Shown: positions 1 through 64,000 of the stretch, piece by piece
Layout: every line of letters starts with the position of its first letter
How positions within the stretch are numbered: the stretch's first letter is position 1
IMG/VR virus record: IMGVR_UViG_3300028048_000047
Coordinates: 1-64,000 of that record
DNA length: 64,000 bases
Source: a virus
Taxonomy: Duplodnaviria; Caudoviricetes
Reading direction: 5' to 3' (one strand)
Program-made: the position numbers and the translations under genes
The notes under the pieces: model-generated
What the model saw: only the letters and a program-made list of their open reading frames with translations
Databases searched by the model: none
Told to the model about the DNA's origin: nothing

Positions 1-1
1 A

Positions 2-271
2 GGTATGGTGGGAGTTATTGGTGCAATAGGTATGGTGGGAGTTATTGGTGCAATAGGTATGGTGGGAGTTATTGGTGCAATAGGTATGGTGGGAGTTATA
101 GGTGCAATAGGTATGGTGGGAGTTATAGGTGCAATAGGTATGGTGGGAGTTATAGGTGCAATAGGTATGGTTGGAGTAATAGGTGCAATAGGTATGGTTG
201 GAGTAATAGGTGCAATAGGCAAGGTTGGAGTAATAGGTGCAATAGGCAAGGTTGGAGTAATAGGTGCAATA
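2..271. repeat. 27-bp tandem repeat, 10 copies visible (truncated by window start), unit GGTATGGTGGGAGTTATTGGTGCAATA built of three 9-bp subunits
   Basis: Direct reading: variant blocks of 3+3+2+2 copies. Confidence 0.97.
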
Positions 272-625
272 GGCATATTGCTAATATGATGCTAAGCCAT
301 TTAAATCTAATATAACCTTTTAATTTTATTTTTTTTTAATAAAAAATAAATATTAATAGTTAGTTTTTAATAAAAATTATTTTTAATGATTTAAATAAAA
401 AAATAATGGTGCATAGTTAGTTTTAAATCAAAAAAAAGCGAAAACTGCGTTTTTGAGCGAGCTGGCAAAGGTGGGTTTGAACTTTCGTGAGGTTTTCTTT
501 AAATGTTTAGGTATACCTAAACTTTTCTTTTTTTTTGGTGTGTGTTTTTTTTGTGGTTGTTGTTGTGGTTGTTGTTGTTTTTTTTGGGTTATGTTTTTAT
601 ATGATGTTGTGTATATGTTTTTTTT

Positions 626-817
626 ATGTTGTGGGATGGTAATGGTTTGCGTGGTAGGGTTGATTGTGAGAAGTATGGTGATTTTGTTCGTTTGTATCGT
701 GGGGGTGTTCCTGTGTCTGTGATTCGTGAGAGGTTGGGTGTGGGTTCGTCTGTGTATTATAGGTTGTTTTGTGTTGCTTTGGAGAGGGGTGATATTGTTT
801 CTCGGTATCGTAAGTGA
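626..817 (+). CDS. small HTH-like DNA-binding protein
   Basis: FVRLYRGGVPVSVIRERLGVGSSVYYRL resembles an HTH; T-run follows. Confidence 0.5.
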   Translation: MLWDGNGLRGRVDCEKYGDFVRLYRGGVPVSVIRERLGVGSSVYYRLFCVALERGDIVSRYRK

Positions 818-891
818 TTTTTTTTTTGTGTGGTGTGTTTTTTTTGTGTTTTTTTTTTGTGTGTGGGGTGGGGTGTGTTTGTTTTGTGTTT

Positions 892-912
892 GACCGTTAG
901 GTTTATATAGTA
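892..912 (+). promoter_or_regulatory. archaeal BRE/TATA promoter
   Basis: GACCGTTAGGTTTATATAG; TTTATATA at 902-909. Confidence 0.65.
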
Positions 913-1017
913 TTATAGTTATATGTTATAATTGTGTGTTTTTTCTTTTTTTATGATTGGGGGAATATACATTTTGAGAATATATTTGAATATAATTTAA
1001 TGGGAGTTGATTATTTT

Positions 1018-1137
1018 ATGGTGAATGTTTGTGATGAGGAGTTGGAGTTTTTGTTTTCTTTGCCTTTGTTGTGTGATGAGTCTGAGAAGGATTTTTTTCG
1101 TGTTGAGTGTTTTAAGTTGTTGGATAAGTTTTTATAA
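1018..1137 (+). CDS. small hypothetical protein
   Basis: ATG at 1018 after GGGAG; end of ORF 934..1137. Confidence 0.4.
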   Translation: MVNVCDEELEFLFSLPLLCDESEKDFFRVECFKLLDKFL

Positions 1138-1179
1138 AAGATGGTATTTGATTTTGATTGGGGGAGGGGTTTAGTTAAA

Positions 1180-1461
1180 ATGTTGTTTAAGGAGTTGATT
1201 TGTTGTGGTGTTGGGGAGGTTTTTAAGGGTTCTTTTTTGGAGGGTTTGTGGAGTGTTAGTTTTGGGTATGATTGTGTGGATATTGTTTTGAAGGGGCAGG
1301 TTTATGTTTCGATGGTTTATGAGTTGGATGGTTTTTTTGGTGGTGGGGGTTTGTTGTATGTTAATGATGATGGTGTTTTGTGTTTGATGTATGATATTAG
1401 TGGTTTTATTTTGGATGAGTTTGGTGTTTGGGAGAATTATGATAGGTGTTTTGGTTTATGA
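1180..1461 (+). CDS. hypothetical protein
   Basis: GGGGAGGGG RBS before ATG 1180; ATGA overlap with next gene. Confidence 0.55.
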   Translation: MLFKELICCGVGEVFKGSFLEGLWSVSFGYDCVDIVLKGQVYVSMVYELDGFFGGGGLLYVNDDGVLCLMYDISGFILDEFGVWENYDRCFGL

Positions 1462-1676
1462 AGGTTTTGAGTGAGTTTGAGGTTGGTTGTATTAGGAGTT
1501 TGTATCCTGTGGGTACTCAGGTGGTGTTGGATTTTATGGTTGATGATTTTAGTATTTCTTGTGGTAGTGTGGGTAGGGTTGTGTTTGTTGATGATTTGGG
1601 GCAGGTTCATGTGGATTGGGAGGATGGGTCTTGTTTGGTGTTGGTTGTTGGTGTTGATAAGTTTCATAAGATTTGA
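1458..1676 (+). CDS. DUF4314-family protein
   Basis: YPVGTQVVL..M..D...G..G.V..VDDLGQVHVDWEDGSCLVLVVGVD signature. Confidence 0.8.
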   Translation: MKVLSEFEVGCIRSLYPVGTQVVLDFMVDDFSISCGSVGRVVFVDDLGQVHVDWEDGSCLVLVVGVDKFHKI

Positions 1677-1708
1677 ATTTTTTTTGATTATGGGAGGTTT
1701 TGTTATTT

Positions 1709-2245
1709 ATGAGTAGTGATGGTATTGTTTTTAATCGTGTGTGGTGTATGCCTTCTCATGCGACTTTTAGTATTAAGCCGATTGGTGAGTTGATTGATAG
1801 GTATGTGAAGGATGGTTTGTTGGTTTTGAATCCTTTTGCTTTTAAGTCTGGTGTGGGTGTTACGAATGATGTTAATCCTGATTTGGATGTTGATTATCAT
1901 TTGGATGCTACTGAGTTTTTGGAGTTGTGGGATGATGCGAGTGTTGATTTGGTTTTGTATGACCCTCCTTATACTCCTACTCAGTTGAAGGAGCATTATA
2001 ATGAGTATCCTGAGTCTAAGGTGTTGTATTATACGAGTAAGAATAATTATTGGAGTAGGCAGAAGGATACTATTAGTAGGATTGTTAAGCCTGGTGGTTT
2101 TGTGATTTCGTGTGGTTATGATACTAATGGTATTGGTAAGGGTAGGGGTTTTGAGATTGTTGAGATTTTGTTGGTTGCTCATGGTGGTGGTCATAATGAT
2201 ACGATTGTTACTGTTGAGAGGAAGGTGCAGTCTGTTTTGATTTGA
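1709..2245 (+). CDS. orphan phage-type amino (adenine) DNA methyltransferase-like protein
   Basis: MPSHATFSIKPI...NPFA (motif I-like), DLVLYDPPY (motif IV), C-terminal HGGGHNDTIVTVERK; GGGAGGT RBS. Confidence 0.8.
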   Translation: MSSDGIVFNRVWCMPSHATFSIKPIGELIDRYVKDGLLVLNPFAFKSGVGVTNDVNPDLDVDYHLDATEFLELWDDASVDLVLYDPPYTPTQLKEHYNEYPESKVLYYTSKNNYWSRQKDTISRIVKPGGFVISCGYDTNGIGKGRGFEIVEILLVAHGGGHNDTIVTVERKVQSVLI

Positions 2246-2295
2246 TTTTTTCTTCTTTTATTTTTTTTGTGGGTGGTTTGGGAGAATTAGTGGAC

Positions 2296-2316
2296 GATAG
2301 TAAGGTTTATATAATA
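2296..2316 (+). promoter_or_regulatory. archaeal BRE/TATA promoter
   Basis: GATAGTAAGGTTTATATAA; TATA at 2306-2313 upstream of ORF 2360. Confidence 0.65.
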
Positions 2317-2359
2317 TTATAGTTTATATATTATAATATGATGGGGGATTGATAATAAA

Positions 2360-2713
2360 ATGTTAAATTTTTCAGATTTGAAGTATGAAGATATTATGGA
2401 TACTTGTAATGAATTGTACAGTAATTATTGGAATGGTGATTCACAAGGAATAATCACTTTTAAATATAAAAATAAGTTTGTTCAATTCATTATTGTTGAG
2501 TTTGAGGACGATTATACTTTAAAAGGTATTGATAAAAATGATACTGAGAGTTTTATAGATTTAACCTATGATAATATTTTAAATTGTGTTGAGTCAGGTT
2601 ATTGTCTTGGTAATTGTGGAAGTGGTTTTAGTGGGTTAATTTATACTTTTAAGTATTATGATGATTTTTTAATGTTGAGTGTTGGTGATGAGTGTAGGAA
2701 TGAGTGGTTTTAA
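2360..2713 (+). CDS. hypothetical protein with internal duplication, paralogue of 3167..3478
   Basis: (D/E)LxY(E/D)(D/N)I...TFKY module twice. Confidence 0.7.
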   Translation: MLNFSDLKYEDIMDTCNELYSNYWNGDSQGIITFKYKNKFVQFIIVEFEDDYTLKGIDKNDTESFIDLTYDNILNCVESGYCLGNCGSGFSGLIYTFKYYDDFLMLSVGDECRNEWF

Positions 2714-2752
2714 ATATTTTTTTGTGTATTTTGACCATGAAAATTAGTGAAT

Positions 2753-2773
2753 GACCGTTAAATTTATATATTA
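2753..2773 (+). promoter_or_regulatory. archaeal BRE/TATA promoter
   Basis: GACCGTTAAATTTATATA; TATA at 2763-2770. Confidence 0.7.
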
Positions 2774-2804
2774 TTATAGACTTTTATTAAAGGAGGCAAA
2801 AAAA

Positions 2805-3146
2805 ATGAACATTGAAGAAGTATTTAACATAAACGAAACAAAGGAAAACGAATACTGTTTATCATACAAAGAACGAGAATTATTACTATGCAACGATGAA
2901 GAAAAAGAACCATTATCCAAACTTGTAGAAAGTTTAAACATAATATTCACAGAAAAAGAATACGAATACAAATCATATCGTATGATGATGGAATTCTACC
3001 AAAAACTCATCTCAGACACTTTATCAGACAAATTGGACAACATTGATAACTTATATGCAATGAAAAAAATGATGACAGAAATATGTAACAGTATAGAATC
3101 CATGACCAAAAATTTAAAAGAACTACAAGATGAACAAAAAAAATAA
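2805..3146 (+). CDS. hypothetical helical/coiled-coil protein
   Basis: AGGAGG RBS before ATG 2805. Confidence 0.7.
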   Translation: MNIEEVFNINETKENEYCLSYKERELLLCNDEEKEPLSKLVESLNIIFTEKEYEYKSYRMMMEFYQKLISDTLSDKLDNIDNLYAMKKMMTEICNSIESMTKNLKELQDEQKK

Positions 3147-3166
3147 ATTATGAGGATTATGAAAAA

Positions 3167-3478
3167 ATGAATTTTGAAAATTTAAATTATAATGACATAC
3201 TCAAAACCATAGAAGAACTGTATCATAATACACCATCAGTTAAATCATTTGAATACAAAAATGTATATGTGTACATAAGTGTACAAGATAATGGATTATT
3301 CCAAAGATATTTCCAAGAATTAACTTATGATGATATTATGGAAATAGTTAAAAGAGGTTATGAACTAAGTAATAAAGAAAGTATTTTCTCAGGAATTTAT
3401 GAAACCTTTAAATATAAAGAAAAATATGTTACTTTAAACATTAGTTCCATAAAAGATAAAGAATTATTCATGTTTTAA
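3167..3478 (+). CDS. hypothetical protein, paralogue of 2360..2713
   Basis: NFENLNYNDIL vs NFSDLKYEDIM; FSGIYETFKY vs FSGLIYTFKY. Confidence 0.7.
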   Translation: MNFENLNYNDILKTIEELYHNTPSVKSFEYKNVYVYISVQDNGLFQRYFQELTYDDIMEIVKRGYELSNKESIFSGIYETFKYKEKYVTLNISSIKDKELFMF

Positions 3479-3812
3479 AAAAAAAAATATTATGAAAAAT
3501 ATATAAAAAATACATATTTCAATATATATGACACACCTAATTTAGAGGATACTAAAACAGATGATTGTATAAAATAAAATAATGATAATGTAAATAATAC
3601 ATATAAAAATTTAATTACAGAATAATCAATCATTTGATGAATTTCACACAAATGAATCCTACTAAAAAAAATTTTTCGACGGGTGTTTCTAACGAAACAC
3701 CCATAAAAAAAAAATTCCAAAAATACAAAATATTTATATAAATCAATTAACAATATTAATCCAAAAAAAATATAAAAAAAATATAATAAAAAATTATATT
3801 AGGAAAACAAAA

Positions 3813-3995
3813 ATGAAAAATAAAACAATAGAAATTATTTATCCTTGTGAAAAATGTATACTTTGTGGTCTTGATTTAAATTCATATGACCCATACATAT
3901 GTTTAAATGATGGACATCATTCAGGTACACCATTAAGTTTAAGTAATAACTGTCCATTAAATAAAAAACCACAAATAAAGGAGATACAAAAATGA
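3813..3995 (+). CDS. small Cys-rich putative metal-binding protein
   Basis: CEKCILC...C...CPL; TATA at 3733-3740. Confidence 0.55.
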   Translation: MKNKTIEIIYPCEKCILCGLDLNSYDPYICLNDGHHSGTPLSLSNNCPLNKKPQIKEIQK

Positions 3996-4333
3996 GTGAA
4001 AGATACATAGTATATTTAGAAGGAAATCACCATTATATGTTATTAGACACAGTTACTGGTTATTCTTATTATACACCAGGACAACAAGATGCCACAAGTA
4101 TTTGTAATATGTTAAATAATAAAGATGAAATGTTAGAAAAACAAAAACATCATATAAAAGAATTAGAACATACTTTAAAAAAAAATAATCTTACATTTGA
4201 ACCTAACCGTAATTGTGAAAATTGCAAATATTTCTGTTTTAATTATGGTTTAAATGATGAAGGGTTTTGTGATTTAAAAGATATTAGTACCTGTGTTTCA
4301 GATTATTGTAATAGTTGGGTTTTAATGTTATAA
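3992..4333 (+). CDS. hypothetical protein with coiled coil and C-terminal Cys cluster
   Basis: CENCKYF...FC...C...C; ATGA overlap. Confidence 0.65.
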   Translation: MSERYIVYLEGNHHYMLLDTVTGYSYYTPGQQDATSICNMLNNKDEMLEKQKHHIKELEHTLKKNNLTFEPNRNCENCKYFCFNYGLNDEGFCDLKDISTCVSDYCNSWVLML

Positions 4334-4375
4334 GCATAATATTAAAATATATACAAGATTTATATAAAATATTTA

Positions 4376-5938
4376 ATGGTAAGTAATATTGAAACCCCTA
4401 AAAATATTTATAAAAATCATAGGAAATGGATTATTAAAAAAAGTATTAATGGTCAAATGAGATATTTTAAATCATTTGACACATTAGAAGAGGCTATTTC
4501 CTATAAAAATTTATTAATTAAAAATAATTGGAAAGACCCATCTATTTCAAATAATGAAGAAAAATATAAATTAGAACAAAAAGAGTATTATGCAAGAGTT
4601 AGTTTGGATTCAACTCGAAGATGGTATAGAATTAGACATAATAAGTATGGTATACTTGATAAGACCAAAGATATTTATACTGCTTTATTTTATAGGGATT
4701 TATATTCCCAATCAGATTTAAAAAAGAAAGATATTCCACTAATAACTGATTGTGATTTAGTTAATGGTAATCCATATCTTGAAAATGGATTAAAATATAA
4801 ACTTCCTGAAAGACTTATTTTGAATAAAACTCCTCAAAAAAGAGGGAAAGGAGCAATTAGAAAGAAATCTGTATCCAGTTATAGTGTTTACCAAGGTAAA
4901 ACTCATTTTTGTAGTTGTCGAACATATGAACAAGCATGGTATGTTAAAAGGGAATTAAATAAAGTTGGTTGGGATAAAAAAGAACTTGATAGAATACTTG
5001 ATGAGTACCCTATTTTTTATACAAAATTATTACAATTTTATATTTATCTATCAAAAGATAAAAAAGATGGTAAATGGTTGTTAACCATACCAAAAAATAA
5101 ATCTGATGATGGTTTATTACAACATATTAAATATTCCAATATTGAAGATGCACTTTTTGAAAGAGATTTTCTCATGAAATATGATTGGAATTATGATTTA
5201 TTAGTTACTAATATTGATGATACTAATAACCCTTATTATAATATGGAATTACCACCGTATCCTGAGAGAAAAATTCGTAATATTTCACCAAGAGTTAATC
5301 ATGATGATGATTTGTTACGATTAAGGGATATTATTCTTGAAAATCCGAAAATTACAGTTAATGATTTGGCTAAATCTATCAATATCACAAGTAATACTTT
5401 ACGCAATTGGTTTAAACAATATAATACTAATTCAAAAGAATTCCGTAAAGTTGTTTTAGAAGGAAAAAATCCTGTTGAGGTGTTCCAACAAGCAGAGTTA
5501 ATTTTCACACCTGATTTAAGTAAATCTTTACCCAGTAATTATAAAGGATATGTACATTATAGTCCTCAACGAAAAACTCCATATATTATAGGAAAAAATG
5601 ATGTGTACTATGGTGCATATCCTACTCGTGAATTAGCAGATAGTGTTGTTAAAGAATTAGTTAAAGTGAATTGGGATAAATCTAAACTTAAAAATATTCA
5701 AAAAAGATTAAAAACACATTATGTAAATGTGGATGATTCAACTTATATTCATAGAACTCATAAAAATTCAGGTTCATGGAGAGTCCGTAAAAAAATAAAT
5801 GGACGATATAAAAGTTTTGGTGTTTATGAAACAAAGGAACTTGCAATTATTGCAAGAGATATTCTTGTGGATAGAGATTTTGAGTGTGATAACTTGGATA
5901 AATTGAAAGAAGTTGCTAAAAAAAGGTTAGTGGAATAG
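4376..5938 (+). CDS. multi-AP2-like-domain DNA-binding protein with internal HTH
   Basis: six modules like W.I.K.ING..RYF.SF.TLEEA....L...W; HTH ITVNDLAKSINITSNTLRNW. Confidence 0.75.
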   Translation: MVSNIETPKNIYKNHRKWIIKKSINGQMRYFKSFDTLEEAISYKNLLIKNNWKDPSISNNEEKYKLEQKEYYARVSLDSTRRWYRIRHNKYGILDKTKDIYTALFYRDLYSQSDLKKKDIPLITDCDLVNGNPYLENGLKYKLPERLILNKTPQKRGKGAIRKKSVSSYSVYQGKTHFCSCRTYEQAWYVKRELNKVGWDKKELDRILDEYPIFYTKLLQFYIYLSKDKKDGKWLLTIPKNKSDDGLLQHIKYSNIEDALFERDFLMKYDWNYDLLVTNIDDTNNPYYNMELPPYPERKIRNISPRVNHDDDLLRLRDIILENPKITVNDLAKSINITSNTLRNWFKQYNTNSKEFRKVVLEGKNPVEVFQQAELIFTPDLSKSLPSNYKGYVHYSPQRKTPYIIGKNDVYYGAYPTRELADSVVKELVKVNWDKSKLKNIQKRLKTHYVNVDDSTYIHRTHKNSGSWRVRKKINGRYKSFGVYETKELAIIARDILVDRDFECDNLDKLKEVAKKRLVE

Positions 5939-6006
5939 GAGAAAATTATTTTCTTTTTTTTTGGGTTGGTGTTGAGAACAATATAGTAAAAGAACAAGGG
6001 GGAATA

Positions 6007-6342
6007 ATGTTTGATGAAGAAGAGTTAAAAAAAGATTTAAAAAATTTACCTTTGCAAGAAGTTGTTGAGAAATATAATTTATCATTCAAAGAGATATTTA
6101 GTATTAGTTTGAAGTATAATAAATATAATGTTAAGATTAAGGACGATGCTTATATTTATAAAACATCAGGGGGGAATTGGGTGATTCGTAAGTTTGTTAA
6201 TGGTAAAATGAGGTATTATGGTACTTATAATCTTAAAAAAGAGGCTTCTCTTGTTGTGGAGGAGTTGAGGAAAGTTGATTGGGACGAAAATTGTTTGTCT
6301 GATATTTTAGAGGAGTTTAATATTGTCAGATGTCGACGATGA
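6007..6342 (+). CDS. AP2-like DNA-binding protein
   Basis: YIYKTSGGNWVIRKFVNGKMRYYGTYNLKKEASLVVEELRKVDW. Confidence 0.7.
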   Translation: MFDEEELKKDLKNLPLQEVVEKYNLSFKEIFSISLKYNKYNVKIKDDAYIYKTSGGNWVIRKFVNGKMRYYGTYNLKKEASLVVEELRKVDWDENCLSDILEEFNIVRCRR

Positions 6343-6379
6343 TTTTTTTGTTGATTATGATGGATAATAATAAAACAAT

Positions 6380-6400
6380 ATAGTAAAGTTTATATATTAT
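6380..6400 (+). promoter_or_regulatory. archaeal BRE/TATA promoter
   Basis: ATAGTAAAGTTTATATA; TATA at 6389-6396. Confidence 0.65.
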
Positions 6401-6455
6401 CATAGATATAGTATTATTGTATTATAAATCACAAATGATAAATAAGGAGATTTTT

Positions 6456-6932
6456 ATGAGTAATCAAATATATTTTTATGAAATTAATACCTCAGGTTAT
6501 GAAGATAATTATAATTTAACTTATTATTCTTACAACACTTATTCACAAGAAGAATTTGAAGAAGTTGTTTTTGAAGTATTAAATAAAGTAATGAATGTGA
6601 TTATAAATAATGTACCTGAAAGTTTATGTTATTATAATATTTATTTCCAACCAGATGATTTGATTTTAAGTGAGTATTTTAAGAAATTCATGGGAGAAAA
6701 AGGATTATTCCCTCTATCAAAAAAAATAGATGCAAGAATGACTTTTGAATTGGACGATAGATATATAAATAAACATAATGACAAATTAAATAATATGTTT
6801 ATGAATTTGGATATTGATACAAATTGTTTTGATAATAATTGTAGTAGAATAGAACATGAACTTGATGAAGAAAAAGAGTACCTTAAAAAGAATTGTGGAG
6901 TTACATTAATATTAAATAATAAGAAATCATAA
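6456..6932 (+). CDS. hypothetical protein
   Basis: AAGGAG RBS, ATG at 6456. Confidence 0.7.
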   Translation: MSNQIYFYEINTSGYEDNYNLTYYSYNTYSQEEFEEVVFEVLNKVMNVIINNVPESLCYYNIYFQPDDLILSEYFKKFMGEKGLFPLSKKIDARMTFELDDRYINKHNDKLNNMFMNLDIDTNCFDNNCSRIEHELDEEKEYLKKNCGVTLILNNKKS

Positions 6933-7025
6933 AAATAAAATTTACAATAAAAAAAACATCATTCCATTTTTTTATATTTGTTATACTAAATAATTAAATA
7001 AAAAAAAGTATGTAAGGAGTTTCAT

Positions 7026-7304
7026 ATGACCAAAAAAAATAACAATAAAAAATTTAAATTTTTAAAAGAGGATAATAAACTAAAATTATTCCCAGTTTAT
7101 GAAGATGATAAGTATTTAGGAATGATATTTGAAGATAGTACTCAAATTGTGGATAGATTGAATAAGTTACATGAATTAAATGAACAATTATATGTTTCAC
7201 TTAAAAAATATAGGGAAATCAATGATTTTCTCACGATTAAATTATCCGATGCTGTTAAACAAGGATTTGAAGTTGATTTTGAAGAGTTTGAAGAGGTACT
7301 TTAA
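7026..7304 (+). CDS. hypothetical coiled-coil protein
   Basis: AAGGAG RBS; IVDRLNKLHELNEQL resembles ICNMLNNKDEMLE of 3992. Confidence 0.65.
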   Translation: MTKKNNNKKFKFLKEDNKLKLFPVYEDDKYLGMIFEDSTQIVDRLNKLHELNEQLYVSLKKYREINDFLTIKLSDAVKQGFEVDFEEFEEVL

Positions 7305-7307
7305 AAA

Positions 7308-7655
7308 ATGTTTGAAGGAAGTTTTAAAAATATTGTTGATTCCTTAATGACAACAATTTATAAAGAATTAGAAGAATATTGTGAATTTATTGTTTTTAAT
7401 ACTGAGTATACTATTGAAGATATAGTTCGTGTTGATTTGGATTTGGGGAATGGTAGAAAATGTTTTGGTGTTGTTTGTCCAAAAGAGTGTGTTATTAATG
7501 GTTGTGGGATTTTACCAGATTGTTATTTTAGAGGAGTAGAAGAAATTAGGGATGAACAAGGGTTTTTTAAAGGGTTTCAAACAATAGAAGAAATTCCAAA
7601 AAAAATGTTATGTGATAAATATATCATGAAAAATCGGAAATTTAATAAAAAGTGA
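7308..7655 (+). CDS. hypothetical protein
   Basis: GAGGT RBS, operon spacing. Confidence 0.6.
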   Translation: MFEGSFKNIVDSLMTTIYKELEEYCEFIVFNTEYTIEDIVRVDLDLGNGRKCFGVVCPKECVINGCGILPDCYFRGVEEIRDEQGFFKGFQTIEEIPKKMLCDKYIMKNRKFNKK

Positions 7656-7699
7656 TTGTTATAGTATAAATTTGAGTTTTTAAATGGAGATGTAAATTA

Positions 7700-7867
7700 A
7701 TGAGATGTGAATCATATTGTAAATATTTTAAAGAAAAAAGTGTTGGTGCTTCCGTTCTGTTTTCTGAAAAGACAAAGGTTGTATGGTATGGGTATTGTAA
7801 TAAGTATTATATTAACACATCCACAAATAATGATTGTTTAGATAGTTTACCTTATCATGAAAAATAA
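7700..7867 (+). CDS. small Cys-containing protein (55 aa, not in ORF track)
   Basis: GGAG RBS; MRCESYCKYF...GYCNKY...NDC. Confidence 0.5.
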   Translation: MRCESYCKYFKEKSVGASVLFSEKTKVVWYGYCNKYYINTSTNNDCLDSLPYHEK

Positions 7868-7886
7868 TAAAAGATGGTGAAAGTTT

Positions 7887-8069
7887 ATGGGTGAAATTGA
7901 TAAAAAAGGAGTATATATTCATAAAATACCTTTTAGTGATGTTCCTGATGTTAATGGGGTTGTTTGTATAAAATCAGATAATAGTAATCTTAATGATTAT
8001 TTGGAGTTAAAGATTCGTAGATTATTAAGAGATATTTATTATGGGGATTGTGATGAATTTGAGTTATGA
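7887..8069 (+). CDS. hypothetical protein
   Basis: GGTGA RBS. Confidence 0.5.
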   Translation: MGEIDKKGVYIHKIPFSDVPDVNGVVCIKSDNSNLNDYLELKIRRLLRDIYYGDCDEFEL

Positions 8070-8115
8070 TTTTTTCCATATTTTTTAATAAATTATTTTT
8101 TTATATGAAGGTGGG

Positions 8116-8436
8116 ATGAAAAGTATGCAAAAAGTATTATTGGAAAAAGAGTTTACTGTTGGGAATCATAATGTTCTTTATTGTTTAGTTGAAGGTCATA
8201 ATTCCTATTTTATTACTTGTGAAGTGGATTATCTTTTGGAGTATGATTGTACTGGTGAATATATTGGTTTAAGTGGGTTTATGGACACTACAATATTTGA
8301 AATTAGTTATGATGTTAGTATCAATGTGGATGATGGGGCTTGTGGTTCTTCTGAGATGTTTATTACACAATATTTAGACCCTTCTGAGATTAGGGATATT
8401 GCATTTGATGTATTTAATAAGATTACAAAAGAATAG
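8116..8436 (+). CDS. hypothetical protein
   Basis: ORF track; acidic. Confidence 0.6.
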   Translation: MKSMQKVLLEKEFTVGNHNVLYCLVEGHNSYFITCEVDYLLEYDCTGEYIGLSGFMDTTIFEISYDVSINVDDGACGSSEMFITQYLDPSEIRDIAFDVFNKITKE

Positions 8437-8470
8437 GATTACACAAATTTTTGGGGAGTGTGAGTTAAAA

Positions 8471-8740
8471 ATGAAAGACAAGGAAATTAATGAGTTATTA
8501 AAATTATTTGGAGAAATGGAAGGAGTTGATGTACGGGTGGATGTTATAAATTCAAATGATGATTTGGATTCATCAGTTATAACAAGTAATGATATTAGGG
8601 TGGAATTAGAAAGAATTATGATTTTAATAGAAGAACAACAAGAGTATGAAATTGCTGTTGAAAAATTAAAAGAATTAGATTCATTATTTGATGATATTGA
8701 GTGGGGAATGTATGATTTTGAAATTAAATGGAGGACATGA
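8471..8740 (+). CDS. hypothetical acidic protein
   Basis: ATG at 8471 within ORF 8399..8740. Confidence 0.55.
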   Translation: MKDKEINELLKLFGEMEGVDVRVDVINSNDDLDSSVITSNDIRVELERIMILIEEQQEYEIAVEKLKELDSLFDDIEWGMYDFEIKWRT

Positions 8741-8746
8741 TTTATT

Positions 8747-8992
8747 ATGAGTAGAAAAATTCAAATAGACTTTGCGGAAAATGATTGGGTTTATTTTAAA
8801 ATACCATCTTCAAGTAGAGAAGAATATCAATATGTATCATGGGATAAAGAAAATGGTTGGAATTGCACTTGTGAAGATTATCAATTCCGTAAAAATTATT
8901 GTAAACATATGAAGGAATCCAAAAAATTTTTAGATGAATTGAATAGTAATATTCAAAATTCAAATGAAGTTTTCAAATTAAGAAAAGAGTAG
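8747..8992 (+). CDS. SWIM zinc-finger protein
   Basis: WNCTCEDYQFRKNYCKHM (CxC...CxH). Confidence 0.85.
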   Translation: MSRKIQIDFAENDWVYFKIPSSSREEYQYVSWDKENGWNCTCEDYQFRKNYCKHMKESKKFLDELNSNIQNSNEVFKLRKE

Positions 8993-8999
8993 ATGTAAA

Positions 9000-9431
9000 A
9001 TGGAATACTTTAAACATAAATTAAAGAGAAGAGGATTATTTAATTGTAAAGAGAGTATGAAATTTTATATTAATAAAGAAATTTATGATTTATTTGATTA
9101 TACGGTTTTTTATAAGAATTCATTTTCTTTTGAGTTTTATACTTTAAATAAAGATTATAAAAAAATTTTTGATTATTTTAAAGAAGAATTTGATGCAAGG
9201 TTAATTTGTTGTGAGTGGGACGATAATTATAATTGTTATTGTGTTGATATTTCATGTGTTCTACTTATGGTTTGGTTAGAGCATTGGAATTGTAAACCTT
9301 GGATTTCATCGGGTGAATTGAATTGGAAAAGCATGGCTCGTGAAAGAGGTTGGTTTGATGAAGATGAATTGGATAAAGGGTGGATTGAATATAAACAAAG
9401 GATTGATAATTGGTTCAAAATGAATTATTAA
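9000..9431 (+). CDS. hypothetical protein
   Basis: ORF track; T-run follows. Confidence 0.6.
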   Translation: MEYFKHKLKRRGLFNCKESMKFYINKEIYDLFDYTVFYKNSFSFEFYTLNKDYKKIFDYFKEEFDARLICCEWDDNYNCYCVDISCVLLMVWLEHWNCKPWISSGELNWKSMARERGWFDEDELDKGWIEYKQRIDNWFKMNY

Positions 9432-9504
9432 GTGTGTGTTTCCTATTTTTTTTTAAATGAAAATAATTGGATAGATTTATATACTTGAAGTATTAATACT
9501 ATTA

Positions 9505-9638
9505 ATTGGTAAACATAAGAATAATAATTGGCTTTTATAATTCTTTGAGATTTTTAAAAGCATATGTGTGTTTTAAGTTGGTTATTTTGTGTGTGTTTTG
9601 TGTAATAACCATCTTAAAACCATTGAATCTTTTTTTTT
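9505..9638 (+). ncRNA. candidate small RNA (TATA, two hairpins, oligo-T)
   Basis: TATA 9476-9483; stems 9531/9561 and 9570-9586/9604-9620; T-run to 9638; no ORF. Confidence 0.45.
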
Positions 9639-9851
9639 AATAAAATTTTGGAAATAATTTATATTTTTTTTCAGTTTTTTTTATTTGGTAGATATTTAGT
9701 AATTTTTTTATATGGTTATAGATGTATTGTTATGGGTATGGGATAATTTATATATATTTTTCTTGTTTAAATATAGAGTTAAACAGTAAATTATATATAA
9801 CATTAATTAGATATTATATTTTTAACAAGAATTAAGAGGAGTAAAAATATT

Positions 9852-10052
9852 ATGTTAGAACATATTAATGAAAATCATATGTATTCAACAGATATCAATT
9901 TACCTATTGAATGTGTAATAAATAAATGTGATGATGTTGATTATATTGAACAGTATAATACATTATTTTGGTATGATGATGAAAAAGACAGAGAATTTTT
10001 AGATTATGAGATGAATTGTTTAAAAAACTTAATTCAATCTGAACAGATTTAA
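9852..10052 (+). CDS. hypothetical protein
   Basis: GAGGAG RBS; TATA-like element near 9791. Confidence 0.6.
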   Translation: MLEHINENHMYSTDINLPIECVINKCDDVDYIEQYNTLFWYDDEKDREFLDYEMNCLKNLIQSEQI

Positions 10053-10085
10053 TAAACATGAAAAAGGAAATAGGATTGGTGTTTT

Positions 10086-10307
10086 ATGAATGAAGAAATG
10101 ACTTTGGAAAACATAAATCAACTTGAAAGTATAATAAATAATTACATATCTACACACGATGATGATGAAAAAGTTACATCATTAATTATGTATAAAGTAT
10201 TATTATTCACATTAAATGGAATTAAATATGATGAAAAAACATTACATGATAAATGTTGGGAATATTATGAAGAAAATAAAGATACTTTATTAAAGAGTGT
10301 TCCATAA
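10086..10307 (+). CDS. hypothetical protein
   Basis: ORF track. Confidence 0.55.
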   Translation: MNEEMTLENINQLESIINNYISTHDDDEKVTSLIMYKVLLFTLNGIKYDEKTLHDKCWEYYEENKDTLLKSVP

Positions 10308-10343
10308 ATAAATTTTTCATATTTTTTTGAGGTTGAGTGAAAA

Positions 10344-11183
10344 ATGAAGAGGAATGAAATTAAATTTAAATTAGAAAATCATGATGGTAAAACAGTAGAA
10401 ATAGTTGCAGAAGTCATTGATGGGAAACTGTATAGAATGGGTAAACCAATTTTATGTAATTGTACTGGGAATACTTCTGAAACTGCAACTCCTTTTGTAT
10501 ATCAAGATAATCAAGTAGTTTGCCCTAATTGTGGACGAAAATCACATGATTTATATACTTTTGATGATTTTGAGAAGAATGAACTTGAAAATGTACATTT
10601 GAAATATTTTGGAACAGATTATATTACTATGCAAGATTTGTATAAAATAACTTATACATTACCTTATGAGTATTGGATTAAAGTTTCTGATTTGTTCATG
10701 AAATTGAAACCTGATATGGTCGATATGGGTTTTTTTGAACCTCAATTTGTGGGGTGGGTTACAAGTAATCCTGAGGCTGTTGAAGAACGATTAAATGTGA
10801 AACAAGAGTTAAGGGTTAATTATCAAAAAGAACAACAAGTAAAAAGACAAGAAGAAAAAAAGGAACATATGAACTTGTTACATGATAAAATTCAAAATAT
10901 TTTAGAAGAATTTTTAATTGTAGAAACTCCACCTTCACCTGATGGGGATAAATTTCATTTAGAAGGGGAATTCATAAATAATCCATTAAATCCTAAGAAT
11001 AATTATGGAGGAGGAGAATGGTTCGTTATATCAAATGATGATATATGGTATGTTAGGAATAATAGTAGAGATGGGGATAAATGGGAATTTAACAATGTTT
11101 ATGTTAAAGGAGAAGCAGGGGCAATAGGTAAAAAAGTACCTTACTCTGAGGAATTGGCGAATAAGATAAGGGAATTAAAATAA
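10344..11183 (+). CDS. Zn-ribbon-containing protein sharing a domain with 63630..63923
   Basis: CNC...CPNCG; LYKI...EYWIKVSDLF...GWVTSNPEAV. Confidence 0.7.
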   Translation: MKRNEIKFKLENHDGKTVEIVAEVIDGKLYRMGKPILCNCTGNTSETATPFVYQDNQVVCPNCGRKSHDLYTFDDFEKNELENVHLKYFGTDYITMQDLYKITYTLPYEYWIKVSDLFMKLKPDMVDMGFFEPQFVGWVTSNPEAVEERLNVKQELRVNYQKEQQVKRQEEKKEHMNLLHDKIQNILEEFLIVETPPSPDGDKFHLEGEFINNPLNPKNNYGGGEWFVISNDDIWYVRNNSRDGDKWEFNNVYVKGEAGAIGKKVPYSEELANKIRELK

Positions 11184-11272
11184 ATTTTTGGAGTGTGTAA
11201 ATTATCAAAAGGAAGAAAAGGAATACTCTTACAAAAATAGATACTTCTAATGAAGAGGATTCATTAAGAGAA

Positions 11273-11458
11273 TTGTTAATTGATATAGTTGATGAAAAAG
11301 GATTGATTTCAAAGTATACTCTTGAAGGTCATATTTTATACACTATGGGATGTAATAATATTCAAATGTATAATATAATTATGAGTTTGAATAATACCCA
11401 AGAATTAATAAAAATAGAGTTAAGTGATGGAGAGTATTATAAATTTAATCCATCTTAA
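11273..11458 (+). CDS. hypothetical protein
   Basis: TTG start after GAGGA. Confidence 0.4.
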   Translation: MLIDIVDEKGLISKYTLEGHILYTMGCNNIQMYNIIMSLNNTQELIKIELSDGEYYKFNPS

Positions 11459-11490
11459 AATAAAAGATTTTTAGAAGGGGTTGTTGTATT

Positions 11491-12309
11491 TTGGTTAAAA
11501 TTACTAAGGAAATGTTAAATGAGTTATTACTATATATTTCTAAGGACAATTTCAAGTATGGACTAATATTTAAAATAACTTATATTTATGGTAGGAATAT
11601 TGGTGAGGTTTTAAGGTTAAAGAAATGTGATGTTGATTTAAAACATAATACCTTAGATTTTGAATTACCTGCGGAAGATGTTAGTTTTATGTTACATGAG
11701 AATGTTAAAGAAGATTTGTTAAAATATATTGATAGTAAATCATTGGTTGATGATGATTATATTTTTATTGATGATGTTGAACGGATTAATTATTATATTC
11801 AACGATTGAATTCTTATTTGAAGAGTTTTATTAATTATTTAAATCATAATGTTTTGTCTTGGCATTGTCCATATCTTGTTAATCGTGATTTTAAGAATCT
11901 TAGAGGACAACATTTATTTATGGACGGTGCAGATATTCACACGATTAATGGATTATATCATAATAAGAATATTCAATCTGTAAAAGATAATATTGATTAT
12001 AATGAATTGGTAGTTGAAAAGTTTCCATGTAATACTTTGAGGAAGGTGTTTCATGAGTTTACTAATTTGAATGTGTATGTTGATACTAATTTTATGAATA
12101 CTGAATTATTTACTGTTTGTAATGGTAATGATAGTTTGGTTATTGAATATGATTATGATACAGGGGTAATTTCATTATTAGGGGATAAAAAGTCTGATTT
12201 ATATAAGGTTGTGGAATCATGGGATTATGATAATGTGTTTGATGGGGTGTGTGATTTGGATAGTGGTCATTATAAGTATTTTGGAGAATATAAAATAATA
12301 AAAAATTAA
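11491..12309 (+). CDS. tyrosine-recombinase-fold protein, catalytic residues degenerate
   Basis: YIYGRNIGEVLRLKKCDVD, DDYIF, RDFKNLRGQHLFMDGADIHTINGLYHNKNI align to Int boxes I/II without the catalytic set. Confidence 0.7.
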   Translation: MVKITKEMLNELLLYISKDNFKYGLIFKITYIYGRNIGEVLRLKKCDVDLKHNTLDFELPAEDVSFMLHENVKEDLLKYIDSKSLVDDDYIFIDDVERINYYIQRLNSYLKSFINYLNHNVLSWHCPYLVNRDFKNLRGQHLFMDGADIHTINGLYHNKNIQSVKDNIDYNELVVEKFPCNTLRKVFHEFTNLNVYVDTNFMNTELFTVCNGNDSLVIEYDYDTGVISLLGDKKSDLYKVVESWDYDNVFDGVCDLDSGHYKYFGEYKIIKN

Positions 12310-12357
12310 GTTATTTTTTTCCATTAGTTTTATATAATAAAAGAGAAGTATATTAGT

Positions 12358-12449
12358 AATGTAAATTAATTTTTCCATAGTGGAGGATTAATTTATAATA
12401 AAAGTGGTGAGATACAGACCCTCCTGCTTCATCACTTTTATTTTTTTTT
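12358..12449 (+). ncRNA. candidate small RNA (TATA, two hairpins, oligo-T)
   Basis: TATA 12329-12336; stems 12362-12395 and 12398-12441 with G-U pairs; T9. Confidence 0.5.
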
Positions 12450-12462
12450 GACAAAAATTATA

Positions 12463-12483
12463 AACCGAAACATTTATATATAA
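12463..12483 (+). promoter_or_regulatory. archaeal BRE/TATA promoter
   Basis: AACCGAAACATTTATATA, near-consensus. Confidence 0.7.
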
Positions 12484-12766
12484 TTATAGATTGACCCATA
12501 TTTTTTAACAATACCACCACAAAAACACAAAAAAAGAAAATCCATCATTCCATAAAAATAACACTAAAATACAATAAACACTTAAAAAAACATTTTAAAT
12601 AACAAATAACCATATTAAACAATATTAAATTCTTATTAAATTAATTTTATTCAACAAATAACACTAAACTTCCCATCACACCTATAATTAAAAGTATTTA
12701 ATGATATTGAATAGGTGCAACTTTAATAAAATTACTATTTTTTTTATGAATCATTTAAATAAAACT

Positions 12767-12791
12767 TTTTTTGGTAAGAGTGTATAATGAA
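12767..12791 (+). promoter_or_regulatory. 25-bp motif repeated at 55690-55714 (candidate late promoter/operator)
   Basis: TTTTTTGGTAAGAGTGTATAATGAA identical at both intergenic sites. Confidence 0.55.
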
Positions 12792-12905
12792 TAAAAACAA
12801 TTATTCTTATACTATTTTTTTATTTCATATTAATTTTTATTGATTAAATTCAAATTTATCCATTTTTCATATACAAATTTTTATTTTAAATTGGAGGAAG
12901 TATAT

Positions 12906-13391
12906 ATGAGAGAACAAAGGAAACATATGGACGCTTTTAGTTATTGGTTTGGATTAACAGAAAAAGGATATACTATATCAGAATCCGTTAAAGCAACAGC
13001 AGAACATTGTGATGTTGCTGTAAGGACAATATGGGTATGGTATGATGAATTTGACTGGAATGATAGGGCTGTTAAAAAAAGAGAAGATATAAATAAAAAA
13101 ATGGAAGAACAAGAAAATCAAACTTTGGCTGAAAACCGTGCAAATTATCTGAAAATATTACATAAATTATTAGACAATTATATTAAAGATGGTTTCCCAG
13201 TACAAATAGAAACTGTGAAAGACTTGGAAACTGTAATTAAAAACTGTTTGGTGTTACAAGATGCACCAACTGATGTTATTAAAAACAACACCACACAAGT
13301 AAATATAGATGCAGAACAATTATTTGATGAAGGATTAATGATGAAAATAGCACAACAAGAAGAGGAATTAGAGAATGAAAAAGATGAATAA
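12906..13391 (+). CDS. terS: terminase small subunit (putative)
   Basis: HTH (SVKATAEHCDVAVRTIWVW...FDW..R), overlaps TerL, GGAGG RBS. Confidence 0.7.
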   Translation: MREQRKHMDAFSYWFGLTEKGYTISESVKATAEHCDVAVRTIWVWYDEFDWNDRAVKKREDINKKMEEQENQTLAENRANYLKILHKLLDNYIKDGFPVQIETVKDLETVIKNCLVLQDAPTDVIKNNTTQVNIDAEQLFDEGLMMKIAQQEEELENEKDE

Positions 13392-15201
13392 GAAAGATTT
13401 CCTCAATGACTTATACTTGTTTTACAGATTGTTCATAGCATCAAACTATAAGAATAGTGTACCTGCACCACACATCAAAAAATTATCCCGTAAACTAATG
13501 GATTTAAGAAATGATAATGGGAAAAATAGATTGGCAGTATCCATGCCTCCAAGACATTCAAAATCAAGTATGGTAACTCTCGCTTTTCCATTATGGTTAT
13601 TGTTTCAAAATCCCAATACGAACATATTAATCGTTACAGGCTCACCTAAGTTATCTGATAAGTTTGGTATTCAGTTAAGAGAATATATAAGGAATCTCGG
13701 GCCTTATTTTAATGTTTATTTGTCTGATGTAAAACAAGCTTCCACACATTTAATGTTCTGTGATAAAGATAAAAAATTATATCGTGGAAATATATTGTTG
13801 GCAAGTAGTGGGGGAGGAATTACAGGTCAGGACGCAGATTACTTAATTGTGGATGACCCTTATCGTGGTAACGATGACGAATTCACCCCGGGAGCGTTAC
13901 AAAAGAAAATAGATTGGGCAAATCGTGTTGTAGAACAGCGTATTGAACCACACACCAAATACTGTATTCTCCATACTCGTTGGCATGATTTAAGCGATAA
14001 TACACCAGTTTATACTGTCAATAAAGGTTGGACAACACATGGTGATTTAAAAGTTGGAGATATTTTACTGGGGACTAATAATAAACATACAAAGATTCTT
14101 AAAGTTCATCCTAAAACTAATTGTAATAATTGTTTATGTTTTAGTAATGGTGATAAAATAGTATGTGGTGACGAACATTTGTGGAAAATCCATGATAGAG
14201 TTGATAATAAAACAAAAGTGTTAACTACATACAATATAATGCAAAGATTATCAAATGATAAAAATGGTGGTCTGTTATTCACAATCCCTTTAAACAAATC
14301 TAAATGTATAGCAATAATTGATGCTTACAAAACAAGTGAAATATATAAAAGTAACTGTATAACTGTTGATGCACATGATGGGATATATAAAGTGGGAAAA
14401 CATAAAACTCCCACTCACAATAGTAATGATTTGATTGGATATTATCATCGTGTAGACCCTGAATCATATGATTTCATAGAATTTCCTGCATTAGATGATG
14501 AAAATGAACCTTTGTGGAAAGAAAGATATTCCACAGATGAGTTATTGAAGAAAAAAGAGGTTGTTGGTGAAAGAGTATTTCAAAGTGTTTATCAACAGAA
14601 ACCTATTGATGCTACAAGTGATTTCTTCAATATGAAACATTTGAAATTTGGGTTACCTGAGAATTTTGATGAGCAAAGTGTTTGTAGAGCATGGGATATT
14701 GCTTCAAGTGATGCACTTTCTAATAATGACTTTACGGCAGGTGTGAAGATTCAAAGATATGATGATTATTGTATCATTAGTGATTTGGTTCATGGTAGGT
14801 TTGGTGGAAGTACTAAGAATATAATTCAAGGAACTGCTACTCGTGATACTCCGAATGTTCATGTTGTTATTGAAACTGGTGTTGCGGCGGCAGGTAAATT
14901 ACTTTATGATGAATGGTGTAATCAGTTAAAAGGTTTTATTGTTGAACAGGCTAAGGTTAGTGGTGGTGGAAGTAAAGTTGATAGGGCAACACCATTAAAA
15001 AATGCAATTGAAGATGGGAAAGTTTATATTAATATAGAAGACGATGAATTAAGACAGATTATGATTGATGAGTTGTCATCGTTCCCTAATGGTGAGCATG
15101 ACGATATTACGGACGCTATCTCTCACGGGTATAATTATCTGTTTGTTAATGAGGAAACGAAGAAGAAATCAACTGCTAAAATGGGTGTTGTGTTTTTATA
15201 A
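13375..15201 (+). CDS. terL: terminase large subunit containing a mini-intein
   Basis: SMPPRHSKS Walker A, ITGQDADYLIVDDP Walker B, TRWH, YQQ.P, RAWDIA, FPNGEHDDITDA nuclease motifs. Confidence 0.95.
   Translation: MKKMNKKDFLNDLYLFYRLFIASNYKNSVPAPHIKKLSRKLMDLRNDNGKNRLAVSMPPRHSKSSMVTLAFPLWLLFQNPNTNILIVTGSPKLSDKFGIQLREYIRNLGPYFNVYLSDVKQASTHLMFCDKDKKLYRGNILLASSGGGITGQDADYLIVDDPYRGNDDEFTPGALQKKIDWANRVVEQRIEPHTKYCILHTRWHDLSDNTPVYTVNKGWTTHGDLKVGDILLGTNNKHTKILKVHPKTNCNNCLCFSNGDKIVCGDEHLWKIHDRVDNKTKVLTTYNIMQRLSNDKNGGLLFTIPLNKSKCIAIIDAYKTSEIYKSNCITVDAHDGIYKVGKHKTPTHNSNDLIGYYHRVDPESYDFIEFPALDDENEPLWKERYSTDELLKKKEVVGERVFQSVYQQKPIDATSDFFNMKHLKFGLPENFDEQSVCRAWDIASSDALSNNDFTAGVKIQRYDDYCIISDLVHGRFGGSTKNIIQGTATRDTPNVHVVIETGVAAAGKLLYDEWCNQLKGFIVEQAKVSGGGSKVDRATPLKNAIEDGKVYINIEDDELRQIMIDELSSFPNGEHDDITDAISHGYNYLFVNEETKKKSTAKMGVVFL
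13987..14421 (+). mobile_element. 145-aa mini-intein (class 3-like, no homing endonuclease)
   Basis: DLSDNTPV...GDLKVGD (block A), GDEHLW (B), CITVD (F), PTHN/S (G); excision restores TRWHSNDL. Confidence 0.88.
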
Positions 15202-15240
15202 TTAAAATTTATATGTTCATAATAATTGAGGTTTATTTAA

Positions 15241-16566
15241 ATGAATTGGAGAGATAGGTTTAGAAAGTATTTACCATTTGTAAGAAGACCTACTTATAAT
15301 AGTAATTACAATAAGTTTATGAGTAATTATGGATGGGTTTTCAGTAATGCTAATAAATCAATAGGGGAGTACACTCTATATGAACGGGCAGAAAATAATG
15401 TTTATGTTTATAGAAGTATTGAAGTAATCTCTGATTCATTATTGATTAATGGATTTAAAATAAATAATCCTGATGATTCTGAAATTAATTTTGAAAGAAC
15501 AAAATATTTAACTGATTTATTTAATAATCCTATGGGTTATAATAGTCCCATGACTTATGCTTTGTTTCATAAACAATATATTAAAAGTTATGAACTAACT
15601 GGTGATGCTTTTATTGAAGTGAATTATGAAGAGTTTCCATGGGATAATACTGATTATTATAAAGTTTTAAATGGTTTTCAATTCATACCTCCTGAAATGA
15701 TTAAATGGTATGAAGATACTGAACAATGGGGTTATCGTACAAAACCTTCAATTCGTTATGAACATGATGAACTTATTCATATTTATGAACCTGATATAAG
15801 TTTAAAGAATGGTCATTATGGTGTGTCGAAATTAGAAAAAATTAAACAACCAATTTTGATGATGTGGTTGGGTATGACACATAACCAAGAATTATTAGAA
15901 AATGATGGTATAGACCCTCGTGCTGTATTGTCTTTTGACAAAGATGTTACTGATGAATCTTTTGAGAAAGAGTTGGATAGATTACAAGAATATGCTCAAC
16001 AAAGAAAAAGAGGAGGAACATTAGCAGTTAAAGGTGCTACTTTTCAGTCAAGTGGTATTACTAATAATGATATGGATTTTTTGTCTTTGATGAATATGTG
16101 CCGTGATATGATTTTATCGGCTTATGGTGTTCAACCAGGGAAAGCAGGTATTCGTGAAACTGCGAATATTGGTACTGGTACTGGTGAATCACAAGATAAA
16201 GATTTTAAGGATATGATGTCTGCTAAGGCGAAGATTATTGAAGGTGCGTTTAATAAAGTACTTGGACATAATGGTTTTGAAGAAGTTTTTCAGTTTAATG
16301 AAATGGATATTGAAGATAAATTGAAAAGGAGTCAAATTGAAAAGATTAAACTTGATTCAGGTATTTTAACTGTTAATGAAGTCAGACAAGAATATGGTCT
16401 TGAACCTGTTGCTTGGGGAGATATACCGAATGGTATGCAGAAAAATTTAGTTTTAAATGATTTGGAAGAATTACCGAAGGATTCAGAGAATACTGTTAAA
16501 AGATTTAAGAATAATATTGTCAAAGCAGGAATGTTGAGTGAATGGAGTAATACTGATGATTGGTGA
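15241..16566 (+). CDS. portal protein
   Basis: VYRSIEVIS, PMGY..MT, LTGDAF, ELIHI, GVS.L, LTVNEVR.EYGLEPV; follows TerL. Confidence 0.9.
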   Translation: MNWRDRFRKYLPFVRRPTYNSNYNKFMSNYGWVFSNANKSIGEYTLYERAENNVYVYRSIEVISDSLLINGFKINNPDDSEINFERTKYLTDLFNNPMGYNSPMTYALFHKQYIKSYELTGDAFIEVNYEEFPWDNTDYYKVLNGFQFIPPEMIKWYEDTEQWGYRTKPSIRYEHDELIHIYEPDISLKNGHYGVSKLEKIKQPILMMWLGMTHNQELLENDGIDPRAVLSFDKDVTDESFEKELDRLQEYAQQRKRGGTLAVKGATFQSSGITNNDMDFLSLMNMCRDMILSAYGVQPGKAGIRETANIGTGTGESQDKDFKDMMSAKAKIIEGAFNKVLGHNGFEEVFQFNEMDIEDKLKRSQIEKIKLDSGILTVNEVRQEYGLEPVAWGDIPNGMQKNLVLNDLEELPKDSENTVKRFKNNIVKAGMLSEWSNTDDW

Positions 16567-17347
16567 TTATGTTCCTTTGACTTTTAAGGCGTTGTCCAAA
16601 AATGAAAAGAATTACTTGAATTTACTTAATAATGGTATAGATGAATTGATACAATTAAGTATAAATTCATTGAAGACTAATGAAATTGAAGAATTACTTA
16701 ATATAAATGATAGTGATGAGTTTAAAGATGAATTTAAAAAGACAAGATTATATTCTTCTTTAAATGATTTGATGAAAAATAATTCAATTAAAGGAATAAA
16801 ACCTTTAAGACAGTTTTATAAGATGGGTTCAAAGTTAGGATATAATTCTATAAATCGAAGACCAAAAGATTTAACAGTTTATGATGAAGAGGCAATTAGT
16901 ATTTTATCAAATTATGTTAATGACTTAATAATGAATCTAAATGAAAGTGTAGGAATAGGCATAAGAAATACACTATATGATTCTAATAATTATCCAATTA
17001 GTGAAGTTGCATTGAACTTATTGAATGTACCTACTATGGTTATTGACAGATTTCAAATTAACACCCATAGTACAATGATTGCAACTACGGAGTATGGTAG
17101 AGCAATTAATACTGGTACTTTACAGTCATATGCAAATAGTGGTGTGCAAGATGTGAATATTATAACAACTGGATTACCTAATGTATGTGATGTTTGTATA
17201 GAAATTGAACAGAAAAATCCTTATTCTCTTGAAGAAGCAATGAAAATATTACCTGTACATCCTCATTGTGCTTGTTCTGTTATTTCTGCAAATAAATTAT
17301 ATTCCAACTTTAATAGTAATCCTATTATCATTGATTTAACTCAATAA
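16556..17347 (+). CDS. minor head protein (Mu gpF/SPP1 gp7-like)
   Basis: IATTEYGRAINTG, VCDVC, LPVHPHCACSV. Confidence 0.85.
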   Translation: MIGDYVPLTFKALSKNEKNYLNLLNNGIDELIQLSINSLKTNEIEELLNINDSDEFKDEFKKTRLYSSLNDLMKNNSIKGIKPLRQFYKMGSKLGYNSINRRPKDLTVYDEEAISILSNYVNDLIMNLNESVGIGIRNTLYDSNNYPISEVALNLLNVPTMVIDRFQINTHSTMIATTEYGRAINTGTLQSYANSGVQDVNIITTGLPNVCDVCIEIEQKNPYSLEEAMKILPVHPHCACSVISANKLYSNFNSNPIIIDLTQ

Positions 17348-17355
17348 TTTTATAT

Positions 17356-17800
17356 CATGGGCATTTCGGTACTTTATGAAATTGCTTTTTTTAGTAGAAG
17401 TATAAAAAACTATTTTAATACTAAAAAAATTGGGTTATGGGCAGGTTATTTAACATTATATATTACAATAGTTTAAGTGAAGTTGTATTTGTTTATCTCA
17501 TGTATTTTGGTATTCACTTCCTTTTATTGTGTTTTTTGTTTCATTTGACCTGGAATGTCATAAAACTTATCCCGTGCTTTAAATCGGCTTTTCTTTTGCA
17601 TTGAAATATATGTGTTGAAAACCTCCAATTTTTTTAGGAATAAAATATACCTCAGCTAAAAAAATTTGTGGGTGGATTAAAAAATCCACTCACATTATAT
17701 TAAATAAAAAAAACTCTTTAATTTGTCAGATGTTCCTTTAATATGTAAATAATAATATTTTACTATTTATTTTTTGTTTAATTCAAAAAAGGAACACATT
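17356..17800 (+). ncRNA. candidate large structured RNA in head operon
   Basis: multibranch fold closed by 17356-61/17571-76 plus further hairpins; G-U pairs; about 520 nt ORF-free. Confidence 0.45.
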
Positions 17801-17867
17801 ATATTATAGAAAAAATATTTTAAAAATCTGTTTATTTTAAAAAAGAATTTTTTGGAGTTGTAATAAT

Positions 17868-19100
17868 TTGAAGACAATACTGAAAAAATTCAAAGTATAT
17901 GCTCCACCTGATACGAAGGCATATGGTTTGAATGAAGATGGCACTCTAACCATTACAGGTATCGCTTCAACTACAAATGAAGATTTAGATGGAGAAATTA
18001 TTACTCCTGATGCACTTCAAAGTTTAGAGCGACAAGTTGTGGGTTTGAATCTCCACCTTGACCATAATCATAATTATGATGGAGGTATTGGTGTTATAAC
18101 CGAGGCTGAAATTCAGGATAATTCTTTAAGGATTACGGCTATTGTGTTACCTGAGTATGCTCTTAGTGTATTACAAAAGTTACAATTAGGCATGAAAATG
18201 GGTTTCAGTATTGGAGGAATACCAGTAATCAATAGTGGAAATTCGAGAGTGATAAATGATTTTGTATTATTAGAGGTGTCATTGACATTATTACCTGCAA
18301 ACTGGGATACCTTTGGAACTGTTGAAACAAAAACAGAGGTAAAAAGTAAATGTTTGACTGGGGCTTGTCATTACATCTTAAAAAGTAAAAATAAGGAAGA
18401 TATTATGAGTGAAAAAGATTTAAATGCACCAACTCCTGTTGGTGATGATATTAAACAAGAATTAGTAAATATTGTTAATGAAGCTATATTAAACTTGAAA
18501 CCAGTTATCCTCGATGAATTAAGAGGAGAATTAAGTGTATTGGTTCAAGATGTTGTTTCACAAGCATTAGTTGAAGTTCTTCCACAAACACAACCTGATG
18601 ATATGGTTGCTTATTCAGAGGAAGAAGTAGAAGAATTTGCTTGTGAAGAAGAACCAGTTGAAGCAAAAGATGCAACTGAGGAAGAAGAAACCACAGAAGA
18701 AGTTCCAGAAGAAGAAGTTGTGGAAGAAGAAAAAGCGACAACTACTGAGGAAGAAGAAGTTGTGGAAGAAGAGGAAGAAGTTGTGGAAGAAGAAAAAGAA
18801 GTAACTGACAAAATTCCAATTGATGGAATCCCTGCAACTCCTAATGATGTACAATATGTACCAACAGAACCTCCTTTACAAGCTCCAAATTATGTAGTTG
18901 ATAGTAAGGCTCTTGCAGAACAAGTTGTTGAAGAAGTATTTAAAAAATTAAATATGAATCGTAAACAATCTGATAAAAAAGAAACTGGTAGCAAATTAAA
19001 ACAAGCACAAAAAGAAAATGGGATTAAACCTGCTAAGAAAAACAAATTCTTAGACAGTCCTAAAAGAGATAAATTTGGACGCAATAGAAAATACTTATAA
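17868..19100 (+). CDS. prohead protease (HK97-type) fused to acidic scaffolding domain
   Basis: ITGIASTTNEDLDGEII, LDHNH, GFSIGG, LLEVSLTLLPAN; Glu-rich C-terminus. Confidence 0.9.
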   Translation: MKTILKKFKVYAPPDTKAYGLNEDGTLTITGIASTTNEDLDGEIITPDALQSLERQVVGLNLHLDHNHNYDGGIGVITEAEIQDNSLRITAIVLPEYALSVLQKLQLGMKMGFSIGGIPVINSGNSRVINDFVLLEVSLTLLPANWDTFGTVETKTEVKSKCLTGACHYILKSKNKEDIMSEKDLNAPTPVGDDIKQELVNIVNEAILNLKPVILDELRGELSVLVQDVVSQALVEVLPQTQPDDMVAYSEEEVEEFACEEEPVEAKDATEEEETTEEVPEEEVVEEEKATTTEEEEVVEEEEEVVEEEKEVTDKIPIDGIPATPNDVQYVPTEPPLQAPNYVVDSKALAEQVVEEVFKKLNMNRKQSDKKETGSKLKQAQKENGIKPAKKNKFLDSPKRDKFGRNRKYL

Positions 19101-19171
19101 AAAATAAAGAGAATTTATTTTTTTTATAGAAAATTATTTTAAGAATTAACTAAGTTTTATAAAAGGAGATT

Positions 19172-20239
19172 ATGTATATGAATTTAAAAGAAAAAATTAA
19201 AAACCACGATGATTTCAGTTTAAAATTTAATGATGCACCATTTAACACAAATGGTATTTTAAACCCAGGTTGGGCAGAACCAACTTACGATGACTTTTTT
19301 GAAAGAATGGTAGATGTACCAGTTTTATTAAATCAATCTACTGTTCTCCCAATGACTGCATTACAACATGACCTCGATATGCTTACAGCAGATGTTGAAT
19401 TAGACAGTCAAAGAGATGCACATGGTAAATCAACTGCATTAACTGAAACTGAATTAGAACCTGGAATGGAAAGAAAACAATTAATTGCTCAACCTTTACA
19501 AGCAAAAACAATCATTTCAGATAACTTCCTCGAAGAAAACATTGAAGGAGAAGACTTCTTAACAACTTATATGAATCTTTTAGCAGATGCAATGGGACCT
19601 GCATTTGAAAGATGGGGTATCTTTGCAGACCCTAATGGTACTGTTGGAACAAATGAAGGTAGTGGTTACAAAATGACTACTGGTCTTTTACCTCAATTAA
19701 AAGATATTGCTTCTGATAACAATAAAGAAGCAAATGGTATTGCTAAATTGGTCTACAAAGACCATGTGGGACAAGGTATCCTTGATGCAATTGAAACTTA
19801 TATTGACCAAGATGGTAATATTAAGAATGCAACTTGTGTTTTACCTCCTCAAATTTATGCAAAATTGATGATTGAAATCGCAAGGGATAAAGAAACAGAC
19901 CTTGGTGATGCAGTATTCCAAGATGGTAATATTACTAAAATTTTAGGTATTGAAATTAATGCAGATGACATTCTCAGAAATACTCGTAACGGTTATGACA
20001 GAATGCAATTCACCGATGGTTACTACAAAGGAAACGGTGCTTATGTAGATAAAATGAAGTACGGATTCATAGGACAACCATCAAATATTGTATTTGGTAT
20101 GATGAGAGAATTCGATATTAAAAATCAATGGGATATTGATGTACTTGGTTATAAAGTAGCATTACTCTGTAAAGGTGATGCAAAACTTTTATGGGACCAG
20201 GACACTCTTGCAATTCCATTTACAATGAATAGTGAATAA
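19172..20239 (+). CDS. major capsid protein (HK97 fold)
   Basis: position after protease, 355 aa, GILNP..., ISDNFLEENIEGEDF, P.NIVFG; AAGGAG RBS; terminator follows. Confidence 0.85.
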   Translation: MYMNLKEKIKNHDDFSLKFNDAPFNTNGILNPGWAEPTYDDFFERMVDVPVLLNQSTVLPMTALQHDLDMLTADVELDSQRDAHGKSTALTETELEPGMERKQLIAQPLQAKTIISDNFLEENIEGEDFLTTYMNLLADAMGPAFERWGIFADPNGTVGTNEGSGYKMTTGLLPQLKDIASDNNKEANGIAKLVYKDHVGQGILDAIETYIDQDGNIKNATCVLPPQIYAKLMIEIARDKETDLGDAVFQDGNITKILGIEINADDILRNTRNGYDRMQFTDGYYKGNGAYVDKMKYGFIGQPSNIVFGMMREFDIKNQWDIDVLGYKVALLCKGDAKLLWDQDTLAIPFTMNSE

Positions 20240-20276
20240 GTGTGTAATTCAATACACTTGTTTATTATTTTTTTTT
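20238..20276 (+). terminator. hairpin plus T-run after MCP
   Basis: AAGTGT...ACACTT followed by T tracts. Confidence 0.5.
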
Positions 20277-20310
20277 GGAATTTGAATTTGACAATAAAGA
20301 GGATTTTTAA

Positions 20311-20994
20311 ATGGTAGATTATTGGAAAAAACTTAAACTTGATGAATGTTGGAGCAATAAACAGAGGTTCAATATTATAATGGAAAAAATTGAAAATACT
20401 GTTGTTGGCGATTCAGATATAGTTGAAGTATTTAATAATATTAAAGAGAAAGTGGATAATTTAGTAATTCCTTCAAAAACAAGTGAATTGGAAAATGATA
20501 GTGGATTCATTACAGAACATCAAAGTCTTGAAGATTATGTTGAAAAACAGGATACTGATGGATTACTAAGAAATGATGGTAGTGTAGATGAATCTGATTA
20601 TTTAACTGAGCATCAAGATATTAGTGGTAAAATAGACCGTAATGAGTTATTTAAAAATGGAGTTTTCACAACTACTAATACTAATAGTAGAGGTAGCATT
20701 GCTAAAATTTGGAATGAAAGTGATGGTGGGGGAACTCAGTTTACAGATAATTCTTCTAATGTTGTTTCTTTCGTGGGTGTTAATGAAGGAAGCCGTGATG
20801 GGGATATTTATGTTCAAATTTATTCAAAGAACAAGTCCAATAATAGTGGTGTCCGTTTAAATTTTAATCCAAATGGAGCATTTTATACTGTTGGAACAAG
20901 TAAAACATGGACTGATAATGATGAAATCGCAACGGTTGGTGCTTTGAAGGAGTTGGAAGAAAGAATTAATTTGTTGGAAGATAGATTGGAGTAG
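20311..20994 (+). CDS. putative head fibre/decoration protein
   Basis: follows MCP; PSKTSELENDSGF, EHQDISGK and GLLRNDGSVD fibre repeats. Confidence 0.6.
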   Translation: MVDYWKKLKLDECWSNKQRFNIIMEKIENTVVGDSDIVEVFNNIKEKVDNLVIPSKTSELENDSGFITEHQSLEDYVEKQDTDGLLRNDGSVDESDYLTEHQDISGKIDRNELFKNGVFTTTNTNSRGSIAKIWNESDGGGTQFTDNSSNVVSFVGVNEGSRDGDIYVQIYSKNKSNNSGVRLNFNPNGAFYTVGTSKTWTDNDEIATVGALKELEERINLLEDRLE

Positions 20995-21003
20995 TGAAGT
21001 ATC

Positions 21004-21138
21004 ATGATTGATTATTGGAGTAAACTCAAACTTGATGAATGTTGGAGTAAAAAAGAGAGATACAATAAAATTATGAATTATATTTTAAATGAAGCGAATG
21101 AAGAAAATGAAGATGATGAATCAAAAAGAAGTATATGA
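21004..21138 (+). CDS. 44-aa paralogue of the N-terminus of 20311 (not in ORF track)
   Basis: MIDYWSKLKLDECWSKKERYNKIM vs MVDYWKKLKLDECWSNKQRFNIIM. Confidence 0.7.
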   Translation: MIDYWSKLKLDECWSKKERYNKIMNYILNEANEENEDDESKRSI

Positions 21139-21219
21139 TATTATATTATTTTTTTATTTGTCATCTTCTTTTTTTTTTAAACATTTTTACTGGTTTTAGG
21201 GGGTGTTTTTGGGATTTTT

Positions 21220-21810
21220 ATGATTTCTGCTGAGAAGATACGGACACTTCTTAAATTTGAAGGTGTTACTGTTGATTTCACCGATGAGGAGTTACAAGTA
21301 TTAATTGATTCAAAACTTGATGAGTTAGAAGGTTTGATTGGTGCAGATATTAGACCTCATGACAGACAAAAGACTGTGGGTAAATTTAAAGGTAAAATAC
21401 TTGAATTAAATTTTTATCCAATTATTCAAATTGCAGATATTGTTTTAAATGGATATTCACTATGCAATTATGAGTACCATGTAAATTATGATTTAGGTAT
21501 TATTTATTTTAACCATCGTATTAGAGGACATATTACTGTATATTATACAACAGGGATTCCTGAAAGAGATTTTTCTTATATTATTACTCCTTTAATTAAG
21601 GATATGGTGTCTTATGCTTTGAATTATAATGAAGGATTAAAGTATGATAGAGGAATTAGTGGTGAAGGAACTATTGCTTCTTTGAAAGAAGGTGATGTTA
21701 GTATTGGGTTTGCATATGATAGTAGTTTAACTCTTGGTGCAAGGATTAATGATAGGATTGATGATTTAAAGTCAAAATATTGTTATTCTACAAGAGTAAG
21801 GTGGATTTAA
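21220..21810 (+). CDS. head-tail adaptor
   Basis: synteny; ELNFYPI, GIIYF, ITVYYTTG, SLKEGDVSIGF. Confidence 0.75.
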   Translation: MISAEKIRTLLKFEGVTVDFTDEELQVLIDSKLDELEGLIGADIRPHDRQKTVGKFKGKILELNFYPIIQIADIVLNGYSLCNYEYHVNYDLGIIYFNHRIRGHITVYYTTGIPERDFSYIITPLIKDMVSYALNYNEGLKYDRGISGEGTIASLKEGDVSIGFAYDSSLTLGARINDRIDDLKSKYCYSTRVRWI

Positions 21811-21843
21811 TTTTTTTAATAAAAATAGGATAGTTGATGATTT

Positions 21844-22197
21844 ATGGTGTTTTTTCCAAATGAGAAAGTTGAGTTATGGGAGTATAATGAAGAAGGGGAT
21901 ATTCCTAACTTTTTTGGTGAAACTATTGCGTCTTATACTTTAATTGGAGTGTATGATGTTGATTTTCAACCTGCTTCCCAAAAAGATACTATGAATGATT
22001 TTGGTAAGACCTTAGAAGATACTTATAAATTATATTTAGATTTGAGCGTACCTATTACAGATACTATGATTCTTAGGTTAGAAGGAAAAGAGGATACTTA
22101 TAGTGTTGTAGGTACTCCTATTTTTAATAATCATAATGTTGTTAATCATATTAAAGTTATTGTTCAGAAACAAAGACAACCCACAAAATTAGAATAA
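21844..22197 (+). CDS. head closure protein
   Basis: synteny; NFFGE, DFQP, YSVVGTP. Confidence 0.65.
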   Translation: MVFFPNEKVELWEYNEEGDIPNFFGETIASYTLIGVYDVDFQPASQKDTMNDFGKTLEDTYKLYLDLSVPITDTMILRLEGKEDTYSVVGTPIFNNHNVVNHIKVIVQKQRQPTKLE

Positions 22198-22229
22198 TAT
22201 TCATTTTTTTTTTGAAGGTTTGTGTGATT

Positions 22230-22571
22230 ATGGATGTTAATGTAATTATAAATGATGGTTTTTATAAGAAACTTAATGAAAGTAATTTTCGTAATGCTAT
22301 TGTTGATACTGTTAGAACTACAACAACTGAGGCAGATGAAGATTGTAGGAGAGAATGTCCAGTACGAACTGGGAATCTAAGGGATAGTCATTATACAGTA
22401 TATGAAGGGGATACGGGTAAAGTTATGAATACTGCTGAATATGCAAATACAGTTATTTATGGTAATGAAACTCGTTCACCGAATAATTATCCTCAAAGGG
22501 TTTTGAATAATATGAATGGAACATATGAAGAGATGTTTTTAAAATCACTTAGTCAAAATGGAGTGTTATAA
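22230..22571 (+). CDS. HK97 gp10-like tail completion protein
   Basis: CPVRTGNLRDS, NTAEYANTVIYG. Confidence 0.85.
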   Translation: MDVNVIINDGFYKKLNESNFRNAIVDTVRTTTTEADEDCRRECPVRTGNLRDSHYTVYEGDTGKVMNTAEYANTVIYGNETRSPNNYPQRVLNNMNGTYEEMFLKSLSQNGVL

Positions 22572-22573
22572 TT

Positions 22574-23254
22574 ATGATTCCTCCATTACAAGCAGTAAGA
22601 AGAGTTTTATGGGGTAATGTTATTTTGGACGGTAAGAAAATACCTGTTGTTAAACAAGGTTATCCTTATGATAAATCCCCATGTATTACAATTGATGATA
22701 GTGGTGGTTCGGCTTTTATTGAAAGAAACATTACTAATGTTAAATATCCTTTACAAAACACTCATCCTCAATTTGACCCTGAAAATCCTTTTAAAAAAGT
22801 TCCTCAACAAGTTTTAAGGGAATTTTTTGAAACTACTCTAAATATTCATGTTTGGGCTAATACAGAAGATGAAAGGGAAAAATTGAATAATATAATTTTA
22901 AAACTGTTTCATGAAGCTCAATCAGGTCATTATAAGTTTTGTAATCAGTATCATGATGGTGATTGTAGTTATATGGACAATACTTGTTATGCAGAACACT
23001 TTGACAAAGTGAATAGTAGATTAATCAAGAATCAATGTCCTAATCCAAAAGTATATGGTTATGAGAATATATTCACAACATATAATTTGATAAGAGCAAG
23101 TTTTTATTTGAATCAACCTTATAGTTTGAATGATTATTCAAAGGATAATACTATGTTGAGAAGTGTTTTGAAGTTACATACTGGTTATTTTGTAGACCAT
23201 ATTATTGGTGGAATTATAAGTGAGAAAATTATTAGTAAGGAGGAAGTAATTTGA
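22574..23254 (+). CDS. tail terminator-like protein with Cys-rich insert
   Basis: synteny; PCITI, LNIHVWA. Confidence 0.6.
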   Translation: MIPPLQAVRRVLWGNVILDGKKIPVVKQGYPYDKSPCITIDDSGGSAFIERNITNVKYPLQNTHPQFDPENPFKKVPQQVLREFFETTLNIHVWANTEDEREKLNNIILKLFHEAQSGHYKFCNQYHDGDCSYMDNTCYAEHFDKVNSRLIKNQCPNPKVYGYENIFTTYNLIRASFYLNQPYSLNDYSKDNTMLRSVLKLHTGYFVDHIIGGIISEKIISKEEVI

Positions 23255-23529
23255 GTGAAAAAAAAGAAGGTGAAGTAGAAGAATCCAAAAAATCTTCAAA
23301 AAAGAAGAAGGATAAACAAGATGAATCCAAAGTTAAAAAGAATCTTCCGTTGAGAACATTAATAGATTTAGTTGATGAATCTCAACTTCGTAGAAAGGAG
23401 ATAATTGTTAAATTAGCGGATAATGGTTATTTAAGTCAATTCTATGAAGAAGAAGATAAAAGAAGAATTGGTTATCCAATTGAACCAACAATTAATGAAG
23501 ATGAATTTAAAAAAATTATAGGAGAATGA
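23251..23529 (+). CDS. hypothetical virion-associated protein
   Basis: AAGGAGG RBS, precedes sheath. Confidence 0.55.
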   Translation: MSEKKEGEVEESKKSSKKKKDKQDESKVKKNLPLRTLIDLVDESQLRRKEIIVKLADNGYLSQFYEEEDKRRIGYPIEPTINEDEFKKIIGE

Positions 23530-23536
23530 GAAGAAG

Positions 23537-24835
23537 ATGTTAATTGATGAGTTACCTGGGGTATATTTTAAGGAAAAAGTTGCTTATGAATTAAGTGGAG
23601 AAGGTAGTAAAATACCTATTTTTATAGGTGCAAGTGGTAATACTGCATCCACAAATTCACAAAGTGGAGGTACTACTCAAAATGAGGCATCATCTTATGT
23701 TGTTGATGGTAGTACATATATCAAATTTAATAAATTAAGTGATGCTCTAAGACCTGTTGTTAAAAATGACACAACTAAATCTGATGGTACTGTTGTTAAA
23801 TGGCAAGAAGCAACTGGAATTGGTGAATATATTACTTATGATGCTAATGGAAATGCAACTTATCATGATGAAAACAAATTAGCGAAAAGAATCTACGAAT
23901 TTTACATGGAAAGTAAATTATTACAAAGTACAGATATTGGTGTACCTTATTTTTATGTAATTGATGTAGGTGCAGGCACTAATTTGAAAGCATGGGAAAC
24001 TGCATTGGAAACTGCTAAAACATTAACAGATGCAACAGTAGAATTTTATGTTGGAGCAGAAGGGATTACTGGGTGTACCTTAGAACAATTTTGTATAAAA
24101 GCAGTGGATAGTATTTTTGAAGATACAGAGGAATTAGATTTAAGGTATGGGTTTACTTACCTTAGTAAAACTTCAAGTGAAACATTAGCAGAATATGATG
24201 CAAGACTTATTACATTAGCAAATAATTTAAGAAGTCATTACAGTAGTACTCTTTATAAATTATCAAGATTTGGTCTTTGTGAAGAGTTATTAGTGGGTAA
24301 AACCATAGCAAGAATTTGTTGCACACCATATAATACTGAACCAGGGTTCTTCAAATATCGTAGTGTTACACCAAACACTTTTAATAAAAGGTTAAAAGAA
24401 GATATGAAAGACTTACAAGATGCAGGTATTATATTTAATCGTGATGAACAAGTGAATGGTAATAAATTACCTCGTATTAATTTATGTGTTTCATGTAGTT
24501 TTGGTTCAACAACTGACAGACCTGCTGATGCTTTATTCCATGCAAGGTTTAATGCAGATGATTTACTTCGTGAAGTCTTTGAAGTGTGTTATACTCAAAT
24601 TAAAGCAAATGAATCTGCTACAAACATAGCTTATCTTCAAACAATGATTAATAGAATTGTTAATAATCGTGTAGTTAATGAAGAAATGATTAAATACGAT
24701 GATAGAACTGAAATAGGTACTAAATTAACAGTTATAGAATCACATGAAGAACCTTATAATCTTATTGTAACTGGACAAATACAACCAGTAAAATGTACTA
24801 TTGCAATTAAGGTTGAAGCAGAAATAAAAATATAA
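23537..24835 (+). CDS. tail sheath protein
   Basis: N-terminal LPGVYFKE, IPIFIG, C-terminal V.G.IQPV...AI.V. Confidence 0.8.
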   Translation: MLIDELPGVYFKEKVAYELSGEGSKIPIFIGASGNTASTNSQSGGTTQNEASSYVVDGSTYIKFNKLSDALRPVVKNDTTKSDGTVVKWQEATGIGEYITYDANGNATYHDENKLAKRIYEFYMESKLLQSTDIGVPYFYVIDVGAGTNLKAWETALETAKTLTDATVEFYVGAEGITGCTLEQFCIKAVDSIFEDTEELDLRYGFTYLSKTSSETLAEYDARLITLANNLRSHYSSTLYKLSRFGLCEELLVGKTIARICCTPYNTEPGFFKYRSVTPNTFNKRLKEDMKDLQDAGIIFNRDEQVNGNKLPRINLCVSCSFGSTTDRPADALFHARFNADDLLREVFEVCYTQIKANESATNIAYLQTMINRIVNNRVVNEEMIKYDDRTEIGTKLTVIESHEEPYNLIVTGQIQPVKCTIAIKVEAEIKI

Positions 24836-24864
24836 AATTTATATTAAATGGAGTTGAGTGAACA

Positions 24865-25257
24865 ATGGTAAATGTAAAAAGATATAATCTTGCACAATTT
24901 GTATTTGATGGTGAACAAATTCCAGTAGGTAGTTTCAAAACCACAAGGAAACAAAGTACTGAAACATTAAATGCGTGTAATAGTCATAAACCATATGCAG
25001 TAATGTTCGGTAAAGAAGAATTAAGTTGGGAAGCAAGTGATATTGACCCAATTTACAGACCTTTCTTTGAAAAAGTAATGGATAATCAGAAAGCAGACCC
25101 TACTAATTTAGGTACTGTTGCTACATATGATTATAGTGAAATTACTTCCGATATATATGAAGATGATGCTTTTGGTGATGTATGGGTTGAAGAATTAAGT
25201 AAAGATACTGCTAACAAACCATTTTCGGCTAAGGGCAATGCTATGAGGATGGTATAA
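24865..25257 (+). CDS. tail tube protein
   Basis: 130 aa beta-rich protein directly after sheath. Confidence 0.7.
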   Translation: MVNVKRYNLAQFVFDGEQIPVGSFKTTRKQSTETLNACNSHKPYAVMFGKEELSWEASDIDPIYRPFFEKVMDNQKADPTNLGTVATYDYSEITSDIYEDDAFGDVWVEELSKDTANKPFSAKGNAMRMV

Positions 25258-25292
25258 ATATAATCCTCATAGTTTTTTTTATTATTTTTTTT
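25241..25292 (+). terminator. hairpin plus oligo-T terminator after tube gene
   Basis: CTATGAGGAT/ATCCTCATAG 10-bp stem then T8. Confidence 0.7.
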
Positions 25293-25302
25293 ATATTATT
25301 AT

Positions 25303-25349
25303 GTCCGAGCAGAATGTATAATATTTAGGTTCAAATCCTAACTCGGACT
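25303..25349 (+). ncRNA. tRNA-like minihelix (acceptor stem plus T-arm only)
   Basis: GTCCGAG/CTCGGAC 7 bp; TTAGG-TTCAAAT-CCTAA T-arm; 15-nt linker instead of D and anticodon arms. Confidence 0.7.
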
Positions 25350-25405
25350 TTTTTAAATAAAATTTACCATATTTTAACTTTTTTTTATAGGAGGTTTTGA
25401 AAGTT

Positions 25406-26203
25406 ATGGTTGAAGATAACAATATTGTACAAGAAAAGAAAACTGAAAAAAGAACACAAGCAGTCATTGACTTAGAAAAGAAATTATTGAAAACCACTTG
25501 GGTTAAAGAAGCAGAATTAATACAGAAATATGTTCCTAATGAAGATTTAACAAAAGGTCAAATCAAATTACTTGAAAAATGTATTAATAAAGAAGATTTC
25601 ACAGACAAACAATTCAAAGATTTAAAAGTACTACTTAACAAATATCGTACTTTATTAAATGATTTAAAACCTGAGGAAACAATAGAATCCGTTGATGAAG
25701 CATTACAGTTAATACAAACAGAACAAGACTTTTTGGATTTAATGGATGAAGAACAAAAAAAATATTTAACAGTACATTTACCTATGAGTAATGGTAATAT
25801 GTTAGAATTTGAATTTGAAGTATTACCTATCACAGACAGTAGAGTAGTTGAATCCTTAGAATTACAAATAGATTTGTTCCGTGATTTTAGTTTAGAAGAA
25901 ACTGCAACATATGCAACTGCATCACAAAAAGACCCAAGTAATAGAACACCACAAGAACAAAAAATACTTGACAAAATGAATAAAATGTTAAGTGAAAAAC
26001 TTGGACAACAAAAACTAAAAAGTGTAGATAATTTCCTTGCAAATCAATTATTACTAAAAGGAAGTAATGCAAATTTAGAAAAAAGACATGAATTTTGGGT
26101 TAAATTCCCATTCAATGCAAAATTCACAATATTCCTTGCAGTACAAAGAAGACTTGGAATAACCGAAGTTAATAATGAACAATTATTTCCGTTTGGTGAA
26201 TAG
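25406..26203 (+). CDS. tail assembly chaperone (gpG-like)
   Basis: between tube and tape measure; GGAGG RBS. Confidence 0.65.
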   Translation: MVEDNNIVQEKKTEKRTQAVIDLEKKLLKTTWVKEAELIQKYVPNEDLTKGQIKLLEKCINKEDFTDKQFKDLKVLLNKYRTLLNDLKPEETIESVDEALQLIQTEQDFLDLMDEEQKKYLTVHLPMSNGNMLEFEFEVLPITDSRVVESLELQIDLFRDFSLEETATYATASQKDPSNRTPQEQKILDKMNKMLSEKLGQQKLKSVDNFLANQLLLKGSNANLEKRHEFWVKFPFNAKFTIFLAVQRRLGITEVNNEQLFPFGE

Positions 26204-26378
26204 TTTTATGGGTGATGTTTACTTTGAAGTAAGTAAACATTTAAGATGCAGTCCTTATTATGTTATAAAAAACAAATTCAGACCTGACATAAGGTTCTTA
26301 ATAATGAAATATACTCAAATATTAAGAACAAAACAAAAAGAATATGAAAGAATAAAAGAAGAACAAGACAAATTCTAA
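26175..26378 (+). CDS. tail assembly chaperone second part (gpT-like)
   Basis: overlaps previous ORF in the +1 frame, immediately before tape measure; alternative ATG at 26208. Confidence 0.6.
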   Translation: MNNYFRLVNSFMGDVYFEVSKHLRCSPYYVIKNKFRPDIRFLIMKYTQILRTKQKEYERIKEEQDKF

Positions 26379-26431
26379 TAAAAAAAATATAGTTTTAAAA
26401 AAAATAAGATTATACCTAAGATGTGATACTG

Positions 26432-29400
26432 ATGACCGAAGAAGTGATATTACAGTTCATGGGCGAAGATAAAATAAGTAATGTAGTTTCTACTATTGAA
26501 TCAAATACATTAGCATCAATACAATCAATACAACAAGCAGTATCACAATTAAATGAAAGTGTATCAAATATGGGTACAGTAGATGGGAGTATTATTTTTG
26601 AAGGTGGAGGCTATGAGGAAACTGCTTCTGACCTTGATGATGTAGATGATAGTGCAGATAATGCAAGTTCAAGTGTAAAGGCATTTTCAGATTCTACACA
26701 AAAAGCATCAAACAGTAGTGGACAATTAGGGAAATCTACTGAGGAAGTACATTCACAAGTAGAGATGATTACTAAATCTACTGATAAGTCTGCCGATTCC
26801 GTAAAAGACTTAGGGGATGCTAATAAAAATGCTGAAAAAGATGTATCCAGTTTTTCAAGTGCATTAGGTAAAAATACTGATTCAAAAAATCAAAATGCTT
26901 CTGCTTCAAATAATGCGAAAAATTCGCAAAGTACATTTAGAAACGAAACAACTGGGGCAAAAGAAGCGACTGACAATTTTTCAGCGGCACTTAAAGATGT
27001 TAATACTAATTTATCAACATTAAGTGCGGGTTCTGCAATGTATCTTGCAGGACAAATGAGTAGTCTTGGAACAAGAATGGAAGACTCTGCAAAAAATTTA
27101 AATAATTTAAGCATAGGTCTTGGACAAGTTGCTAAAATGTCTGGTATGGCAGAAGGTGAAATGACAGATATGATTACACATATCAGTAATGAAACTTTCC
27201 CAAATGATGAAGCAATAATGTATACAAAAAATTTAGTGCAGATGGGTGTTGAATCTAAAAATTTTGCAGAACAAGCAACAAATATGGATAGAATTAATGA
27301 TGCTTTTGGATTAGGTGCAGAAACAACAAATAGTTTAGTAACAGAATTATCTGTTCTTGGAGTAGATGCGAATAATATTGCATCTTCATTTAATGCACTT
27401 GCTTATGCTAATGAAAACACCAAAGGTGGTATGGAGAACTTTTATTCTTTCCTTCGTAAATATGACTCAGAATTACATCAATTAGGTTATAATACTGACC
27501 AAGCGGCGATTATTATTTCTGCTGCGACTCAAAAATTTGGTGGAGGTAGGGCAGCGTTAGCAGGGTTAAGTGAGGCTCTTAAAGAAGCAGGTAGTGATAC
27601 TGGTGCGTTAGAATCTGCTTTAAACTTAAAATCAGGAGCATTACAACACGCTTCACAAGAAACTGCAAGTTATGAAGGACAATTACAATCTCTTGCCGAT
27701 GAACAAATGGAACATAAAACCATTTTAGAAAGGATTACTGCATTTACTGATGATTTATTATTAAGGAATGCAGGACTTGTTACATTGGGTCAATCAATTA
27801 TGGGTGTTTTTGGTCAAGGAGCAAATATTGGTTTAACTGTCTTTGGTTTGAAAGAAATGGGTCTTGCTATTGCGAATTGGGGTCATGCAGGTAAAGTATT
27901 AGATAGTACTATTGATAGATTAAAATTACTTCGTACTTCTTCACAAGAGGCTTCTAAGGCTATTTCTACAACTACTGCTGTGAATCCGAAAGCTATGACT
28001 ACTGTAAATCCTAAAACAATGAATATACCTTCGACTGGTGTTGGTAAGAATACTGGTAAAGTGGCTTCTGAAACTAAACAAGTTGTTGAAGGGGCGGCTA
28101 AGACAGGAGCAATGGCAGGTCCTGCTAATACGGCAGGGGCAAGTATGAAGGCTACTGGTACTGGTTTAAAGTCTATTGGTAGTGGTGCTTTATCTATGGT
28201 TGCTCCTTTACTTCAAATTAGTGTTGCAGTTATGATTTTGTTACCTGTTTTGGCTTTAATTGCCGCAGAAGCACTTCTTTTACTTAAAGGATTACAGATA
28301 CTTGTTAAAGCATTGGCTTTTGATAAGATTGATTTAACTAAGTCTATTGAAGGTATTAAACAAGTTGGTAAGGCTTTATGGGAGATTGGTGTTGCTATTG
28401 GTGCTATGGCAGTTACTTCCATTATAACTATGATTTCTACTCCAATTATTGTTCTTGGACAGATTGTTGCTCCTATTAATCAAATAGGACAAATGTTAGT
28501 TGATGTTGCAAGGGAGTTACAGATTTTTAATAGTATTAATATTGATAAGTCCATTCCTACTAAAATCAAGTCACTTTCCGATACTTTGAAACTTGTTAGT
28601 GATGCAATGGGAAGTTTAGGTAATTTGTCTTGGAATATGGCTTGGGGTAATCTTATTGGTATGATAATTGGGAATGTTGGTGATGCCGTTAGGAACGCAA
28701 GTAGAGAAATCATTAATGCAAGTAATGAACTTGATAAGATTAAAGATGTTCCTGATTTAGATAAAGGTGCTGTTGATAAGTTAAAAAAAGTCGGTACTGC
28801 TTTGGAGAGTGTTGGAAAGGCTATGGATGGTCTTAGGAGCATTCGTGATAGTCAGAATTTTGATATAAGTGGATTTGTTGGTGGATTATTTGGTGGAGCA
28901 AATATTGAACAGGCATTGAATAATGTTAAAGATGATGTTTATAAGGCTTCTTCTGCTTTGAAAAATTTTGATGGTGTAGATACTATTCCTGATGGTGTTG
29001 GGAATAATTTAAAGAAAGTCGCTGATGCTTTGAAGAGTGTTGGGGACAGTATGGAAGTACTCCGTAAACTTCGTGATGATTATAATTGGGATATAGGTAT
29101 TGGTTCATTATTTGGTGATAGTGATGTTGTAGGTACTCTTGATAAAATTAAAGAAGATTTAGTTAAAGTTAGTGGTTCTTTAAAGAGTCTTGGTGAAGCT
29201 GGTGGTTTAGAGAAGATTGGTGATGATGTTCCTAAGAAGATTAAGAAAGTTACTGATACATTGGATTCTGTTCTTAAATCTATTGATAAAATGAATGAGT
29301 TCCAAGGTAAAGGTGAAGGGAAACAAGGTAATGATTTTAGTAATATTGTTACTACTATTGATAATGCTCGAAGTTCTTTAATTGAAGTTAGTAAATCTTT

Positions 29401-30805
29401 ATCTAAATTAGGAAGTGATGGTGGTGAAGGTAGTGGTTTGGCTACTATTGGTGGTGAAGTCAAATCAAAACTAAAAACTGTGACAAAAGTTTTAAGTACT
29501 TTGGCTACTGCTATTAATAATTTGAAGGGTTTTCCTACTGTTAGTGGTGATGAGATTCCTAATCGTGTTGATAAGGCAGTTACTGTTATTCAGAATTCTG
29601 CAAGACATATGAATAATCTTAATGGTAGTCATAAAGTTAGTGGGGCTATTATAAGTGTTATTAGTTCTGTTGGTAAAGCAGGGAGAAGACTTGCTTCTGC
29701 AACTAATGCTTTGAAGGGTTTTCCTACTGTTAGTGGTGATGAGATTCCTAATCGTGTTGATAAGGCAGTTACTGTTATTCAGAATTCTGCAAGACATATG
29801 AATAATCTTAAAGGAACACCAAAAGTTAGTGGTGGTATTGTAAGCGTTATTAATTCTGTTGGTAAAGCAGGTAGGAGATTAAGTAGCGTTACTAATTCTT
29901 TGAAGGGTTTTCCTGTTGTGAGTGGTAATGAAATTCCTAATCGTGTTAAAAAGGCAGTTACTGCTGTTAAAAATACTGCTAAACAGTTAAATAAGTTGAA
30001 AGGTACTTCTGTTAAAGGAGGTATTGGAGGTATTTTAAATTCTGTTGCTAATGCAGTTAAAAGATTAAGGACAACTTTATCAAAAATGAGTGGTGGTTTT
30101 AAAACTGATGGTCAAAATATAGGTACTAATTTGAAAACTGGTATTAAAACTGGTTTAAATGGATTAGGAGATACTGTTAGTACTGCTGTTAATGATGCAA
30201 GTGGTAAAGCGAATCCTACTGCTACTACTATGGGTACTAATCTTGGTAAGAGTGCAGTAAATGGTTTTAAATCAAGTTTTCTTTTAGGAGAGGTTATTGC
30301 CGCAGAGATGTCTAATGGTTTAAATGCTATTACTACTGCTACACCTGATATTACTAATGCTATGGGAGCATTAGCAGAACAAATGGTTCAAGAATTTAAA
30401 AATCGTTCTCAAATTAAATCTCCTGGTGCTATTGCAAGAGCAATTCGTGCAGAAATGGGTTATATGAAAGAATTTGTTGTTGTTCACGGTAAAGGTGTAG
30501 TGTCTTCTGTTGGTGGTCTTGCAGATAATATAGTTAATACTTTTAAACCAAATCTTCAATCACAATTAAATGCTCTTAATGTTAATAATCGTTCGTTAAA
30601 TAGGAATAGGTTAAATACTTTGAATAGTATGACTGATAGGAATTCAATGAATGAAAATAATCAAAGACCAGTTACTATTGTGTTTAATGAAGGTGCAGTA
30701 CAGTTAGATGCAAGGAACTTAACCACACAAGAATCAAGACAAGTGTTACTTAATGCTATTGAAGGTTTAGATGTTGTTGAAAGTGTAAATATTAAAGGAG
30801 CATAA
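26432..30805 (+). CDS. tape measure protein
   Basis: about 1460 aa helical Ala/Gly/Ser-rich, hydrophobic segment, IKSPG near C-terminus, synteny. Confidence 0.9.
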   Translation: MTEEVILQFMGEDKISNVVSTIESNTLASIQSIQQAVSQLNESVSNMGTVDGSIIFEGGGYEETASDLDDVDDSADNASSSVKAFSDSTQKASNSSGQLGKSTEEVHSQVEMITKSTDKSADSVKDLGDANKNAEKDVSSFSSALGKNTDSKNQNASASNNAKNSQSTFRNETTGAKEATDNFSAALKDVNTNLSTLSAGSAMYLAGQMSSLGTRMEDSAKNLNNLSIGLGQVAKMSGMAEGEMTDMITHISNETFPNDEAIMYTKNLVQMGVESKNFAEQATNMDRINDAFGLGAETTNSLVTELSVLGVDANNIASSFNALAYANENTKGGMENFYSFLRKYDSELHQLGYNTDQAAIIISAATQKFGGGRAALAGLSEALKEAGSDTGALESALNLKSGALQHASQETASYEGQLQSLADEQMEHKTILERITAFTDDLLLRNAGLVTLGQSIMGVFGQGANIGLTVFGLKEMGLAIANWGHAGKVLDSTIDRLKLLRTSSQEASKAISTTTAVNPKAMTTVNPKTMNIPSTGVGKNTGKVASETKQVVEGAAKTGAMAGPANTAGASMKATGTGLKSIGSGALSMVAPLLQISVAVMILLPVLALIAAEALLLLKGLQILVKALAFDKIDLTKSIEGIKQVGKALWEIGVAIGAMAVTSIITMISTPIIVLGQIVAPINQIGQMLVDVARELQIFNSINIDKSIPTKIKSLSDTLKLVSDAMGSLGNLSWNMAWGNLIGMIIGNVGDAVRNASREIINASNELDKIKDVPDLDKGAVDKLKKVGTALESVGKAMDGLRSIRDSQNFDISGFVGGLFGGANIEQALNNVKDDVYKASSALKNFDGVDTIPDGVGNNLKKVADALKSVGDSMEVLRKLRDDYNWDIGIGSLFGDSDVVGTLDKIKEDLVKVSGSLKSLGEAGGLEKIGDDVPKKIKKVTDTLDSVLKSIDKMNEFQGKGEGKQGNDFSNIVTTIDNARSSLIEVSKSLSKLGSDGGEGSGLATIGGEVKSKLKTVTKVLSTLATAINNLKGFPTVSGDEIPNRVDKAVTVIQNSARHMNNLNGSHKVSGAIISVISSVGKAGRRLASATNALKGFPTVSGDEIPNRVDKAVTVIQNSARHMNNLKGTPKVSGGIVSVINSVGKAGRRLSSVTNSLKGFPVVSGNEIPNRVKKAVTAVKNTAKQLNKLKGTSVKGGIGGILNSVANAVKRLRTTLSKMSGGFKTDGQNIGTNLKTGIKTGLNGLGDTVSTAVNDASGKANPTATTMGTNLGKSAVNGFKSSFLLGEVIAAEMSNGLNAITTATPDITNAMGALAEQMVQEFKNRSQIKSPGAIARAIRAEMGYMKEFVVVHGKGVVSSVGGLADNIVNTFKPNLQSQLNALNVNNRSLNRNRLNTLNSMTDRNSMNENNQRPVTIVFNEGAVQLDARNLTTQESRQVLLNAIEGLDVVESVNIKGA
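29522..29965 (+). repeat. 189-bp-period repeat (63 aa) in tape measure
   Basis: TTGAAGGGTTTTCCT... at 29522, 29711, 29900. Confidence 0.9.
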
Positions 30806-30810
30806 TTATT

Positions 30811-31377
30811 ATGGCTATGTATGGGAAAAATGTTAGTAAGGATAATTATAATGTTAGTCTTGATGGTTATGATATGATTATGGAAGAGGTAACTGTTAAT
30901 GAAGGGTTTAACAGAAGAGAAACTATAAGACATAATATTCTTGGTGGTACACAAAGTGTTATGAGGGGTAATTATTTACCTCGTGATTATTCTTTTATTA
31001 CTCATTTGTTGATTGACCCTGATTTTCCTGATGTTTATGATAGTGTTCTTCGTGAGTGGCAAAGTAAACCAGTTGAAGTTATTAGTAGATATATGGGTGG
31101 TAAGTTTAATGCAGAAGTTATTGTTAAAAAAACACCTACTATTTATCCTAATTATTTGAGTTTGGAAGTACAAGTGATTGAGATTCCGTCCAAAGAATCA
31201 TTAATACCAAATGAAGAGTATATTACTCCCAAAGGTTCTAAAACAGTTAAAACTATCACTAAAAAGAATAATAAAAATAAAGACAAAAGTAAAAGTAAAA
31301 CAGATACTAAAAAGAATACTACCAAACGAACAAAAGATGGTAAAACTAAGGGTAGTAATATTACACAAGTAAAATAG
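30811..31377 (+). CDS. tail tube initiator/baseplate-proximal protein
   Basis: directly after tape measure; Lys-rich tail. Confidence 0.55.
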   Translation: MAMYGKNVSKDNYNVSLDGYDMIMEEVTVNEGFNRRETIRHNILGGTQSVMRGNYLPRDYSFITHLLIDPDFPDVYDSVLREWQSKPVEVISRYMGGKFNAEVIVKKTPTIYPNYLSLEVQVIEIPSKESLIPNEEYITPKGSKTVKTITKKNNKNKDKSKSKTDTKKNTTKRTKDGKTKGSNITQVK

Positions 31378-31393
31378 GTTGGAGGCATGAATC

Positions 31394-32668
31394 ATGGCTG
31401 ATTGGGATACTACTCCTGGTAGAACTGGTAGAAGGACTATTGACCAAATCATGGATAAAACCAATAGTGGAAGTAGTAGCAGTAGTAGTGGGAGTGATAA
31501 TAGTAGTGATAGTTCTTCGTCATCTGATAGTGATTCTACAAAGAAAACAAAAGTTAAACCTGACCTTCGTAAAACTTATAAGGAAGTACCAATACCAGTT
31601 CCTAAGAAAAGATATGGTATGCCAAGTAGGTATAGTGTTAGTAGAGCAGGAGTAGAATTATATGAAACTGATGAGGATAATTATGAACCATATGTTCCAA
31701 CTGGGAGTGCAGGTGGAGGTACAACAACTGTTGAAGATGAAAGTGTAGATAGTGATGATGAAGATAACACACCAGGATTTAGTTTACATATGGGTGAAGT
31801 CTTAAAAATTCACTATGAAGATGAACTGAATAGTATTAGTTTTGAAAGTGATTATAAGGACATGAATAATAATGCCAGTATTAGATTAGATGATATAAAT
31901 CTTAAAAAAGCATACAAAGGGGTAAGGCTTAAATTATTATCTGAATGGGATTCAATAGATAAAATTAAATTCCAATGGGAAGATTTAAAAGAAGCAATAG
32001 AAGGTTTCATTACAGAACAAAAATTCACAGATACCGAAGTTGAAGTGACAGTAAGTGGAATGACAAAAACATTGGAAATGAAATATAAATTTGATTTCAA
32101 ACAAATGTATCGGTCTGAAATAATAAATCAAGTTATATTAACTGCTGGATTAAAACCAGTATTAAATTTTGAAGGTTTAGAAGATGATATAATTGATTTC
32201 AAAAATTATTCTGAATCAGATAGCAGTAGTGGAAGTACTGGTGATGTTAAAATTAAGTCAACAGGTAGTAAAGTTTTAGATGAAGTTGTTAAAAAAGCAA
32301 TTGCAGGAAAAACAGATGATTTAGAAAAAGCAAAAGCAATATTTGAAGCATTTAAAGAACATTGTTATTATGAAGGTTATTCAGATTGTCAGTATCCTAA
32401 TGATATTGAGAAAGCATGGAATGATGCACATATAAATTGTGCTGATGGAGCGAATGTTTTATGTGCAATGTATCTTGCCGCAGGTTTAAATTCCGTTATT
32501 GTCCATGTTAATAATCATTATATTGTTAAAACTGAAATTAATGGTAAAAGTTATCTTTCAGACAGTTCAGGGGCAGAAGGAGCGCATAATACAAGACCAT
32601 TTGGGGAGGTATTCACCTATGATGGTGTTACAAGTGGTTCTGTTGTGGGTACACATTTAGATTATTAA
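31394..32668 (+). CDS. baseplate hub N-terminal part fused to transglutaminase-like (papain-fold) domain
   Basis: EGFIT...VTVSGMTKTLE...RSEIINQV..TAGL; INCADGANVL...HY...LSDSS (Cys-His-Asp). Confidence 0.65.
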   Translation: MADWDTTPGRTGRRTIDQIMDKTNSGSSSSSSGSDNSSDSSSSSDSDSTKKTKVKPDLRKTYKEVPIPVPKKRYGMPSRYSVSRAGVELYETDEDNYEPYVPTGSAGGGTTTVEDESVDSDDEDNTPGFSLHMGEVLKIHYEDELNSISFESDYKDMNNNASIRLDDINLKKAYKGVRLKLLSEWDSIDKIKFQWEDLKEAIEGFITEQKFTDTEVEVTVSGMTKTLEMKYKFDFKQMYRSEIINQVILTAGLKPVLNFEGLEDDIIDFKNYSESDSSSGSTGDVKIKSTGSKVLDEVVKKAIAGKTDDLEKAKAIFEAFKEHCYYEGYSDCQYPNDIEKAWNDAHINCADGANVLCAMYLAAGLNSVIVHVNNHYIVKTEINGKSYLSDSSGAEGAHNTRPFGEVFTYDGVTSGSVVGTHLDY

Positions 32669-32697
32669 ATTTATTTAAAAAATGAGGTTTTGATAAA

Positions 32698-33423
32698 ATG
32701 GGTGATTCCAAAAAGATTAATGCAACGAAAGGAAGATTAATGAATGGTTTTGATAAGATTACTCATAGTGCTATTCAAAATACTGTTCCTAAACAAATAG
32801 AAGAGGCAATAAGTAAGGTTAGTATGAGAACTGGTGTTATAACAAAGTTTTATCCTTATCTTGATAAAGCAGAAGTACAATTTGATTCCACTAAAAAGAA
32901 AGTACTTTGTAAAATTTTACATAGGTTTTGTGGAGATTTGATTGATTTTTACACACCTCTTGCAGATAAAAAAGGGTTTAATAAGAAGTTACAAGAACCT
33001 TATGTTGTTCCAAAATTTAGACAAACGGTTTGTGTTTTGAATATTCATGATTCTGATAGTCAAGAACATTTAATTTTGGGTTATTATAATAATAAAGATA
33101 TAGTTAATTTTAATCCTGCTAAACCTGGTAATCTTAAAATTATGAGTGTTTATGATGATGGTAATGAGTGTTGGCTTAAATTTGGTAAAGATGGGTTCAA
33201 TTATAGAGTAACAAAAACTCCTAATCGTTATGTTGGAGATAAACATGAAGATGATGGTGTTAAAGAGTTTGACTATCCGATGTCTACTGATGTGTATACT
33301 AAGAGTGAAGTTGATAAGTTAATTAATGAAAAAGAGATTTATACCAAAGAGGAAGTGGACACACTTTTACAAAGTTATGATGATAGAATAAAAAAATTGG
33401 AAGATATTATTAAAGATGGATAA
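32698..33423 (+). CDS. baseplate spike-like protein (OB fold)
   Basis: RTGVITKFYPYLDKAEVQF, LILGY; YTK.EVD repeats. Confidence 0.6.
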   Translation: MGDSKKINATKGRLMNGFDKITHSAIQNTVPKQIEEAISKVSMRTGVITKFYPYLDKAEVQFDSTKKKVLCKILHRFCGDLIDFYTPLADKKGFNKKLQEPYVVPKFRQTVCVLNIHDSDSQEHLILGYYNNKDIVNFNPAKPGNLKIMSVYDDGNECWLKFGKDGFNYRVTKTPNRYVGDKHEDDGVKEFDYPMSTDVYTKSEVDKLINEKEIYTKEEVDTLLQSYDDRIKKLEDIIKDG

Positions 33424-33479
33424 AAAAAAGAATTTTTATGAATTGATTATTTTTTTATGGTTTAAGGTTGGTTTTGTTT

Positions 33480-34898
33480 ATGAGTCATGTTGTTCTTGGT
33501 TGTGATATAAATGATGGTAATGATTCTGAATGGCAGAATACTGTTGCAAGTGCATTAGAAAAAAATGGACATAAAGTTGAAAAACTACCGATACATCCTA
33601 CACCATTTGGACAATATTCATATGGTGAAGCAGGGTACAATCCAAAGGGTAAAATTGGGGTGTATATTATGGCAGACAGTTTAGTGTCTGTTGCAGACCT
33701 TGCTTATGGGGGTACTGGATTTAAATATGCTTACTTTATTATAAGAATGGATTTGGGTAGACCTAAAATGAGTCAACCTGAACACTTTAAAACAAGTCCT
33801 ATTGGTATGGACGGTGATTGTACTGGGATTTGTGAGAAATTAGTGGGTAAAACATATTCCCAAATGAATGACTTGACAAAAAGTAAATGTCAATGTACAT
33901 GGGGTAGAAATCCAAAAGAGGGTGCAAATAATCTCATTAAATTAATGGGAGGTAAAACTGATGATGATAATCTTAGTAAAAAAGTTAGTCAAGGAGGAAC
34001 TATTAAAGATGCCTTACAGAAACTTTTAACTCATTGGGATGGGCAAGTTGAGTGTTATATTCGTGGGGACGAAGTTCATGTGAATAAAATCCGTACACCT
34101 GAGAAGTATTATAGTTGTATTCTTCAAGAGGGTTATAATATTTTTGTTGAATCCGTTACTGTTACCGATGTTAATCCTAATACTCCAAATTATTTAGAGG
34201 TGGTCTGGACTGGTGGGGTTATCACTATTAAAGATGATAGTTTAATTAAACGATTTGGTGTTGTCCGTGTTAATGTTGTGGCTGCAAAAACCACAGATGA
34301 GAAAACTACTGGTGCAGGAGGAGATGATTGGGATACTACCCCTGGTAGAACTGGTAGAAGAACGATTGACCAGATTATGGATACAAGTAGTACAGACAGT
34401 ACATCTAATGAAGGAAGCAGTAGTGATGATTCCGATTCAAGTTCTGATTCAAGTTCAAGTTCGGATTCCAAAAAGAAAAAAGATGATGATGAGAATATTG
34501 TAATTGTTGATGTTATTGATAATTATGATGACGCCTATTCTTATGCTCAAATGTACTGGACTAAGTTACAGAGAGAAAATGGTAGAACATTAGAGTGTCA
34601 AGTATGGGGTTCTTGTAATTACAATAGTGGTGAGTGGGCTAAGGTATATTTACCAAGTTTTGATATTAATGGATTTATGTATATCACTAATATGTCACAA
34701 TCAAATGATGGTGGCGATTGGACTTGTACTTTGACTTTAATGGATTTTCCACCTGGTTGGGGTAAAGAAGAAAAAGAAGAAAAAGAAGAAGATGAGAAAG
34801 AAGATAAAGAAGATGATGATTCAGAGGATATTTCTTCAAGTGGCGATGATTCTGATTCAAGTACTAATTCAAGTTCAAGTTCTTCATCAACAAGTTAA
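33480..34898 (+). CDS. uncharacterised N-domain plus baseplate hub C-terminal part
   Basis: TIKDALQKLL...CYIRGDEVHV, LIKRFG, MYITNMSQS...WTCTLTL. Confidence 0.6.
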   Translation: MSHVVLGCDINDGNDSEWQNTVASALEKNGHKVEKLPIHPTPFGQYSYGEAGYNPKGKIGVYIMADSLVSVADLAYGGTGFKYAYFIIRMDLGRPKMSQPEHFKTSPIGMDGDCTGICEKLVGKTYSQMNDLTKSKCQCTWGRNPKEGANNLIKLMGGKTDDDNLSKKVSQGGTIKDALQKLLTHWDGQVECYIRGDEVHVNKIRTPEKYYSCILQEGYNIFVESVTVTDVNPNTPNYLEVVWTGGVITIKDDSLIKRFGVVRVNVVAAKTTDEKTTGAGGDDWDTTPGRTGRRTIDQIMDTSSTDSTSNEGSSSDDSDSSSDSSSSSDSKKKKDDDENIVIVDVIDNYDDAYSYAQMYWTKLQRENGRTLECQVWGSCNYNSGEWAKVYLPSFDINGFMYITNMSQSNDGGDWTCTLTLMDFPPGWGKEEKEEKEEDEKEDKEDDDSEDISSSGDDSDSSTNSSSSSSSTS

Positions 34899-34930
34899 AT
34901 TTTTTCATATGATTAAAAATTAAAAAGGGT

Positions 34931-35194
34931 TTGTTTTCAATGTTTGATTTGGTTGTTTGGAGTGAGGAAGATTCAAATAATGATGTTGAATCTTTGTTTG
35001 ATGTTTTTGTTAAGTATTATGCACTTAAAGAACTTAAAATATTTTTTAAAAATAATACCGATATTTTAATTGAGAAATATAATGTTATTGGTAAAGAAAT
35101 GGATAGTGTTATTTTTAATGTTTATGAAGATGCTTCTGTTGATGTGAAGTTAGGTTCATTTGATTTTAATATGGTTAAATCTGTGTATGTTTAA
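34931..35194 (+). CDS. hypothetical protein
   Basis: ORF track. Confidence 0.45.
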   Translation: MFSMFDLVVWSEEDSNNDVESLFDVFVKYYALKELKIFFKNNTDILIEKYNVIGKEMDSVIFNVYEDASVDVKLGSFDFNMVKSVYV

Positions 35195-35229
35195 TTGAAT
35201 ATTTTTTTTATAAAGGAGTTGAGTTGGTT

Positions 35230-35709
35230 ATGGTGTTACCAGTTGATACTGAGAGTTATGCTTATTTGTTTTATAAGAATTTGAATGAAGATGTTAAATT
35301 AAAGTCTGATGCTATGGGTAGATGGGATATTGATTTTGATTTTGAGCATGATGATTGGTATAATGTTACTGGTTTTGAGAGTGTATTTAATGCTTGTGTA
35401 ATTGCTATAATGACTCGTTTTGATGAATTAGAGTTTATGGATTTGTATGATGATTTCGGTTGTCGGATTCATGAATTGATTAAAGCAAATAAAAGTAGGA
35501 ATGTTAAGTATCATATGGAGTTATTTGTTACGGAAGTATTGGAGAATATGAGAAGAATAAAAAGAGTTAATTGGGTTAATATTACGGATAATCCTAATGG
35601 TAAATTATATAGTTATGTGATTACTTTTAATGTTTCTTGTATGTTGGATGAAGATTATGAGTTAGAGGATGTGGATACTACAATTATTGAGGAGAGTTTC
35701 TTAATATGA
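35230..35709 (+). CDS. baseplate wedge/sheath initiator (gp25/W/gp46-like)
   Basis: AIMTRFDEL, DFGCRIHELI, E.L..M.RI..V. Confidence 0.75.
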   Translation: MVLPVDTESYAYLFYKNLNEDVKLKSDAMGRWDIDFDFEHDDWYNVTGFESVFNACVIAIMTRFDELEFMDLYDDFGCRIHELIKANKSRNVKYHMELFVTEVLENMRRIKRVNWVNITDNPNGKLYSYVITFNVSCMLDEDYELEDVDTTIIEESFLI

Positions 35710-37049
35710 GTTATATTTATGATGAAGAGGGTAATAAGAAGTATTATCAAGTAAATTATATTCAGAAGTATTATGAAGAATTGTTTTATGGGTTATTGGA
35801 AGAGGCTTATGATGTTAGTCTTATTAGTCATAATGAAAATTTCATTGATTATGTTAAATCAAGACAAGATATTAGTAGTTTTTATGTTATGACTTTGTCA
35901 ATTCTTGCTGATGAGATTGAAGATGTTTATTTTGATATAACTGATGTATATTACTCTGATAAAATCCAATATGCTATTGGGTCTGATTTAGATGATATTG
36001 GTTTGAGGGTTGGTTGTTTAAGACCTCGTGCTACTAAGGCAGGTGTTACTTTATCATTTAAGTTAAGTGTTCCTTTTGATGTTCCTATTGAGATTAATAC
36101 TCCTATTACTGTTTCTAATGGTAAGGGTGTTGAGTATGTTACTACTGGGACTTTGAGGTTTCCTATTGGGGAAACAGTATCTGAGGTTTTTGCTTTGTCA
36201 AGTAAAACTGGTAGAGGTTTTCGTGTTGAGGCAGATACTTTGCATATTATTGAAGAGGAAGTTGTTCTTGAAGATGGTACTATTATAGGTTTGTCAGTTA
36301 CAAATCCTAAGTCAAGTAGTGGGGGTAATGAAAAGTATAATGATGAGGAATATCGTGAATTATTACTTGATTGGGTTAAGAATAATATTAAAGGTAGTAA
36401 GGAGGCTTATGAAAGATATTTTGCTAATTTAGATGGTGTTGATTCATATAAACTCATACCTAATTGGAATGGGGTTACTGGTACTGTTAAGGTGGTTGTT
36501 GACCCTGGTGATTCTGAGCAATTGAATAATATTTATGATGATTTGAATGGTGTGGTTACTCAGTTTTCAGAAGATATAACTTTGTTCCCTCCTACTTTTG
36601 TACCGATTGATATATATGCTGTGTGTGATGTTGATATAGATGTGATTAATCCTTACAGTAGCTCTGAGAAAGAGGCGATTAAAAGTAGGATTAAGGAAGC
36701 AATTATTAAATATATTGAAGGGGATTTGTATTCTGAGAATAGGAAAGAACATCTTGGTTTAACAATTGGTGAAGATTTCATACCATATAAACTGGGTGTA
36801 TACTTATCACAAAAAATCCCTGAACTAAAAAACATTGGATTCAAATATCCTTTAAATCCAATCACAATAACTGATGAAGAAATGTGTACAAAAAATGAAA
36901 TAACAATTGAAATGAATTCTGTACCAACTTATAAAGAAATAGATTTAGATTCTGATGGTAATGCGGATATACTTGGTGTGGATTTGAATAATGATTCAAT
37001 GGCAGACCTTTATAGGAATAAGAATAATGTATCTCATGGCTTAAAATGA
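35706..37049 (+). CDS. baseplate J-like protein
   Basis: AIGSDLDDIG..VG..R..AT.A, VTNP...SGG.E...DEE.R, GTVKVVV. Confidence 0.9.
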   Translation: MSYIYDEEGNKKYYQVNYIQKYYEELFYGLLEEAYDVSLISHNENFIDYVKSRQDISSFYVMTLSILADEIEDVYFDITDVYYSDKIQYAIGSDLDDIGLRVGCLRPRATKAGVTLSFKLSVPFDVPIEINTPITVSNGKGVEYVTTGTLRFPIGETVSEVFALSSKTGRGFRVEADTLHIIEEEVVLEDGTIIGLSVTNPKSSSGGNEKYNDEEYRELLLDWVKNNIKGSKEAYERYFANLDGVDSYKLIPNWNGVTGTVKVVVDPGDSEQLNNIYDDLNGVVTQFSEDITLFPPTFVPIDIYAVCDVDIDVINPYSSSEKEAIKSRIKEAIIKYIEGDLYSENRKEHLGLTIGEDFIPYKLGVYLSQKIPELKNIGFKYPLNPITITDEEMCTKNEITIEMNSVPTYKEIDLDSDGNADILGVDLNNDSMADLYRNKNNVSHGLK

Positions 37050-37073
37050 TTTTTTATATTTGAGGTAAAAATT

Positions 37074-40000
37074 ATGGTTAAACACAGTTTATGGAAAATG
37101 CTTGATAAATATCCTTACTTTATGGATAAAAGAAGGATAAGTAATTTATATAAAGTTACTAAGGTAAATAATAGTGTATTTCGTGATTTATATAATAGTA
37201 TATTTCACACTTATCAAAGTTTCCATTTAGATAAAAGATTATTAACATGGAAAACACAAGACAAGCCTTATTCTTACCAAATTCATTTTTGTTGTGGTTA
37301 CCCAAATATAAAAACTGTTAAAATATATAAGAATGATATTCTCATTCATCAAGATGATTTCACAGAAGAAGAAGCAACAAAAAGAACAGAGGAAAATCAA
37401 ACATATTGTTGGGAGTATGATTGTAGTTATGTTAAAACAAATATGTTACCTATAAAAGTGTATAGATGTACTAATTGTGACACTATATACTTTGGTGATG
37501 AATTACCTTATGATTGTGTTGGAGATGGATGTAATAGTAATTCATATATAACCACAAATATTTATGAATGTGATGAATGTGGAGAGATTTATTTTGATAA
37601 CCCTGACAGTAATGGAAATGTAAATATTGATTGTAAAAATGAATGTAATTCCACTTTCACAAGACTTTATGCTTATAGATGTATGGGTTATAATGAAAGT
37701 GTTGTGGAAATTGATGAAGAAGAAATTGAAGGAATGGGTTCTAATGGAATACATCATGATTGTGGTGAACTGTATCTTGGTACTGAACCACCAGAAGTAT
37801 GTACTGTTTGTGGAGCAAGTGGTGTAAGTGAAGATACAAGTGTTTATTATAATGATGATACATTAATGATAATTGATAATAGTATGGATTTTCCTTCAAT
37901 TAAAGAAGTTGAAATGGATTCTGATATTGAAATAAATCATATTGATGATAGTGTCTTAGTTAATACTGGTAAAAAATTATTTGTACAAGTTAAAGATACA
38001 GCAGATAATTATTTGGAAGATGTTACTGTTAAATTGTATAGTAATTATGTTGAAAATGCAACAAAAGTTACGGATAGTTCAGGGTTAGTTAAGTTTGATA
38101 TTGACATTACAAAAAAATATAATAAAATAGATGTGTTTAAAAATGGTTTTGTGAACTTTCAAGGTGAACCAAACCCATCATATACTATTAATTTAGATTA
38201 CATTAATGATAATTATATTATTACAATTACTTTAATTAAAGCAAATGTTTATAATAAATTGAATACTTATGAAGATGAAGGAGAGGAATATAGTCTTCGT
38301 GTAACAAATTGGGAGGAAGGAAGAGAAAGTAATGAATCATTTAGAATTCCATTACCAGTTATTCCTGATGATAAATTTTTGTTTTATGTTGAAACTTGGG
38401 ACGAATATTGGATTACAAAAGGTTTCCCTGAGAATGATGAATATTTGAATGATTATTATGACCATGATTATAGTCTTGATGAAATTGGTGCTTTGAATAA
38501 TATTCCTCGTAAAAAATATGTTAATGTTAATGATAATAATTTATATCCTTTAACAGAACCTCCTTATAATAAAGAATTAACCGAAGATGATTATCATTAT
38601 ATGAAACGGATGATTGAATATAATATTCGTTTATGGATAGCATTACTTAAAATAGATAATAGTAATGGGGATTATGATAATTATCTTGATTTGTTAAGTA
38701 AAGTTGGTATAACTGAGGAGGATTATAATTTTTATAAAAATAATACTCGTTCTTTCCGTGAGAAATATAATCCTGTGACATTAGAATTATGGAAAAATTA
38801 TAGTATTCCTTCAAGATTAATTAATCGTGAAAGATATTTACTTAAATTGTTTGATTTAAGGGTACATAATAGTAAATATGTTCCTTATAAAGTGGATAGT
38901 GATGGGAAGCCTATTAAGAAATATCAAAAATGGGAGTTGGATAGTGATGGTAATCCTTTAAATGATAGTGTAGGTACTTATATTTATAAGGATAAATGGG
39001 ATGTTGTAACAGACCTTTCAGAATGTTGGATACCTGAAAAATGGGAACATAAAGACAAATTCTGTGATGGGAGTATGTTATACAAGACATATTTATTTGT
39101 AGAGCCTGAAACATTAAGACCATTACCTTATGAAAATGTATATTGTAAGTTTAAATTACTGAATAGTCTTGCAGAGGAAGTTGAAGAAGATTATTATGTA
39201 GTTTTACAAGTATATTATGATGATAAATCTGAAATTGAGTATGTTGATGGTGAAAAAATAAGTGATGGTTGGTGTAATTTATCCTATAAAATGTTAAGTA
39301 ATTCTAAACCAACAACTGTTGTGTTTAATGCTTATTATAGTTATGAGGATTATTTGGAAAATGGGGTTGAACCGTTTTCAAGTGTGGAGATTGTGTTTAA
39401 TCCTCGTAATTCATGTAATGCTGATTTCTATGTGGATAGTGGAAATACAAGTGGAAAAGAAGATGGTAGTAAAGAATATCCGTTTAAAACATTACAACAA
39501 GCATTAGATAAAGTTAATCCTAATTTTGATTTAATTTGTTTAAAATCTAATTTAACAATTGAAGAACCATTATTTGTACCTAACAAATGTAGAATTTTGG
39601 GTGTTCGTGAAAGAAATTCTGATACGGAGTGTGATTTGGAAAAAGGTGTTGTTAATGTTCCAGTTATAACAAATACTACAAGTAAAAAGTTTTTCAGTTT
39701 AATTGGTAGTAAAAATTGTTCATTAAAATTAATTGATTTAAGATTAAAGTATAAATTGATAAATTCATATATTGGTTTAGGAACATGGGAAAATCATAAT
39801 AAAAACCTTGATGATTATGAATATGTCATTATCAATGGTGGACTTGTTAAAATAAATGTTAGTCTAAATAAAGATGAGTACTATCCTACGGATATTATTA
39901 AAGTAAGAATAACTTTAACTGATAAAAATAATAATCATGTTACAAATCAAAAAGTGAAACTTGTATTGGAAAATGGAGAACCTATAATATTGGAAGATAC

Positions 40001-40679
40001 TGATGGTGATGGTATTTTTGAACATACTTTGAGAATTAATGGTACTGAAAGGAAGATAGTTAATTTAATGACATCATTAATCTCAGATATTTACTTTGAG
40101 TCAAGTGTTTTAACAAAAATTAACTGTACAAAAGAACCTAAAACATATGTATCTGGTGGAGAAGATGTAAATATTAATATAGAAACAGATTCAAGTAATA
40201 CTCCTATAAAAGTATATGTTGATGGGGAGTATGTTGAAGAAATATTCACAGACAATGGAGGTAAAATTAATTATATTTATACTCCTTTGGATTGGGGTAT
40301 ACATATATTATTATTTATTAAAAATGATGATGATGTTATTGAAATGGTTGTTGTTGAAACAAAAACAACAATAACAAAATTAATCGGTACAACATTCATT
40401 AAAAACTTTGATATTAATATTAATGGTGATATAACTTATGATAAATTAACGGTAACAGAAAATATGAAATTAGAAGATTTGGATGAAGTATTAATTAATT
40501 TAAGATTGGACGGTAACATTGTTAAAAGTGAGTTATTTAATGTCAATCCTTCAAGAAAAGACTCAACAGAAATTATTGCATCTGACTGTTTGATTTTGAA
40601 GAATGCAGTAACTAATTTCACTTATGAAAATAATACCAATATTAAATACACTATTTTAGGTGAGTTTTGGAGAGATTAA
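37074..40679 (+). CDS. large baseplate/tail protein with Cys-rich ribbons, DUF1565-like motif and Ig-like domains
   Basis: SLDEIGAL..IPR, DDY.Y..R; several CxxC; FYVD...DGSKEYPFKTLQQALD. Confidence 0.7.
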   Translation: MVKHSLWKMLDKYPYFMDKRRISNLYKVTKVNNSVFRDLYNSIFHTYQSFHLDKRLLTWKTQDKPYSYQIHFCCGYPNIKTVKIYKNDILIHQDDFTEEEATKRTEENQTYCWEYDCSYVKTNMLPIKVYRCTNCDTIYFGDELPYDCVGDGCNSNSYITTNIYECDECGEIYFDNPDSNGNVNIDCKNECNSTFTRLYAYRCMGYNESVVEIDEEEIEGMGSNGIHHDCGELYLGTEPPEVCTVCGASGVSEDTSVYYNDDTLMIIDNSMDFPSIKEVEMDSDIEINHIDDSVLVNTGKKLFVQVKDTADNYLEDVTVKLYSNYVENATKVTDSSGLVKFDIDITKKYNKIDVFKNGFVNFQGEPNPSYTINLDYINDNYIITITLIKANVYNKLNTYEDEGEEYSLRVTNWEEGRESNESFRIPLPVIPDDKFLFYVETWDEYWITKGFPENDEYLNDYYDHDYSLDEIGALNNIPRKKYVNVNDNNLYPLTEPPYNKELTEDDYHYMKRMIEYNIRLWIALLKIDNSNGDYDNYLDLLSKVGITEEDYNFYKNNTRSFREKYNPVTLELWKNYSIPSRLINRERYLLKLFDLRVHNSKYVPYKVDSDGKPIKKYQKWELDSDGNPLNDSVGTYIYKDKWDVVTDLSECWIPEKWEHKDKFCDGSMLYKTYLFVEPETLRPLPYENVYCKFKLLNSLAEEVEEDYYVVLQVYYDDKSEIEYVDGEKISDGWCNLSYKMLSNSKPTTVVFNAYYSYEDYLENGVEPFSSVEIVFNPRNSCNADFYVDSGNTSGKEDGSKEYPFKTLQQALDKVNPNFDLICLKSNLTIEEPLFVPNKCRILGVRERNSDTECDLEKGVVNVPVITNTTSKKFFSLIGSKNCSLKLIDLRLKYKLINSYIGLGTWENHNKNLDDYEYVIINGGLVKINVSLNKDEYYPTDIIKVRITLTDKNNNHVTNQKVKLVLENGEPIILEDTDGDGIFEHTLRINGTERKIVNLMTSLISDIYFESSVLTKINCTKEPKTYVSGGEDVNINIETDSSNTPIKVYVDGEYVEEIFTDNGGKINYIYTPLDWGIHILLFIKNDDDVIEMVVVETKTTITKLIGTTFIKNFDININGDITYDKLTVTENMKLEDLDEVLINLRLDGNIVKSELFNVNPSRKDSTEIIASDCLILKNAVTNFTYENNTNIKYTILGEFWRD

Positions 40680-40713
40680 AAAGAAAATAAAAATAAGTAT
40701 AATGTGATGTTTT

Positions 40714-41049
40714 ATGGTAGATGAAATTGAATATGATGAATGTGGTAATATAAAGAAGAAAGTTAAAGACTGTAAATATTTTCATCAAGACCCATATAGA
40801 ACTCCAAATAATTATGATTTATATTTTGATTATAATAGTATCCCTGCAAATATTGAATATGAAGGAAATGTTAATTTGATTAGAAGATTAAAGAAACATT
40901 TACCTTTATCCAAACTTTTGCATTTGAATATGGAAACAAAGAATGTGAATCATAATGATGAGTTCACCTTATTCACAAAAACAAAAGTTACATTCAAAAG
41001 AAAAAATAGTGATGGAAGTGTTGAAGAAGTGGTGGTGAATTTAAAATGA
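40714..41049 (+). CDS. hypothetical baseplate-associated protein
   Basis: synteny. Confidence 0.55.
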   Translation: MVDEIEYDECGNIKKKVKDCKYFHQDPYRTPNNYDLYFDYNSIPANIEYEGNVNLIRRLKKHLPLSKLLHLNMETKNVNHNDEFTLFTKTKVTFKRKNSDGSVEEVVVNLK

Positions 41050-41786
41050 GTTTTAATATACTTGGAGAATATTGTTTCAAAATTCCAATAACTACAATGT
41101 TCATCAATGATGTTATTGTTGTGAAACATAGAAATTTAATAACAACAATGGGGGAGTCATTTTTCCTTAATCGCTGTTTAAATGATAATTTTAATCCAAT
41201 ACAATATATATGTATTGGTAATGGGATTAATGCTCCATCAAAAAGAGATGAGAAATTAGGAAATGAAACAAAAAGAAATACTTGTACACAAAGTGTTGAT
41301 TCAGATACAACCCAAATAAAATTAACAACAAGTTTCACAGGGGAAGATTTAATTGGAGCATCAGAAATAGGTGTAATGACAACAAAATCAGATGGTACAG
41401 AAGTATTAATTAGTCATGATGTGTTTAATGATACTATTCTAAAAGAAGAGTTTATGTATGGTTTAACTGGTACTATTTCATTGGATTATTATTTCTATTT
41501 TAGCACATCACAATTAAAAACTGGTTGGGTACAATATGGTACAGATAGAAATGTTTATTGGGTTTTTGAACCGAATGAAGTTGTAAGTATATATGATAGT
41601 ACAACATCATATGGGTTGAGGAAAGTTAATAGTGTAACATCAGTTCAAGATATTAAAAACTCATATTATCATGATACAGTACATACAAATAATTTATATA
41701 TTCATTTATATCATGATTCAGAACAGGATAAAGTGATTTATGCACCTAATCCCAATAATCATGAAATTATAGTTCAAAACAAATAA
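41046..41786 (+). CDS. tail fibre attachment/collar-like protein
   Basis: HRNLIT..G, YICIGNG...P...DEKLGNE, ASEIG. Confidence 0.65.
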   Translation: MSFNILGEYCFKIPITTMFINDVIVVKHRNLITTMGESFFLNRCLNDNFNPIQYICIGNGINAPSKRDEKLGNETKRNTCTQSVDSDTTQIKLTTSFTGEDLIGASEIGVMTTKSDGTEVLISHDVFNDTILKEEFMYGLTGTISLDYYFYFSTSQLKTGWVQYGTDRNVYWVFEPNEVVSIYDSTTSYGLRKVNSVTSVQDIKNSYYHDTVHTNNLYIHLYHDSEQDKVIYAPNPNNHEIIVQNK

Positions 41787-41802
41787 TTGGAGGTTTAATA
41801 TA

Positions 41803-44800
41803 ATGGTTGAAAAATGTCCTGCAAAATATAAAAATTTAAATTATATACAATCATTTAGTGAACAAGGATATGCTACAATTCAGTTAATGCAACAAGCATG
41901 TATGAATGATGAATGGTTAAGACAAAGAGTATTAAAATTAAATTATTTAACACCCCCTGCTGTTCGTAAGTGGTTTAAAAATATGAGTGAATGGGTAAAT
42001 CCTAATGTCAGTTATGGTTATACCTATGATAAAAATGGTAAAATTGTATTTAATAACACAATAGCGAAAACTATAACAGTAGATTTTTATGATGATGATG
42101 ATAAAATTGATAAAACAAATACAACTGCAAAAATAGTAGCATATGATACTAAGAATTTTGGAATAATTTCAGATGTAGATGAGGAAGAAACTGATGTAAC
42201 AAATATGGAAACAAATGATGAATTAGAATATAAAGATTATGATAGTGAAGGAGGGTTAATATCATTAGATTCAGGAACGGGGGAAATAATAATTGGTGAA
42301 CCTGAGGAACTTGAAAATAGTGAGATAGTACATAGATGTCAATTACCTTATGAAAACGAAGATAATAAAAAAACTTATTCTACAAAATATACAACAAATA
42401 CAATCAGAGGTCAAAAAGCAAAATATAATTTAACAACAAGAACTATAAAAACAAACCAAAGTTGTAATAGTGCATGGTATATTGGGTATAATAAATCTAA
42501 AAAATATCATATTCGTCCTGATTGGATAAATGATTGGAGAGATAAAGAAATTCCAAGTGTTGCTCGTGGACAAACATTTAAAGCAACAGTAACTGGTTGG
42601 TTAGAATCAATAGATTTGAAATTAAAATATAAAGGAACTCATTCAAGTAATTGTGGAAGTCCGTTATATGTACAATTATGGGAAACCAAAAAGGTGTCAA
42701 GAGCGAAAACTATTTGGAATCATAGTACTATGAAAATGGAGTATGTTTATAAAAAAGCGAAGGATAATAAAGGAGATTATGATATAGATAAAGAGGGGGA
42801 ATATGTAGAAGCACCTAAAAAACATGGGAAATATAGAGGAAGGTATAATATTGTAAATGGTAAATATACATTTGCTCCGAATATTGATGGAAAATATGAC
42901 CTTGTAGGTAGAACTTATAAAAAAGTAGAGAAAGGAAAAGGACATTATAGTAAAGTATATGAAAAAGTAATTATGCCAAAATCAACTTATGATAAAACTA
43001 TAACTACAAAGGGTAAAAAAAAGAAATCAACAAGAGCAACAATTTATAAACCATTAGCACAAGCAGTTTATGACCCTTCAAGAATGAAAGAATTTGATTT
43101 AGTAAATATTAAATTTGATAAAGAATATAGAGTGAAAAAAGGACATTCTTATTTTATTGCATTATTCAGTCCATTATCAGAGTACTCACATTGTCCAATG
43201 TGGGGAGGATGGGGAAGAAATTGTCATAGGGATAAAAAATATGAATATGGAAATGCTTTTTTATCCGAAGATAATGGTAGAACATGGATAAGATATGGGA
43301 GAAATGATGCAAGTGTGAAATATAAGATGGGAAAATATACTCCACAAGATTTTGCATTCCAATGTCATATTAGGACAAAAGATAAAAAAGCAACTATTCC
43401 TGGAACAGAACAAGAAATAAAAAACATTGTCGAAGACCAAATTGATGATGCAAGTGAAAGTAATCCATGTTATTTATATTTAAAACCAATATTGGATAAT
43501 CCAATAAGACAAGTGAGAATAACGGCAGATGATTATGGTGGAAATATTTCCGATATGAGTGAATTTGGTGTTGCAGTTCGTTATGATTTTTCAACAGATA
43601 AAAAACAATGGATAAGAGCAACAAAAGGACAATGGTATGATATTGACCCTAATGAAGATGGAACATATCCTAATTTATTATTTGTTAGAGCGCAATTGTA
43701 TAGAGATGTTACTACAATGGAAGGTGACCATCAGAAGTATTATCTTGACACTCCTCATATTAATAGTATGAGCGTTGATATAATTACACAATTACCAAAA
43801 GAAATGTATGTTCGTACAAATGAATATATTCCTCGTAGTGGAAGTGACATATTAGGAGCAAATATATGGGGTAGATTTTATTCTGATTTTGAATTAGAAC
43901 CCACAGTAGAATGTACTGCTGAAATAATTACTAATGATAAACCAACAGACCATTTTAATATTATTCATGTTGAGAATGTAAAAGAGTATGTGGAAAATAA
44001 AGAGTTAGATGATTCAATAGTTTCTGAATTAAAAGAGGTTATAGAAAAGAATCCTAATAATAAAAATAATGCTTTATGTTCTTATTTGGTTAAACATCAA
44101 AAGGTTATTGAGGAGTTAAAAGAAAAAAATGTTTATATCAAACCTTATGTGATGGGAGATTATGTATATAGAATGTCTTTTAATCCTTATGCTAATGAGG
44201 ATATGAAGATAAGTAAATCTGTTTATGATGATAAAGATTATTATGAAACTTATAAAAAACATAAACTTGGAGGAATACAGTTTAAAAATTATGTTGCTTA
44301 TCCAATTTTGGATTGCGTTTTAACACCTGATGGTAGTACTGCTGACCCTACACCTTATGGAGAATGGTATGATTTTACTTTTGACTATGATAATAATGTG
44401 TTAAGATTTAGAAAAGATGTTCTTGATGAATTACCTGTTGGAGGATTAGATGTAACTTATAATATGGTGTTCTTAGAAGGTTTAACAAAAGAAGAGGTTG
44501 GAGTCCATACAGACCCTGAAACTGGTTTGAAAGAAGAAGGATTGATTTTAGATTATTTTAAACAAACTTTTTATATTGATTCAACTCATGTTGAGTCAAG
44601 GAGAGTTAAACTTCGTGCATCACCAGTAGACCCTATTCGTGAAGTTGTTTTAAATCGTGATACTGAAAATGAACAAGAATTATATGAGGATTTTGATTAT
44701 GAAGTTGATGTTGAGTCAAGTGAGTTGATTTTCAAAGCAAGTAATGCTAATGGTACTTCAAGTATTTTAAGTCAAGGGGATAAATTGGAAGTAGTTTATA

Positions 44801-44907
44801 CTCCTGATTTAGAAGCTAATGGACTTAGTGTGGGGTATTGGGTTAAAAGAACCAATACTGATAAGACAGTTCGTATTGGTGAAAGTTATTGGGAATATAA
44901 AGTATAA
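41803..44907 (+). CDS. large virion structural protein
   Basis: 1034 aa in tail module; GQTFKA...LESIDL, SEDNGRTW; Lys-rich insert. Confidence 0.65.
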   Translation: MVEKCPAKYKNLNYIQSFSEQGYATIQLMQQACMNDEWLRQRVLKLNYLTPPAVRKWFKNMSEWVNPNVSYGYTYDKNGKIVFNNTIAKTITVDFYDDDDKIDKTNTTAKIVAYDTKNFGIISDVDEEETDVTNMETNDELEYKDYDSEGGLISLDSGTGEIIIGEPEELENSEIVHRCQLPYENEDNKKTYSTKYTTNTIRGQKAKYNLTTRTIKTNQSCNSAWYIGYNKSKKYHIRPDWINDWRDKEIPSVARGQTFKATVTGWLESIDLKLKYKGTHSSNCGSPLYVQLWETKKVSRAKTIWNHSTMKMEYVYKKAKDNKGDYDIDKEGEYVEAPKKHGKYRGRYNIVNGKYTFAPNIDGKYDLVGRTYKKVEKGKGHYSKVYEKVIMPKSTYDKTITTKGKKKKSTRATIYKPLAQAVYDPSRMKEFDLVNIKFDKEYRVKKGHSYFIALFSPLSEYSHCPMWGGWGRNCHRDKKYEYGNAFLSEDNGRTWIRYGRNDASVKYKMGKYTPQDFAFQCHIRTKDKKATIPGTEQEIKNIVEDQIDDASESNPCYLYLKPILDNPIRQVRITADDYGGNISDMSEFGVAVRYDFSTDKKQWIRATKGQWYDIDPNEDGTYPNLLFVRAQLYRDVTTMEGDHQKYYLDTPHINSMSVDIITQLPKEMYVRTNEYIPRSGSDILGANIWGRFYSDFELEPTVECTAEIITNDKPTDHFNIIHVENVKEYVENKELDDSIVSELKEVIEKNPNNKNNALCSYLVKHQKVIEELKEKNVYIKPYVMGDYVYRMSFNPYANEDMKISKSVYDDKDYYETYKKHKLGGIQFKNYVAYPILDCVLTPDGSTADPTPYGEWYDFTFDYDNNVLRFRKDVLDELPVGGLDVTYNMVFLEGLTKEEVGVHTDPETGLKEEGLILDYFKQTFYIDSTHVESRRVKLRASPVDPIREVVLNRDTENEQELYEDFDYEVDVESSELIFKASNANGTSSILSQGDKLEVVYTPDLEANGLSVGYWVKRTNTDKTVRIGESYWEYKV

Positions 44908-44929
44908 TATTAATGAATGGTGGTTTTTT

Positions 44930-45991
44930 ATGGTTAATAATGATGATGAATTGGGAATAACAGTACAGAATTCCCCAATTCCTGACCAAGTCGGAGGAGA
45001 AAATAATAGTAACAATCAAAATCAAGAAGATAATGGACAAGACCCTAATACTCGTTTTGTAACAAATGTATTATATGAAAATAATGGTTCTGTTTATGGT
45101 TTTGAAATATTATTGTTTGATACTTCTAATAAAAAAATTAAAAGTATTATGGTTGTTGATGAAACTGATTTTGATAGTTGGACTGAAATGATTTCCATGT
45201 TGAAAGATGCTTATGCTGTTTATACTGAACAAGATGCTTCAAATTTAGAATTAATCAAAGTTGAAAAAGCAAAAATTGGGGAGAAAGGTTATAAATCTAA
45301 TCCTGATGAAGTATATACTGTTGAAGATTATGAAAATTTTATAAAGGAATTAGAATGGTCTTCTTTGAAAGAGTTAGGTTCATTGGAGGATATTTTAAAG
45401 AATTCTTATAATGCAACTATTAATAATTATCCCGTAGAGATTAATGCCACAAAATTTATGGGAATGACATCAGATGAGTTTAGTAAAGCAGGTCATTCAC
45501 ATAATTTCGCAGAAAAATTACATTCTTCCACAGAAAATGAGTATGGTTTAGGAAATGATGTGGTTTATGGTCATGTTAAAGTGATTAATAATCTTAATAC
45601 AAATGAATATCATGCAGGAGAATCTTTGTCCTCTTATCAAGGAGCAGTATTGAATAATAGGGTTAATAAGCTTGAAACTAAGGAAGCATGGTCAAAAGTT
45701 ATTAGTAAAGAAAATGGGGTTCTCAAATATAGGGTACTTGAAGACTTACGATTGATAGTTTGTACATATAATCGGACAGAATATACTGGTTTAAAAGATA
45801 AAACGGGTACACACCCATTACATAAGAAAGGCACTATTGATGAGAAGTATGCTCCTTCATCAAGAGTAACTACTCCTTTGTATAGGGGAGATGTTGTTAT
45901 TTCATTTAATAGGGACGGAAGTATTAATATTCATAATTTAACTAAAATTAATAAGATAAATATTCAGTTCCAAGTATTATGGCATTATTAA
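44930..45991 (+). CDS. tail fibre-like protein
   Basis: H.S....YG.G....YGHVKV fibre repeat, C-terminal beta domain. Confidence 0.6.
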   Translation: MVNNDDELGITVQNSPIPDQVGGENNSNNQNQEDNGQDPNTRFVTNVLYENNGSVYGFEILLFDTSNKKIKSIMVVDETDFDSWTEMISMLKDAYAVYTEQDASNLELIKVEKAKIGEKGYKSNPDEVYTVEDYENFIKELEWSSLKELGSLEDILKNSYNATINNYPVEINATKFMGMTSDEFSKAGHSHNFAEKLHSSTENEYGLGNDVVYGHVKVINNLNTNEYHAGESLSSYQGAVLNNRVNKLETKEAWSKVISKENGVLKYRVLEDLRLIVCTYNRTEYTGLKDKTGTHPLHKKGTIDEKYAPSSRVTTPLYRGDVVISFNRDGSINIHNLTKINKINIQFQVLWHY

Positions 45992-46024
45992 GTTCATATT
46001 ATATTTTTTTTTATGAGGTGGTTA

Positions 46025-46174
46025 ATGTATAAAAAGAAGTTAGTATTGGAAGATGGATTTTGTGATGAGTGTTGTTATGATAATAATCCTCGTCCTGAAT
46101 TGAATTGTAAAAAAGTCAAATGTTGTTACTTAGTAGATGACAATTGTATTCTATATGAGTATTCAACATCATAG
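46025..46174 (+). CDS. 49-aa Cys-rich protein (not in ORF track)
   Basis: GAGGTGG RBS; 7 Cys. Confidence 0.55.
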   Translation: MYKKKLVLEDGFCDECCYDNNPRPELNCKKVKCCYLVDDNCILYEYSTS

Positions 46175-46330
46175 AAGAAAGTGATAAGTTATTAAAGAAT
46201 AAACAGGTTTTAATTTAAAAAAAAGGTATGGATTTTTTTAGTATTGCAAATGATTCTAAAAAATATTTTAGTTGATGCAATTAAAAAGAATTTTTTTGGA
46301 AATATTTGAATTTTTTTAAAAAATAGTGTT

Positions 46331-46492
46331 TGTGAAAAAAAGATATGATATGAAAATAGGCTTTGTGGAGTTTTGAATTGATTTTATTTTTTTTTAGTGA
46401 ATAATGAGAGATATTCACAAAAAAATTAATAAAAAATGATTTTCTTCATTTCCACAAAGGTTTATTCAGATTATGTAATCTTTTTTTTCATG
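46331..46492 (+). other. long imperfect nested inverted repeat
   Basis: 46331-44/46478-92, 46361-69/46451-59, 46397-403/46412-18. Confidence 0.7.
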
Positions 46493-46577
46493 TAAAAAAA
46501 ATAATGGTGGATTTTTTTATAAAAAAATGGAATGGATTTTAGTTTATTATAAGGAAAAATTAAAGGATTGATATTCT

Positions 46578-47426
46578 GTGAATGTTTTAGAATTTGAAGT
46601 TCATAATCAAATTTTAACAAGAATTGACTCCCAAGATGTTATGAACAAAAATAAAAATGTTTATAAATGTCGTTTCACATTTGAAGAGGATAGTGATTGG
46701 ATTGATGCCAATAAATTTGTTATCTTCAAAGATGGTTGGGGTAACTCCTCAACAGTACATCTTGGAAAAGATGGTGATGTTTTAGCGTGTCTTGTTCCGA
46801 AGGAAGTTCTAAGAGGGAGTTATTTCCAAGTATCAATTTATGCAGGTGATTTAATCACCACCAATAATGTGTCTGTTGCATTAATTCAATCAGGATATGT
46901 TGAAAAAAGACATTCATGCCATCCTCATGGACATTATCCTTATGATAAACCTTATCCTCATTTACATCATCCTCATCATCATAGTCATAATCATTGTCAT
47001 GATAAGGAAGATATTTTTGTGGAAATCTTTGATAGATTAGATAATTGTGTTGATAGTATTGTTTATGATAATAATACTTTACATTTATTTAGTAAAGATT
47101 CATTAGTAGAATCAATATATTTACCTTTCATTAATGAAGATGAATTTGAGGATTTAGTAAATGATTTATTTAATCAGTTTATTAGTACTGTTGGAACGGT
47201 TACAGAAGAGTCTAATGGGTTAATGAGTTCTGAGGATAAGGTTAAATTAGATAGTGTTGAAGAAGGTGCGAATAAGACTGTTATTGATACTGTTCTTGAT
47301 TTAGATAGTGGTAATGCTATTAGTAATGGTTGTGTAACAGAAGCATTAAATGGGAAGGAAGATTCTTATGATATTGTTGAACGAATAGATGATTTAATCA
47401 TCAATTTAATTAATGAAGGAGATTAA
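46578..47426 (+). CDS. BppU-like fibre-anchoring protein with His-rich insert
   Basis: CRFTF..DW, CLVPKEVL...FQVSI.AG..ITTN; GLMSSEDKVKLDSVEEGAN. Confidence 0.65.
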   Translation: MNVLEFEVHNQILTRIDSQDVMNKNKNVYKCRFTFEEDSDWIDANKFVIFKDGWGNSSTVHLGKDGDVLACLVPKEVLRGSYFQVSIYAGDLITTNNVSVALIQSGYVEKRHSCHPHGHYPYDKPYPHLHHPHHHSHNHCHDKEDIFVEIFDRLDNCVDSIVYDNNTLHLFSKDSLVESIYLPFINEDEFEDLVNDLFNQFISTVGTVTEESNGLMSSEDKVKLDSVEEGANKTVIDTVLDLDSGNAISNGCVTEALNGKEDSYDIVERIDDLIINLINEGD

Positions 47427-47431
47427 AAAAA

Positions 47432-48424
47432 ATGGCTACATTAGAGCAATTATATGGACATTTAAAGACTTTAAATAAACAATGGTTTTATGAAAAATCA
47501 GAAATAGATGAACTTTTAAGTGATGTAGTAAGAGATACAGACATCAAAGATGTGATTAGAACATCACAAACCTCAGGTTTAGTGAAAAACGATGGTACTA
47601 TTGACACTACTGTTTACGCTACTGATTCTGATTTAGATGATTTATCTAAGGATGTTACAAATAATTATATTGCAAAATCACAAACCTCTGGTTTAGTGAA
47701 AAACGATGGTACTATTGACACTACAACCTATTTAAGTGAACATCAAGATATAAGTGGTAAAGCAAATATTGCAGATTTACATACTGTTGCTACAAGTGGT
47801 TCTTATACTGATTTAGAGAACATACCATCAACTTTTGCACCTACTGCACATGAGCATAATGCAAGTGAAGTTAAAGACTCCAATGCTTATTCCAATTTAA
47901 ACACAACTGCCAATGCAACTCAATCTGCTATCAACTATGCTATTGATTCAAAAATTGGAGCATTGTTAAGTGTTGAATATCAAACTATTGTACCAAGTTT
48001 ACCAACTGCTTCCGCAGACACAATGAACAAGTTTTATCTTGTTGCAGAATCAACATCTAAACCCAATGATGAATATGAAATTTTCATTACTGTAAAAGAT
48101 GGTAATGATTATGATTGGGAGAAAGTAGATACTGCTCGTATTGATTTAACTGGATATTCTGAAATTGACCATGTTCATGGAAATCTTACAAATGATGGTA
48201 AAATAGGAACTAATGCTAATTACTTTGTTTACACTACTACTGGTGGAGCTGTAACAAGTAAAGCAACTATTGGTAATATTACTACTGATGGTACTATTGG
48301 TACTGATAATGGTAAAGTACTTGTTACTGGTACTAATGGAGTTATTACCACAAGTGATACTGTTACCGAAATGGATTCTACTATTCAAGCATTAATTGCT
48401 TATGGTAGTAATTTAAACAGTTAA
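47432..48424 (+). CDS. modular fibre protein
   Basis: GLVKNDGTID x2, EHQDISGK, VATSGSY, LPTAS...KFYLV module. Confidence 0.7.
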   Translation: MATLEQLYGHLKTLNKQWFYEKSEIDELLSDVVRDTDIKDVIRTSQTSGLVKNDGTIDTTVYATDSDLDDLSKDVTNNYIAKSQTSGLVKNDGTIDTTTYLSEHQDISGKANIADLHTVATSGSYTDLENIPSTFAPTAHEHNASEVKDSNAYSNLNTTANATQSAINYAIDSKIGALLSVEYQTIVPSLPTASADTMNKFYLVAESTSKPNDEYEIFITVKDGNDYDWEKVDTARIDLTGYSEIDHVHGNLTNDGKIGTNANYFVYTTTGGAVTSKATIGNITTDGTIGTDNGKVLVTGTNGVITTSDTVTEMDSTIQALIAYGSNLNS

Positions 48425-48554
48425 GTTTTTTATAAAAGAAAAACTGTGTTGTTGAATGAAAAGAGGATAAATTAATAATCTTTTTTTTATCCTTTACTTT
48501 TTTTTATATTTTTTTTTTCATAAGTATTAAATAATATATGGAGGTGTATAATAT

Positions 48555-48983
48555 TTGACTTCAATAGGTAATTTATTTGAACATTTTATGAATCTTGTTA
48601 ATTTGAAATTTTTTACAAAAGCAGAATGTGATGAAAGATATATTAAAAAAGAAGGAATTAATGTTGTTTTAAGTGAAGATGGTTTGTTACATTTTATTTT
48701 TGGTGATGTTGAATTTGTATTGACAGTAGGAAGAACAGTTTATAAAATAGGGGAGGCAGTTTTGTTTTCCGTGATTTTTTATGATGATGAAGATGAACCT
48801 TTAAAGAATGTTAATCTAATTTTTAGAGATGTGGATAATGATGAGGTTATTGGTTCTGGTGTAACTAATGGCAGTGGTATTGCTATTTTTGAGTATCAAG
48901 TTAATGAAAGTGGGTCTTTAAAGGTTAGATGTGAAAATGGAAGTTTAGTTTCTAATACAGTTAGTTTAACTTTTGAGGAATAA
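48555..48983 (+). CDS. small Ig-like domain adhesin
   Basis: PLKNV.L.F...IGSGVTN.SG.A; GGAGGT RBS, TTG start. Confidence 0.6.
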   Translation: MTSIGNLFEHFMNLVNLKFFTKAECDERYIKKEGINVVLSEDGLLHFIFGDVEFVLTVGRTVYKIGEAVLFSVIFYDDEDEPLKNVNLIFRDVDNDEVIGSGVTNGSGIAIFEYQVNESGSLKVRCENGSLVSNTVSLTFEE

Positions 48984-49015
48984 TTAATATAATATGTTGG
49001 TGGAGTGTTGAGATT

Positions 49016-50026
49016 ATGAGTAGTATTAGTCTTGATGAGTATATTAGGGCGAGGGCTTATTATAAGAATGAAACTTATACTCAAATGGAAGTGATGAATG
49101 CTATTAGTAGTTATCCTTTGGTTAAAATTGTTAGAGAGTTACCTACGGATGATATTATTGATAATCAATTGTATTTAGTGGTTAATGATGCGAATTTACC
49201 TAATGAGAAGATGAATAAGTATGATTTGTTTATTCATTTGGAAGATGGTTGGGAACAAGTTGATAGTTTAGAGTTTAATATTGAGGATTATCCCACTAAA
49301 ACTGAATTAGATTATGAGTTGGGTTTGAAAGCAGATATTAATCATGGACATGATAATGTTGATGTGAGTAGGCAATCTGATGGTTTTATAAGTTGGGAAC
49401 AACAAAAAAAATTAAATACTGTTGAAGAGGGGGCTAATAAAACAATTATAGACTCAACACCAACACAGAATAGTAATAATGCTGTTACAAGTGGTAGTGT
49501 GTATCAAAAATTATCTGAGAAAGCACCGAATAATCATAGGAGTAAAAATAATACTTATGGTGTATCCGATTATGAATATTATGGACATAGTAAATCAGGG
49601 ATAACTGTACCCCCAATGAATACAGCTACTGGTAGTGTGGGTACGGATAATGGATTATATGCACGAGCAGACCATACTCACCCAACTGATACATCACGAG
49701 CAAGTAATAGTTCTGCAACAAGAGCGAGTGCAGGTTTAATGAGTGCATCGGATAAAATTAAATTAGATGATATAATTATTGATGATAATTTAACTAATAA
49801 TAATCATTTAACAAAGAATAGTGGAGTTAAAAGTTATGTTGATAATGCGTTAGAAGAGTATCATCCAGTAACTGTGGATAGTAGTGTTACAAGTGGTTCT
49901 GATAATCCTGTTTCAAGTAAAGGGATTAAAAATTATGTGGATAATGCTGTTGGTAGTATTCATATTGATGGTGATGATTTAATCGAAAAATTAAATACTT
50001 TAATAACAAATATGAGGAGTTTATAA
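49016..50026 (+). CDS. modular fibre protein
   Basis: LPT...LYLV module, ARADHTHPTDTSRA, GLMSASDK. Confidence 0.7.
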   Translation: MSSISLDEYIRARAYYKNETYTQMEVMNAISSYPLVKIVRELPTDDIIDNQLYLVVNDANLPNEKMNKYDLFIHLEDGWEQVDSLEFNIEDYPTKTELDYELGLKADINHGHDNVDVSRQSDGFISWEQQKKLNTVEEGANKTIIDSTPTQNSNNAVTSGSVYQKLSEKAPNNHRSKNNTYGVSDYEYYGHSKSGITVPPMNTATGSVGTDNGLYARADHTHPTDTSRASNSSATRASAGLMSASDKIKLDDIIIDDNLTNNNHLTKNSGVKSYVDNALEEYHPVTVDSSVTSGSDNPVSSKGIKNYVDNAVGSIHIDGDDLIEKLNTLITNMRSL

Positions 50027-50029
50027 ATA

Positions 50030-53000
50030 ATGTCAAATTCAATAAATCTTAAAGAGTTCATAGAACGAATAAGTTATAATAAAAGTCAAACATATACCAA
50101 AGAAGAAGTTTTACAAGAATTAGCGAAAATTCAATTGTTAAGTATTGTAGATACATTACCAACTGAAAATATTCCGTCAAATAAAATATTTTTAGTATTG
50201 AATAATGAAGAAATTGAGGGAAATAAATATGATTTATTTGTTTATGTGAATAATAAATGGGAACAAATTGATAGTCTTGAATTTAATATTGAGGATTATC
50301 CTACTAAAAATGAATTGGAGTATGAATTATCTTTAAAAGCAGATATTAATCATGGACATGATAATGTTACTACTTCATTAGATGGATTTATGAGTAAGGA
50401 AGATAAATCTAAGTTGAATGGTATTGAGAATCAAGCAACAAGGAATCTTCCAAGTGATGATAATCCATTAATGGATGGTACTGCAAGTTCAGGTACTGGT
50501 AAAGATTATAGTAGAAAAGACCATGTCCACCCAACAGATACATCAAGAGCAAGTAGTACTCATGTTCATGGTAATATTACTAATGATGGTAAAATAGGTT
50601 CAACTGCAAATAAACCATTAATAACCACAACAAGTGGTAGTGTAACAACTGGGAATTTTGAAACAAGCACAAATAATATTAAAATGGACGGTACAGTTAA
50701 TGTAGGTTCAAGTAATAATTTCGCAAGAAGCGACCATGTTCACCCAACAGATACCAGTAGAGCATCAACAGATACTGCAACAAGTAGTAAAAATGGTTTA
50801 ATGAGCAAAGAAGATAAAAGTAAATTAGATGGTGTTGAAGATGAAGCGAATAATTACATTCACCCATCATATACTGCGAAAACTAATGGTTTATATAAAG
50901 TAACTGTTGATAATACTGGACATATTAGTGGAACAAATACTGTATCTGGCTCTGATTTACCATCACACAATCATGATACAGGTGATATGAAAGATACAAG
51001 TGCTTATGGGAATATAGGTTCATCTGCTAATGCAACACAGAAAACAATTAATAATAATATAAATACTAAATTAGGTCAAAAAGCAAATAGTAGTGATGTG
51101 TATACTAAATCACAAACAATGACCAGTACAGAAATTGGTCAAGCAATTGCAGATGGAGTGTCAAATGTTGAAATATTTGAAGTAGTTACCACATTACCCA
51201 CAAGTAATATTAAAGGTAATAAATTTTATCTTGTACCGAATGGGGAAAATATAGATGGTAATGTATATGATGTTAATATATATGTGAACAATAAATGGGA
51301 AACTATTGATAAATTAGAATTCGATATAAGTAATTATCCAACAACAACACAAGTCAATAGTTTACTTGAAGGCAAAGTTGATAAAACAGATAGTAGATTA
51401 ACAGACTCCCGTACACCAAAAAGTCATACTCATGGAAACATAACAAATACTGGTGCAATAGGAAGTACAAGTGGAAAAATAGTAACCACAGGAACAAATG
51501 GAGTATTAACAACAAGTGATACAATAACCAAATCACAAATAAGTGACTTCCCATCAACCATGACACCATCAAGTCATACTCATGGAGCAGTTCAAAACAA
51601 AGGTACTTTAAATAGTGATACAACCAGTACAAATAAAGTAGTGGTAACAGACAGTAGTAATAATATAAAAACAATAAGTAAACTACCATTAGACAAAGTA
51701 ACCCATCAAGACATAAGTGGAAAAGCAAGTAACACACACACTCATGGAAGTATAGCAAATAATGGAACATTAAATAGTGATACAACCACAGTAGGAAAAG
51801 TAGTAGTAACCGATGGTTCAAATAATATTAAAACCATTAGCAAATTACCAAGTGCAAATGTAACACACCAAGACATATCAGGTAAAGCACCAAATAACCA
51901 TAAATCAACAGCAACAACTTATGGTGTAGGAGATGCAAGTAATTATGGGCATGTAAAAGTTGATAGTAGTATGAATGCTACCTCAACCAATCCAGTACAA
52001 AATAAAGTAGTGAAAGATTATATTGATGAACAAGTAGGAGATATAGTAAGTGGAGATGTAGATTTATCAAATACACACAACCATGATGATAGATATGTGG
52101 GTAAAACAGATTCTCGTTTAACAGATGCAAGAACACCAAAATTTAATAATATTCCATCTACAAGTACTTCTCCTGCTGATTTAAATACTTATCGTACTGG
52201 TGGATTTTATTATTGTTGTTGTGATGCTAACAATGCAAAATATGCTTTAAATTGCCCAAAATCAGGTAATGATAATAAATCTTTCTTCTTATTGGTTGAA
52301 ACATGGGGGCAAGGAGATAATAATAGTTATGTAAAACAAACACTTACTTATTATGATACTAATGAAACATATATTCGTATTTGTTCAGGAAATAATTGGA
52401 ATAAATGGAAATTAGTTGGTGACACAACAGAGTATATTGTTGGTACTCAAACTGCAAGTACAAGTGCTTGGACTGGAAAATCAAATAAAATACATAGTTT
52501 AAGTGATGGACAAATAATTTATTATAAATTACCTTATGCTTCCACTTCAACTGCGGTTACATTAAACTTAACATTAGCCGATGGAACAACAACTGGTGCA
52601 AAAGAAGTATGGTTTTGGAATGGTCAAAGATTAACTACTCATTATGGGGTTAATAGTGTTGTAGGTTTAATTTATAATGGTAGTCAATGGTGGGTAATTA
52701 ATCCATCAAGTAATGGTAATAATAATAATTATTATCTTTTACAAGGAGTTACTATTACTAATGGGGATACTACTGATTTTACTGGTGGGAATATTGTTGG
52801 TGCTAAAAAAGATGGTAAGTATTATAAATTAGTGAATGGTCTTGTATTAGATGTTAGTTATCCATTGGTTGAAGCGAATGGTACTATAAATGCAAATACA
52901 ACTTCTAATAATATCCAATTAGTTAATCCGTTTTTATCAATAGCAAATATAGGTATGACTACTGGTACAATTACAGTTAATTATCCATTATATTTAGAGG

Positions 53001-55486
53001 GAACATATAATAGGGGACAATTTACTCTTGAAAAAATAATATGTGATAATAGTACACATTCAACTTTAACTAATGGGAAATATTATATTCGTATTGGTAC
53101 AGTTTATGATTCAACTCATTTCCGTTTTGTTTCTGATATGAGTGTTTATCGTTGGGATAGTACCGCAGGGAACATGGTACCAGTAGGTTCAAGTTATACA
53201 GATTTAGCAAATAAACCATCTACTTTCACACCGTCTGCTCATAACCAAGCAAGTAGTACTATTACAGAAGCAAGTGCATTAGGTAATCTTGGTACAAGTG
53301 CTAATGCCACACAAGCAACAATCAATAGTAAAATAAATGAGAAAATTGGTACTTTATCAAGTATTAAAGCAATTGAAGTTGTAGCAAGTAAACCGACTGC
53401 AAGTGCAAGTACAATGAATAAGTTATACATTGTATCTGAAAATAGTAAAGTTAATGTATATTATACGAAACAGAGTGGTAGTACATATACATTAGAAAAG
53501 ATGGATGAAGATATACTTGATGAATTAAGCATCGCTTGGAATGATATTACTGGTAAACCTTCAAGTTTTACTCCTGCAAGTCATAGTCATGGTTCTTTGG
53601 CGAATGGGGGTACTTTAAATTCGGATATTACAAGTGTTAATAAAGTAGCAGTAACTGATTCAAGTAATAATCTGAAAACAATTAGTCAATTACCTTATAG
53701 TAAGATTAGTGGAACACCAACGATTCCTACTAAAACAAGTCAATTAACTAATGATAGTAATTTCACAACTGCAACTGGACATACTCATAAAAATCTTGTA
53801 AAAACAGAAATTACAAGTGGTAGTCTTGATACGGTTACAACAACTGGATGGTACTCATATAATACTACCAATAGTAATAGTATTACTAATGTTCCCGAAA
53901 AAGTTGGGAGTGTAATGGAAGTATTAGACGATTACGGAAATGGGTCATATGTAATCCAAAAAGTATATCCTATTCGTACAGATAAAAACCAAATAATATA
54001 TTACCGTGTAAAATTTGATACAAGTGGATGGTCATCTTGGAGAAGAATAGATGGTGGAGATAAAGCAAATAGTACACATAATCACCCTGATACTCAATTA
54101 AATTGGAATGGTTCTGCAATTGCAGGGGGAGTTTCACCAGTTGATATGGCAATGTATGAAGAGTTTAGTGCTAATAGACTTGCTTTTTTACCAGGAAATA
54201 ATATTACCATAGAATACTCTACAAATGGTGGTTCTACTTGGGCAGATTATGGTGCTACTGCAACACAAAAAATGAAACTCATTACAACAGAAGAAATATT
54301 TACTGGTGGTAAAGGGTCAACAACAGATTATTCAAAAAATCGATTAAGAATTACTATTAATGCAGGGGATATAACTTCCACAGTCGGTGCAAAAGTATAT
54401 TTAACCACAAGAAAATTAATGATATACTTCTGTGAATGTAATGCTTCAAATACAAAAGTATTAATTGAAAAAGCACCATATACTGCCGACACTACTTTTT
54501 CTACTGTGGGTACATATGATGTTAAAGGATGGACTGGTTGGAATAGTATACCTTTGAATATTACATTTGGGGGATATGCAAATCAAGGAAATGCAAATCA
54601 AGTTAAAAAACTTCGTTTAACTTTCACTTGTACTGGTGGTACTGGTAATTTTAGAGTTAACAAATTAAGATTATTTGGTGAAACACAATGGGCAGTACAA
54701 TCTAATCTTGCAAGAAATGGTCATTTATATAGTTATGATGAAAATCAGATAGCAACATTTCCTTCAAATATTGTGGCATCTAAATTTATTAAGAATGGTG
54801 TTAATAATACTAATCTTTTAACTGCGAATGGTGGTGATGTAGCACAATCAACATTTGCTACAAGTGGGCATACTCATAGTAATTATTTGACAAGTCATAA
54901 TCCAGTTGATACTGCTTTAAGCAGTACTTCTACTAATGCAGTACAGAATAAAGTGATTAATACTGCTTTGGGTAATAAAGTGGATAAAGTTAGTGGTAAA
55001 GGTTTATCAACAAATGATTTTACTGCAACATATAAAACTGCTTTGGATAATTTGAATACTACTATTGCTAATGCAGTAAGTAATCTTGAAATGATTGAAG
55101 TAGTTACAAGTTTACCTACAAGTAATATTAAAACTAATAAATTATATTTAAAAGCCAATAGTGTTAATGGTTCAGAAAATAAATATGATTTTTATGTTCG
55201 TGTGAATAATGCTTGGGAGAAGATTGATAGTCTTGATTTTAGCATAAGTGATTATATTAAAAAAGACAGTAATACTAATCTTTTATTATCTAATGGTACT
55301 ACAAAAGCACAATCAAGTTTCGCTACAAGTGGGCATACTCATGGTAGTATTGCTAATAATGGTACTCTTAATAGTGATGTTACAAGTACTAATATGAATA
55401 AATTAGTTGTTACTGATGGTTCAAACAATATCAAAACTGCAATTTGTACTTATACTAATGGTAAATTGAATTTTGGTAGTGGATGA
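50030..55486 (+). CDS. long tail fibre/adhesin (1818 aa) with two pyocin-knob-like domains
   Basis: HxH repeats, HQDISGK, DLNTYRTGGFY...WNKW and LDTVTTTGWY...WSSW. Confidence 0.8.
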   Translation: MSNSINLKEFIERISYNKSQTYTKEEVLQELAKIQLLSIVDTLPTENIPSNKIFLVLNNEEIEGNKYDLFVYVNNKWEQIDSLEFNIEDYPTKNELEYELSLKADINHGHDNVTTSLDGFMSKEDKSKLNGIENQATRNLPSDDNPLMDGTASSGTGKDYSRKDHVHPTDTSRASSTHVHGNITNDGKIGSTANKPLITTTSGSVTTGNFETSTNNIKMDGTVNVGSSNNFARSDHVHPTDTSRASTDTATSSKNGLMSKEDKSKLDGVEDEANNYIHPSYTAKTNGLYKVTVDNTGHISGTNTVSGSDLPSHNHDTGDMKDTSAYGNIGSSANATQKTINNNINTKLGQKANSSDVYTKSQTMTSTEIGQAIADGVSNVEIFEVVTTLPTSNIKGNKFYLVPNGENIDGNVYDVNIYVNNKWETIDKLEFDISNYPTTTQVNSLLEGKVDKTDSRLTDSRTPKSHTHGNITNTGAIGSTSGKIVTTGTNGVLTTSDTITKSQISDFPSTMTPSSHTHGAVQNKGTLNSDTTSTNKVVVTDSSNNIKTISKLPLDKVTHQDISGKASNTHTHGSIANNGTLNSDTTTVGKVVVTDGSNNIKTISKLPSANVTHQDISGKAPNNHKSTATTYGVGDASNYGHVKVDSSMNATSTNPVQNKVVKDYIDEQVGDIVSGDVDLSNTHNHDDRYVGKTDSRLTDARTPKFNNIPSTSTSPADLNTYRTGGFYYCCCDANNAKYALNCPKSGNDNKSFFLLVETWGQGDNNSYVKQTLTYYDTNETYIRICSGNNWNKWKLVGDTTEYIVGTQTASTSAWTGKSNKIHSLSDGQIIYYKLPYASTSTAVTLNLTLADGTTTGAKEVWFWNGQRLTTHYGVNSVVGLIYNGSQWWVINPSSNGNNNNYYLLQGVTITNGDTTDFTGGNIVGAKKDGKYYKLVNGLVLDVSYPLVEANGTINANTTSNNIQLVNPFLSIANIGMTTGTITVNYPLYLEGTYNRGQFTLEKIICDNSTHSTLTNGKYYIRIGTVYDSTHFRFVSDMSVYRWDSTAGNMVPVGSSYTDLANKPSTFTPSAHNQASSTITEASALGNLGTSANATQATINSKINEKIGTLSSIKAIEVVASKPTASASTMNKLYIVSENSKVNVYYTKQSGSTYTLEKMDEDILDELSIAWNDITGKPSSFTPASHSHGSLANGGTLNSDITSVNKVAVTDSSNNLKTISQLPYSKISGTPTIPTKTSQLTNDSNFTTATGHTHKNLVKTEITSGSLDTVTTTGWYSYNTTNSNSITNVPEKVGSVMEVLDDYGNGSYVIQKVYPIRTDKNQIIYYRVKFDTSGWSSWRRIDGGDKANSTHNHPDTQLNWNGSAIAGGVSPVDMAMYEEFSANRLAFLPGNNITIEYSTNGGSTWADYGATATQKMKLITTEEIFTGGKGSTTDYSKNRLRITINAGDITSTVGAKVYLTTRKLMIYFCECNASNTKVLIEKAPYTADTTFSTVGTYDVKGWTGWNSIPLNITFGGYANQGNANQVKKLRLTFTCTGGTGNFRVNKLRLFGETQWAVQSNLARNGHLYSYDENQIATFPSNIVASKFIKNGVNNTNLLTANGGDVAQSTFATSGHTHSNYLTSHNPVDTALSSTSTNAVQNKVINTALGNKVDKVSGKGLSTNDFTATYKTALDNLNTTIANAVSNLEMIEVVTSLPTSNIKTNKLYLKANSVNGSENKYDFYVRVNNAWEKIDSLDFSISDYIKKDSNTNLLLSNGTTKAQSSFATSGHTHGSIANNGTLNSDVTSTNMNKLVVTDGSNNIKTAICTYTNGKLNFGSG

Positions 55487-55490
55487 TTAG

Positions 55491-55673
55491 ATGGAAATAG
55501 ATAATCGAACAATATTAATAATAGGTTTAATTATTATTGCTATTATTGGGATGATATTGGATGTTAAGGAATTACCTTTGGCAGTTAGTAGTGGATTGGT
55601 TGGATATTTATCTAAGGATAGTAATGTGGAAATTAACAATCATAATACTAATAATAGTGATAATGATGATTAA
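55491..55673 (+). CDS. small membrane protein (holin-like)
   Basis: two hydrophobic segments, GLVGYL. Confidence 0.55.
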   Translation: MEIDNRTILIIGLIIIAIIGMILDVKELPLAVSSGLVGYLSKDSNVEINNHNTNNSDNDD

Positions 55674-55689
55674 ATTATTTTTTTATTCC

Positions 55690-55714
55690 TTTTTTGGTAA
55701 GAGTGTATAATGAA
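55690..55714 (+). promoter_or_regulatory. second copy of 25-bp motif
   Basis: identical to 12767-12791. Confidence 0.55.
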
Positions 55715-55773
55715 AAAAAGGATTTTTTTTGATGATGGTTGTGATAGTTTAATTTTGTGGTGGTTGTTTAGGT

Positions 55774-57195
55774 ATGGTTAGTTTAAGTGATTTGTTGGAG
55801 AATTTAAAGGGTTTGTTGGATAAGTTTTATATTCGTAAGAATTTGAATCATAAGAGTAGTGATAGTGAGAAGTATCCTGTTAATGGGGTTGTAGTTACGA
55901 ATAGTAATCGTGAGATTAGTGTTGTCCAGTCTTTATCTGCGAATAGTACTATGATTAGTGGTTTGTCGAGTGTTGCTACGAGTGGTAGTTATAATAGTTT
56001 GTCTGATAAACCAACAAAGTTGAGTGATTTTAGTAGTGTTGGTTTTACAATGAGTTATTCTGATATTACTGGTAAACCATCTAAATTATCTGAGTTTACT
56101 AATGATATTACTATTAATTGGGATAAGGTTAATAATAAACCTACTAAATTATCTGAGTTTACTAATGATATTACTATTAGTTGGGATAAGGTTAATAATC
56201 GTCCTACTAAATTAACTGATTTTAGTAGTAATGGTTTTACTATGAATTATACGAGTATTAATAATCGTCCTACTAAATTAACTGATTTTAGTAGTAATGG
56301 TTTTACTATGGGTGGTATTAATAGTGATGGTACAATTAATTCTGATAGTAATTCTGTGAATAAAGTGGTTGTTACTGATGGGTCTAATAATATTAAAACT
56401 ATAAGTAAATTACCTTTGGATAATGTGACTCATCAAGATATATCTGGTAAAGAGGATAAATCGAATAAAGTATTAATTATAACTGAAAATTCTTCTGATG
56501 ATGAGTATCCGAGTGCAAAAGCAGTTTATTATGGTTCAAGGAATGAATTATGTTATTATAATGGAGTATGTGAGTATACTGGTGGTTTTAATAATAAAAA
56601 AATAGGAGTATATCCTATTTTAGAAAAGTACCCATATTTACCTTCTGATTGTAATTATACATTTAGTTATGATGGTAGTGTGTATGTTTTGAATTTGTTA
56701 TCAAATACTGATGAATTAGGTGTGAAGTATTACTTACCGATTGTTGTACCTTTTAATTCAAAATTTATTAAAGTTAGTGTGGATGTTAAAACAATTCATT
56801 TTGGTAATGATGATTTCGGTATAAGATTACATGATTCTGCGAGTGGTAATGATTTACATACTATGGGGTCTTGGATTATTACTGGTCAGAACAGATTGGC
56901 TCATGGTTATGGGGGTGTTGAATCCCATAAGGTAATGTATTCTGATACAGGAATTATGAGTAGTAATGCACCATCTAATAATATGTGGTTACATTATGAA
57001 TTAACAATAACAAGTAATAAAATGAAAGTTTTACTTAAAAGTGATGATAAAATTTATACAAATAATGAATATACAAGGACTGATGGTTATAATTTAAGTG
57101 GAAATTGGATTTTATATATAGGTGGAGGTAAATTTACAGCAGGTGAAAATAATAAAACAGTTTATATAAAAAATTTACAGATAAACCCATTATAA
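55774..57195 (+). CDS. fibre/adhesin with tandem 21-22-aa repeats and C-terminal beta-sandwich
   Basis: (K/R)PTKL(S/T)(D/E)F repeats with 63-66 bp period, HQDISGK, YPSAKAV. Confidence 0.7.
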   Translation: MVSLSDLLENLKGLLDKFYIRKNLNHKSSDSEKYPVNGVVVTNSNREISVVQSLSANSTMISGLSSVATSGSYNSLSDKPTKLSDFSSVGFTMSYSDITGKPSKLSEFTNDITINWDKVNNKPTKLSEFTNDITISWDKVNNRPTKLTDFSSNGFTMNYTSINNRPTKLTDFSSNGFTMGGINSDGTINSDSNSVNKVVVTDGSNNIKTISKLPLDNVTHQDISGKEDKSNKVLIITENSSDDEYPSAKAVYYGSRNELCYYNGVCEYTGGFNNKKIGVYPILEKYPYLPSDCNYTFSYDGSVYVLNLLSNTDELGVKYYLPIVVPFNSKFIKVSVDVKTIHFGNDDFGIRLHDSASGNDLHTMGSWIITGQNRLAHGYGGVESHKVMYSDTGIMSSNAPSNNMWLHYELTITSNKMKVLLKSDDKIYTNNEYTRTDGYNLSGNWILYIGGGKFTAGENNKTVYIKNLQINPL

Positions 57196-57227
57196 AAAAA
57201 GAAAGATTTTTGGGAGTGATTAATGTT

Positions 57228-57515
57228 ATGGTTAATGTTATAGAATTATTAGTTAATTTAAAAGAGTTTGCATTACAATATCTTATACTTACAACAGAAG
57301 ATAAACTTTTATTTAAAGACCTTTTGAAATATGTGTACTATACGAATGGTGTGGTGGGTTTAGATTATAAGAATGTACATACATATCAAACAAATTACAC
57401 ACAAGGAAAGGTTGGTGTAGATAATGATAAACATATATTTTATATTAATGGAGGATTAATTGCAGATGATGATACTGGTGTGAGTATAACTGGAAGTAAA
57501 TTAACAATACCTTAA
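57228..57515 (+). CDS. small fibre-associated protein
   Basis: GGGAGTGA RBS; N-terminal L..NLK.. motif. Confidence 0.55.
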   Translation: MVNVIELLVNLKEFALQYLILTTEDKLLFKDLLKYVYYTNGVVGLDYKNVHTYQTNYTQGKVGVDNDKHIFYINGGLIADDDTGVSITGSKLTIP

Positions 57516-57561
57516 ATAAAAAAATTTAAAAATAAAATATGATTTGGAGAGGTTATTCTAA

Positions 57562-57720
57562 ATGGAAAATATGAACTTAAAAACATTAATACATAACTGG
57601 TTTGATTATAAAAGTGAAGATGAAGTTAATCGTCCAAAAAAAATAGAAATGTGGGTTAAGACCTATAAGAATGGGGAATGGAAAGTAACTGGAATTAAAA
57701 AAAAGGAAGATTGTAAATGA
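57562..57720 (+). CDS. 52-aa protein (not in ORF track)
   Basis: GGAGAGG RBS; NLKTLIHNWFDYKSE resembles HLKTLNKQWFYEKSE of 47432; ATGA overlap. Confidence 0.6.
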   Translation: MENMNLKTLIHNWFDYKSEDEVNRPKKIEMWVKTYKNGEWKVTGIKKKEDCK

Positions 57721-58427
57721 CTTTATTTATAAATATAATTGAAAAATTAAAACCATATTTCACTTTAAGAAGTGAAAAAGAAGATGTGTGGAGTGGTTAT
57801 TTATGTGAAGATACAAAGTATGTTAATGGAGGGGTTTATTTTCATTCAGAAACACCAACTTATCATAAACAAAAATATGATAGTGATGTATGGAATGGTG
57901 GTGGAGATTCCGAAGTAACTTGCACATTATTAGTGGATGGGGATAATGTTGTTAATAATCAAATGAAAATAATGGAAGTATTATTAGATAATCAACAGAT
58001 TAATGTAAGATATAGTATAATAGAAAATGGTGTGACCTTAACATTTAATGATGATGTTGATGGTTTAATACAAGTAAGTATACCCTCATTAAATGAAAGA
58101 CAGCATCATTATCAAGGATTAATTTTTAAAAGAAGAGTTAAAAAACAATCTTTACAGTTATCAGGACAGTTTAATCGTACTGAAACAAGTTTATCATTTC
58201 ATTTGGAATTAACTAATCCTTGTAATGGACAAATGGTAAGATGTACTACATTATATCGTAATGGTACAACTAATAAGAAAAAAGATGTGATTTTGAGTAA
58301 TGGTCAAACAAATGTTGATATTACAATGGATAAAGGAACACAAGATGTGGGATTAAGAATAGAATTAAGACCAATTTTAAAAGATGAAATAATGTATATG
58401 GGCAAATCTATATCATTATATTGGTAA
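57717..58427 (+). CDS. beta-rich adhesin-like protein
   Basis: position in fibre cassette. Confidence 0.55.
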   Translation: MTLFINIIEKLKPYFTLRSEKEDVWSGYLCEDTKYVNGGVYFHSETPTYHKQKYDSDVWNGGGDSEVTCTLLVDGDNVVNNQMKIMEVLLDNQQINVRYSIIENGVTLTFNDDVDGLIQVSIPSLNERQHHYQGLIFKRRVKKQSLQLSGQFNRTETSLSFHLELTNPCNGQMVRCTTLYRNGTTNKKKDVILSNGQTNVDITMDKGTQDVGLRIELRPILKDEIMYMGKSISLYW

Positions 58428-58438
58428 AAAAAGAATAA

Positions 58439-59089
58439 ATGAGGATAAAAAATATGATAATAAGTGATTTATATCAAACAAATATAACTTGCAGTACTTA
58501 TAATACTACAATTGATAGTGGTAATGGAAGTACAACAATAACAGTAACAGTTAAATTAGAAGATTTTAATAAAAATGCAGTATCAGGTAAATCAGTAACT
58601 TTAACTGTGGATAAAGGATATTTTAAAAGTGTAACTGGAACAAGCACTACTAATTACAGTAACACAACTACAAAAAGTGTATCTGCAACAACTAAAAGTG
58701 ATGGAACAATAACCACAGTATATGTACCATCAGAATGGGGTTTAGCAACTTTTTCTGCTAATAATACAAAAATTCAAATTAAAAGTTCAGGATGGAAATC
58801 AGTAGCAACTGGTGCAAATTATGCTACACTTTATGTTAATGAAGAAATGAGATTATGTTATCTTAAAATATACTACGAGAATTATACAGTAAAATCAAGT
58901 CATGGATATAATCAATGGGGTACAAAAATAATTCCTGATGCATATAGTGCTCAGGGAATTGAAGGAATATGTGCTTATAGTACATCTATTGTTGTAGAAT
59001 CTTCTGGACATATTGGGATTAGAGATTGGGGAATTGCGGGAAATAATTTTTCTACTAATCTTAATGCTGTTTTTGTATGGAAATATTAA
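58439..59089 (+). CDS. Ig-like (Big) domain plus receptor-binding-like C-domain
   Basis: ITVTVKL.D...AVSGKSVTL; C-terminus parallels 44930 (LRL/MRL.., VLWHY/FVWKY). Confidence 0.6.
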   Translation: MRIKNMIISDLYQTNITCSTYNTTIDSGNGSTTITVTVKLEDFNKNAVSGKSVTLTVDKGYFKSVTGTSTTNYSNTTTKSVSATTKSDGTITTVYVPSEWGLATFSANNTKIQIKSSGWKSVATGANYATLYVNEEMRLCYLKIYYENYTVKSSHGYNQWGTKIIPDAYSAQGIEGICAYSTSIVVESSGHIGIRDWGIAGNNFSTNLNAVFVWKY

Positions 59090-59142
59090 AATAAAAAAAA
59101 TTTTTTATTAAATAAACTTATGTTAAAAGGAGATGATTAAAT

Positions 59143-60921
59143 ATGGTTAAGAGATTTGGTTATTGGGTTTTCGGTAAAGATATGAATAATGTTAAACTGG
59201 AAACATTACAGAAAAATGGTGTAACAGACATATTCTTAAACTACTATGCTTTTACTGCACATGGTAAAAGTAAAGTAGTGGCATGGATTAAAAAAGCAAA
59301 AAAGTATGGTATTAAAACTCATATATGGGTTCAATGTTTCTTCAATGGGGATTGGGTTAATCCAGTTAATATGGATTTAAATAAGAAACGGAAAGAAATT
59401 AAAGGATATGCTAATACTGAGGGAGTGTATGGTATACATTTAGATTATTTAAGGTATCCTGGTAATGCTTATAAGACAAGTAATGGTACTGCTACTATTA
59501 CTAAATTTGTACAGAATGTAAGGAAAGACAATCCAAAGGTCTTGTTGACTTGTGCAGTTATGCCTGAGGAAGACTGTAAAAAGTATTATGGTCAAGATAT
59601 TAGTGCATTAGCGAAAACAGTTGACCGTATAATCCCAATGCAGTACAAAGGTAATTATGAAGCAGGAACATCATGGTTGAAATCAACTACAAAATATTTT
59701 AGTGGTAAGGCGAAGATTTGGAGTGGTTTACAATCTTATAAATCTGATGATGATACTACTGTCTTATCAAGTAAAGAATTGTTAAGTGATGTTAAGACTT
59801 GTTTTAATAATGGTGCAAGAGGTGTTGTATTGTTCCGTTATGGTCTTGCTCCATCATTGAATTTAAAATCATATACTACTGAGAAGAAAACAACAACTAC
59901 TGCTAAATCAAGTACATCTACAACTTCCACTACAAAGAAAACAAATACAACAACCACTACTGCCTCTACTACAAAGAAAACAACAACTGTCGCTTCTATA
60001 AGTTATAAAACAATTGTCAGTAAAGCGAAAGTGATTGTGGAAAATGCAGAAAAGAACCATAAAAGTGTAGGTAAGAAATGGTCTTATTATATTGCAAAAG
60101 CAATACAAAATCCTAATAAAAGTATTAAAAAAGTAACATTTGATTACGCTTCAAAACCAATGGGTGATACATTTAATAATGTTAAAATTAGTAAAACCGA
60201 TTATATCGCATGTGCTAAACAATTAACTACTTTTGTGGAAAAAAAGAAACGATTAAGAAACTATTTGGACTTTGGTAAAAAACAAATAATAGTCAGGGAT
60301 TATACTTATACTCTTGCAAGAATATTAATTTATTATGATACAAATAAGAAATTACCAAGTAGTTCAAAAGTTAATACTGGTGTGTGGAAGAAACCTGAAC
60401 CACTTCACGATTATTTGACAAGTGAGGGTTGTAGTGGTATGGGTCAATGTAATGGTTATTATTGTGCTTGTAATAGTTTACAACAAATGTTTTATCGTTT
60501 AACTGGTATAAAAGTATCTGAATCAACAATTGCAGGTTGGGCAGGCACTACAAGTTCAGGCACAGACCATCCAGGAATTAATACGGCTGTTACTCAATTT
60601 AATAGGAAATATAATAAGAATGTTGTTATTGAATGGTATAATTTTAGTGATTTAGGAAGTAATGAAAGTGCAAGATGGACTAAAATAAGTAATTTCATTA
60701 AAAAAGGCGCAGTTTTCTTCCATTTGTTATACAGGAATCAATGGGGGCATTATGAGCCAATTAAAAGCGTTGGAGATTATTTAAAGATTTTAAACAGTCT
60801 TGGAGATAGTTGTGGTGATGGAACATACTGTGGTTACATTGAATCCCGTAGTAAAGGAGAACAAATAGACTACATTAATGGAATAAGTCAAAAGTCAGTC
60901 GCATTTTTATATAACAAATAA
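59143..60921 (+). CDS. endolysin: putative glycoside hydrolase + Thr-rich linker + pseudomurein-binding repeat + C39 peptidase
   Basis: GIHLDYLRYPG and IIPMQY (TIM barrel); DYIACAKQL..FVEK..RL.NY (PMBR); GQ..GYYCA...GHYE...ILNSL. Confidence 0.85.
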   Translation: MVKRFGYWVFGKDMNNVKLETLQKNGVTDIFLNYYAFTAHGKSKVVAWIKKAKKYGIKTHIWVQCFFNGDWVNPVNMDLNKKRKEIKGYANTEGVYGIHLDYLRYPGNAYKTSNGTATITKFVQNVRKDNPKVLLTCAVMPEEDCKKYYGQDISALAKTVDRIIPMQYKGNYEAGTSWLKSTTKYFSGKAKIWSGLQSYKSDDDTTVLSSKELLSDVKTCFNNGARGVVLFRYGLAPSLNLKSYTTEKKTTTTAKSSTSTTSTTKKTNTTTTTASTTKKTTTVASISYKTIVSKAKVIVENAEKNHKSVGKKWSYYIAKAIQNPNKSIKKVTFDYASKPMGDTFNNVKISKTDYIACAKQLTTFVEKKKRLRNYLDFGKKQIIVRDYTYTLARILIYYDTNKKLPSSSKVNTGVWKKPEPLHDYLTSEGCSGMGQCNGYYCACNSLQQMFYRLTGIKVSESTIAGWAGTTSSGTDHPGINTAVTQFNRKYNKNVVIEWYNFSDLGSNESARWTKISNFIKKGAVFFHLLYRNQWGHYEPIKSVGDYLKILNSLGDSCGDGTYCGYIESRSKGEQIDYINGISQKSVAFLYNK

Positions 60922-60941
60922 AAAAAAGGAGGTTATCCAAA

Positions 60942-61160
60942 ATGGGTTTTTTAGATAAAATAAAAAGTTTATTCAAATCTAAAAAAGAAATCGTAAACAA
61001 AGAAACATTAAGAAAAGAACAAGAAATTATCGATGAACTATATGAAAAAGATGGTTTAACTGATGAAGTATTAGACAAACAAGTCGCTTTAAACATGAAA
61101 AGGAATAAATATGACATTCCTGATGAAAAGAATTTAAACAAAGATGGATGGAGTCAATAA
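60942..61160 (+). CDS. small lysis-cassette protein (DGLTD motif)
   Basis: AGGAGG RBS; follows endolysin. Confidence 0.7.
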   Translation: MGFLDKIKSLFKSKKEIVNKETLRKEQEIIDELYEKDGLTDEVLDKQVALNMKRNKYDIPDEKNLNKDGWSQ

Positions 61161-61214
61161 TATTAACTATTATTGATTTTATTCTTTATCTTTTTTTTAT
61201 GGGGGATATTTATA

Positions 61215-61406
61215 ATGTTATTTAAAAGATTTACAGAAATTATATTATGTGTACTAATTATAATCATAGGACTTGAATTTATAAATTTAATTTTAAATTG
61301 GAACATTAGTTTTTATTTAATTATAGGGTTCTGTTTAGTTATTGTTTTTGGTTTAGGTGCAGGATTTTGCAGATATAAAATTAGTGACACCTTATGTGAA
61401 AAATAA
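61215..61406 (+). CDS. two-TM membrane protein (holin candidate)
   Basis: two hydrophobic helices; GGGGGA RBS. Confidence 0.6.
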   Translation: MLFKRFTEIILCVLIIIIGLEFINLILNWNISFYLIIGFCLVIVFGLGAGFCRYKISDTLCEK

Positions 61407-61430
61407 TATTGTTTAAGGATTTGGTTTTTT

Positions 61431-61766
61431 ATGGATATTGATTTTAATGAATTTTTAAGGATAATGTCATGTATTTTGATTGTTTTATTGGTTTTTCAAG
61501 GTCTTGATTATATAGTTGGATTTGGTATAAATAATTATTTATTTATTTTATTCTGTATTGCTTTTGCTTTTACAATGGGTAGTATTTATCATAATATTAT
61601 TATTGCTCGGAATAGAAAGGAGCGTAGAAAGTTTGAAAAAGATATTCGTGGTGTTTTAGAGAATATTCGTAAGGACGGTTTAACCGATGACAATATTGAT
61701 GAATTGGAATTAATTCTTGCAGATACTGTGAAAGGTGATGAAGAGGAGGTTATTGATGAAAATTAA
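61431..61766 (+). CDS. two-TM membrane protein with C-terminal DGLTD domain
   Basis: paralogue of neighbours. Confidence 0.65.
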   Translation: MDIDFNEFLRIMSCILIVLLVFQGLDYIVGFGINNYLFILFCIAFAFTMGSIYHNIIIARNRKERRKFEKDIRGVLENIRKDGLTDDNIDELELILADTVKGDEEEVIDEN

Positions 61767-61950
61767 TTATGAGTTGTTCTGTAAAATTATGCTTGTTCTT
61801 CTTATTATTGTTTTTATTGCAGAAGGTTTAAATTGGATTTTTAAGTGTAATTTTAATCATCATTTGTTTCATATATTTTGGGTGTTGTTCAGTTTTAATA
61901 TGGGTATTTATATTGGTAAAAGGTGTGTTAATTATGAAGAAGATAATTAG
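61756..61950 (+). CDS. two-TM membrane protein (holin candidate)
   Basis: INYELFCKIM...EGLNWI...FSFNMG parallels 61431; GAGGAGG RBS. Confidence 0.6.
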   Translation: MKINYELFCKIMLVLLIIVFIAEGLNWIFKCNFNHHLFHIFWVLFSFNMGIYIGKRCVNYEEDN

Positions 61951-62065
61951 AGATTTTCATTCATGGAAGTTGGAATCTGATGATGAATTACTTGATGAAT
62001 GTGGAAAATTCGGTTTATCAGAAGATTTGTTGAAGAAGAATATTATGTTAAATTCAAAGTATTAA
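61934..62065 (+). CDS. 43-aa protein, GLSE variant of the DGLTD motif (not in ORF track)
   Basis: LDECGKFGLSEDLLKKNIMLN vs IDELYEKDGLTDEVLDKQVALN. Confidence 0.5.
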   Translation: MKKIIRDFHSWKLESDDELLDECGKFGLSEDLLKKNIMLNSKY

Positions 62066-62119
62066 TTAAAATTTTATGTTTAGTGGAAAAGTATATATAC
62101 TATGATGATTATAATTACT

Positions 62120-62272
62120 TATTGTAGTTCTACTATTTTCTTTTTTAGATAGAATGAAATCATTTAAATAACTCCATAAATGAAGGGGATGATGGAAAAA
62201 TCTTTGATATTCCTCATTCACTTCTATTTTTCAAATAAAGGTTTCTTTTTATGTTATACCTTTCTTTTTTTC
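62120..62272 (+). ncRNA. candidate small RNA (TATA, hairpins, oligo-T)
   Basis: GAAAAGTATATATA near 62086-62099; GAAGGGGATGATGGAA/TTCCTCATTCACTTC stem; AAAGGT/ACCTTT then T-run. Confidence 0.35.
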
Positions 62273-62375
62273 TATTTTAAAATTTATTTTGAAGATATTT
62301 TTAAATATGATTATATTCTATGAGTATATATGCTTTGTATATATTATTTTTTTTTAAAAAGGTTGTGATTCAATT

Positions 62376-62783
62376 ATGGCAAGGTATCCTATAAGAGTTA
62401 CTCATAGTACTATGAAAAGATTAAAAAGTTTAGCGATTTTACCTAATGAATCTTATGATAAGATTTTGAAAAGAATTCTTGATGCAAAAGTTGGTGAAGA
62501 TGAAATCGTTTATATGATTGATGATTTGAAGAGTTTATGTAAATTAAAATGTGTTATTGATTTTGGAGAGTTGGATAAAAATATATTATTTTTTGAATAT
62601 GAAGATAGTTATAGGTCTTCTTCTCCTCCTTTATTATCTTCAAATAGTTTAGTTAGTTCTGAGGAGTATTCAGATTTCCTTCACAGGTTAAGGGGAATTA
62701 ATGATTTGATTAGTGTATTGTCTTTGTTAGGTCGGAGGGAGTACACTATTGTTAATAATTTGAGATTGATTCGTTTGAGTTAA
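62376..62783 (+). CDS. ribbon-helix-helix-type regulator with extra C-domain
   Basis: PIRVTHSTMKRLKSL...ESYDKILKRILD. Confidence 0.7.
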   Translation: MARYPIRVTHSTMKRLKSLAILPNESYDKILKRILDAKVGEDEIVYMIDDLKSLCKLKCVIDFGELDKNILFFEYEDSYRSSSPPLLSSNSLVSSEEYSDFLHRLRGINDLISVLSLLGRREYTIVNNLRLIRLS

Positions 62784-62816
62784 AAAAAATATATTTTTTT
62801 TATTATGGGCTGAGGT

Positions 62817-63320
62817 GTGTTTATGATTCCTGATGATTATGATAGTTTGTCTGTTAAAACCTTGAAAAGTTTTTTAGATGGTTGTTCTGATGATGATTTA
62901 GTTGTTTTTAAATCTCGTAATAATTATTTGTTTAGTGGTTATGGTATTCAATGTGATGGTGATGGGTTGGTTTTGAGTTTTGATTCTACTCCTGTTTATC
63001 ATATGGAAGGTGGTTTGTTCAAGGATTTTAAGCATTATAATCATAATTGTATTAGTTTCGATTTGTTGGATTATCCTTTTTTGGATTGGATGGTTTTTGA
63101 AGCGTATAATAAATTGGTGAGTGAAGGTGATTTTATTGAGTTTTATGATGTTGATGATAGGTTGTTGGGTAGGTTAAATTATTTTGATGGATGCTATGTT
63201 GATGATAATCATTTGGTTATTTTAAAGGATTCTGATGTAAATTCTATGATAAAGGTTCAAGGGGTTTCTTATTTTGTTGATTTGGAGTCTGTGTATTATA
63301 TGAGGTTTTGTTTGTTTTGA
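62817..63320 (+). CDS. hypothetical protein
   Basis: ORF track; GAGGTG RBS. Confidence 0.55.
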   Translation: MFMIPDDYDSLSVKTLKSFLDGCSDDDLVVFKSRNNYLFSGYGIQCDGDGLVLSFDSTPVYHMEGGLFKDFKHYNHNCISFDLLDYPFLDWMVFEAYNKLVSEGDFIEFYDVDDRLLGRLNYFDGCYVDDNHLVILKDSDVNSMIKVQGVSYFVDLESVYYMRFCLF

Positions 63321-63364
63321 TGTTTTTGAGTTATATTTATATAGTAGTTATATGTATATGTAGT

Positions 63365-63460
63365 ATTGTTCTTTTACTATCGTTTAAGTTGTGTCTTTTA
63401 GTTATCATAGATGAAAAAAAGTACAGGGATACTTTGTTTTAGTGTTCTTGTATTTTTTTT
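63365..63460 (+). ncRNA. candidate small RNA or terminator with G-U-rich stem
   Basis: TATA 63336-63343; stem 63414-63433/63441-63460 with 4 G-U pairs. Confidence 0.35.
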
Positions 63461-63559
63461 ATTATTATTATTTTTTTAGAAATGTTTTTATATTTTTATA
63501 GATTTTGGATATATATGTTTTGTATTGTTATAGTGTTTTAATTCAATAATATATATTTA

Positions 63560-63580
63560 AAACGAAACATTTATATAGTA
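63560..63580 (+). promoter_or_regulatory. archaeal BRE/TATA promoter
   Basis: AAACGAAACATTTATATAG; TATA 63570-63577. Confidence 0.7.
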
Positions 63581-63629
63581 GTAATATTATACTATAATAT
63601 AACACTAAACAAAAGGAGATAACTAAAAA

Positions 63630-63923
63630 ATGATACAAACAAAATTAACATTAAATCCAATATCATGGAAACAAATAAACTATCATAAAGAAGTTGAAAA
63701 ATTAATGTACCCAGACGGATTCCACAAAACAAAAAATCATGGATTGTGGAAATTAAGAACAAAACTAAACAACAGAGAATGGGAAGCAATAAAACACTTA
63801 TTTTCATTTTATGATAAAACAAGTGTACAAAAAAACATAATAAAAAACATGAAATATTATGGATGGGCAACAGTAAATCCTGTGGAAGTAATTAAAATAT
63901 TATATCAAATAAGAAATACATAA
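63630..63923 (+). CDS. hypothetical protein homologous to central domain of 10344
   Basis: LWKL...EWEAIKHLF...GWATVNPVEV; AAGGAG RBS. Confidence 0.7.
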   Translation: MIQTKLTLNPISWKQINYHKEVEKLMYPDGFHKTKNHGLWKLRTKLNNREWEAIKHLFSFYDKTSVQKNIIKNMKYYGWATVNPVEVIKILYQIRNT

Positions 63924-63938
63924 ATGGAGGAAAATAAT

Positions 63939-64000
63939 ATGTCATGGTATGATTTATGGAGTAACTGGTTAAATACAACAATAAGAGTTTTAAAATCAGA
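63939..64000 (+). CDS. partial ORF running off window
   Basis: GGAGG RBS; MSWYDLWSNWLNTTIRVLKS... Confidence 0.5.
   Translation, partial: MSWYDLWSNWLNTTIRVLKS

What the first reader, a model, noticed from the sequence alone, without database searches (positions are those of the whole stretch)
25303..25349. tRNA-like minihelix (acceptor stem + T-arm only) punctuating the tail operon
Seen: GTCCGAG (25303-09) pairs perfectly with CTCGGAC (25342-48). Stacked directly on it is a canonical T-arm: 5-bp stem TTAGG/CCTAA with the 7-nt loop TTCAAAT (GGTTCAAATCC). D and anticodon arms are replaced by a 15-nt linker, and a T-run follows. It is a GC-rich island lying between the tube-gene terminator and the chaperone/tape-measure genes. 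Established: RNase P, tRNase Z and the CCA-adding enzyme recognise this top half of tRNA. Inference: the virus uses a tRNA mimic either to have host RNases cut the late mRNA between high-copy (sheath, tube) and low-copy (chaperone, TMP) genes, or to release a small decoy RNA. An attP core would not need the paired 5' acceptor strand.
Basis: partly seen in the sequence, partly recalled or inferred. Interest (0 to 1): 0.85.

Follow-up and report, generated by a model that had tools for sequence, protein, structure and literature searches.

The report
Conserved tRNA-top-half minihelix after tail-tube gene
A 47-base RNA element shaped like the top half of a tRNA (acceptor stem plus T-arm, no anticodon) sits just after the tail-tube gene of a clade of large Methanobrevibacter viruses. 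Its pairing is kept by compensatory mutations, so it is a real functional structure, most likely a cutting signal for the host's tRNA-trimming enzymes.

Summary
**Observation: confirmed.** Window 25303-25349 (+) folds as a 7-bp acceptor-like stem stacked on a canonical T-arm (TTAGG/TTCAAAT/CCTAA), with a 15-nt linker where the D and anticodon arms would be. A descriptor for this shape is expected 0.01 times by chance in the 196-kb genome.

**Conservation.**
- I found eight distinct variants in related Methanobrevibacter-type viruses.
- All are single-copy, on the + strand, 41-63 nt after the tail-tube gene.
- Five of the 7 acceptor pairs show two-sided compensatory changes. The T-arm is essentially invariant. 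The linker varies from 5 to 25 nt.

**What it is not.**
- It is not a tRNA (ARAGORN and Rfam negative).
- It is not a copy of a host tRNA 3' half. No Methanobrevibacter tRNA matched in the GTDB species-representative scan, and 151 Methanobacteriaceae genomes gave no model hit.
- It is not the remnant of a full tRNA seen in relatives.

**Best reading (about 0.5).** It is a t-element-like signal on the late transcript, cut by host RNase P and RNase Z. It is tied to the 3' end of the sheath-tube message. No RNA data could be obtained, so cleavage is inferred.

**Rivals.** A trans-acting small RNA, a 3'-end guard, or a DNA-level site.

**Novelty and earlier scan.** New variant of a known kind; interest about 0.6. 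The scan has noted other minihelix-like elements on unrelated DNA, but not this one.

The parts
25240..25273 (+). Hairpin spanning the tube-gene stop codon (11-bp outer stem), terminator-like or a 3'-end guard
   Evidence: Fold. An equivalent hairpin of different sequence spans the stop codon in all relatives examined.
25273..25292 (+). Two T8 runs (25273-25280 and 25285-25292), archaeal-type oligo-T termination signals after the tube gene
   Evidence: Sequence. T-runs are conserved in all relatives. Their termination function is inferred from established knowledge of archaeal transcription.
25301..25302 (+). Conserved A(-2) T(-1) directly before the 5' strand
   Evidence: AT precedes position 1 in 7 of 7 variants of the main clade, while positions -3 and -4 vary.
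25303..25309 (+). 5' strand of the 7-bp acceptor-like stem (GTCCGAG)
   Evidence: Five of 7 pairs carry two-sided compensatory changes.
25310..25324 (+). Unpaired linker replacing the D and anticodon arms (15 nt here, 5-25 nt in relatives, sequence not conserved)
   Evidence: The TGTATAAT inside it occurs at chance frequency in the window.
25325..25341 (+). T-arm: 5-bp stem TTAGG/CCTAA closed by G53-C61, with the 7-nt loop TTCAAAT (T54 T55 C56 A57 A58)
   Evidence: It is identical in 6 of 8 variants; L132 has one loop change and L106 one stem mismatch.
25342..25348 (+). 3' strand of the acceptor-like stem (CTCGGAC), directly abutting the T-stem to give a 12-bp coaxial stack
25349..25354 (+). 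Discriminator-like T followed by a T-run (T6 in all)
   Evidence: The discriminator is T in 6 of 7 main-clade variants and A in L029. A T-run follows immediately in 3 of 7 (window, L030, L132) and lies 8-24 nt further on in the other four, L097 among them.
25352..25359 (+). TATA-like box TTTAAATA, 54 nt before the next start codon; candidate promoter of the downstream genes
   Evidence: TATA-like boxes lie 32-54 nt upstream of the next gene in 5 of 7 variants. Function is inferred.
24865..25257 (+). Tail-tube gene (130 aa)
   Evidence: AlphaFold model with pLDDT 78. Foldseek matches the tube proteins of diffocin, phage 812, PVC and AFP, TM 0.65-0.71.
23537..24835 (+). Tail-sheath gene (432 aa)
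   Evidence: Model with pLDDT 84. Foldseek matches the sheath proteins of phage 812, CD1363 and PVC.
25406..26378 (+). Two overlapping ORFs (265 aa and 67 aa) in the position of tail-assembly chaperones, preceded by GGAGG at 25390-25394
   Evidence: ORFs. No Pfam or PHROG hit. The role is inferred from gene order only.
26423..30805 (+). Tape-measure protein gene (1460 aa)
   Evidence: PHROG tape-measure families. PF10145 is recorded in relatives.

Best explanation
The element is a virus-encoded tRNA-like processing signal (a 't-element') carried on the + strand late transcript that reads out of the sheath and tube genes.

**Proposed mechanism.**
- As RNA it folds into the 12-bp acceptor/T-arm stack that tRNA-maturation enzymes recognise by shape.
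- Host RNase P would cut between U(-1) and position 1 (25302/25303). That ends the abundant sheath-tube message, which can then be trimmed back to its own stop-codon hairpin.
- Host RNase Z would then cut after the discriminator (25349).
- This would free a minihelix RNA of about 47 nt and separate any read-through RNA from the downstream low-copy genes (chaperone-position ORFs, tape measure).

**Shown.**
- The structure, its strand, its single-copy syntenic position, and selection on pairing.
- An invariant T-loop.
- No identity to any host tRNA.
- Host-type genomes carry RNase P RNA and RNase Z.

**Inferred.**
- That the element is transcribed.
- That these enzymes cut it.
- That this changes expression.
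For: 1. **Eight distinct variants in related viruses.** Acceptor pairs are GTCCGAG/CTCGGAC, GTCTGAG/CTCAGAC, GTTTGAG/CTCAAAC, GTCTGAA/TTCAGAC, ATCTAAG/CTTAGAT and others. Of all cells, 97.9% are paired, 5 of 7 acceptor pairs changed on both sides, and no shuffle or slid register comes close.
2. **Each variant folds to the minihelix on its own**.
3. **The T-arm is under strong constraint.** Its 17-mer is invariant, while four-fold-type sites of the adjacent tube gene are only 60-78% identical.
4. **The acceptor is recognised by shape, not sequence.** Its sequence and the discriminator are not conserved, but the 7+5 bp geometry and the T-loop are. That fits enzymes which read shape (RNase P, RNase Z) and argues against a synthetase. 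Methanogen RNase Z enzymes process arm-less pre-tRNAs, provided an acceptor stem and a mature 5' end exist (PMC7479834).
5. **The 5' junction is conserved.** A(-2)U(-1) is present in 7 of 7 main-clade variants beside otherwise variable flanks.
6. **The + strand RNA is favoured.** L097 has a U-G pair, and the loop reads as a T-loop only on the + strand.
7. **There is no own promoter.** No TATA-like box lies at a fixed distance upstream of position 1, which argues against a separate promoter.
8. **The element stays with the tube gene.** It lies 41-63 nt after the tube stop codon even where a methyltransferase gene is inserted downstream, in L094 and L132.
9. **The host machinery exists.** Methanobrevibacter-genus genomes encode RNase P RNA and RNase Z. 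The virus encodes no CCA-adding enzyme or RtcB.
10. **There is precedent.** Plant-mitochondrial t-elements were found with the same GGTTCRANYCC motif and define mRNA 3' and 5' ends through RNase P and Z (PMC1920247). Haloferax t-elements are cut by RNase P and tRNase Z in vivo (PMC4326828).
Against:
- Two T8 runs and a hairpin lie between the tube gene and the element. Most polymerases may stop before reaching it.
- TATA-like boxes just 3' of the element suggest that the downstream genes have their own promoter. If so, 'cutting apart' a polycistronic RNA may matter little.
- The element is dispensable. L130, sister to carriers, lacks it cleanly, and most of the wider family never had it.
- The complete invariance of the T-stem, with no covariation there, is more than shape-reading enzymes would need.
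Confidence: 0.5

Rival explanations
1. It is a small RNA that works in trans. The minihelix, however it is released, is the product that matters. It would be an anticodon-less mini-tRNA, possibly CCA-tailed by the host. It could act as a decoy or sponge for a host factor that binds the tRNA top half, such as a tRNA-directed defence nuclease, a maturation or modification enzyme, or an elongation factor.
For: - The invariant T-stem and T-loop go beyond what a mere cleavage signal needs.
- A T-run follows immediately after the discriminator in 3 of 7 variants, as behind archaeal RNA genes.
- The element occurs once per genome and is virus-specific.
- Released t-element RNAs are stable and receive non-encoded C or CCA in plant mitochondria (PMC1920247).
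Against: - No TATA box lies at a fixed distance upstream.
- The acceptor sequence and discriminator vary, so no single sequence-specific partner at that end is conserved.
- The element has been lost without replacement in L130.
- No RNA data exist.
Confidence: 0.2
2. It is a 3'-end guard or terminator module without endonucleolytic cutting. Read-through transcripts of the tube gene would end at the T-run after the minihelix. The compact tRNA-like hairpin would protect that 3' end from 3'-to-5' exonucleases, as a second isoform beside the one that ends at the stop-codon hairpin.
For: - The element lies after a series of T-runs and is followed by another T-run.
- It keeps a constant distance to the tube stop codon.
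- The stop-codon hairpin shows that this family does use 3' hairpins.
Against: - A guard hairpin does not need a canonical 7-nt T-loop kept letter for letter, a 7+5 bp geometry, or an open linker of 5-25 nt.
- In 4 of 7 variants the next T-run is 8-24 nt away.
- The terminator-like scan finds nothing here.
Confidence: 0.12
3. It is a DNA-level site: nested inverted repeats bound by a viral or host protein, or used for recombination. One example would be a hot spot where accessory genes such as the methyltransferase are inserted.
For: - Concerted change of both half-sites can also arise at palindromic protein-binding sites.
- A methyltransferase gene sits directly downstream in two separate sub-clades.
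- The element lies next to candidate promoter boxes.
Against: - The distance between the two 7-nt half-sites varies from 22 to 42 bp, which does not suit a dimeric binder.
- L097 has a T-G pair, and the loop has the tRNA consensus on one strand only.
- No host tRNA or host site matches, so it is not an att core.
Confidence: 0.08
4. It is a decaying remnant of a former viral or captured tRNA gene with no present function.
For: - The element is dispensable in L130 and absent from most of the wider family.
- L097 carries an extra hairpin in the linker that could be read as a vestigial arm.
Against: - Compensatory changes at 5 of 7 stem pairs and an invariant 17-nt T-arm sit beside sites that are 22-40% diverged.
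- No relative has a full tRNA at this place.
- No host tRNA resembles it.
Confidence: 0.03

Closest known systems
t-elements of plant mitochondria (Forner et al. 2007, PMC1920247)
   Same: - They are tRNA-like elements recognised by the GGTTCRANYCC T-arm motif plus an acceptor-like stem.
- They lie next to mRNA ends.
- RNase P cleavage makes the 3' end of the upstream mRNA (ccmC, nad6, orf138), often followed by exonucleolytic trimming.
- The freed t-element RNA is stable.
   Different: - Those are organellar and mostly keep a non-canonical cloverleaf.
- Here the host is an archaeon, the carrier is a virus, and the D and anticodon arms are wholly replaced by a short variable linker.
- Cleavage has not been shown here.
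Haloferax volcanii t-element upstream of 5S rRNA, and other tRNA-like elements (Hölzle et al. 2008 and 2012, cited in PMC4326828 and PMC3296008)
   Same: It is an archaeal tRNA-like structure cut by tRNase Z and RNase P, and it is used as a processing signal for a non-tRNA transcript in vivo.
   Different: - It is chromosomal, sits in the rRNA operon and belongs to a haloarchaeon.
- There is no sequence relation, and no Rfam family matches the present element.
MALAT1 / mascRNA and MEN-beta tRNA-like 3'-end processing in mammals (from my own knowledge: Wilusz, Freier and Spector 2008)
   Same: A tRNA-like structure lies just downstream of an abundant transcript. RNase P forms that transcript's 3' end, and RNase Z plus CCA addition release a small tRNA-like RNA.
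   Different: It is eukaryotic and nuclear, keeps a cloverleaf-like fold, and the upstream RNA is protected by a triple helix rather than a hairpin.
Phage RNase P substrates: the C4 antisense RNA precursor of P1/P7 and phi80 M3 RNA (listed in PMC11143913)
   Same: They are virus-encoded non-tRNA RNAs matured by host RNase P through an acceptor-stem-like helix.
   Different: They come from bacterial phages, have no T-arm mimic, and the products are regulatory antisense RNAs with known targets.
Synthetic acceptor/T-arm minihelices (reviewed in PMC4695843)
   Same: They have the same 12-bp coaxial acceptor plus T-arm design. Such minihelices are known to serve RNase P, the CCA-adding enzyme and some synthetases in vitro.
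   Different: - They are laboratory constructs joined without a linker.
- The natural element has a 5-25 nt bulge between the strands, and no synthetase identity set is conserved.

Membership tests
Canonical tRNA (Rfam RF00005) | Cloverleaf with a D-arm and an anticodon arm | tested here: not met
   ARAGORN finds no tRNA in the window or the genome. Rfam cmscan at E up to 10 gives no tRNA hit over 24800-25800. The linker is 5-25 nt and not conserved.
Canonical tRNA (Rfam RF00005) | 7-bp acceptor stem stacked on a 5-bp T-stem, with the loop T54-T55-C56-R57-A58 and the G53-C61 pair | tested here: met
t-elements (tRNA-like processing signals) | GGTTCRANYCC T-arm motif inside a tRNA-like fold that has an acceptor-like stem | tested here: met
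   GGTTCAAATCC at 25328-25338. The motif definition is from PMC1920247.
t-elements (tRNA-like processing signals) | Ends of the element coincide with RNA termini made by RNase P and RNase Z | not testable with these tools
t-elements (tRNA-like processing signals) | The host has RNase P and RNase Z | tested here: met
   RF00373 and TIGR02651 score over their cut-offs in two Methanobrevibacter-genus genomes.
t-elements (tRNA-like processing signals) | The element lies within a transcribed region next to an mRNA end | tested here: inconclusive
   It is on the same strand as all genes, 45 nt after the tube stop codon. However, two T8 runs precede it and a TATA-like box follows it.
attP / integration core copied from a host tRNA 3' half | Exact identity to the 3' part of a host tRNA gene | tested here: not met
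   - The 17-mer GGTTCAAATCCTAACTC has 62 hits in 185,579 species genomes, and none is a Methanobrevibacter tRNA.
- The best host tRNA top half shares 20 of 31 positions.
- The model gives no hit in 151 Methanobacteriaceae genomes.
Intrinsic-terminator-like hairpin | Uninterrupted G+C-rich stem-loop immediately followed by a T-run | tested here: not met
   The terminator scan finds none in 24700-25600. A T-run follows immediately in only 3 of 7 variants.

The most novel reading that the evidence does not exclude
The freed minihelix is a matured, CCA-tailed, anticodon-less 'mini-tRNA' made by an archaeal virus. It would act in trans as a decoy for a host factor that binds the tRNA top half, such as a tRNA-directed defence nuclease or a maturation or modification enzyme. 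That would make it the first viral tRNA-top-half mimic with a trans function in archaea.
Probability: 0.15. Interest if true: 0.85.

Novelty: new variant of a known kind. Interest (0 to 1): 0.6.

Why it matters
tRNA-like processing signals are known from organelles, eukaryotic nuclei and one haloarchaeal rRNA operon. I found none described in the literature I searched for a virus of archaea, or for a tailed virus's structural operon.

If RNase P and RNase Z cut here, it would show that methanogen viruses recruit the host tRNA-maturation machinery to shape late mRNAs. Gene expression in these viruses is almost unstudied.

The element is small, occurs naturally in at least eight compensated variants, and has a natural deletion (L130). 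That makes it an unusually clean system for testing substrate rules of archaeal RNase P and RNase Z. It could also serve as a compact processing tag for methanogen genetics, as Haloferax t-elements already do.

Tried and rejected
- **Host tRNA copy or attP.** An exact-word scan of GTDB species genomes, mismatch scans in 26 Methanobrevibacter genomes, a comparison with 64 host tRNAs, and a model search in 151 genomes found nothing.
- **Repeated family within the genome.** There is only one copy.
- **Full tRNA at this site in relatives.** None was found in 45 loci.
- **Known RNA family.** No Rfam match beyond noise.
- **Small ORF starting at the conserved ATG.** Its length would range from 3 aa to read-through. 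It is not conserved, and L132 has ATA at that place (sequences).
- **Own promoter.** No TATA-like box lies at a fixed distance upstream.
It occurs 10 times against 12.4 expected in the window, and it is absent from most variants.
- **More family members in IMG/VR.** The exact 24-mer and 20-mer gave no hits. The T-arm 17-mer gave 116 loci that are mostly phage tRNAs, with no strong model hit.
- **MAFFT alignment of the element.** MAFFT broke the 5' strand. I used a covariance model built from three cleanly aligned variants instead. The resulting alignment leans towards the model's structure, but each variant also folds to it independently.
- **Missing loci.** DNA for four closer relatives (P0006, P0007, P0016 and one P0012 contig) was not retrievable.

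Full report
**Context.** The window is the first 64 kb of a 195,936-bp IMG/VR virus record with 26% G+C, estimated complete. All large ORFs lie on the + strand.
- The 432-aa protein (23537-24835) models as a contractile-tail sheath.
- The 130-aa protein (24865-25257) models as a tail tube, with TM about 0.7 to the tubes of diffocin, phage 812 and PVC.
- 26423-30805 is a tape-measure protein.
- Two overlapping ORFs, 25406-26378, occupy the chaperone position but have no family hit.
- Sheath homologues number in the hundreds. Where they are named, they are assigned to Methanobrevibacter. The 'methanogen virus' setting is therefore reasonable.

**The observation.** It consists of a 7-bp perfect stem (25303-09 with 25342-48), a directly stacked T-arm (TTAGG, loop TTCAAAT, CCTAA), a 15-nt linker and a T6 run.
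- It is the minimum-free-energy fold both alone and in context.
- A descriptor for this shape matches once in the genome. It matched 0.01 times per genome in 100 composition-matched simulations.
- ARAGORN and Rfam do not call it.

**Relatives.** I anchored on the sheath protein and fetched the syntenic region from 24 IMG/VR loci, 31 metagenome loci and 13 assembly contigs. The gene order sheath, tube, intergenic, 250-aa ORF, 65-aa ORF, tape measure is conserved throughout.
- In the clade nearest the window (sheath identity 56-78%) the element is present in seven distinct forms. An eighth, more divergent form occurs in L106.
- A covariance model built from three cleanly aligned variants finds exactly these eight. 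Each is found once per locus, always on the + strand just after the tube gene. It finds nothing convincing in 38 other related loci, in the rest of the genome, or in 151 Methanobacteriaceae genomes.
- On a sheath tree, seven carriers form one strongly supported clade together with L130, which has lost the element. L106 sits in a neighbouring branch.

**Selection on structure.**
- Across the eight variants, 97.9% of the pair cells are standard pairs. Five of the 7 acceptor-like pairs changed on both sides: positions 1, 3, 4, 5 and 7, for example C-G to U-A and G-C to A-U. No column shuffle reaches the observed covariation score, and no slid register comes close. RNAalifold gives the same count.
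- The alignment was fitted to the model, which favours the structure. However, every variant also folds into the minihelix as its own minimum-free-energy structure.
- The 17-nt T-arm is unchanged in six variants, with one loop change in L132 and one stem mismatch in L106. By contrast, four-fold-type codon positions of the neighbouring tube gene are only 60-78% identical.
- The linker ranges from 5 to 25 nt and is not conserved. In L097 it forms an extra small hairpin.
- A U-G pair in L097, and a loop that is a T-loop only on the + strand, favour the + strand RNA.

**What it is not.**
- *Not an attP core or a captured host tRNA half.* The 17-mer from the T-loop into the 3' strand occurs 62 times in 185,579 species genomes, mostly inside coding regions, and never in a Methanobrevibacter tRNA. 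Mismatch scans of 26 genomes of that genus and a comparison with 64 of their tRNAs give no close relative. The best shares 20 of 31 top-half positions, and host T-stems are G+C-rich.
- *Not a deletion remnant seen in the making.* None of 45 related loci has a tRNA.
- *Not a small ORF.* The conserved ATG is followed by frames ranging from 3 aa to read-through.

**Anatomy of the surroundings.**
- In every variant the tube gene ends in a hairpin that spans the stop codon and is followed by T-runs.
- The element follows 41-63 nt after the stop codon.
- A(-2)U(-1) precedes position 1 in 7 of 7 main-clade variants.
- No TATA-like box lies at a fixed distance upstream. TATA-like boxes do lie just 3' of the element, 32-54 nt before the next start codon.
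- In L094 and L132 a DNA methyltransferase gene is inserted between the element and the chaperone-position gene. The element stays with the tube gene, and no second copy precedes the chaperone gene.
- L130, sister to carriers, lacks the element cleanly.

**Mechanism.** The pattern is a shape-conserving, sequence-free acceptor stem, a fixed 7+5 bp geometry, an invariant T-loop and a conserved nucleotide at -1.
- That is what enzymes recognising the tRNA top half by shape would select.
- Methanogen RNase Z enzymes process pre-tRNAs lacking the D, T or anticodon arm, provided an acceptor stem and a mature 5' end are present (PMC7479834).
- t-elements are RNase P and RNase Z substrates in Haloferax in vivo (PMC4326828).
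- In plant mitochondria, t-elements found by the same GGTTCRANYCC motif define mRNA 3' ends through RNase P cleavage followed by trimming (PMC1920247).
- Methanobrevibacter-genus genomes carry RNase P RNA and RNase Z. The virus has no CCA-adding enzyme or RtcB of its own.

I therefore read the element as a t-element tied to the 3' end of the sheath-tube message. RNase P would cut at 25302/25303, RNase Z after 25349, and a minihelix of about 47 nt would be released. I give this about 0.5.

The weak points are these:
- There are no RNA data.
- Strong T-runs lie upstream.
- The downstream genes probably have their own promoter.
- The element is dispensable.
- The T-stem is more invariant than shape recognition requires.

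The rivals are a trans-acting small RNA (0.2), a 3'-end guard without cleavage (0.12), a DNA-level site (0.08) and a functionless remnant (0.03).

**Novelty.** The kind (tRNA-like processing signal, minihelix) is known. This form is not in Rfam: an arm-less top half with a variable linker, in the tail operon of archaeal viruses, with natural compensated variants. It did not turn up in the literature searches. The scan has noted other minihelix-like elements in unrelated bacterial and phage DNA, but nothing resembling this sequence.

Noticed in passing
L094:5030-5110 and L132:4720-4800: An N6/N4 DNA methyltransferase gene is inserted right after the minihelix in two separate sub-clades. Both copies carry a G9 homopolymer about 60 nt into the ORF that splits the reading frame. 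This could be a phase-variable or frameshift site, or an assembly error.
   Followed up: no
L130:4965-5058: A close relative (sheath 60% identical, sister to the carriers L094 and L134) lacks the minihelix cleanly, while the flanking AATCAT..AT and T-run/GGAGG context is kept. It is a natural deletion control.
   Followed up: partly
window 25240-25280 and the same place in L029, L030, L094, L097, L106, L130, L132, L134: A hairpin spanning the tube-gene stop codon and followed by a T-run is kept in all relatives, although its sequence differs. It looks like a bacterial-type intrinsic terminator in an archaeal virus.
   Followed up: partly
L097:4750-4774: The 25-nt linker of this variant forms an extra 6-bp hairpin with a GAAG loop, giving a three-helix form of the element.
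   Followed up: no
L193, L196, L253, L277, L284 (IMG/VR loci): Unrelated phages with 43-45% G+C share a recurrent minihelix-like unit. It consists of GCATCAC, 17 nt, the same T-arm 17-mer, GTAATGC, then AACCA. It may be another arm-less tRNA-like element.
   Followed up: no
L008:5603-5664, L010:5560-5648, L014:5582-5680, L105:3365-3592: More distant family members that lack the minihelix carry different, lineage-specific G+C-rich hairpins in the same tube-to-chaperone spacer.
   Followed up: no
window 31394-32668: A protein in the baseplate region has a transglutaminase-like core domain (PF01841, E 1.4e-6). It is possibly a pseudomurein-cleaving enzyme.
   Followed up: no

Follow-up and report, generated by a model that had tools for sequence, protein, structure and literature searches.

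Solved baseplate hubs of the Mu gp44, P2 gpD and T4 gp27 type (1wru, 3cdd, 6u5h, 9ki1) are single chains of ~320-380 residues. PeiW and PeiP (Peptidase C71; 8jx4, 8z4f) are lysis enzymes with N-terminal pseudomurein-binding repeats. Shared anchoring modules on outer phage fibres are well known: the N-terminal anchors of tail fibres and tailspikes (the T7 gp17 N-domain type and the branched CBA120 and G7C systems) are plug-in modules that are common to different proteins of one virion and are exchanged by recombination. The T4 capsid targeting sequences, N-terminal peptides of ~10 residues on several internal proteins, direct their bearers to one assembly site, the prohead, where the prohead protease cleaves them. 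To our knowledge the baseplates of archaeal tailed viruses are almost unstudied, and we know of no described precedent for a 19-residue tethered tag on inner hub pieces whose copies are matched by gene conversion. In the Photorhabdus PVC, payloads carry disordered N-terminal loading signals (PMC11495950).

Here we analyze a stretch of 64,000 nucleotides (hereafter the window; positions 1 to 64,000 of IMG/VR record IMGVR_UViG_3300028048_000047) from an uncultivated virus of pseudomurein-walled methanogens. Two proteins of its tail module carry the same 19-residue peptide, which probably acts as a docking or assembly tag of a hub that is predicted to be broken into pieces.

Results

Two copies of one peptide in the tail module

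The first-pass annotation of this DNA had reported an identical 19-residue peptide in two open reading frames, with five nucleotide differences that were all synonymous. We recovered the peptide, DWDTTPGRTGRRTIDQIMD, at exactly those coordinates (Table 1), and the same five codon pairs distinguish copy A from copy B (ACT/ACC, AGG/AGA, ACT/ACG, CAA/CAG and ATC/ATT). The Ser/Asp-rich linker and Lys patch described behind each copy are likewise present. Scanning all six frames of the complete 195,936-bp (196 kb) contig, with up to 8 mismatches tolerated, returned no third copy. Four known motif classes were considered for the peptide and rejected: a Tat signal (no hydrophobic region behind the Arg-Arg pair), an AT-hook (the R-G-R-P core is absent and not conserved), a PIP box (no aromatic residues) and LysM (the tag has too few residues and runs into low complexity).

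Table 1. Features of the tail module around the two tag copies (window coordinates)
Feature	Position (nt)	Strand	Size or residues	Details
Tape measure protein	26423..30805	+	1460 aa	PF10145 PhageMin_Tail, E=5e-6, below Pfam cut-off
Conserved protein directly after tape measure gene	30811..31377	+	188 aa	Fold not recognised
Predicted hub piece 1 (ORF 31394)	31394..32668	+	424 aa	Order: tag, tether, hub N-half, Pei-type cysteine peptidase domain
Tag copy A	31400..31456	+	residues 3-21 of hub piece 1	pLDDT 39-46
Copy A tether	31457..31573	+		28-residue Ser/Asp-rich linker 31457-31540; Lys patch KKTKVKPDLRK 31541-31573
Predicted hub N-half, gp44-type	31634-32215	+	residues 81-274	AlphaFold model and VIA-align
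Predicted Pei-type cysteine peptidase domain	32255-32665	+	residues 288-424	C349, H375, D390
Protein between hub pieces	32698..33423	+	241 aa	Spike role from position/synteny
Predicted hub pieces 2+3, fused (ORF 33480)	33480..34898	+	472 aa	AlphaFold model, Foldseek, VIA-align
CheY/flavodoxin-like domain of ORF 33480			residues 1-168
Hub C-half, first part, of ORF 33480			residues 172-275	Followed by junction TTGAGGD, then tag and tether
Fusion junction	34305..34325	+		In the window, no in-frame ATG, GTG or TTG
Tag copy B	34326..34382	+	residues 283-301 of ORF 33480	Same 19 residues as copy A
Copy B tether	34383..34481	+		29-residue Ser/Asp-rich linker 34383-34469; KKKK 34470-34481
Last hub domain of ORF 33480			residues 339-426	Followed by acidic/Ser tail
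Downstream baseplate genes	34931..37049	+		87-aa protein, gp25-like, Baseplate_J
gp25-like wedge/sheath-initiator candidate	35224-35709	+
Baseplate_J protein	35706-37049	+

Both tag-bearing genes are placed between the tape measure gene and the gp25-like and Baseplate_J genes, as in gp44-type modules. The tape measure family PF10145 was also flagged in relatives, and the last ~45 residues of this protein are highly conserved in an alignment of C-termini. The 188-aa protein that follows has no match in Pfam or PHROG; it ends in a Lys-rich disordered tail with a conserved KG-x-NIT motif (31348-31365), in which K180, G181, N183, I184 and T185 are invariant among aligned orthologues, and in relatives the 3' end of its gene overlaps the start of the gene for hub piece 1 (the lysin gene). 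The 241-aa protein has no significant family match, and its position alone makes it the probable central spike; the same slot in L007 and L011 holds proteins of 861-1020 aa with PF23844/PF23845. The downstream baseplate genes matched PF04865 (E=2.6e-14), phrog_6 (E=7.7e-34) and phrog_120 (E=3e-4). Neither Pfam nor PHROG gave a match for the presumed sheath (23537-24835) and tube (24865-25257) genes. The Baseplate_J and gp25-like genes are the sole basis on which we tentatively label this tail contractile.

The tag bearers resemble complementary parts of a gp44-type hub

In VIA-align comparisons of AlphaFold models with solved hubs, the N-half of ORF 31394 matched residues 3-146 of Mu gp44 (Z 7.7) and residues 6-148 of a Neisseria hub (Z 9.7), with residues 81-274 scoring Z 7.7 to 1wru and Z 9.7 to 3d37; a search of the protein atlas with this N-terminal hub domain gave only sub-threshold leads. 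ORF 33480 matched the MuSo2 43-kDa hub 3cdd in Foldseek (E=3e-6, probability 1.0) and, in VIA-align, residues 150-344 of the same hub (Z 10.0, 169 aligned, rmsd 5.8), residues 146-337 of Mu gp44 (Z 9.0) and residues 150-324 of the pyocin R2 hub (Z 9.3). Its PF24032 (YqbQ-like) score of 20.4 bits was under the cut-off of 27 and covered the last 65 profile positions only; the corresponding hubC pieces of relatives scored 19-21 bits. The Z values are middling, yet the two ORFs cover complementary halves of the same targets. On these models, the gp44-type hub is split around the spike-position gene, with its N-half in ORF 31394 and its C-half in ORF 33480. The description of the tag bearers as two baseplate proteins thus stands by fold and can be taken further, as both are predicted pieces of one fragmented hub.

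The C-half is split again in five metagenomic relatives (L001 and L005-L008), where the gp44-type hub extends over three genes. At the site of the fusion junction, where the window sequence was compared with that of L001, the hubN gene of these genomes closes with a stop codon, followed by a spacer of ~12-35 nt and a start codon, and the tag forms the N-terminus of the last hub piece, matching its place on the lysin protein. Therefore, the internal position of copy B, which is correct as annotated for the window, looks like the result of a secondary in-frame fusion, and the contrast of an N-terminal with an internal copy does not extend to the five genomes in which copy B starts a separate gene.

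Hub piece 1 also carries a predicted wall peptidase. The modelled C-terminal domain of ORF 31394 matched PeiW (Z 11.6) and PeiP (Z 11.1) in VIA-align, and its putative Cys-His-Asp catalytic residues are in register with those of both enzymes, with C349 invariant in 46 sequences. A profile of the lysin family matched PeiW (8jx4) with E=1.8e-5, aligning the NC.D and GHY motifs. The ORF passed the cut-off for PF01841 Transglut_core (29 bits; cut-off 23), scored 15.2 bits against a cut-off of 22 for PF12386 Peptidase_C71, and matched phrog_37889 with E=0.0017. From fold and motifs, we predict that this domain is a pseudomurein peptidase of the PeiW/PeiP type and, as it is fused to a hub half, that it is presumably virion-borne.

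The tag sits on a tether that is predicted to be disordered

In both AlphaFold models the tag and linker have pLDDT values <50: up to residue 50 in ORF 31394, and at residues 276-297, 301-312 and on to residue 338 in ORF 33480. The tag and its Ser/Asp tether are accordingly modelled as disordered, with a DSSP helix at residues 16-20 in the tag region of the ORF 31394 model. The distance from tag to fold was ~58-62 residues for copy A and ~43-45 residues for copy B in the three genomes measured (the window, L001 and L005). Neither monomer model packs the tag on its own protein, which says little for oligomers. A complex prediction of lysin residues 1-62 with the 188-aa protein, the C-terminal 130 residues of the tape measure protein and the gp25-like protein scored 0.01 against a mark of 0.32, which weighs on neither side of the question of binding.

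The tag marks one clade and occurs in pairs

Relatives were obtained from ENA and Logan assemblies by protein searches. At the DNA level, a degenerate pattern for the tag had 0 matches in viral contigs, genome contigs and JGI metagenome contigs, and a search for related loci in viral contigs returned nothing. Profile searches of 5.8 + 1.8 billion proteins returned only the two tag-bearing protein families. Matches P0173-P0179 were rejected as tagged families (multi-stretch low-complexity matches at 9-14 of 25 profile positions), as was P0169, in which residues 1-171 of a lysin orthologue are joined to a pseudouridine-synthase fragment and which we read as a chimeric contig.

Each genome module has exactly two tag copies, and none of the genomes examined carries the tag in just one of the two genes. 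When a tree is built from the lysin protein with its first 60 residues removed, the tag-bearing genomes group as a single clade; more distant orthologues that share the gene order lack the tag. The expectation that the motif would be conserved among orthologues therefore held within a single monophyletic clade and failed for the more distant orthologues. As those relatives build their baseplate without it, the tag is a clade-specific addition: the basic architecture can do without it, and it is no general requirement of this type of baseplate.

Within the clade, the R, I, Q and I residues are invariant in 12/12 tag copies, and tag identity across genomes is 60-91%, in comparison to ~52-60% for the whole proteins and linkers that do not align. 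Variant residues are paired within genomes: K11 occurs in both copies of L001, SWGSPAG in both copies of L005, ISQ in both copies of L008 and SHTGRRRIEQ in both copies of L007. The two copies of L006 are unlike (21 vs 19 residues, with a different middle), so strict identity is not required. A further relative with a split hub (L012) has a hydrophobic Gly/Ala-rich segment in the place of the tag at the start of its last piece, followed by a similar Ser-rich tether.

Both selection and gene conversion have shaped the copies

When five substitutions were placed at random on the 57 nt of the tag, all were silent in 0.02-0.07% of trials for transition biases from 1 to 4. By Nei-Gojobori counting, the window copies gave pS = 0.42 and pN = 0 over all 19 codons, and pS = 0.44 and pN = 0 over a 17-codon core from the Trp to the Met codon. 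Over a 17-codon core that was picked after seeing the data, the L007 copies gave the same count as the window, with 5 synonymous differences and no non-synonymous one; in these two genomes pS was ~0.45 and pN 0-0.04. The anticipated excess of synonymous changes is thus present in the window and, over that core, in L007, and this synonymous-only drift argues for selection on the peptide. The within-genome comparison covers six genomes with both copies, of which only two have diverged copies. Together with the low pLDDT values and the conservation within the clade, these differences bear out the core of the proposal made in the first pass, a selected linear motif on flexible tethers.

In three other genomes (L001, L005 and L008), the copies differ at 0/54 nt within a genome, as opposed to 4-20 nt between genomes. 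The identical tracts are ~65-75 nt long with sharp edges, beginning a few bases before the Trp codon and ending 58-70 nt after it. Base identity within genomes, despite the differences between them, points to short-patch gene conversion, and as read from these alignments much of the likeness between copies comes from such conversion and not from selection alone. In the window, the hubC copy lies farther from other genomes than the lysin copy does (7-9 nt vs 4 nt).

Discussion

We judge the odds to be slightly in favor of the tag being a selected short linear docking or assembly tag of a fragmented gp44-type hub, carried on a disordered tether and with copies matched by conversion. Located at the distal tip of a disordered tether of 45-60 residues, both on the lysin-bearing N-half and on the last hub domain, it would serve as a docking handle through which the two hub pieces are fastened to one common tail-tip site, or to each other. 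A hub that is no longer one polypeptide, together with its lysin, could in this way be recruited in matched numbers. A bolder version, which we consider unlikely, is that the handle is self-matching, with the tags of the N-half and the last piece binding each other or equivalent sites around a ring. A hub cut into two or three genes would then re-form with the right partners, and the need for matching tags would drive repeated short-patch gene conversion.

The likeness of the copies could have origins other than a function on both proteins. In three genomes both genes open with base-identical copies, which would suit an element acting at the nucleotide level, either a matched translation-initiation region that equalizes the output of the two genes or a recombination site. 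However, the differences in the window and L007 fall in third codon positions and keep the peptide, which largely refutes this reading; the upstream ribosome-binding regions are also unrelated, and copy B of the window lies 846 nt inside its ORF with a start codon absent nearby. We regard such an element as very improbable. The hubC copy might instead be a passenger, derived from a 5' end of the lysin gene that was copied into a low-complexity linker of the hub and since then merely refreshed by gene conversion, with the tag working on the lysin protein only. Evident conversion tracts, the presence of the tag in both genes or neither, and runs of low-complexity Ser codons on both sides that offer homology for recombination are all compatible with this history. 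Yet the synonymous-only divergence in the window and L007 indicates purifying selection on both copies, as the alternative, that every change fell in the selected copy, is implausible; moreover, the hubC copy of the window is the more diverged one and all its changes relative to the lysin copy are silent. We therefore give the passenger explanation little credence.

Other explanations keep a selected peptide and assign it a different task. The tag could be a host-directed head group, stored in the tail lumen or hub, expelled on contraction and then acting on the envelope of the host or on one of its proteins; it might, for instance, anchor the lysin together with the opened hub at the membrane or wall. 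The hydrophobic segment that replaces the tag in L012, at the same position and at the end of a like Ser-rich tether, suggests that the head of the tether may act on the host envelope after ejection and not in assembly. One tag bearer is also a predicted PeiW/PeiP-type wall peptidase that must reach pseudomurein, the tag combines a Trp and three Arg with a short amphipathic turn, and Photorhabdus PVC payloads are loaded into the tube through disordered N-terminal signals (PMC11495950). As the second bearer is a structural hub domain and not cargo, and as the internal tag of the window implies that a free N-terminus is not needed, we consider a host-directed role rather unlikely. Invariance of R, I, Q and I in every copy would fit recognition by an enzyme. 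A protease cutting at the Arg-Arg pair would re-create a split hub from the fused protein of the window, but cleavage of an N-terminal tag would take off just ~15-20 residues, to no obvious purpose. Alternatively, a transglutaminase-fold domain could link the invariant Gln to the Lys patches behind the linkers in an isopeptide cross-link, and the lysin protein has a domain of this fold with Cys-His-Asp, as does the last hub piece of some relatives. Against such modification, the hubC pieces of relatives have only a weak Lys patch, the closest solved relatives of the enzyme domain are peptidases acting on pseudomurein, and the tag is docked in the active site in neither AlphaFold model. Processing or modification of the tag thus seems improbable to us.

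This locus offers a concrete way into the assembly of a fragmented hub in archaeal tailed viruses, and into the attachment of a predicted virion-borne pseudomurein peptidase to the tail tip in viruses of gut and rumen methanogens. Should the tag prove to be a portable docking peptide, proteins could be loaded onto such tails by means of it. Self-matching tags, if they exist, would parallel in nature the tags engineered for split-protein complementation, and would open a way to fragment and reshuffle hub genes. The case also separates gene conversion from selection cleanly in a very short repeat.

Comparison with known systems

The two tag bearers share with gp44-type hubs the predicted fold of both halves and a place in the tail module with the tape measure gene on one side and the Baseplate_J wedge genes on the other. 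Unlike those single chains, this hub is spread over two genes that flank a spike-position gene, or three genes in relatives, and has an extra domain per piece (Pei lysin; CheY-like) and a tethered tag on two pieces. The C-terminal domain of ORF 31394 is like PeiW and PeiP in fold and in its aligned Cys and His motifs; unlike them, it is fused to a hub half, and it scores under the PF12386 cut-off. The tag recalls the fibre and tailspike anchors as a module common to different virion proteins, but those anchors are folded, span tens to hundreds of residues and belong to outer receptor-binding proteins, whereas the tag is disordered, has 19 residues and is borne on a long tether by inner hub pieces. 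With the T4 capsid targeting sequences it shares the form of a short peptide common to several virion proteins; action in the prohead and cleavage are features of T4, whereas here the tag is on tail hub pieces. The loading signals of the Photorhabdus PVC are likewise short, disordered and common to different proteins of a contractile tail-like machine, but they mark cargo and need the Pvc15 ATPase (PMC11495950), whereas one bearer of the present tag is a predicted structural hub domain and, in contrast to N-terminal signals, the tag would also work from an internal position.

The same peptide is encoded in two tail-tip genes

The peptide DWDTTPGRTGRRTIDQIMD (the tag) is encoded twice in the window, near the start of the lysin-protein gene (ORF 31394) and inside ORF 33480. 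The first-pass annotation had reported one 19-residue peptide in two ORFs with five synonymous differences, and both its positions and the silent changes match ours: the 57-nt copies differ at 5 bases, all silent third-position changes. When five random substitutions were placed on 57 nt, this all-silent outcome arose in 0.02-0.07% of trials. Scanning all six frames of the whole 195,936-bp contig, with as many as 8 mismatches tolerated, gave no third copy. Downstream of both copies we also saw the annotated Ser/Asp-rich stretch (28-29 residues) and Lys patch.

Coordinates of tail genes, tags and other features in the window (tape measure to 1201-aa protein in gene order) and in related loci
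Feature	Position	Description
Sheath- and tube-position genes	23537-25257	432 aa, 130 aa
Tape measure	26423-30805
Tandem units in tape measure	29528-30090	three 63-residue units (GFP-x-VSG-x-EIPNRV...), starting at nt 29528, 29717, 29906
188-aa conserved protein	30811-31377
KG-x-NIT cap	31348-31365	end of the 188-aa protein
ORF 31394	31394-32668	424 aa
Tag copy A	31400-31456	residues 3-21 of ORF 31394
241-aa protein
ORF 33480	33480-34898	472 aa
CheY/flavodoxin-like domain	33480-33983	residues 1-168 of ORF 33480
Tag copy B	34326-34382	residues 283-301 of ORF 33480
87-aa protein
gp25-like protein
Baseplate_J
1201-aa fibre-like protein	37074-40679
Extra Cys-peptidase-like domain	L001 8001-8840; L005 9104-9943; L008 9041-9862	also in proteins P0002, P0021, P0035, P0039, P0097, P0108-P0113
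Last hub piece of L012	5977-6609	opens with a hydrophobic, possibly membrane-active Gly/Ala-rich segment, then a Ser-rich linker, in place of the tag

The tagged proteins are pieces of a divided hub

Both tagged ORFs lie within the tail-tip module of a tailed virus. We compared AlphaFold models with solved structures. In these models, residues 81-274 of ORF 31394 resemble the N-half of gp44-type baseplate hubs (Mu gp44 3-146, MuSo2 0-150, pyocin R2 hub 1-151; Z 7.5-9.7), and residues 172-426 of ORF 33480 resemble the C-half (MuSo2 150-344, Mu gp44 146-337, pyocin R2 hub 150-324; Z 9.0-10.0). Given these complementary matches, the models indicate that the hub, a single chain in the solved systems, is divided here around the spike-position gene, with each half carrying an accessory domain. 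That of ORF 31394 (residues 288-424) resembles PeiW (Z 11.6) and PeiP (Z 11.1) in its model. A lysin-family profile matched PeiW (E=1.8e-5) and aligned both catalytic motifs, NC.D and GHY; ORF 31394 has C349, H375 and D390, and at Pfam thresholds the transglutaminase core alone passes. A lysin of the Pei type suggests that the host wall is made of pseudomurein; two homologues carry the source label Methanobrevibacter sp. The alpha/beta domain of ORF 33480, similar to receiver and cobalamin-binding domains (Z about 9-10) and modelled at pLDDT >90, has no Pfam match and is kept in nearly all hub homologues, tagged or untagged.

A second tethered short motif of the same module lies in the 188-aa protein, whose Lys-rich disordered tail is capped by KG-x-NIT; the motif is invariant in nine genomes, and its region overlaps the lysin gene start in relatives. 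Encoded 3' of Baseplate_J, the 1201-aa protein combines Ig-like domains (PF02369) with several Cys-x-x-Cys knuckles resembling those of rubredoxin (PF21349, 26.3 bits, cut-off 26.5); it is probably a fibre or adhesin stabilised by metal. As the sheath- and tube-position genes gave zero Pfam or PHROG matches, we assign a contractile tail from the baseplate genes only.

Distribution of the tag among relatives

Protein searches returned homologues of the hub (about 120) and of the lysin protein (about 50), every one of them in an ENA, Logan or NCBI assembly. In the closest lysin orthologues the tag lies at residues 3-8; it also lies at residue 6 of separate 167-284-aa proteins whose match to ORF 33480 is confined to its last third. 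Five related metagenomic loci (L001, L005, L006, L007 and L008) have the window's gene order, but their hub C-half is two adjacent genes, hubN (289-310 aa) and hubC, whose product begins M-A-x-x-D and then the tag. Since the window junction (34305-34325) contains neither a stop codon nor an in-frame start codon, its last hub piece can be produced only as a fusion. In a tree of lysin proteins minus their first 60 residues, all tag-bearing genomes form one clade (support 83/82); the window is nested there among split-hub genomes, so its fused state is probably secondary. This argument is weakened by the mosaic nature of the module, as the hubN nearest to the window (75% identity) belongs to the otherwise different locus L012. 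Three distant relatives (L009-L011) share the gene order with an unsplit C-half and a Thr/Ser/Asp/Glu linker at the corresponding place; the tag is absent from them, and their lysin-protein N-terminus is merely Lys-rich.

The tag is common to two pieces of one fragmented hub. Each genome examined has it on both proteins or neither, and a tag profile recovered only the lysin-protein and hub families when run against 5.8 billion and 1.8 billion proteins. P0169 (289 aa, on an 11574-bp ENA contig), a candidate third family, most likely reflects a chimeric assembly, in which residues 1-171 of a lysin orthologue (99% identity to the homologue P0126) are joined to a pseudouridine-synthase fragment.

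L012 is another locus with a split hub; its spike-position gene comes after the hub genes, and the transglutaminase-type domain of its lysin protein is a different one. Many relatives carry an extra C-terminal Cys-peptidase-like domain (GDC[WH]ALSDY ... HRQV) on the last hub piece or unsplit hub, which would bring the wall-peptidase-like domains of their tail tip to two; in ORF 33480 this extra domain is missing, and the C-terminus is an acidic/Ser tail.

Gene conversion and selection

Within L001, L005 and L008 the copies are identical over a 54-nt core, and between genomes 4-20 positions differ. The identical tract extends from a few bases 5' of the Trp codon to 58-70 nt past it, with unrelated flanks on both sides, and variant residues are paired in the two copies (K11 in L001, SWGSPAG in L005, ISQ in L008, SHTGRRRIEQ in L007). 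The within-genome identity, the tract edges and the paired variants show concerted evolution by short-patch gene conversion. In L006 the copies are unlike in length and middle and keep [WY]-D-x-T-P and R-R-T-I-x-Q-I-M, showing that strict identity is not obligatory. All 12 copies share R, I, Q and I without exception, and W, T, G and M are almost invariant.

In the window and L007, the copies escaped conversion long enough to diverge. By the Nei-Gojobori method, the 17-codon W..M core gave pS = 0.44 and pN = 0.00 in the window (pS = 0.42, pN = 0 over all 19 codons), and pS = 0.49 and pN = 0.04 in L007, where the sole non-silent change falls in the core's final codon; between genomes pN is 0.05-0.29. 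This excess of pS over pN within both genomes requires that purifying selection act on the peptide in each of the two genes, and such sequence comparisons show selection at the protein level. It is improbable that a copy is a passenger refreshed by conversion, and a repeat acting as a nucleotide-level element is more improbable still.

The proposal of a selected linear motif in the first-pass annotation is borne out by the silent-only divergence and by pLDDT <50 for tag and linker in both AlphaFold models, which show at most one helical turn, over I-D-Q-I. The stretch between the tag and the first folded residue is about 58-62 residues for the lysin protein and 43-45 for hubC (window, L001 and L005); the tag forms the free end of this long flexible tether, and conversion keeps the two copies matched. 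We somewhat favour a docking or assembly tag for both hub pieces and the lysin as its candidate function: it would draw the pieces to one shared site or towards one another, carrying along the lysin that is part of one piece. Counted against docking or assembly are the occurrence of the basic baseplate without the tag and the Gly/Ala-rich segment at the L012 tether end, a hint of action in the host envelope once ejection has occurred. That the tag is a host-directed head group is nonetheless unlikely, and a processing or transglutaminase-type modification site seems to us less likely again, on a par with the passenger explanation.

Comparison with known systems

The window proteins are predicted to work like the gp44/gpD-type hub and the PeiW/PeiP-type peptidase. 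Phage fibres share N-terminal anchors and T4 has capsid targeting sequences, and the tag is alike in logic to both. It is also alike in logic to the N-terminal loading signals of PVC payloads (PMC11495950). Unlike the fibre anchors, the T4 sequences and the PVC signals, the window tag is disordered and 19 residues long, belongs to inner hub pieces and tolerates an internal position. The tag is a real, selected feature and a new variation on a known type of device.
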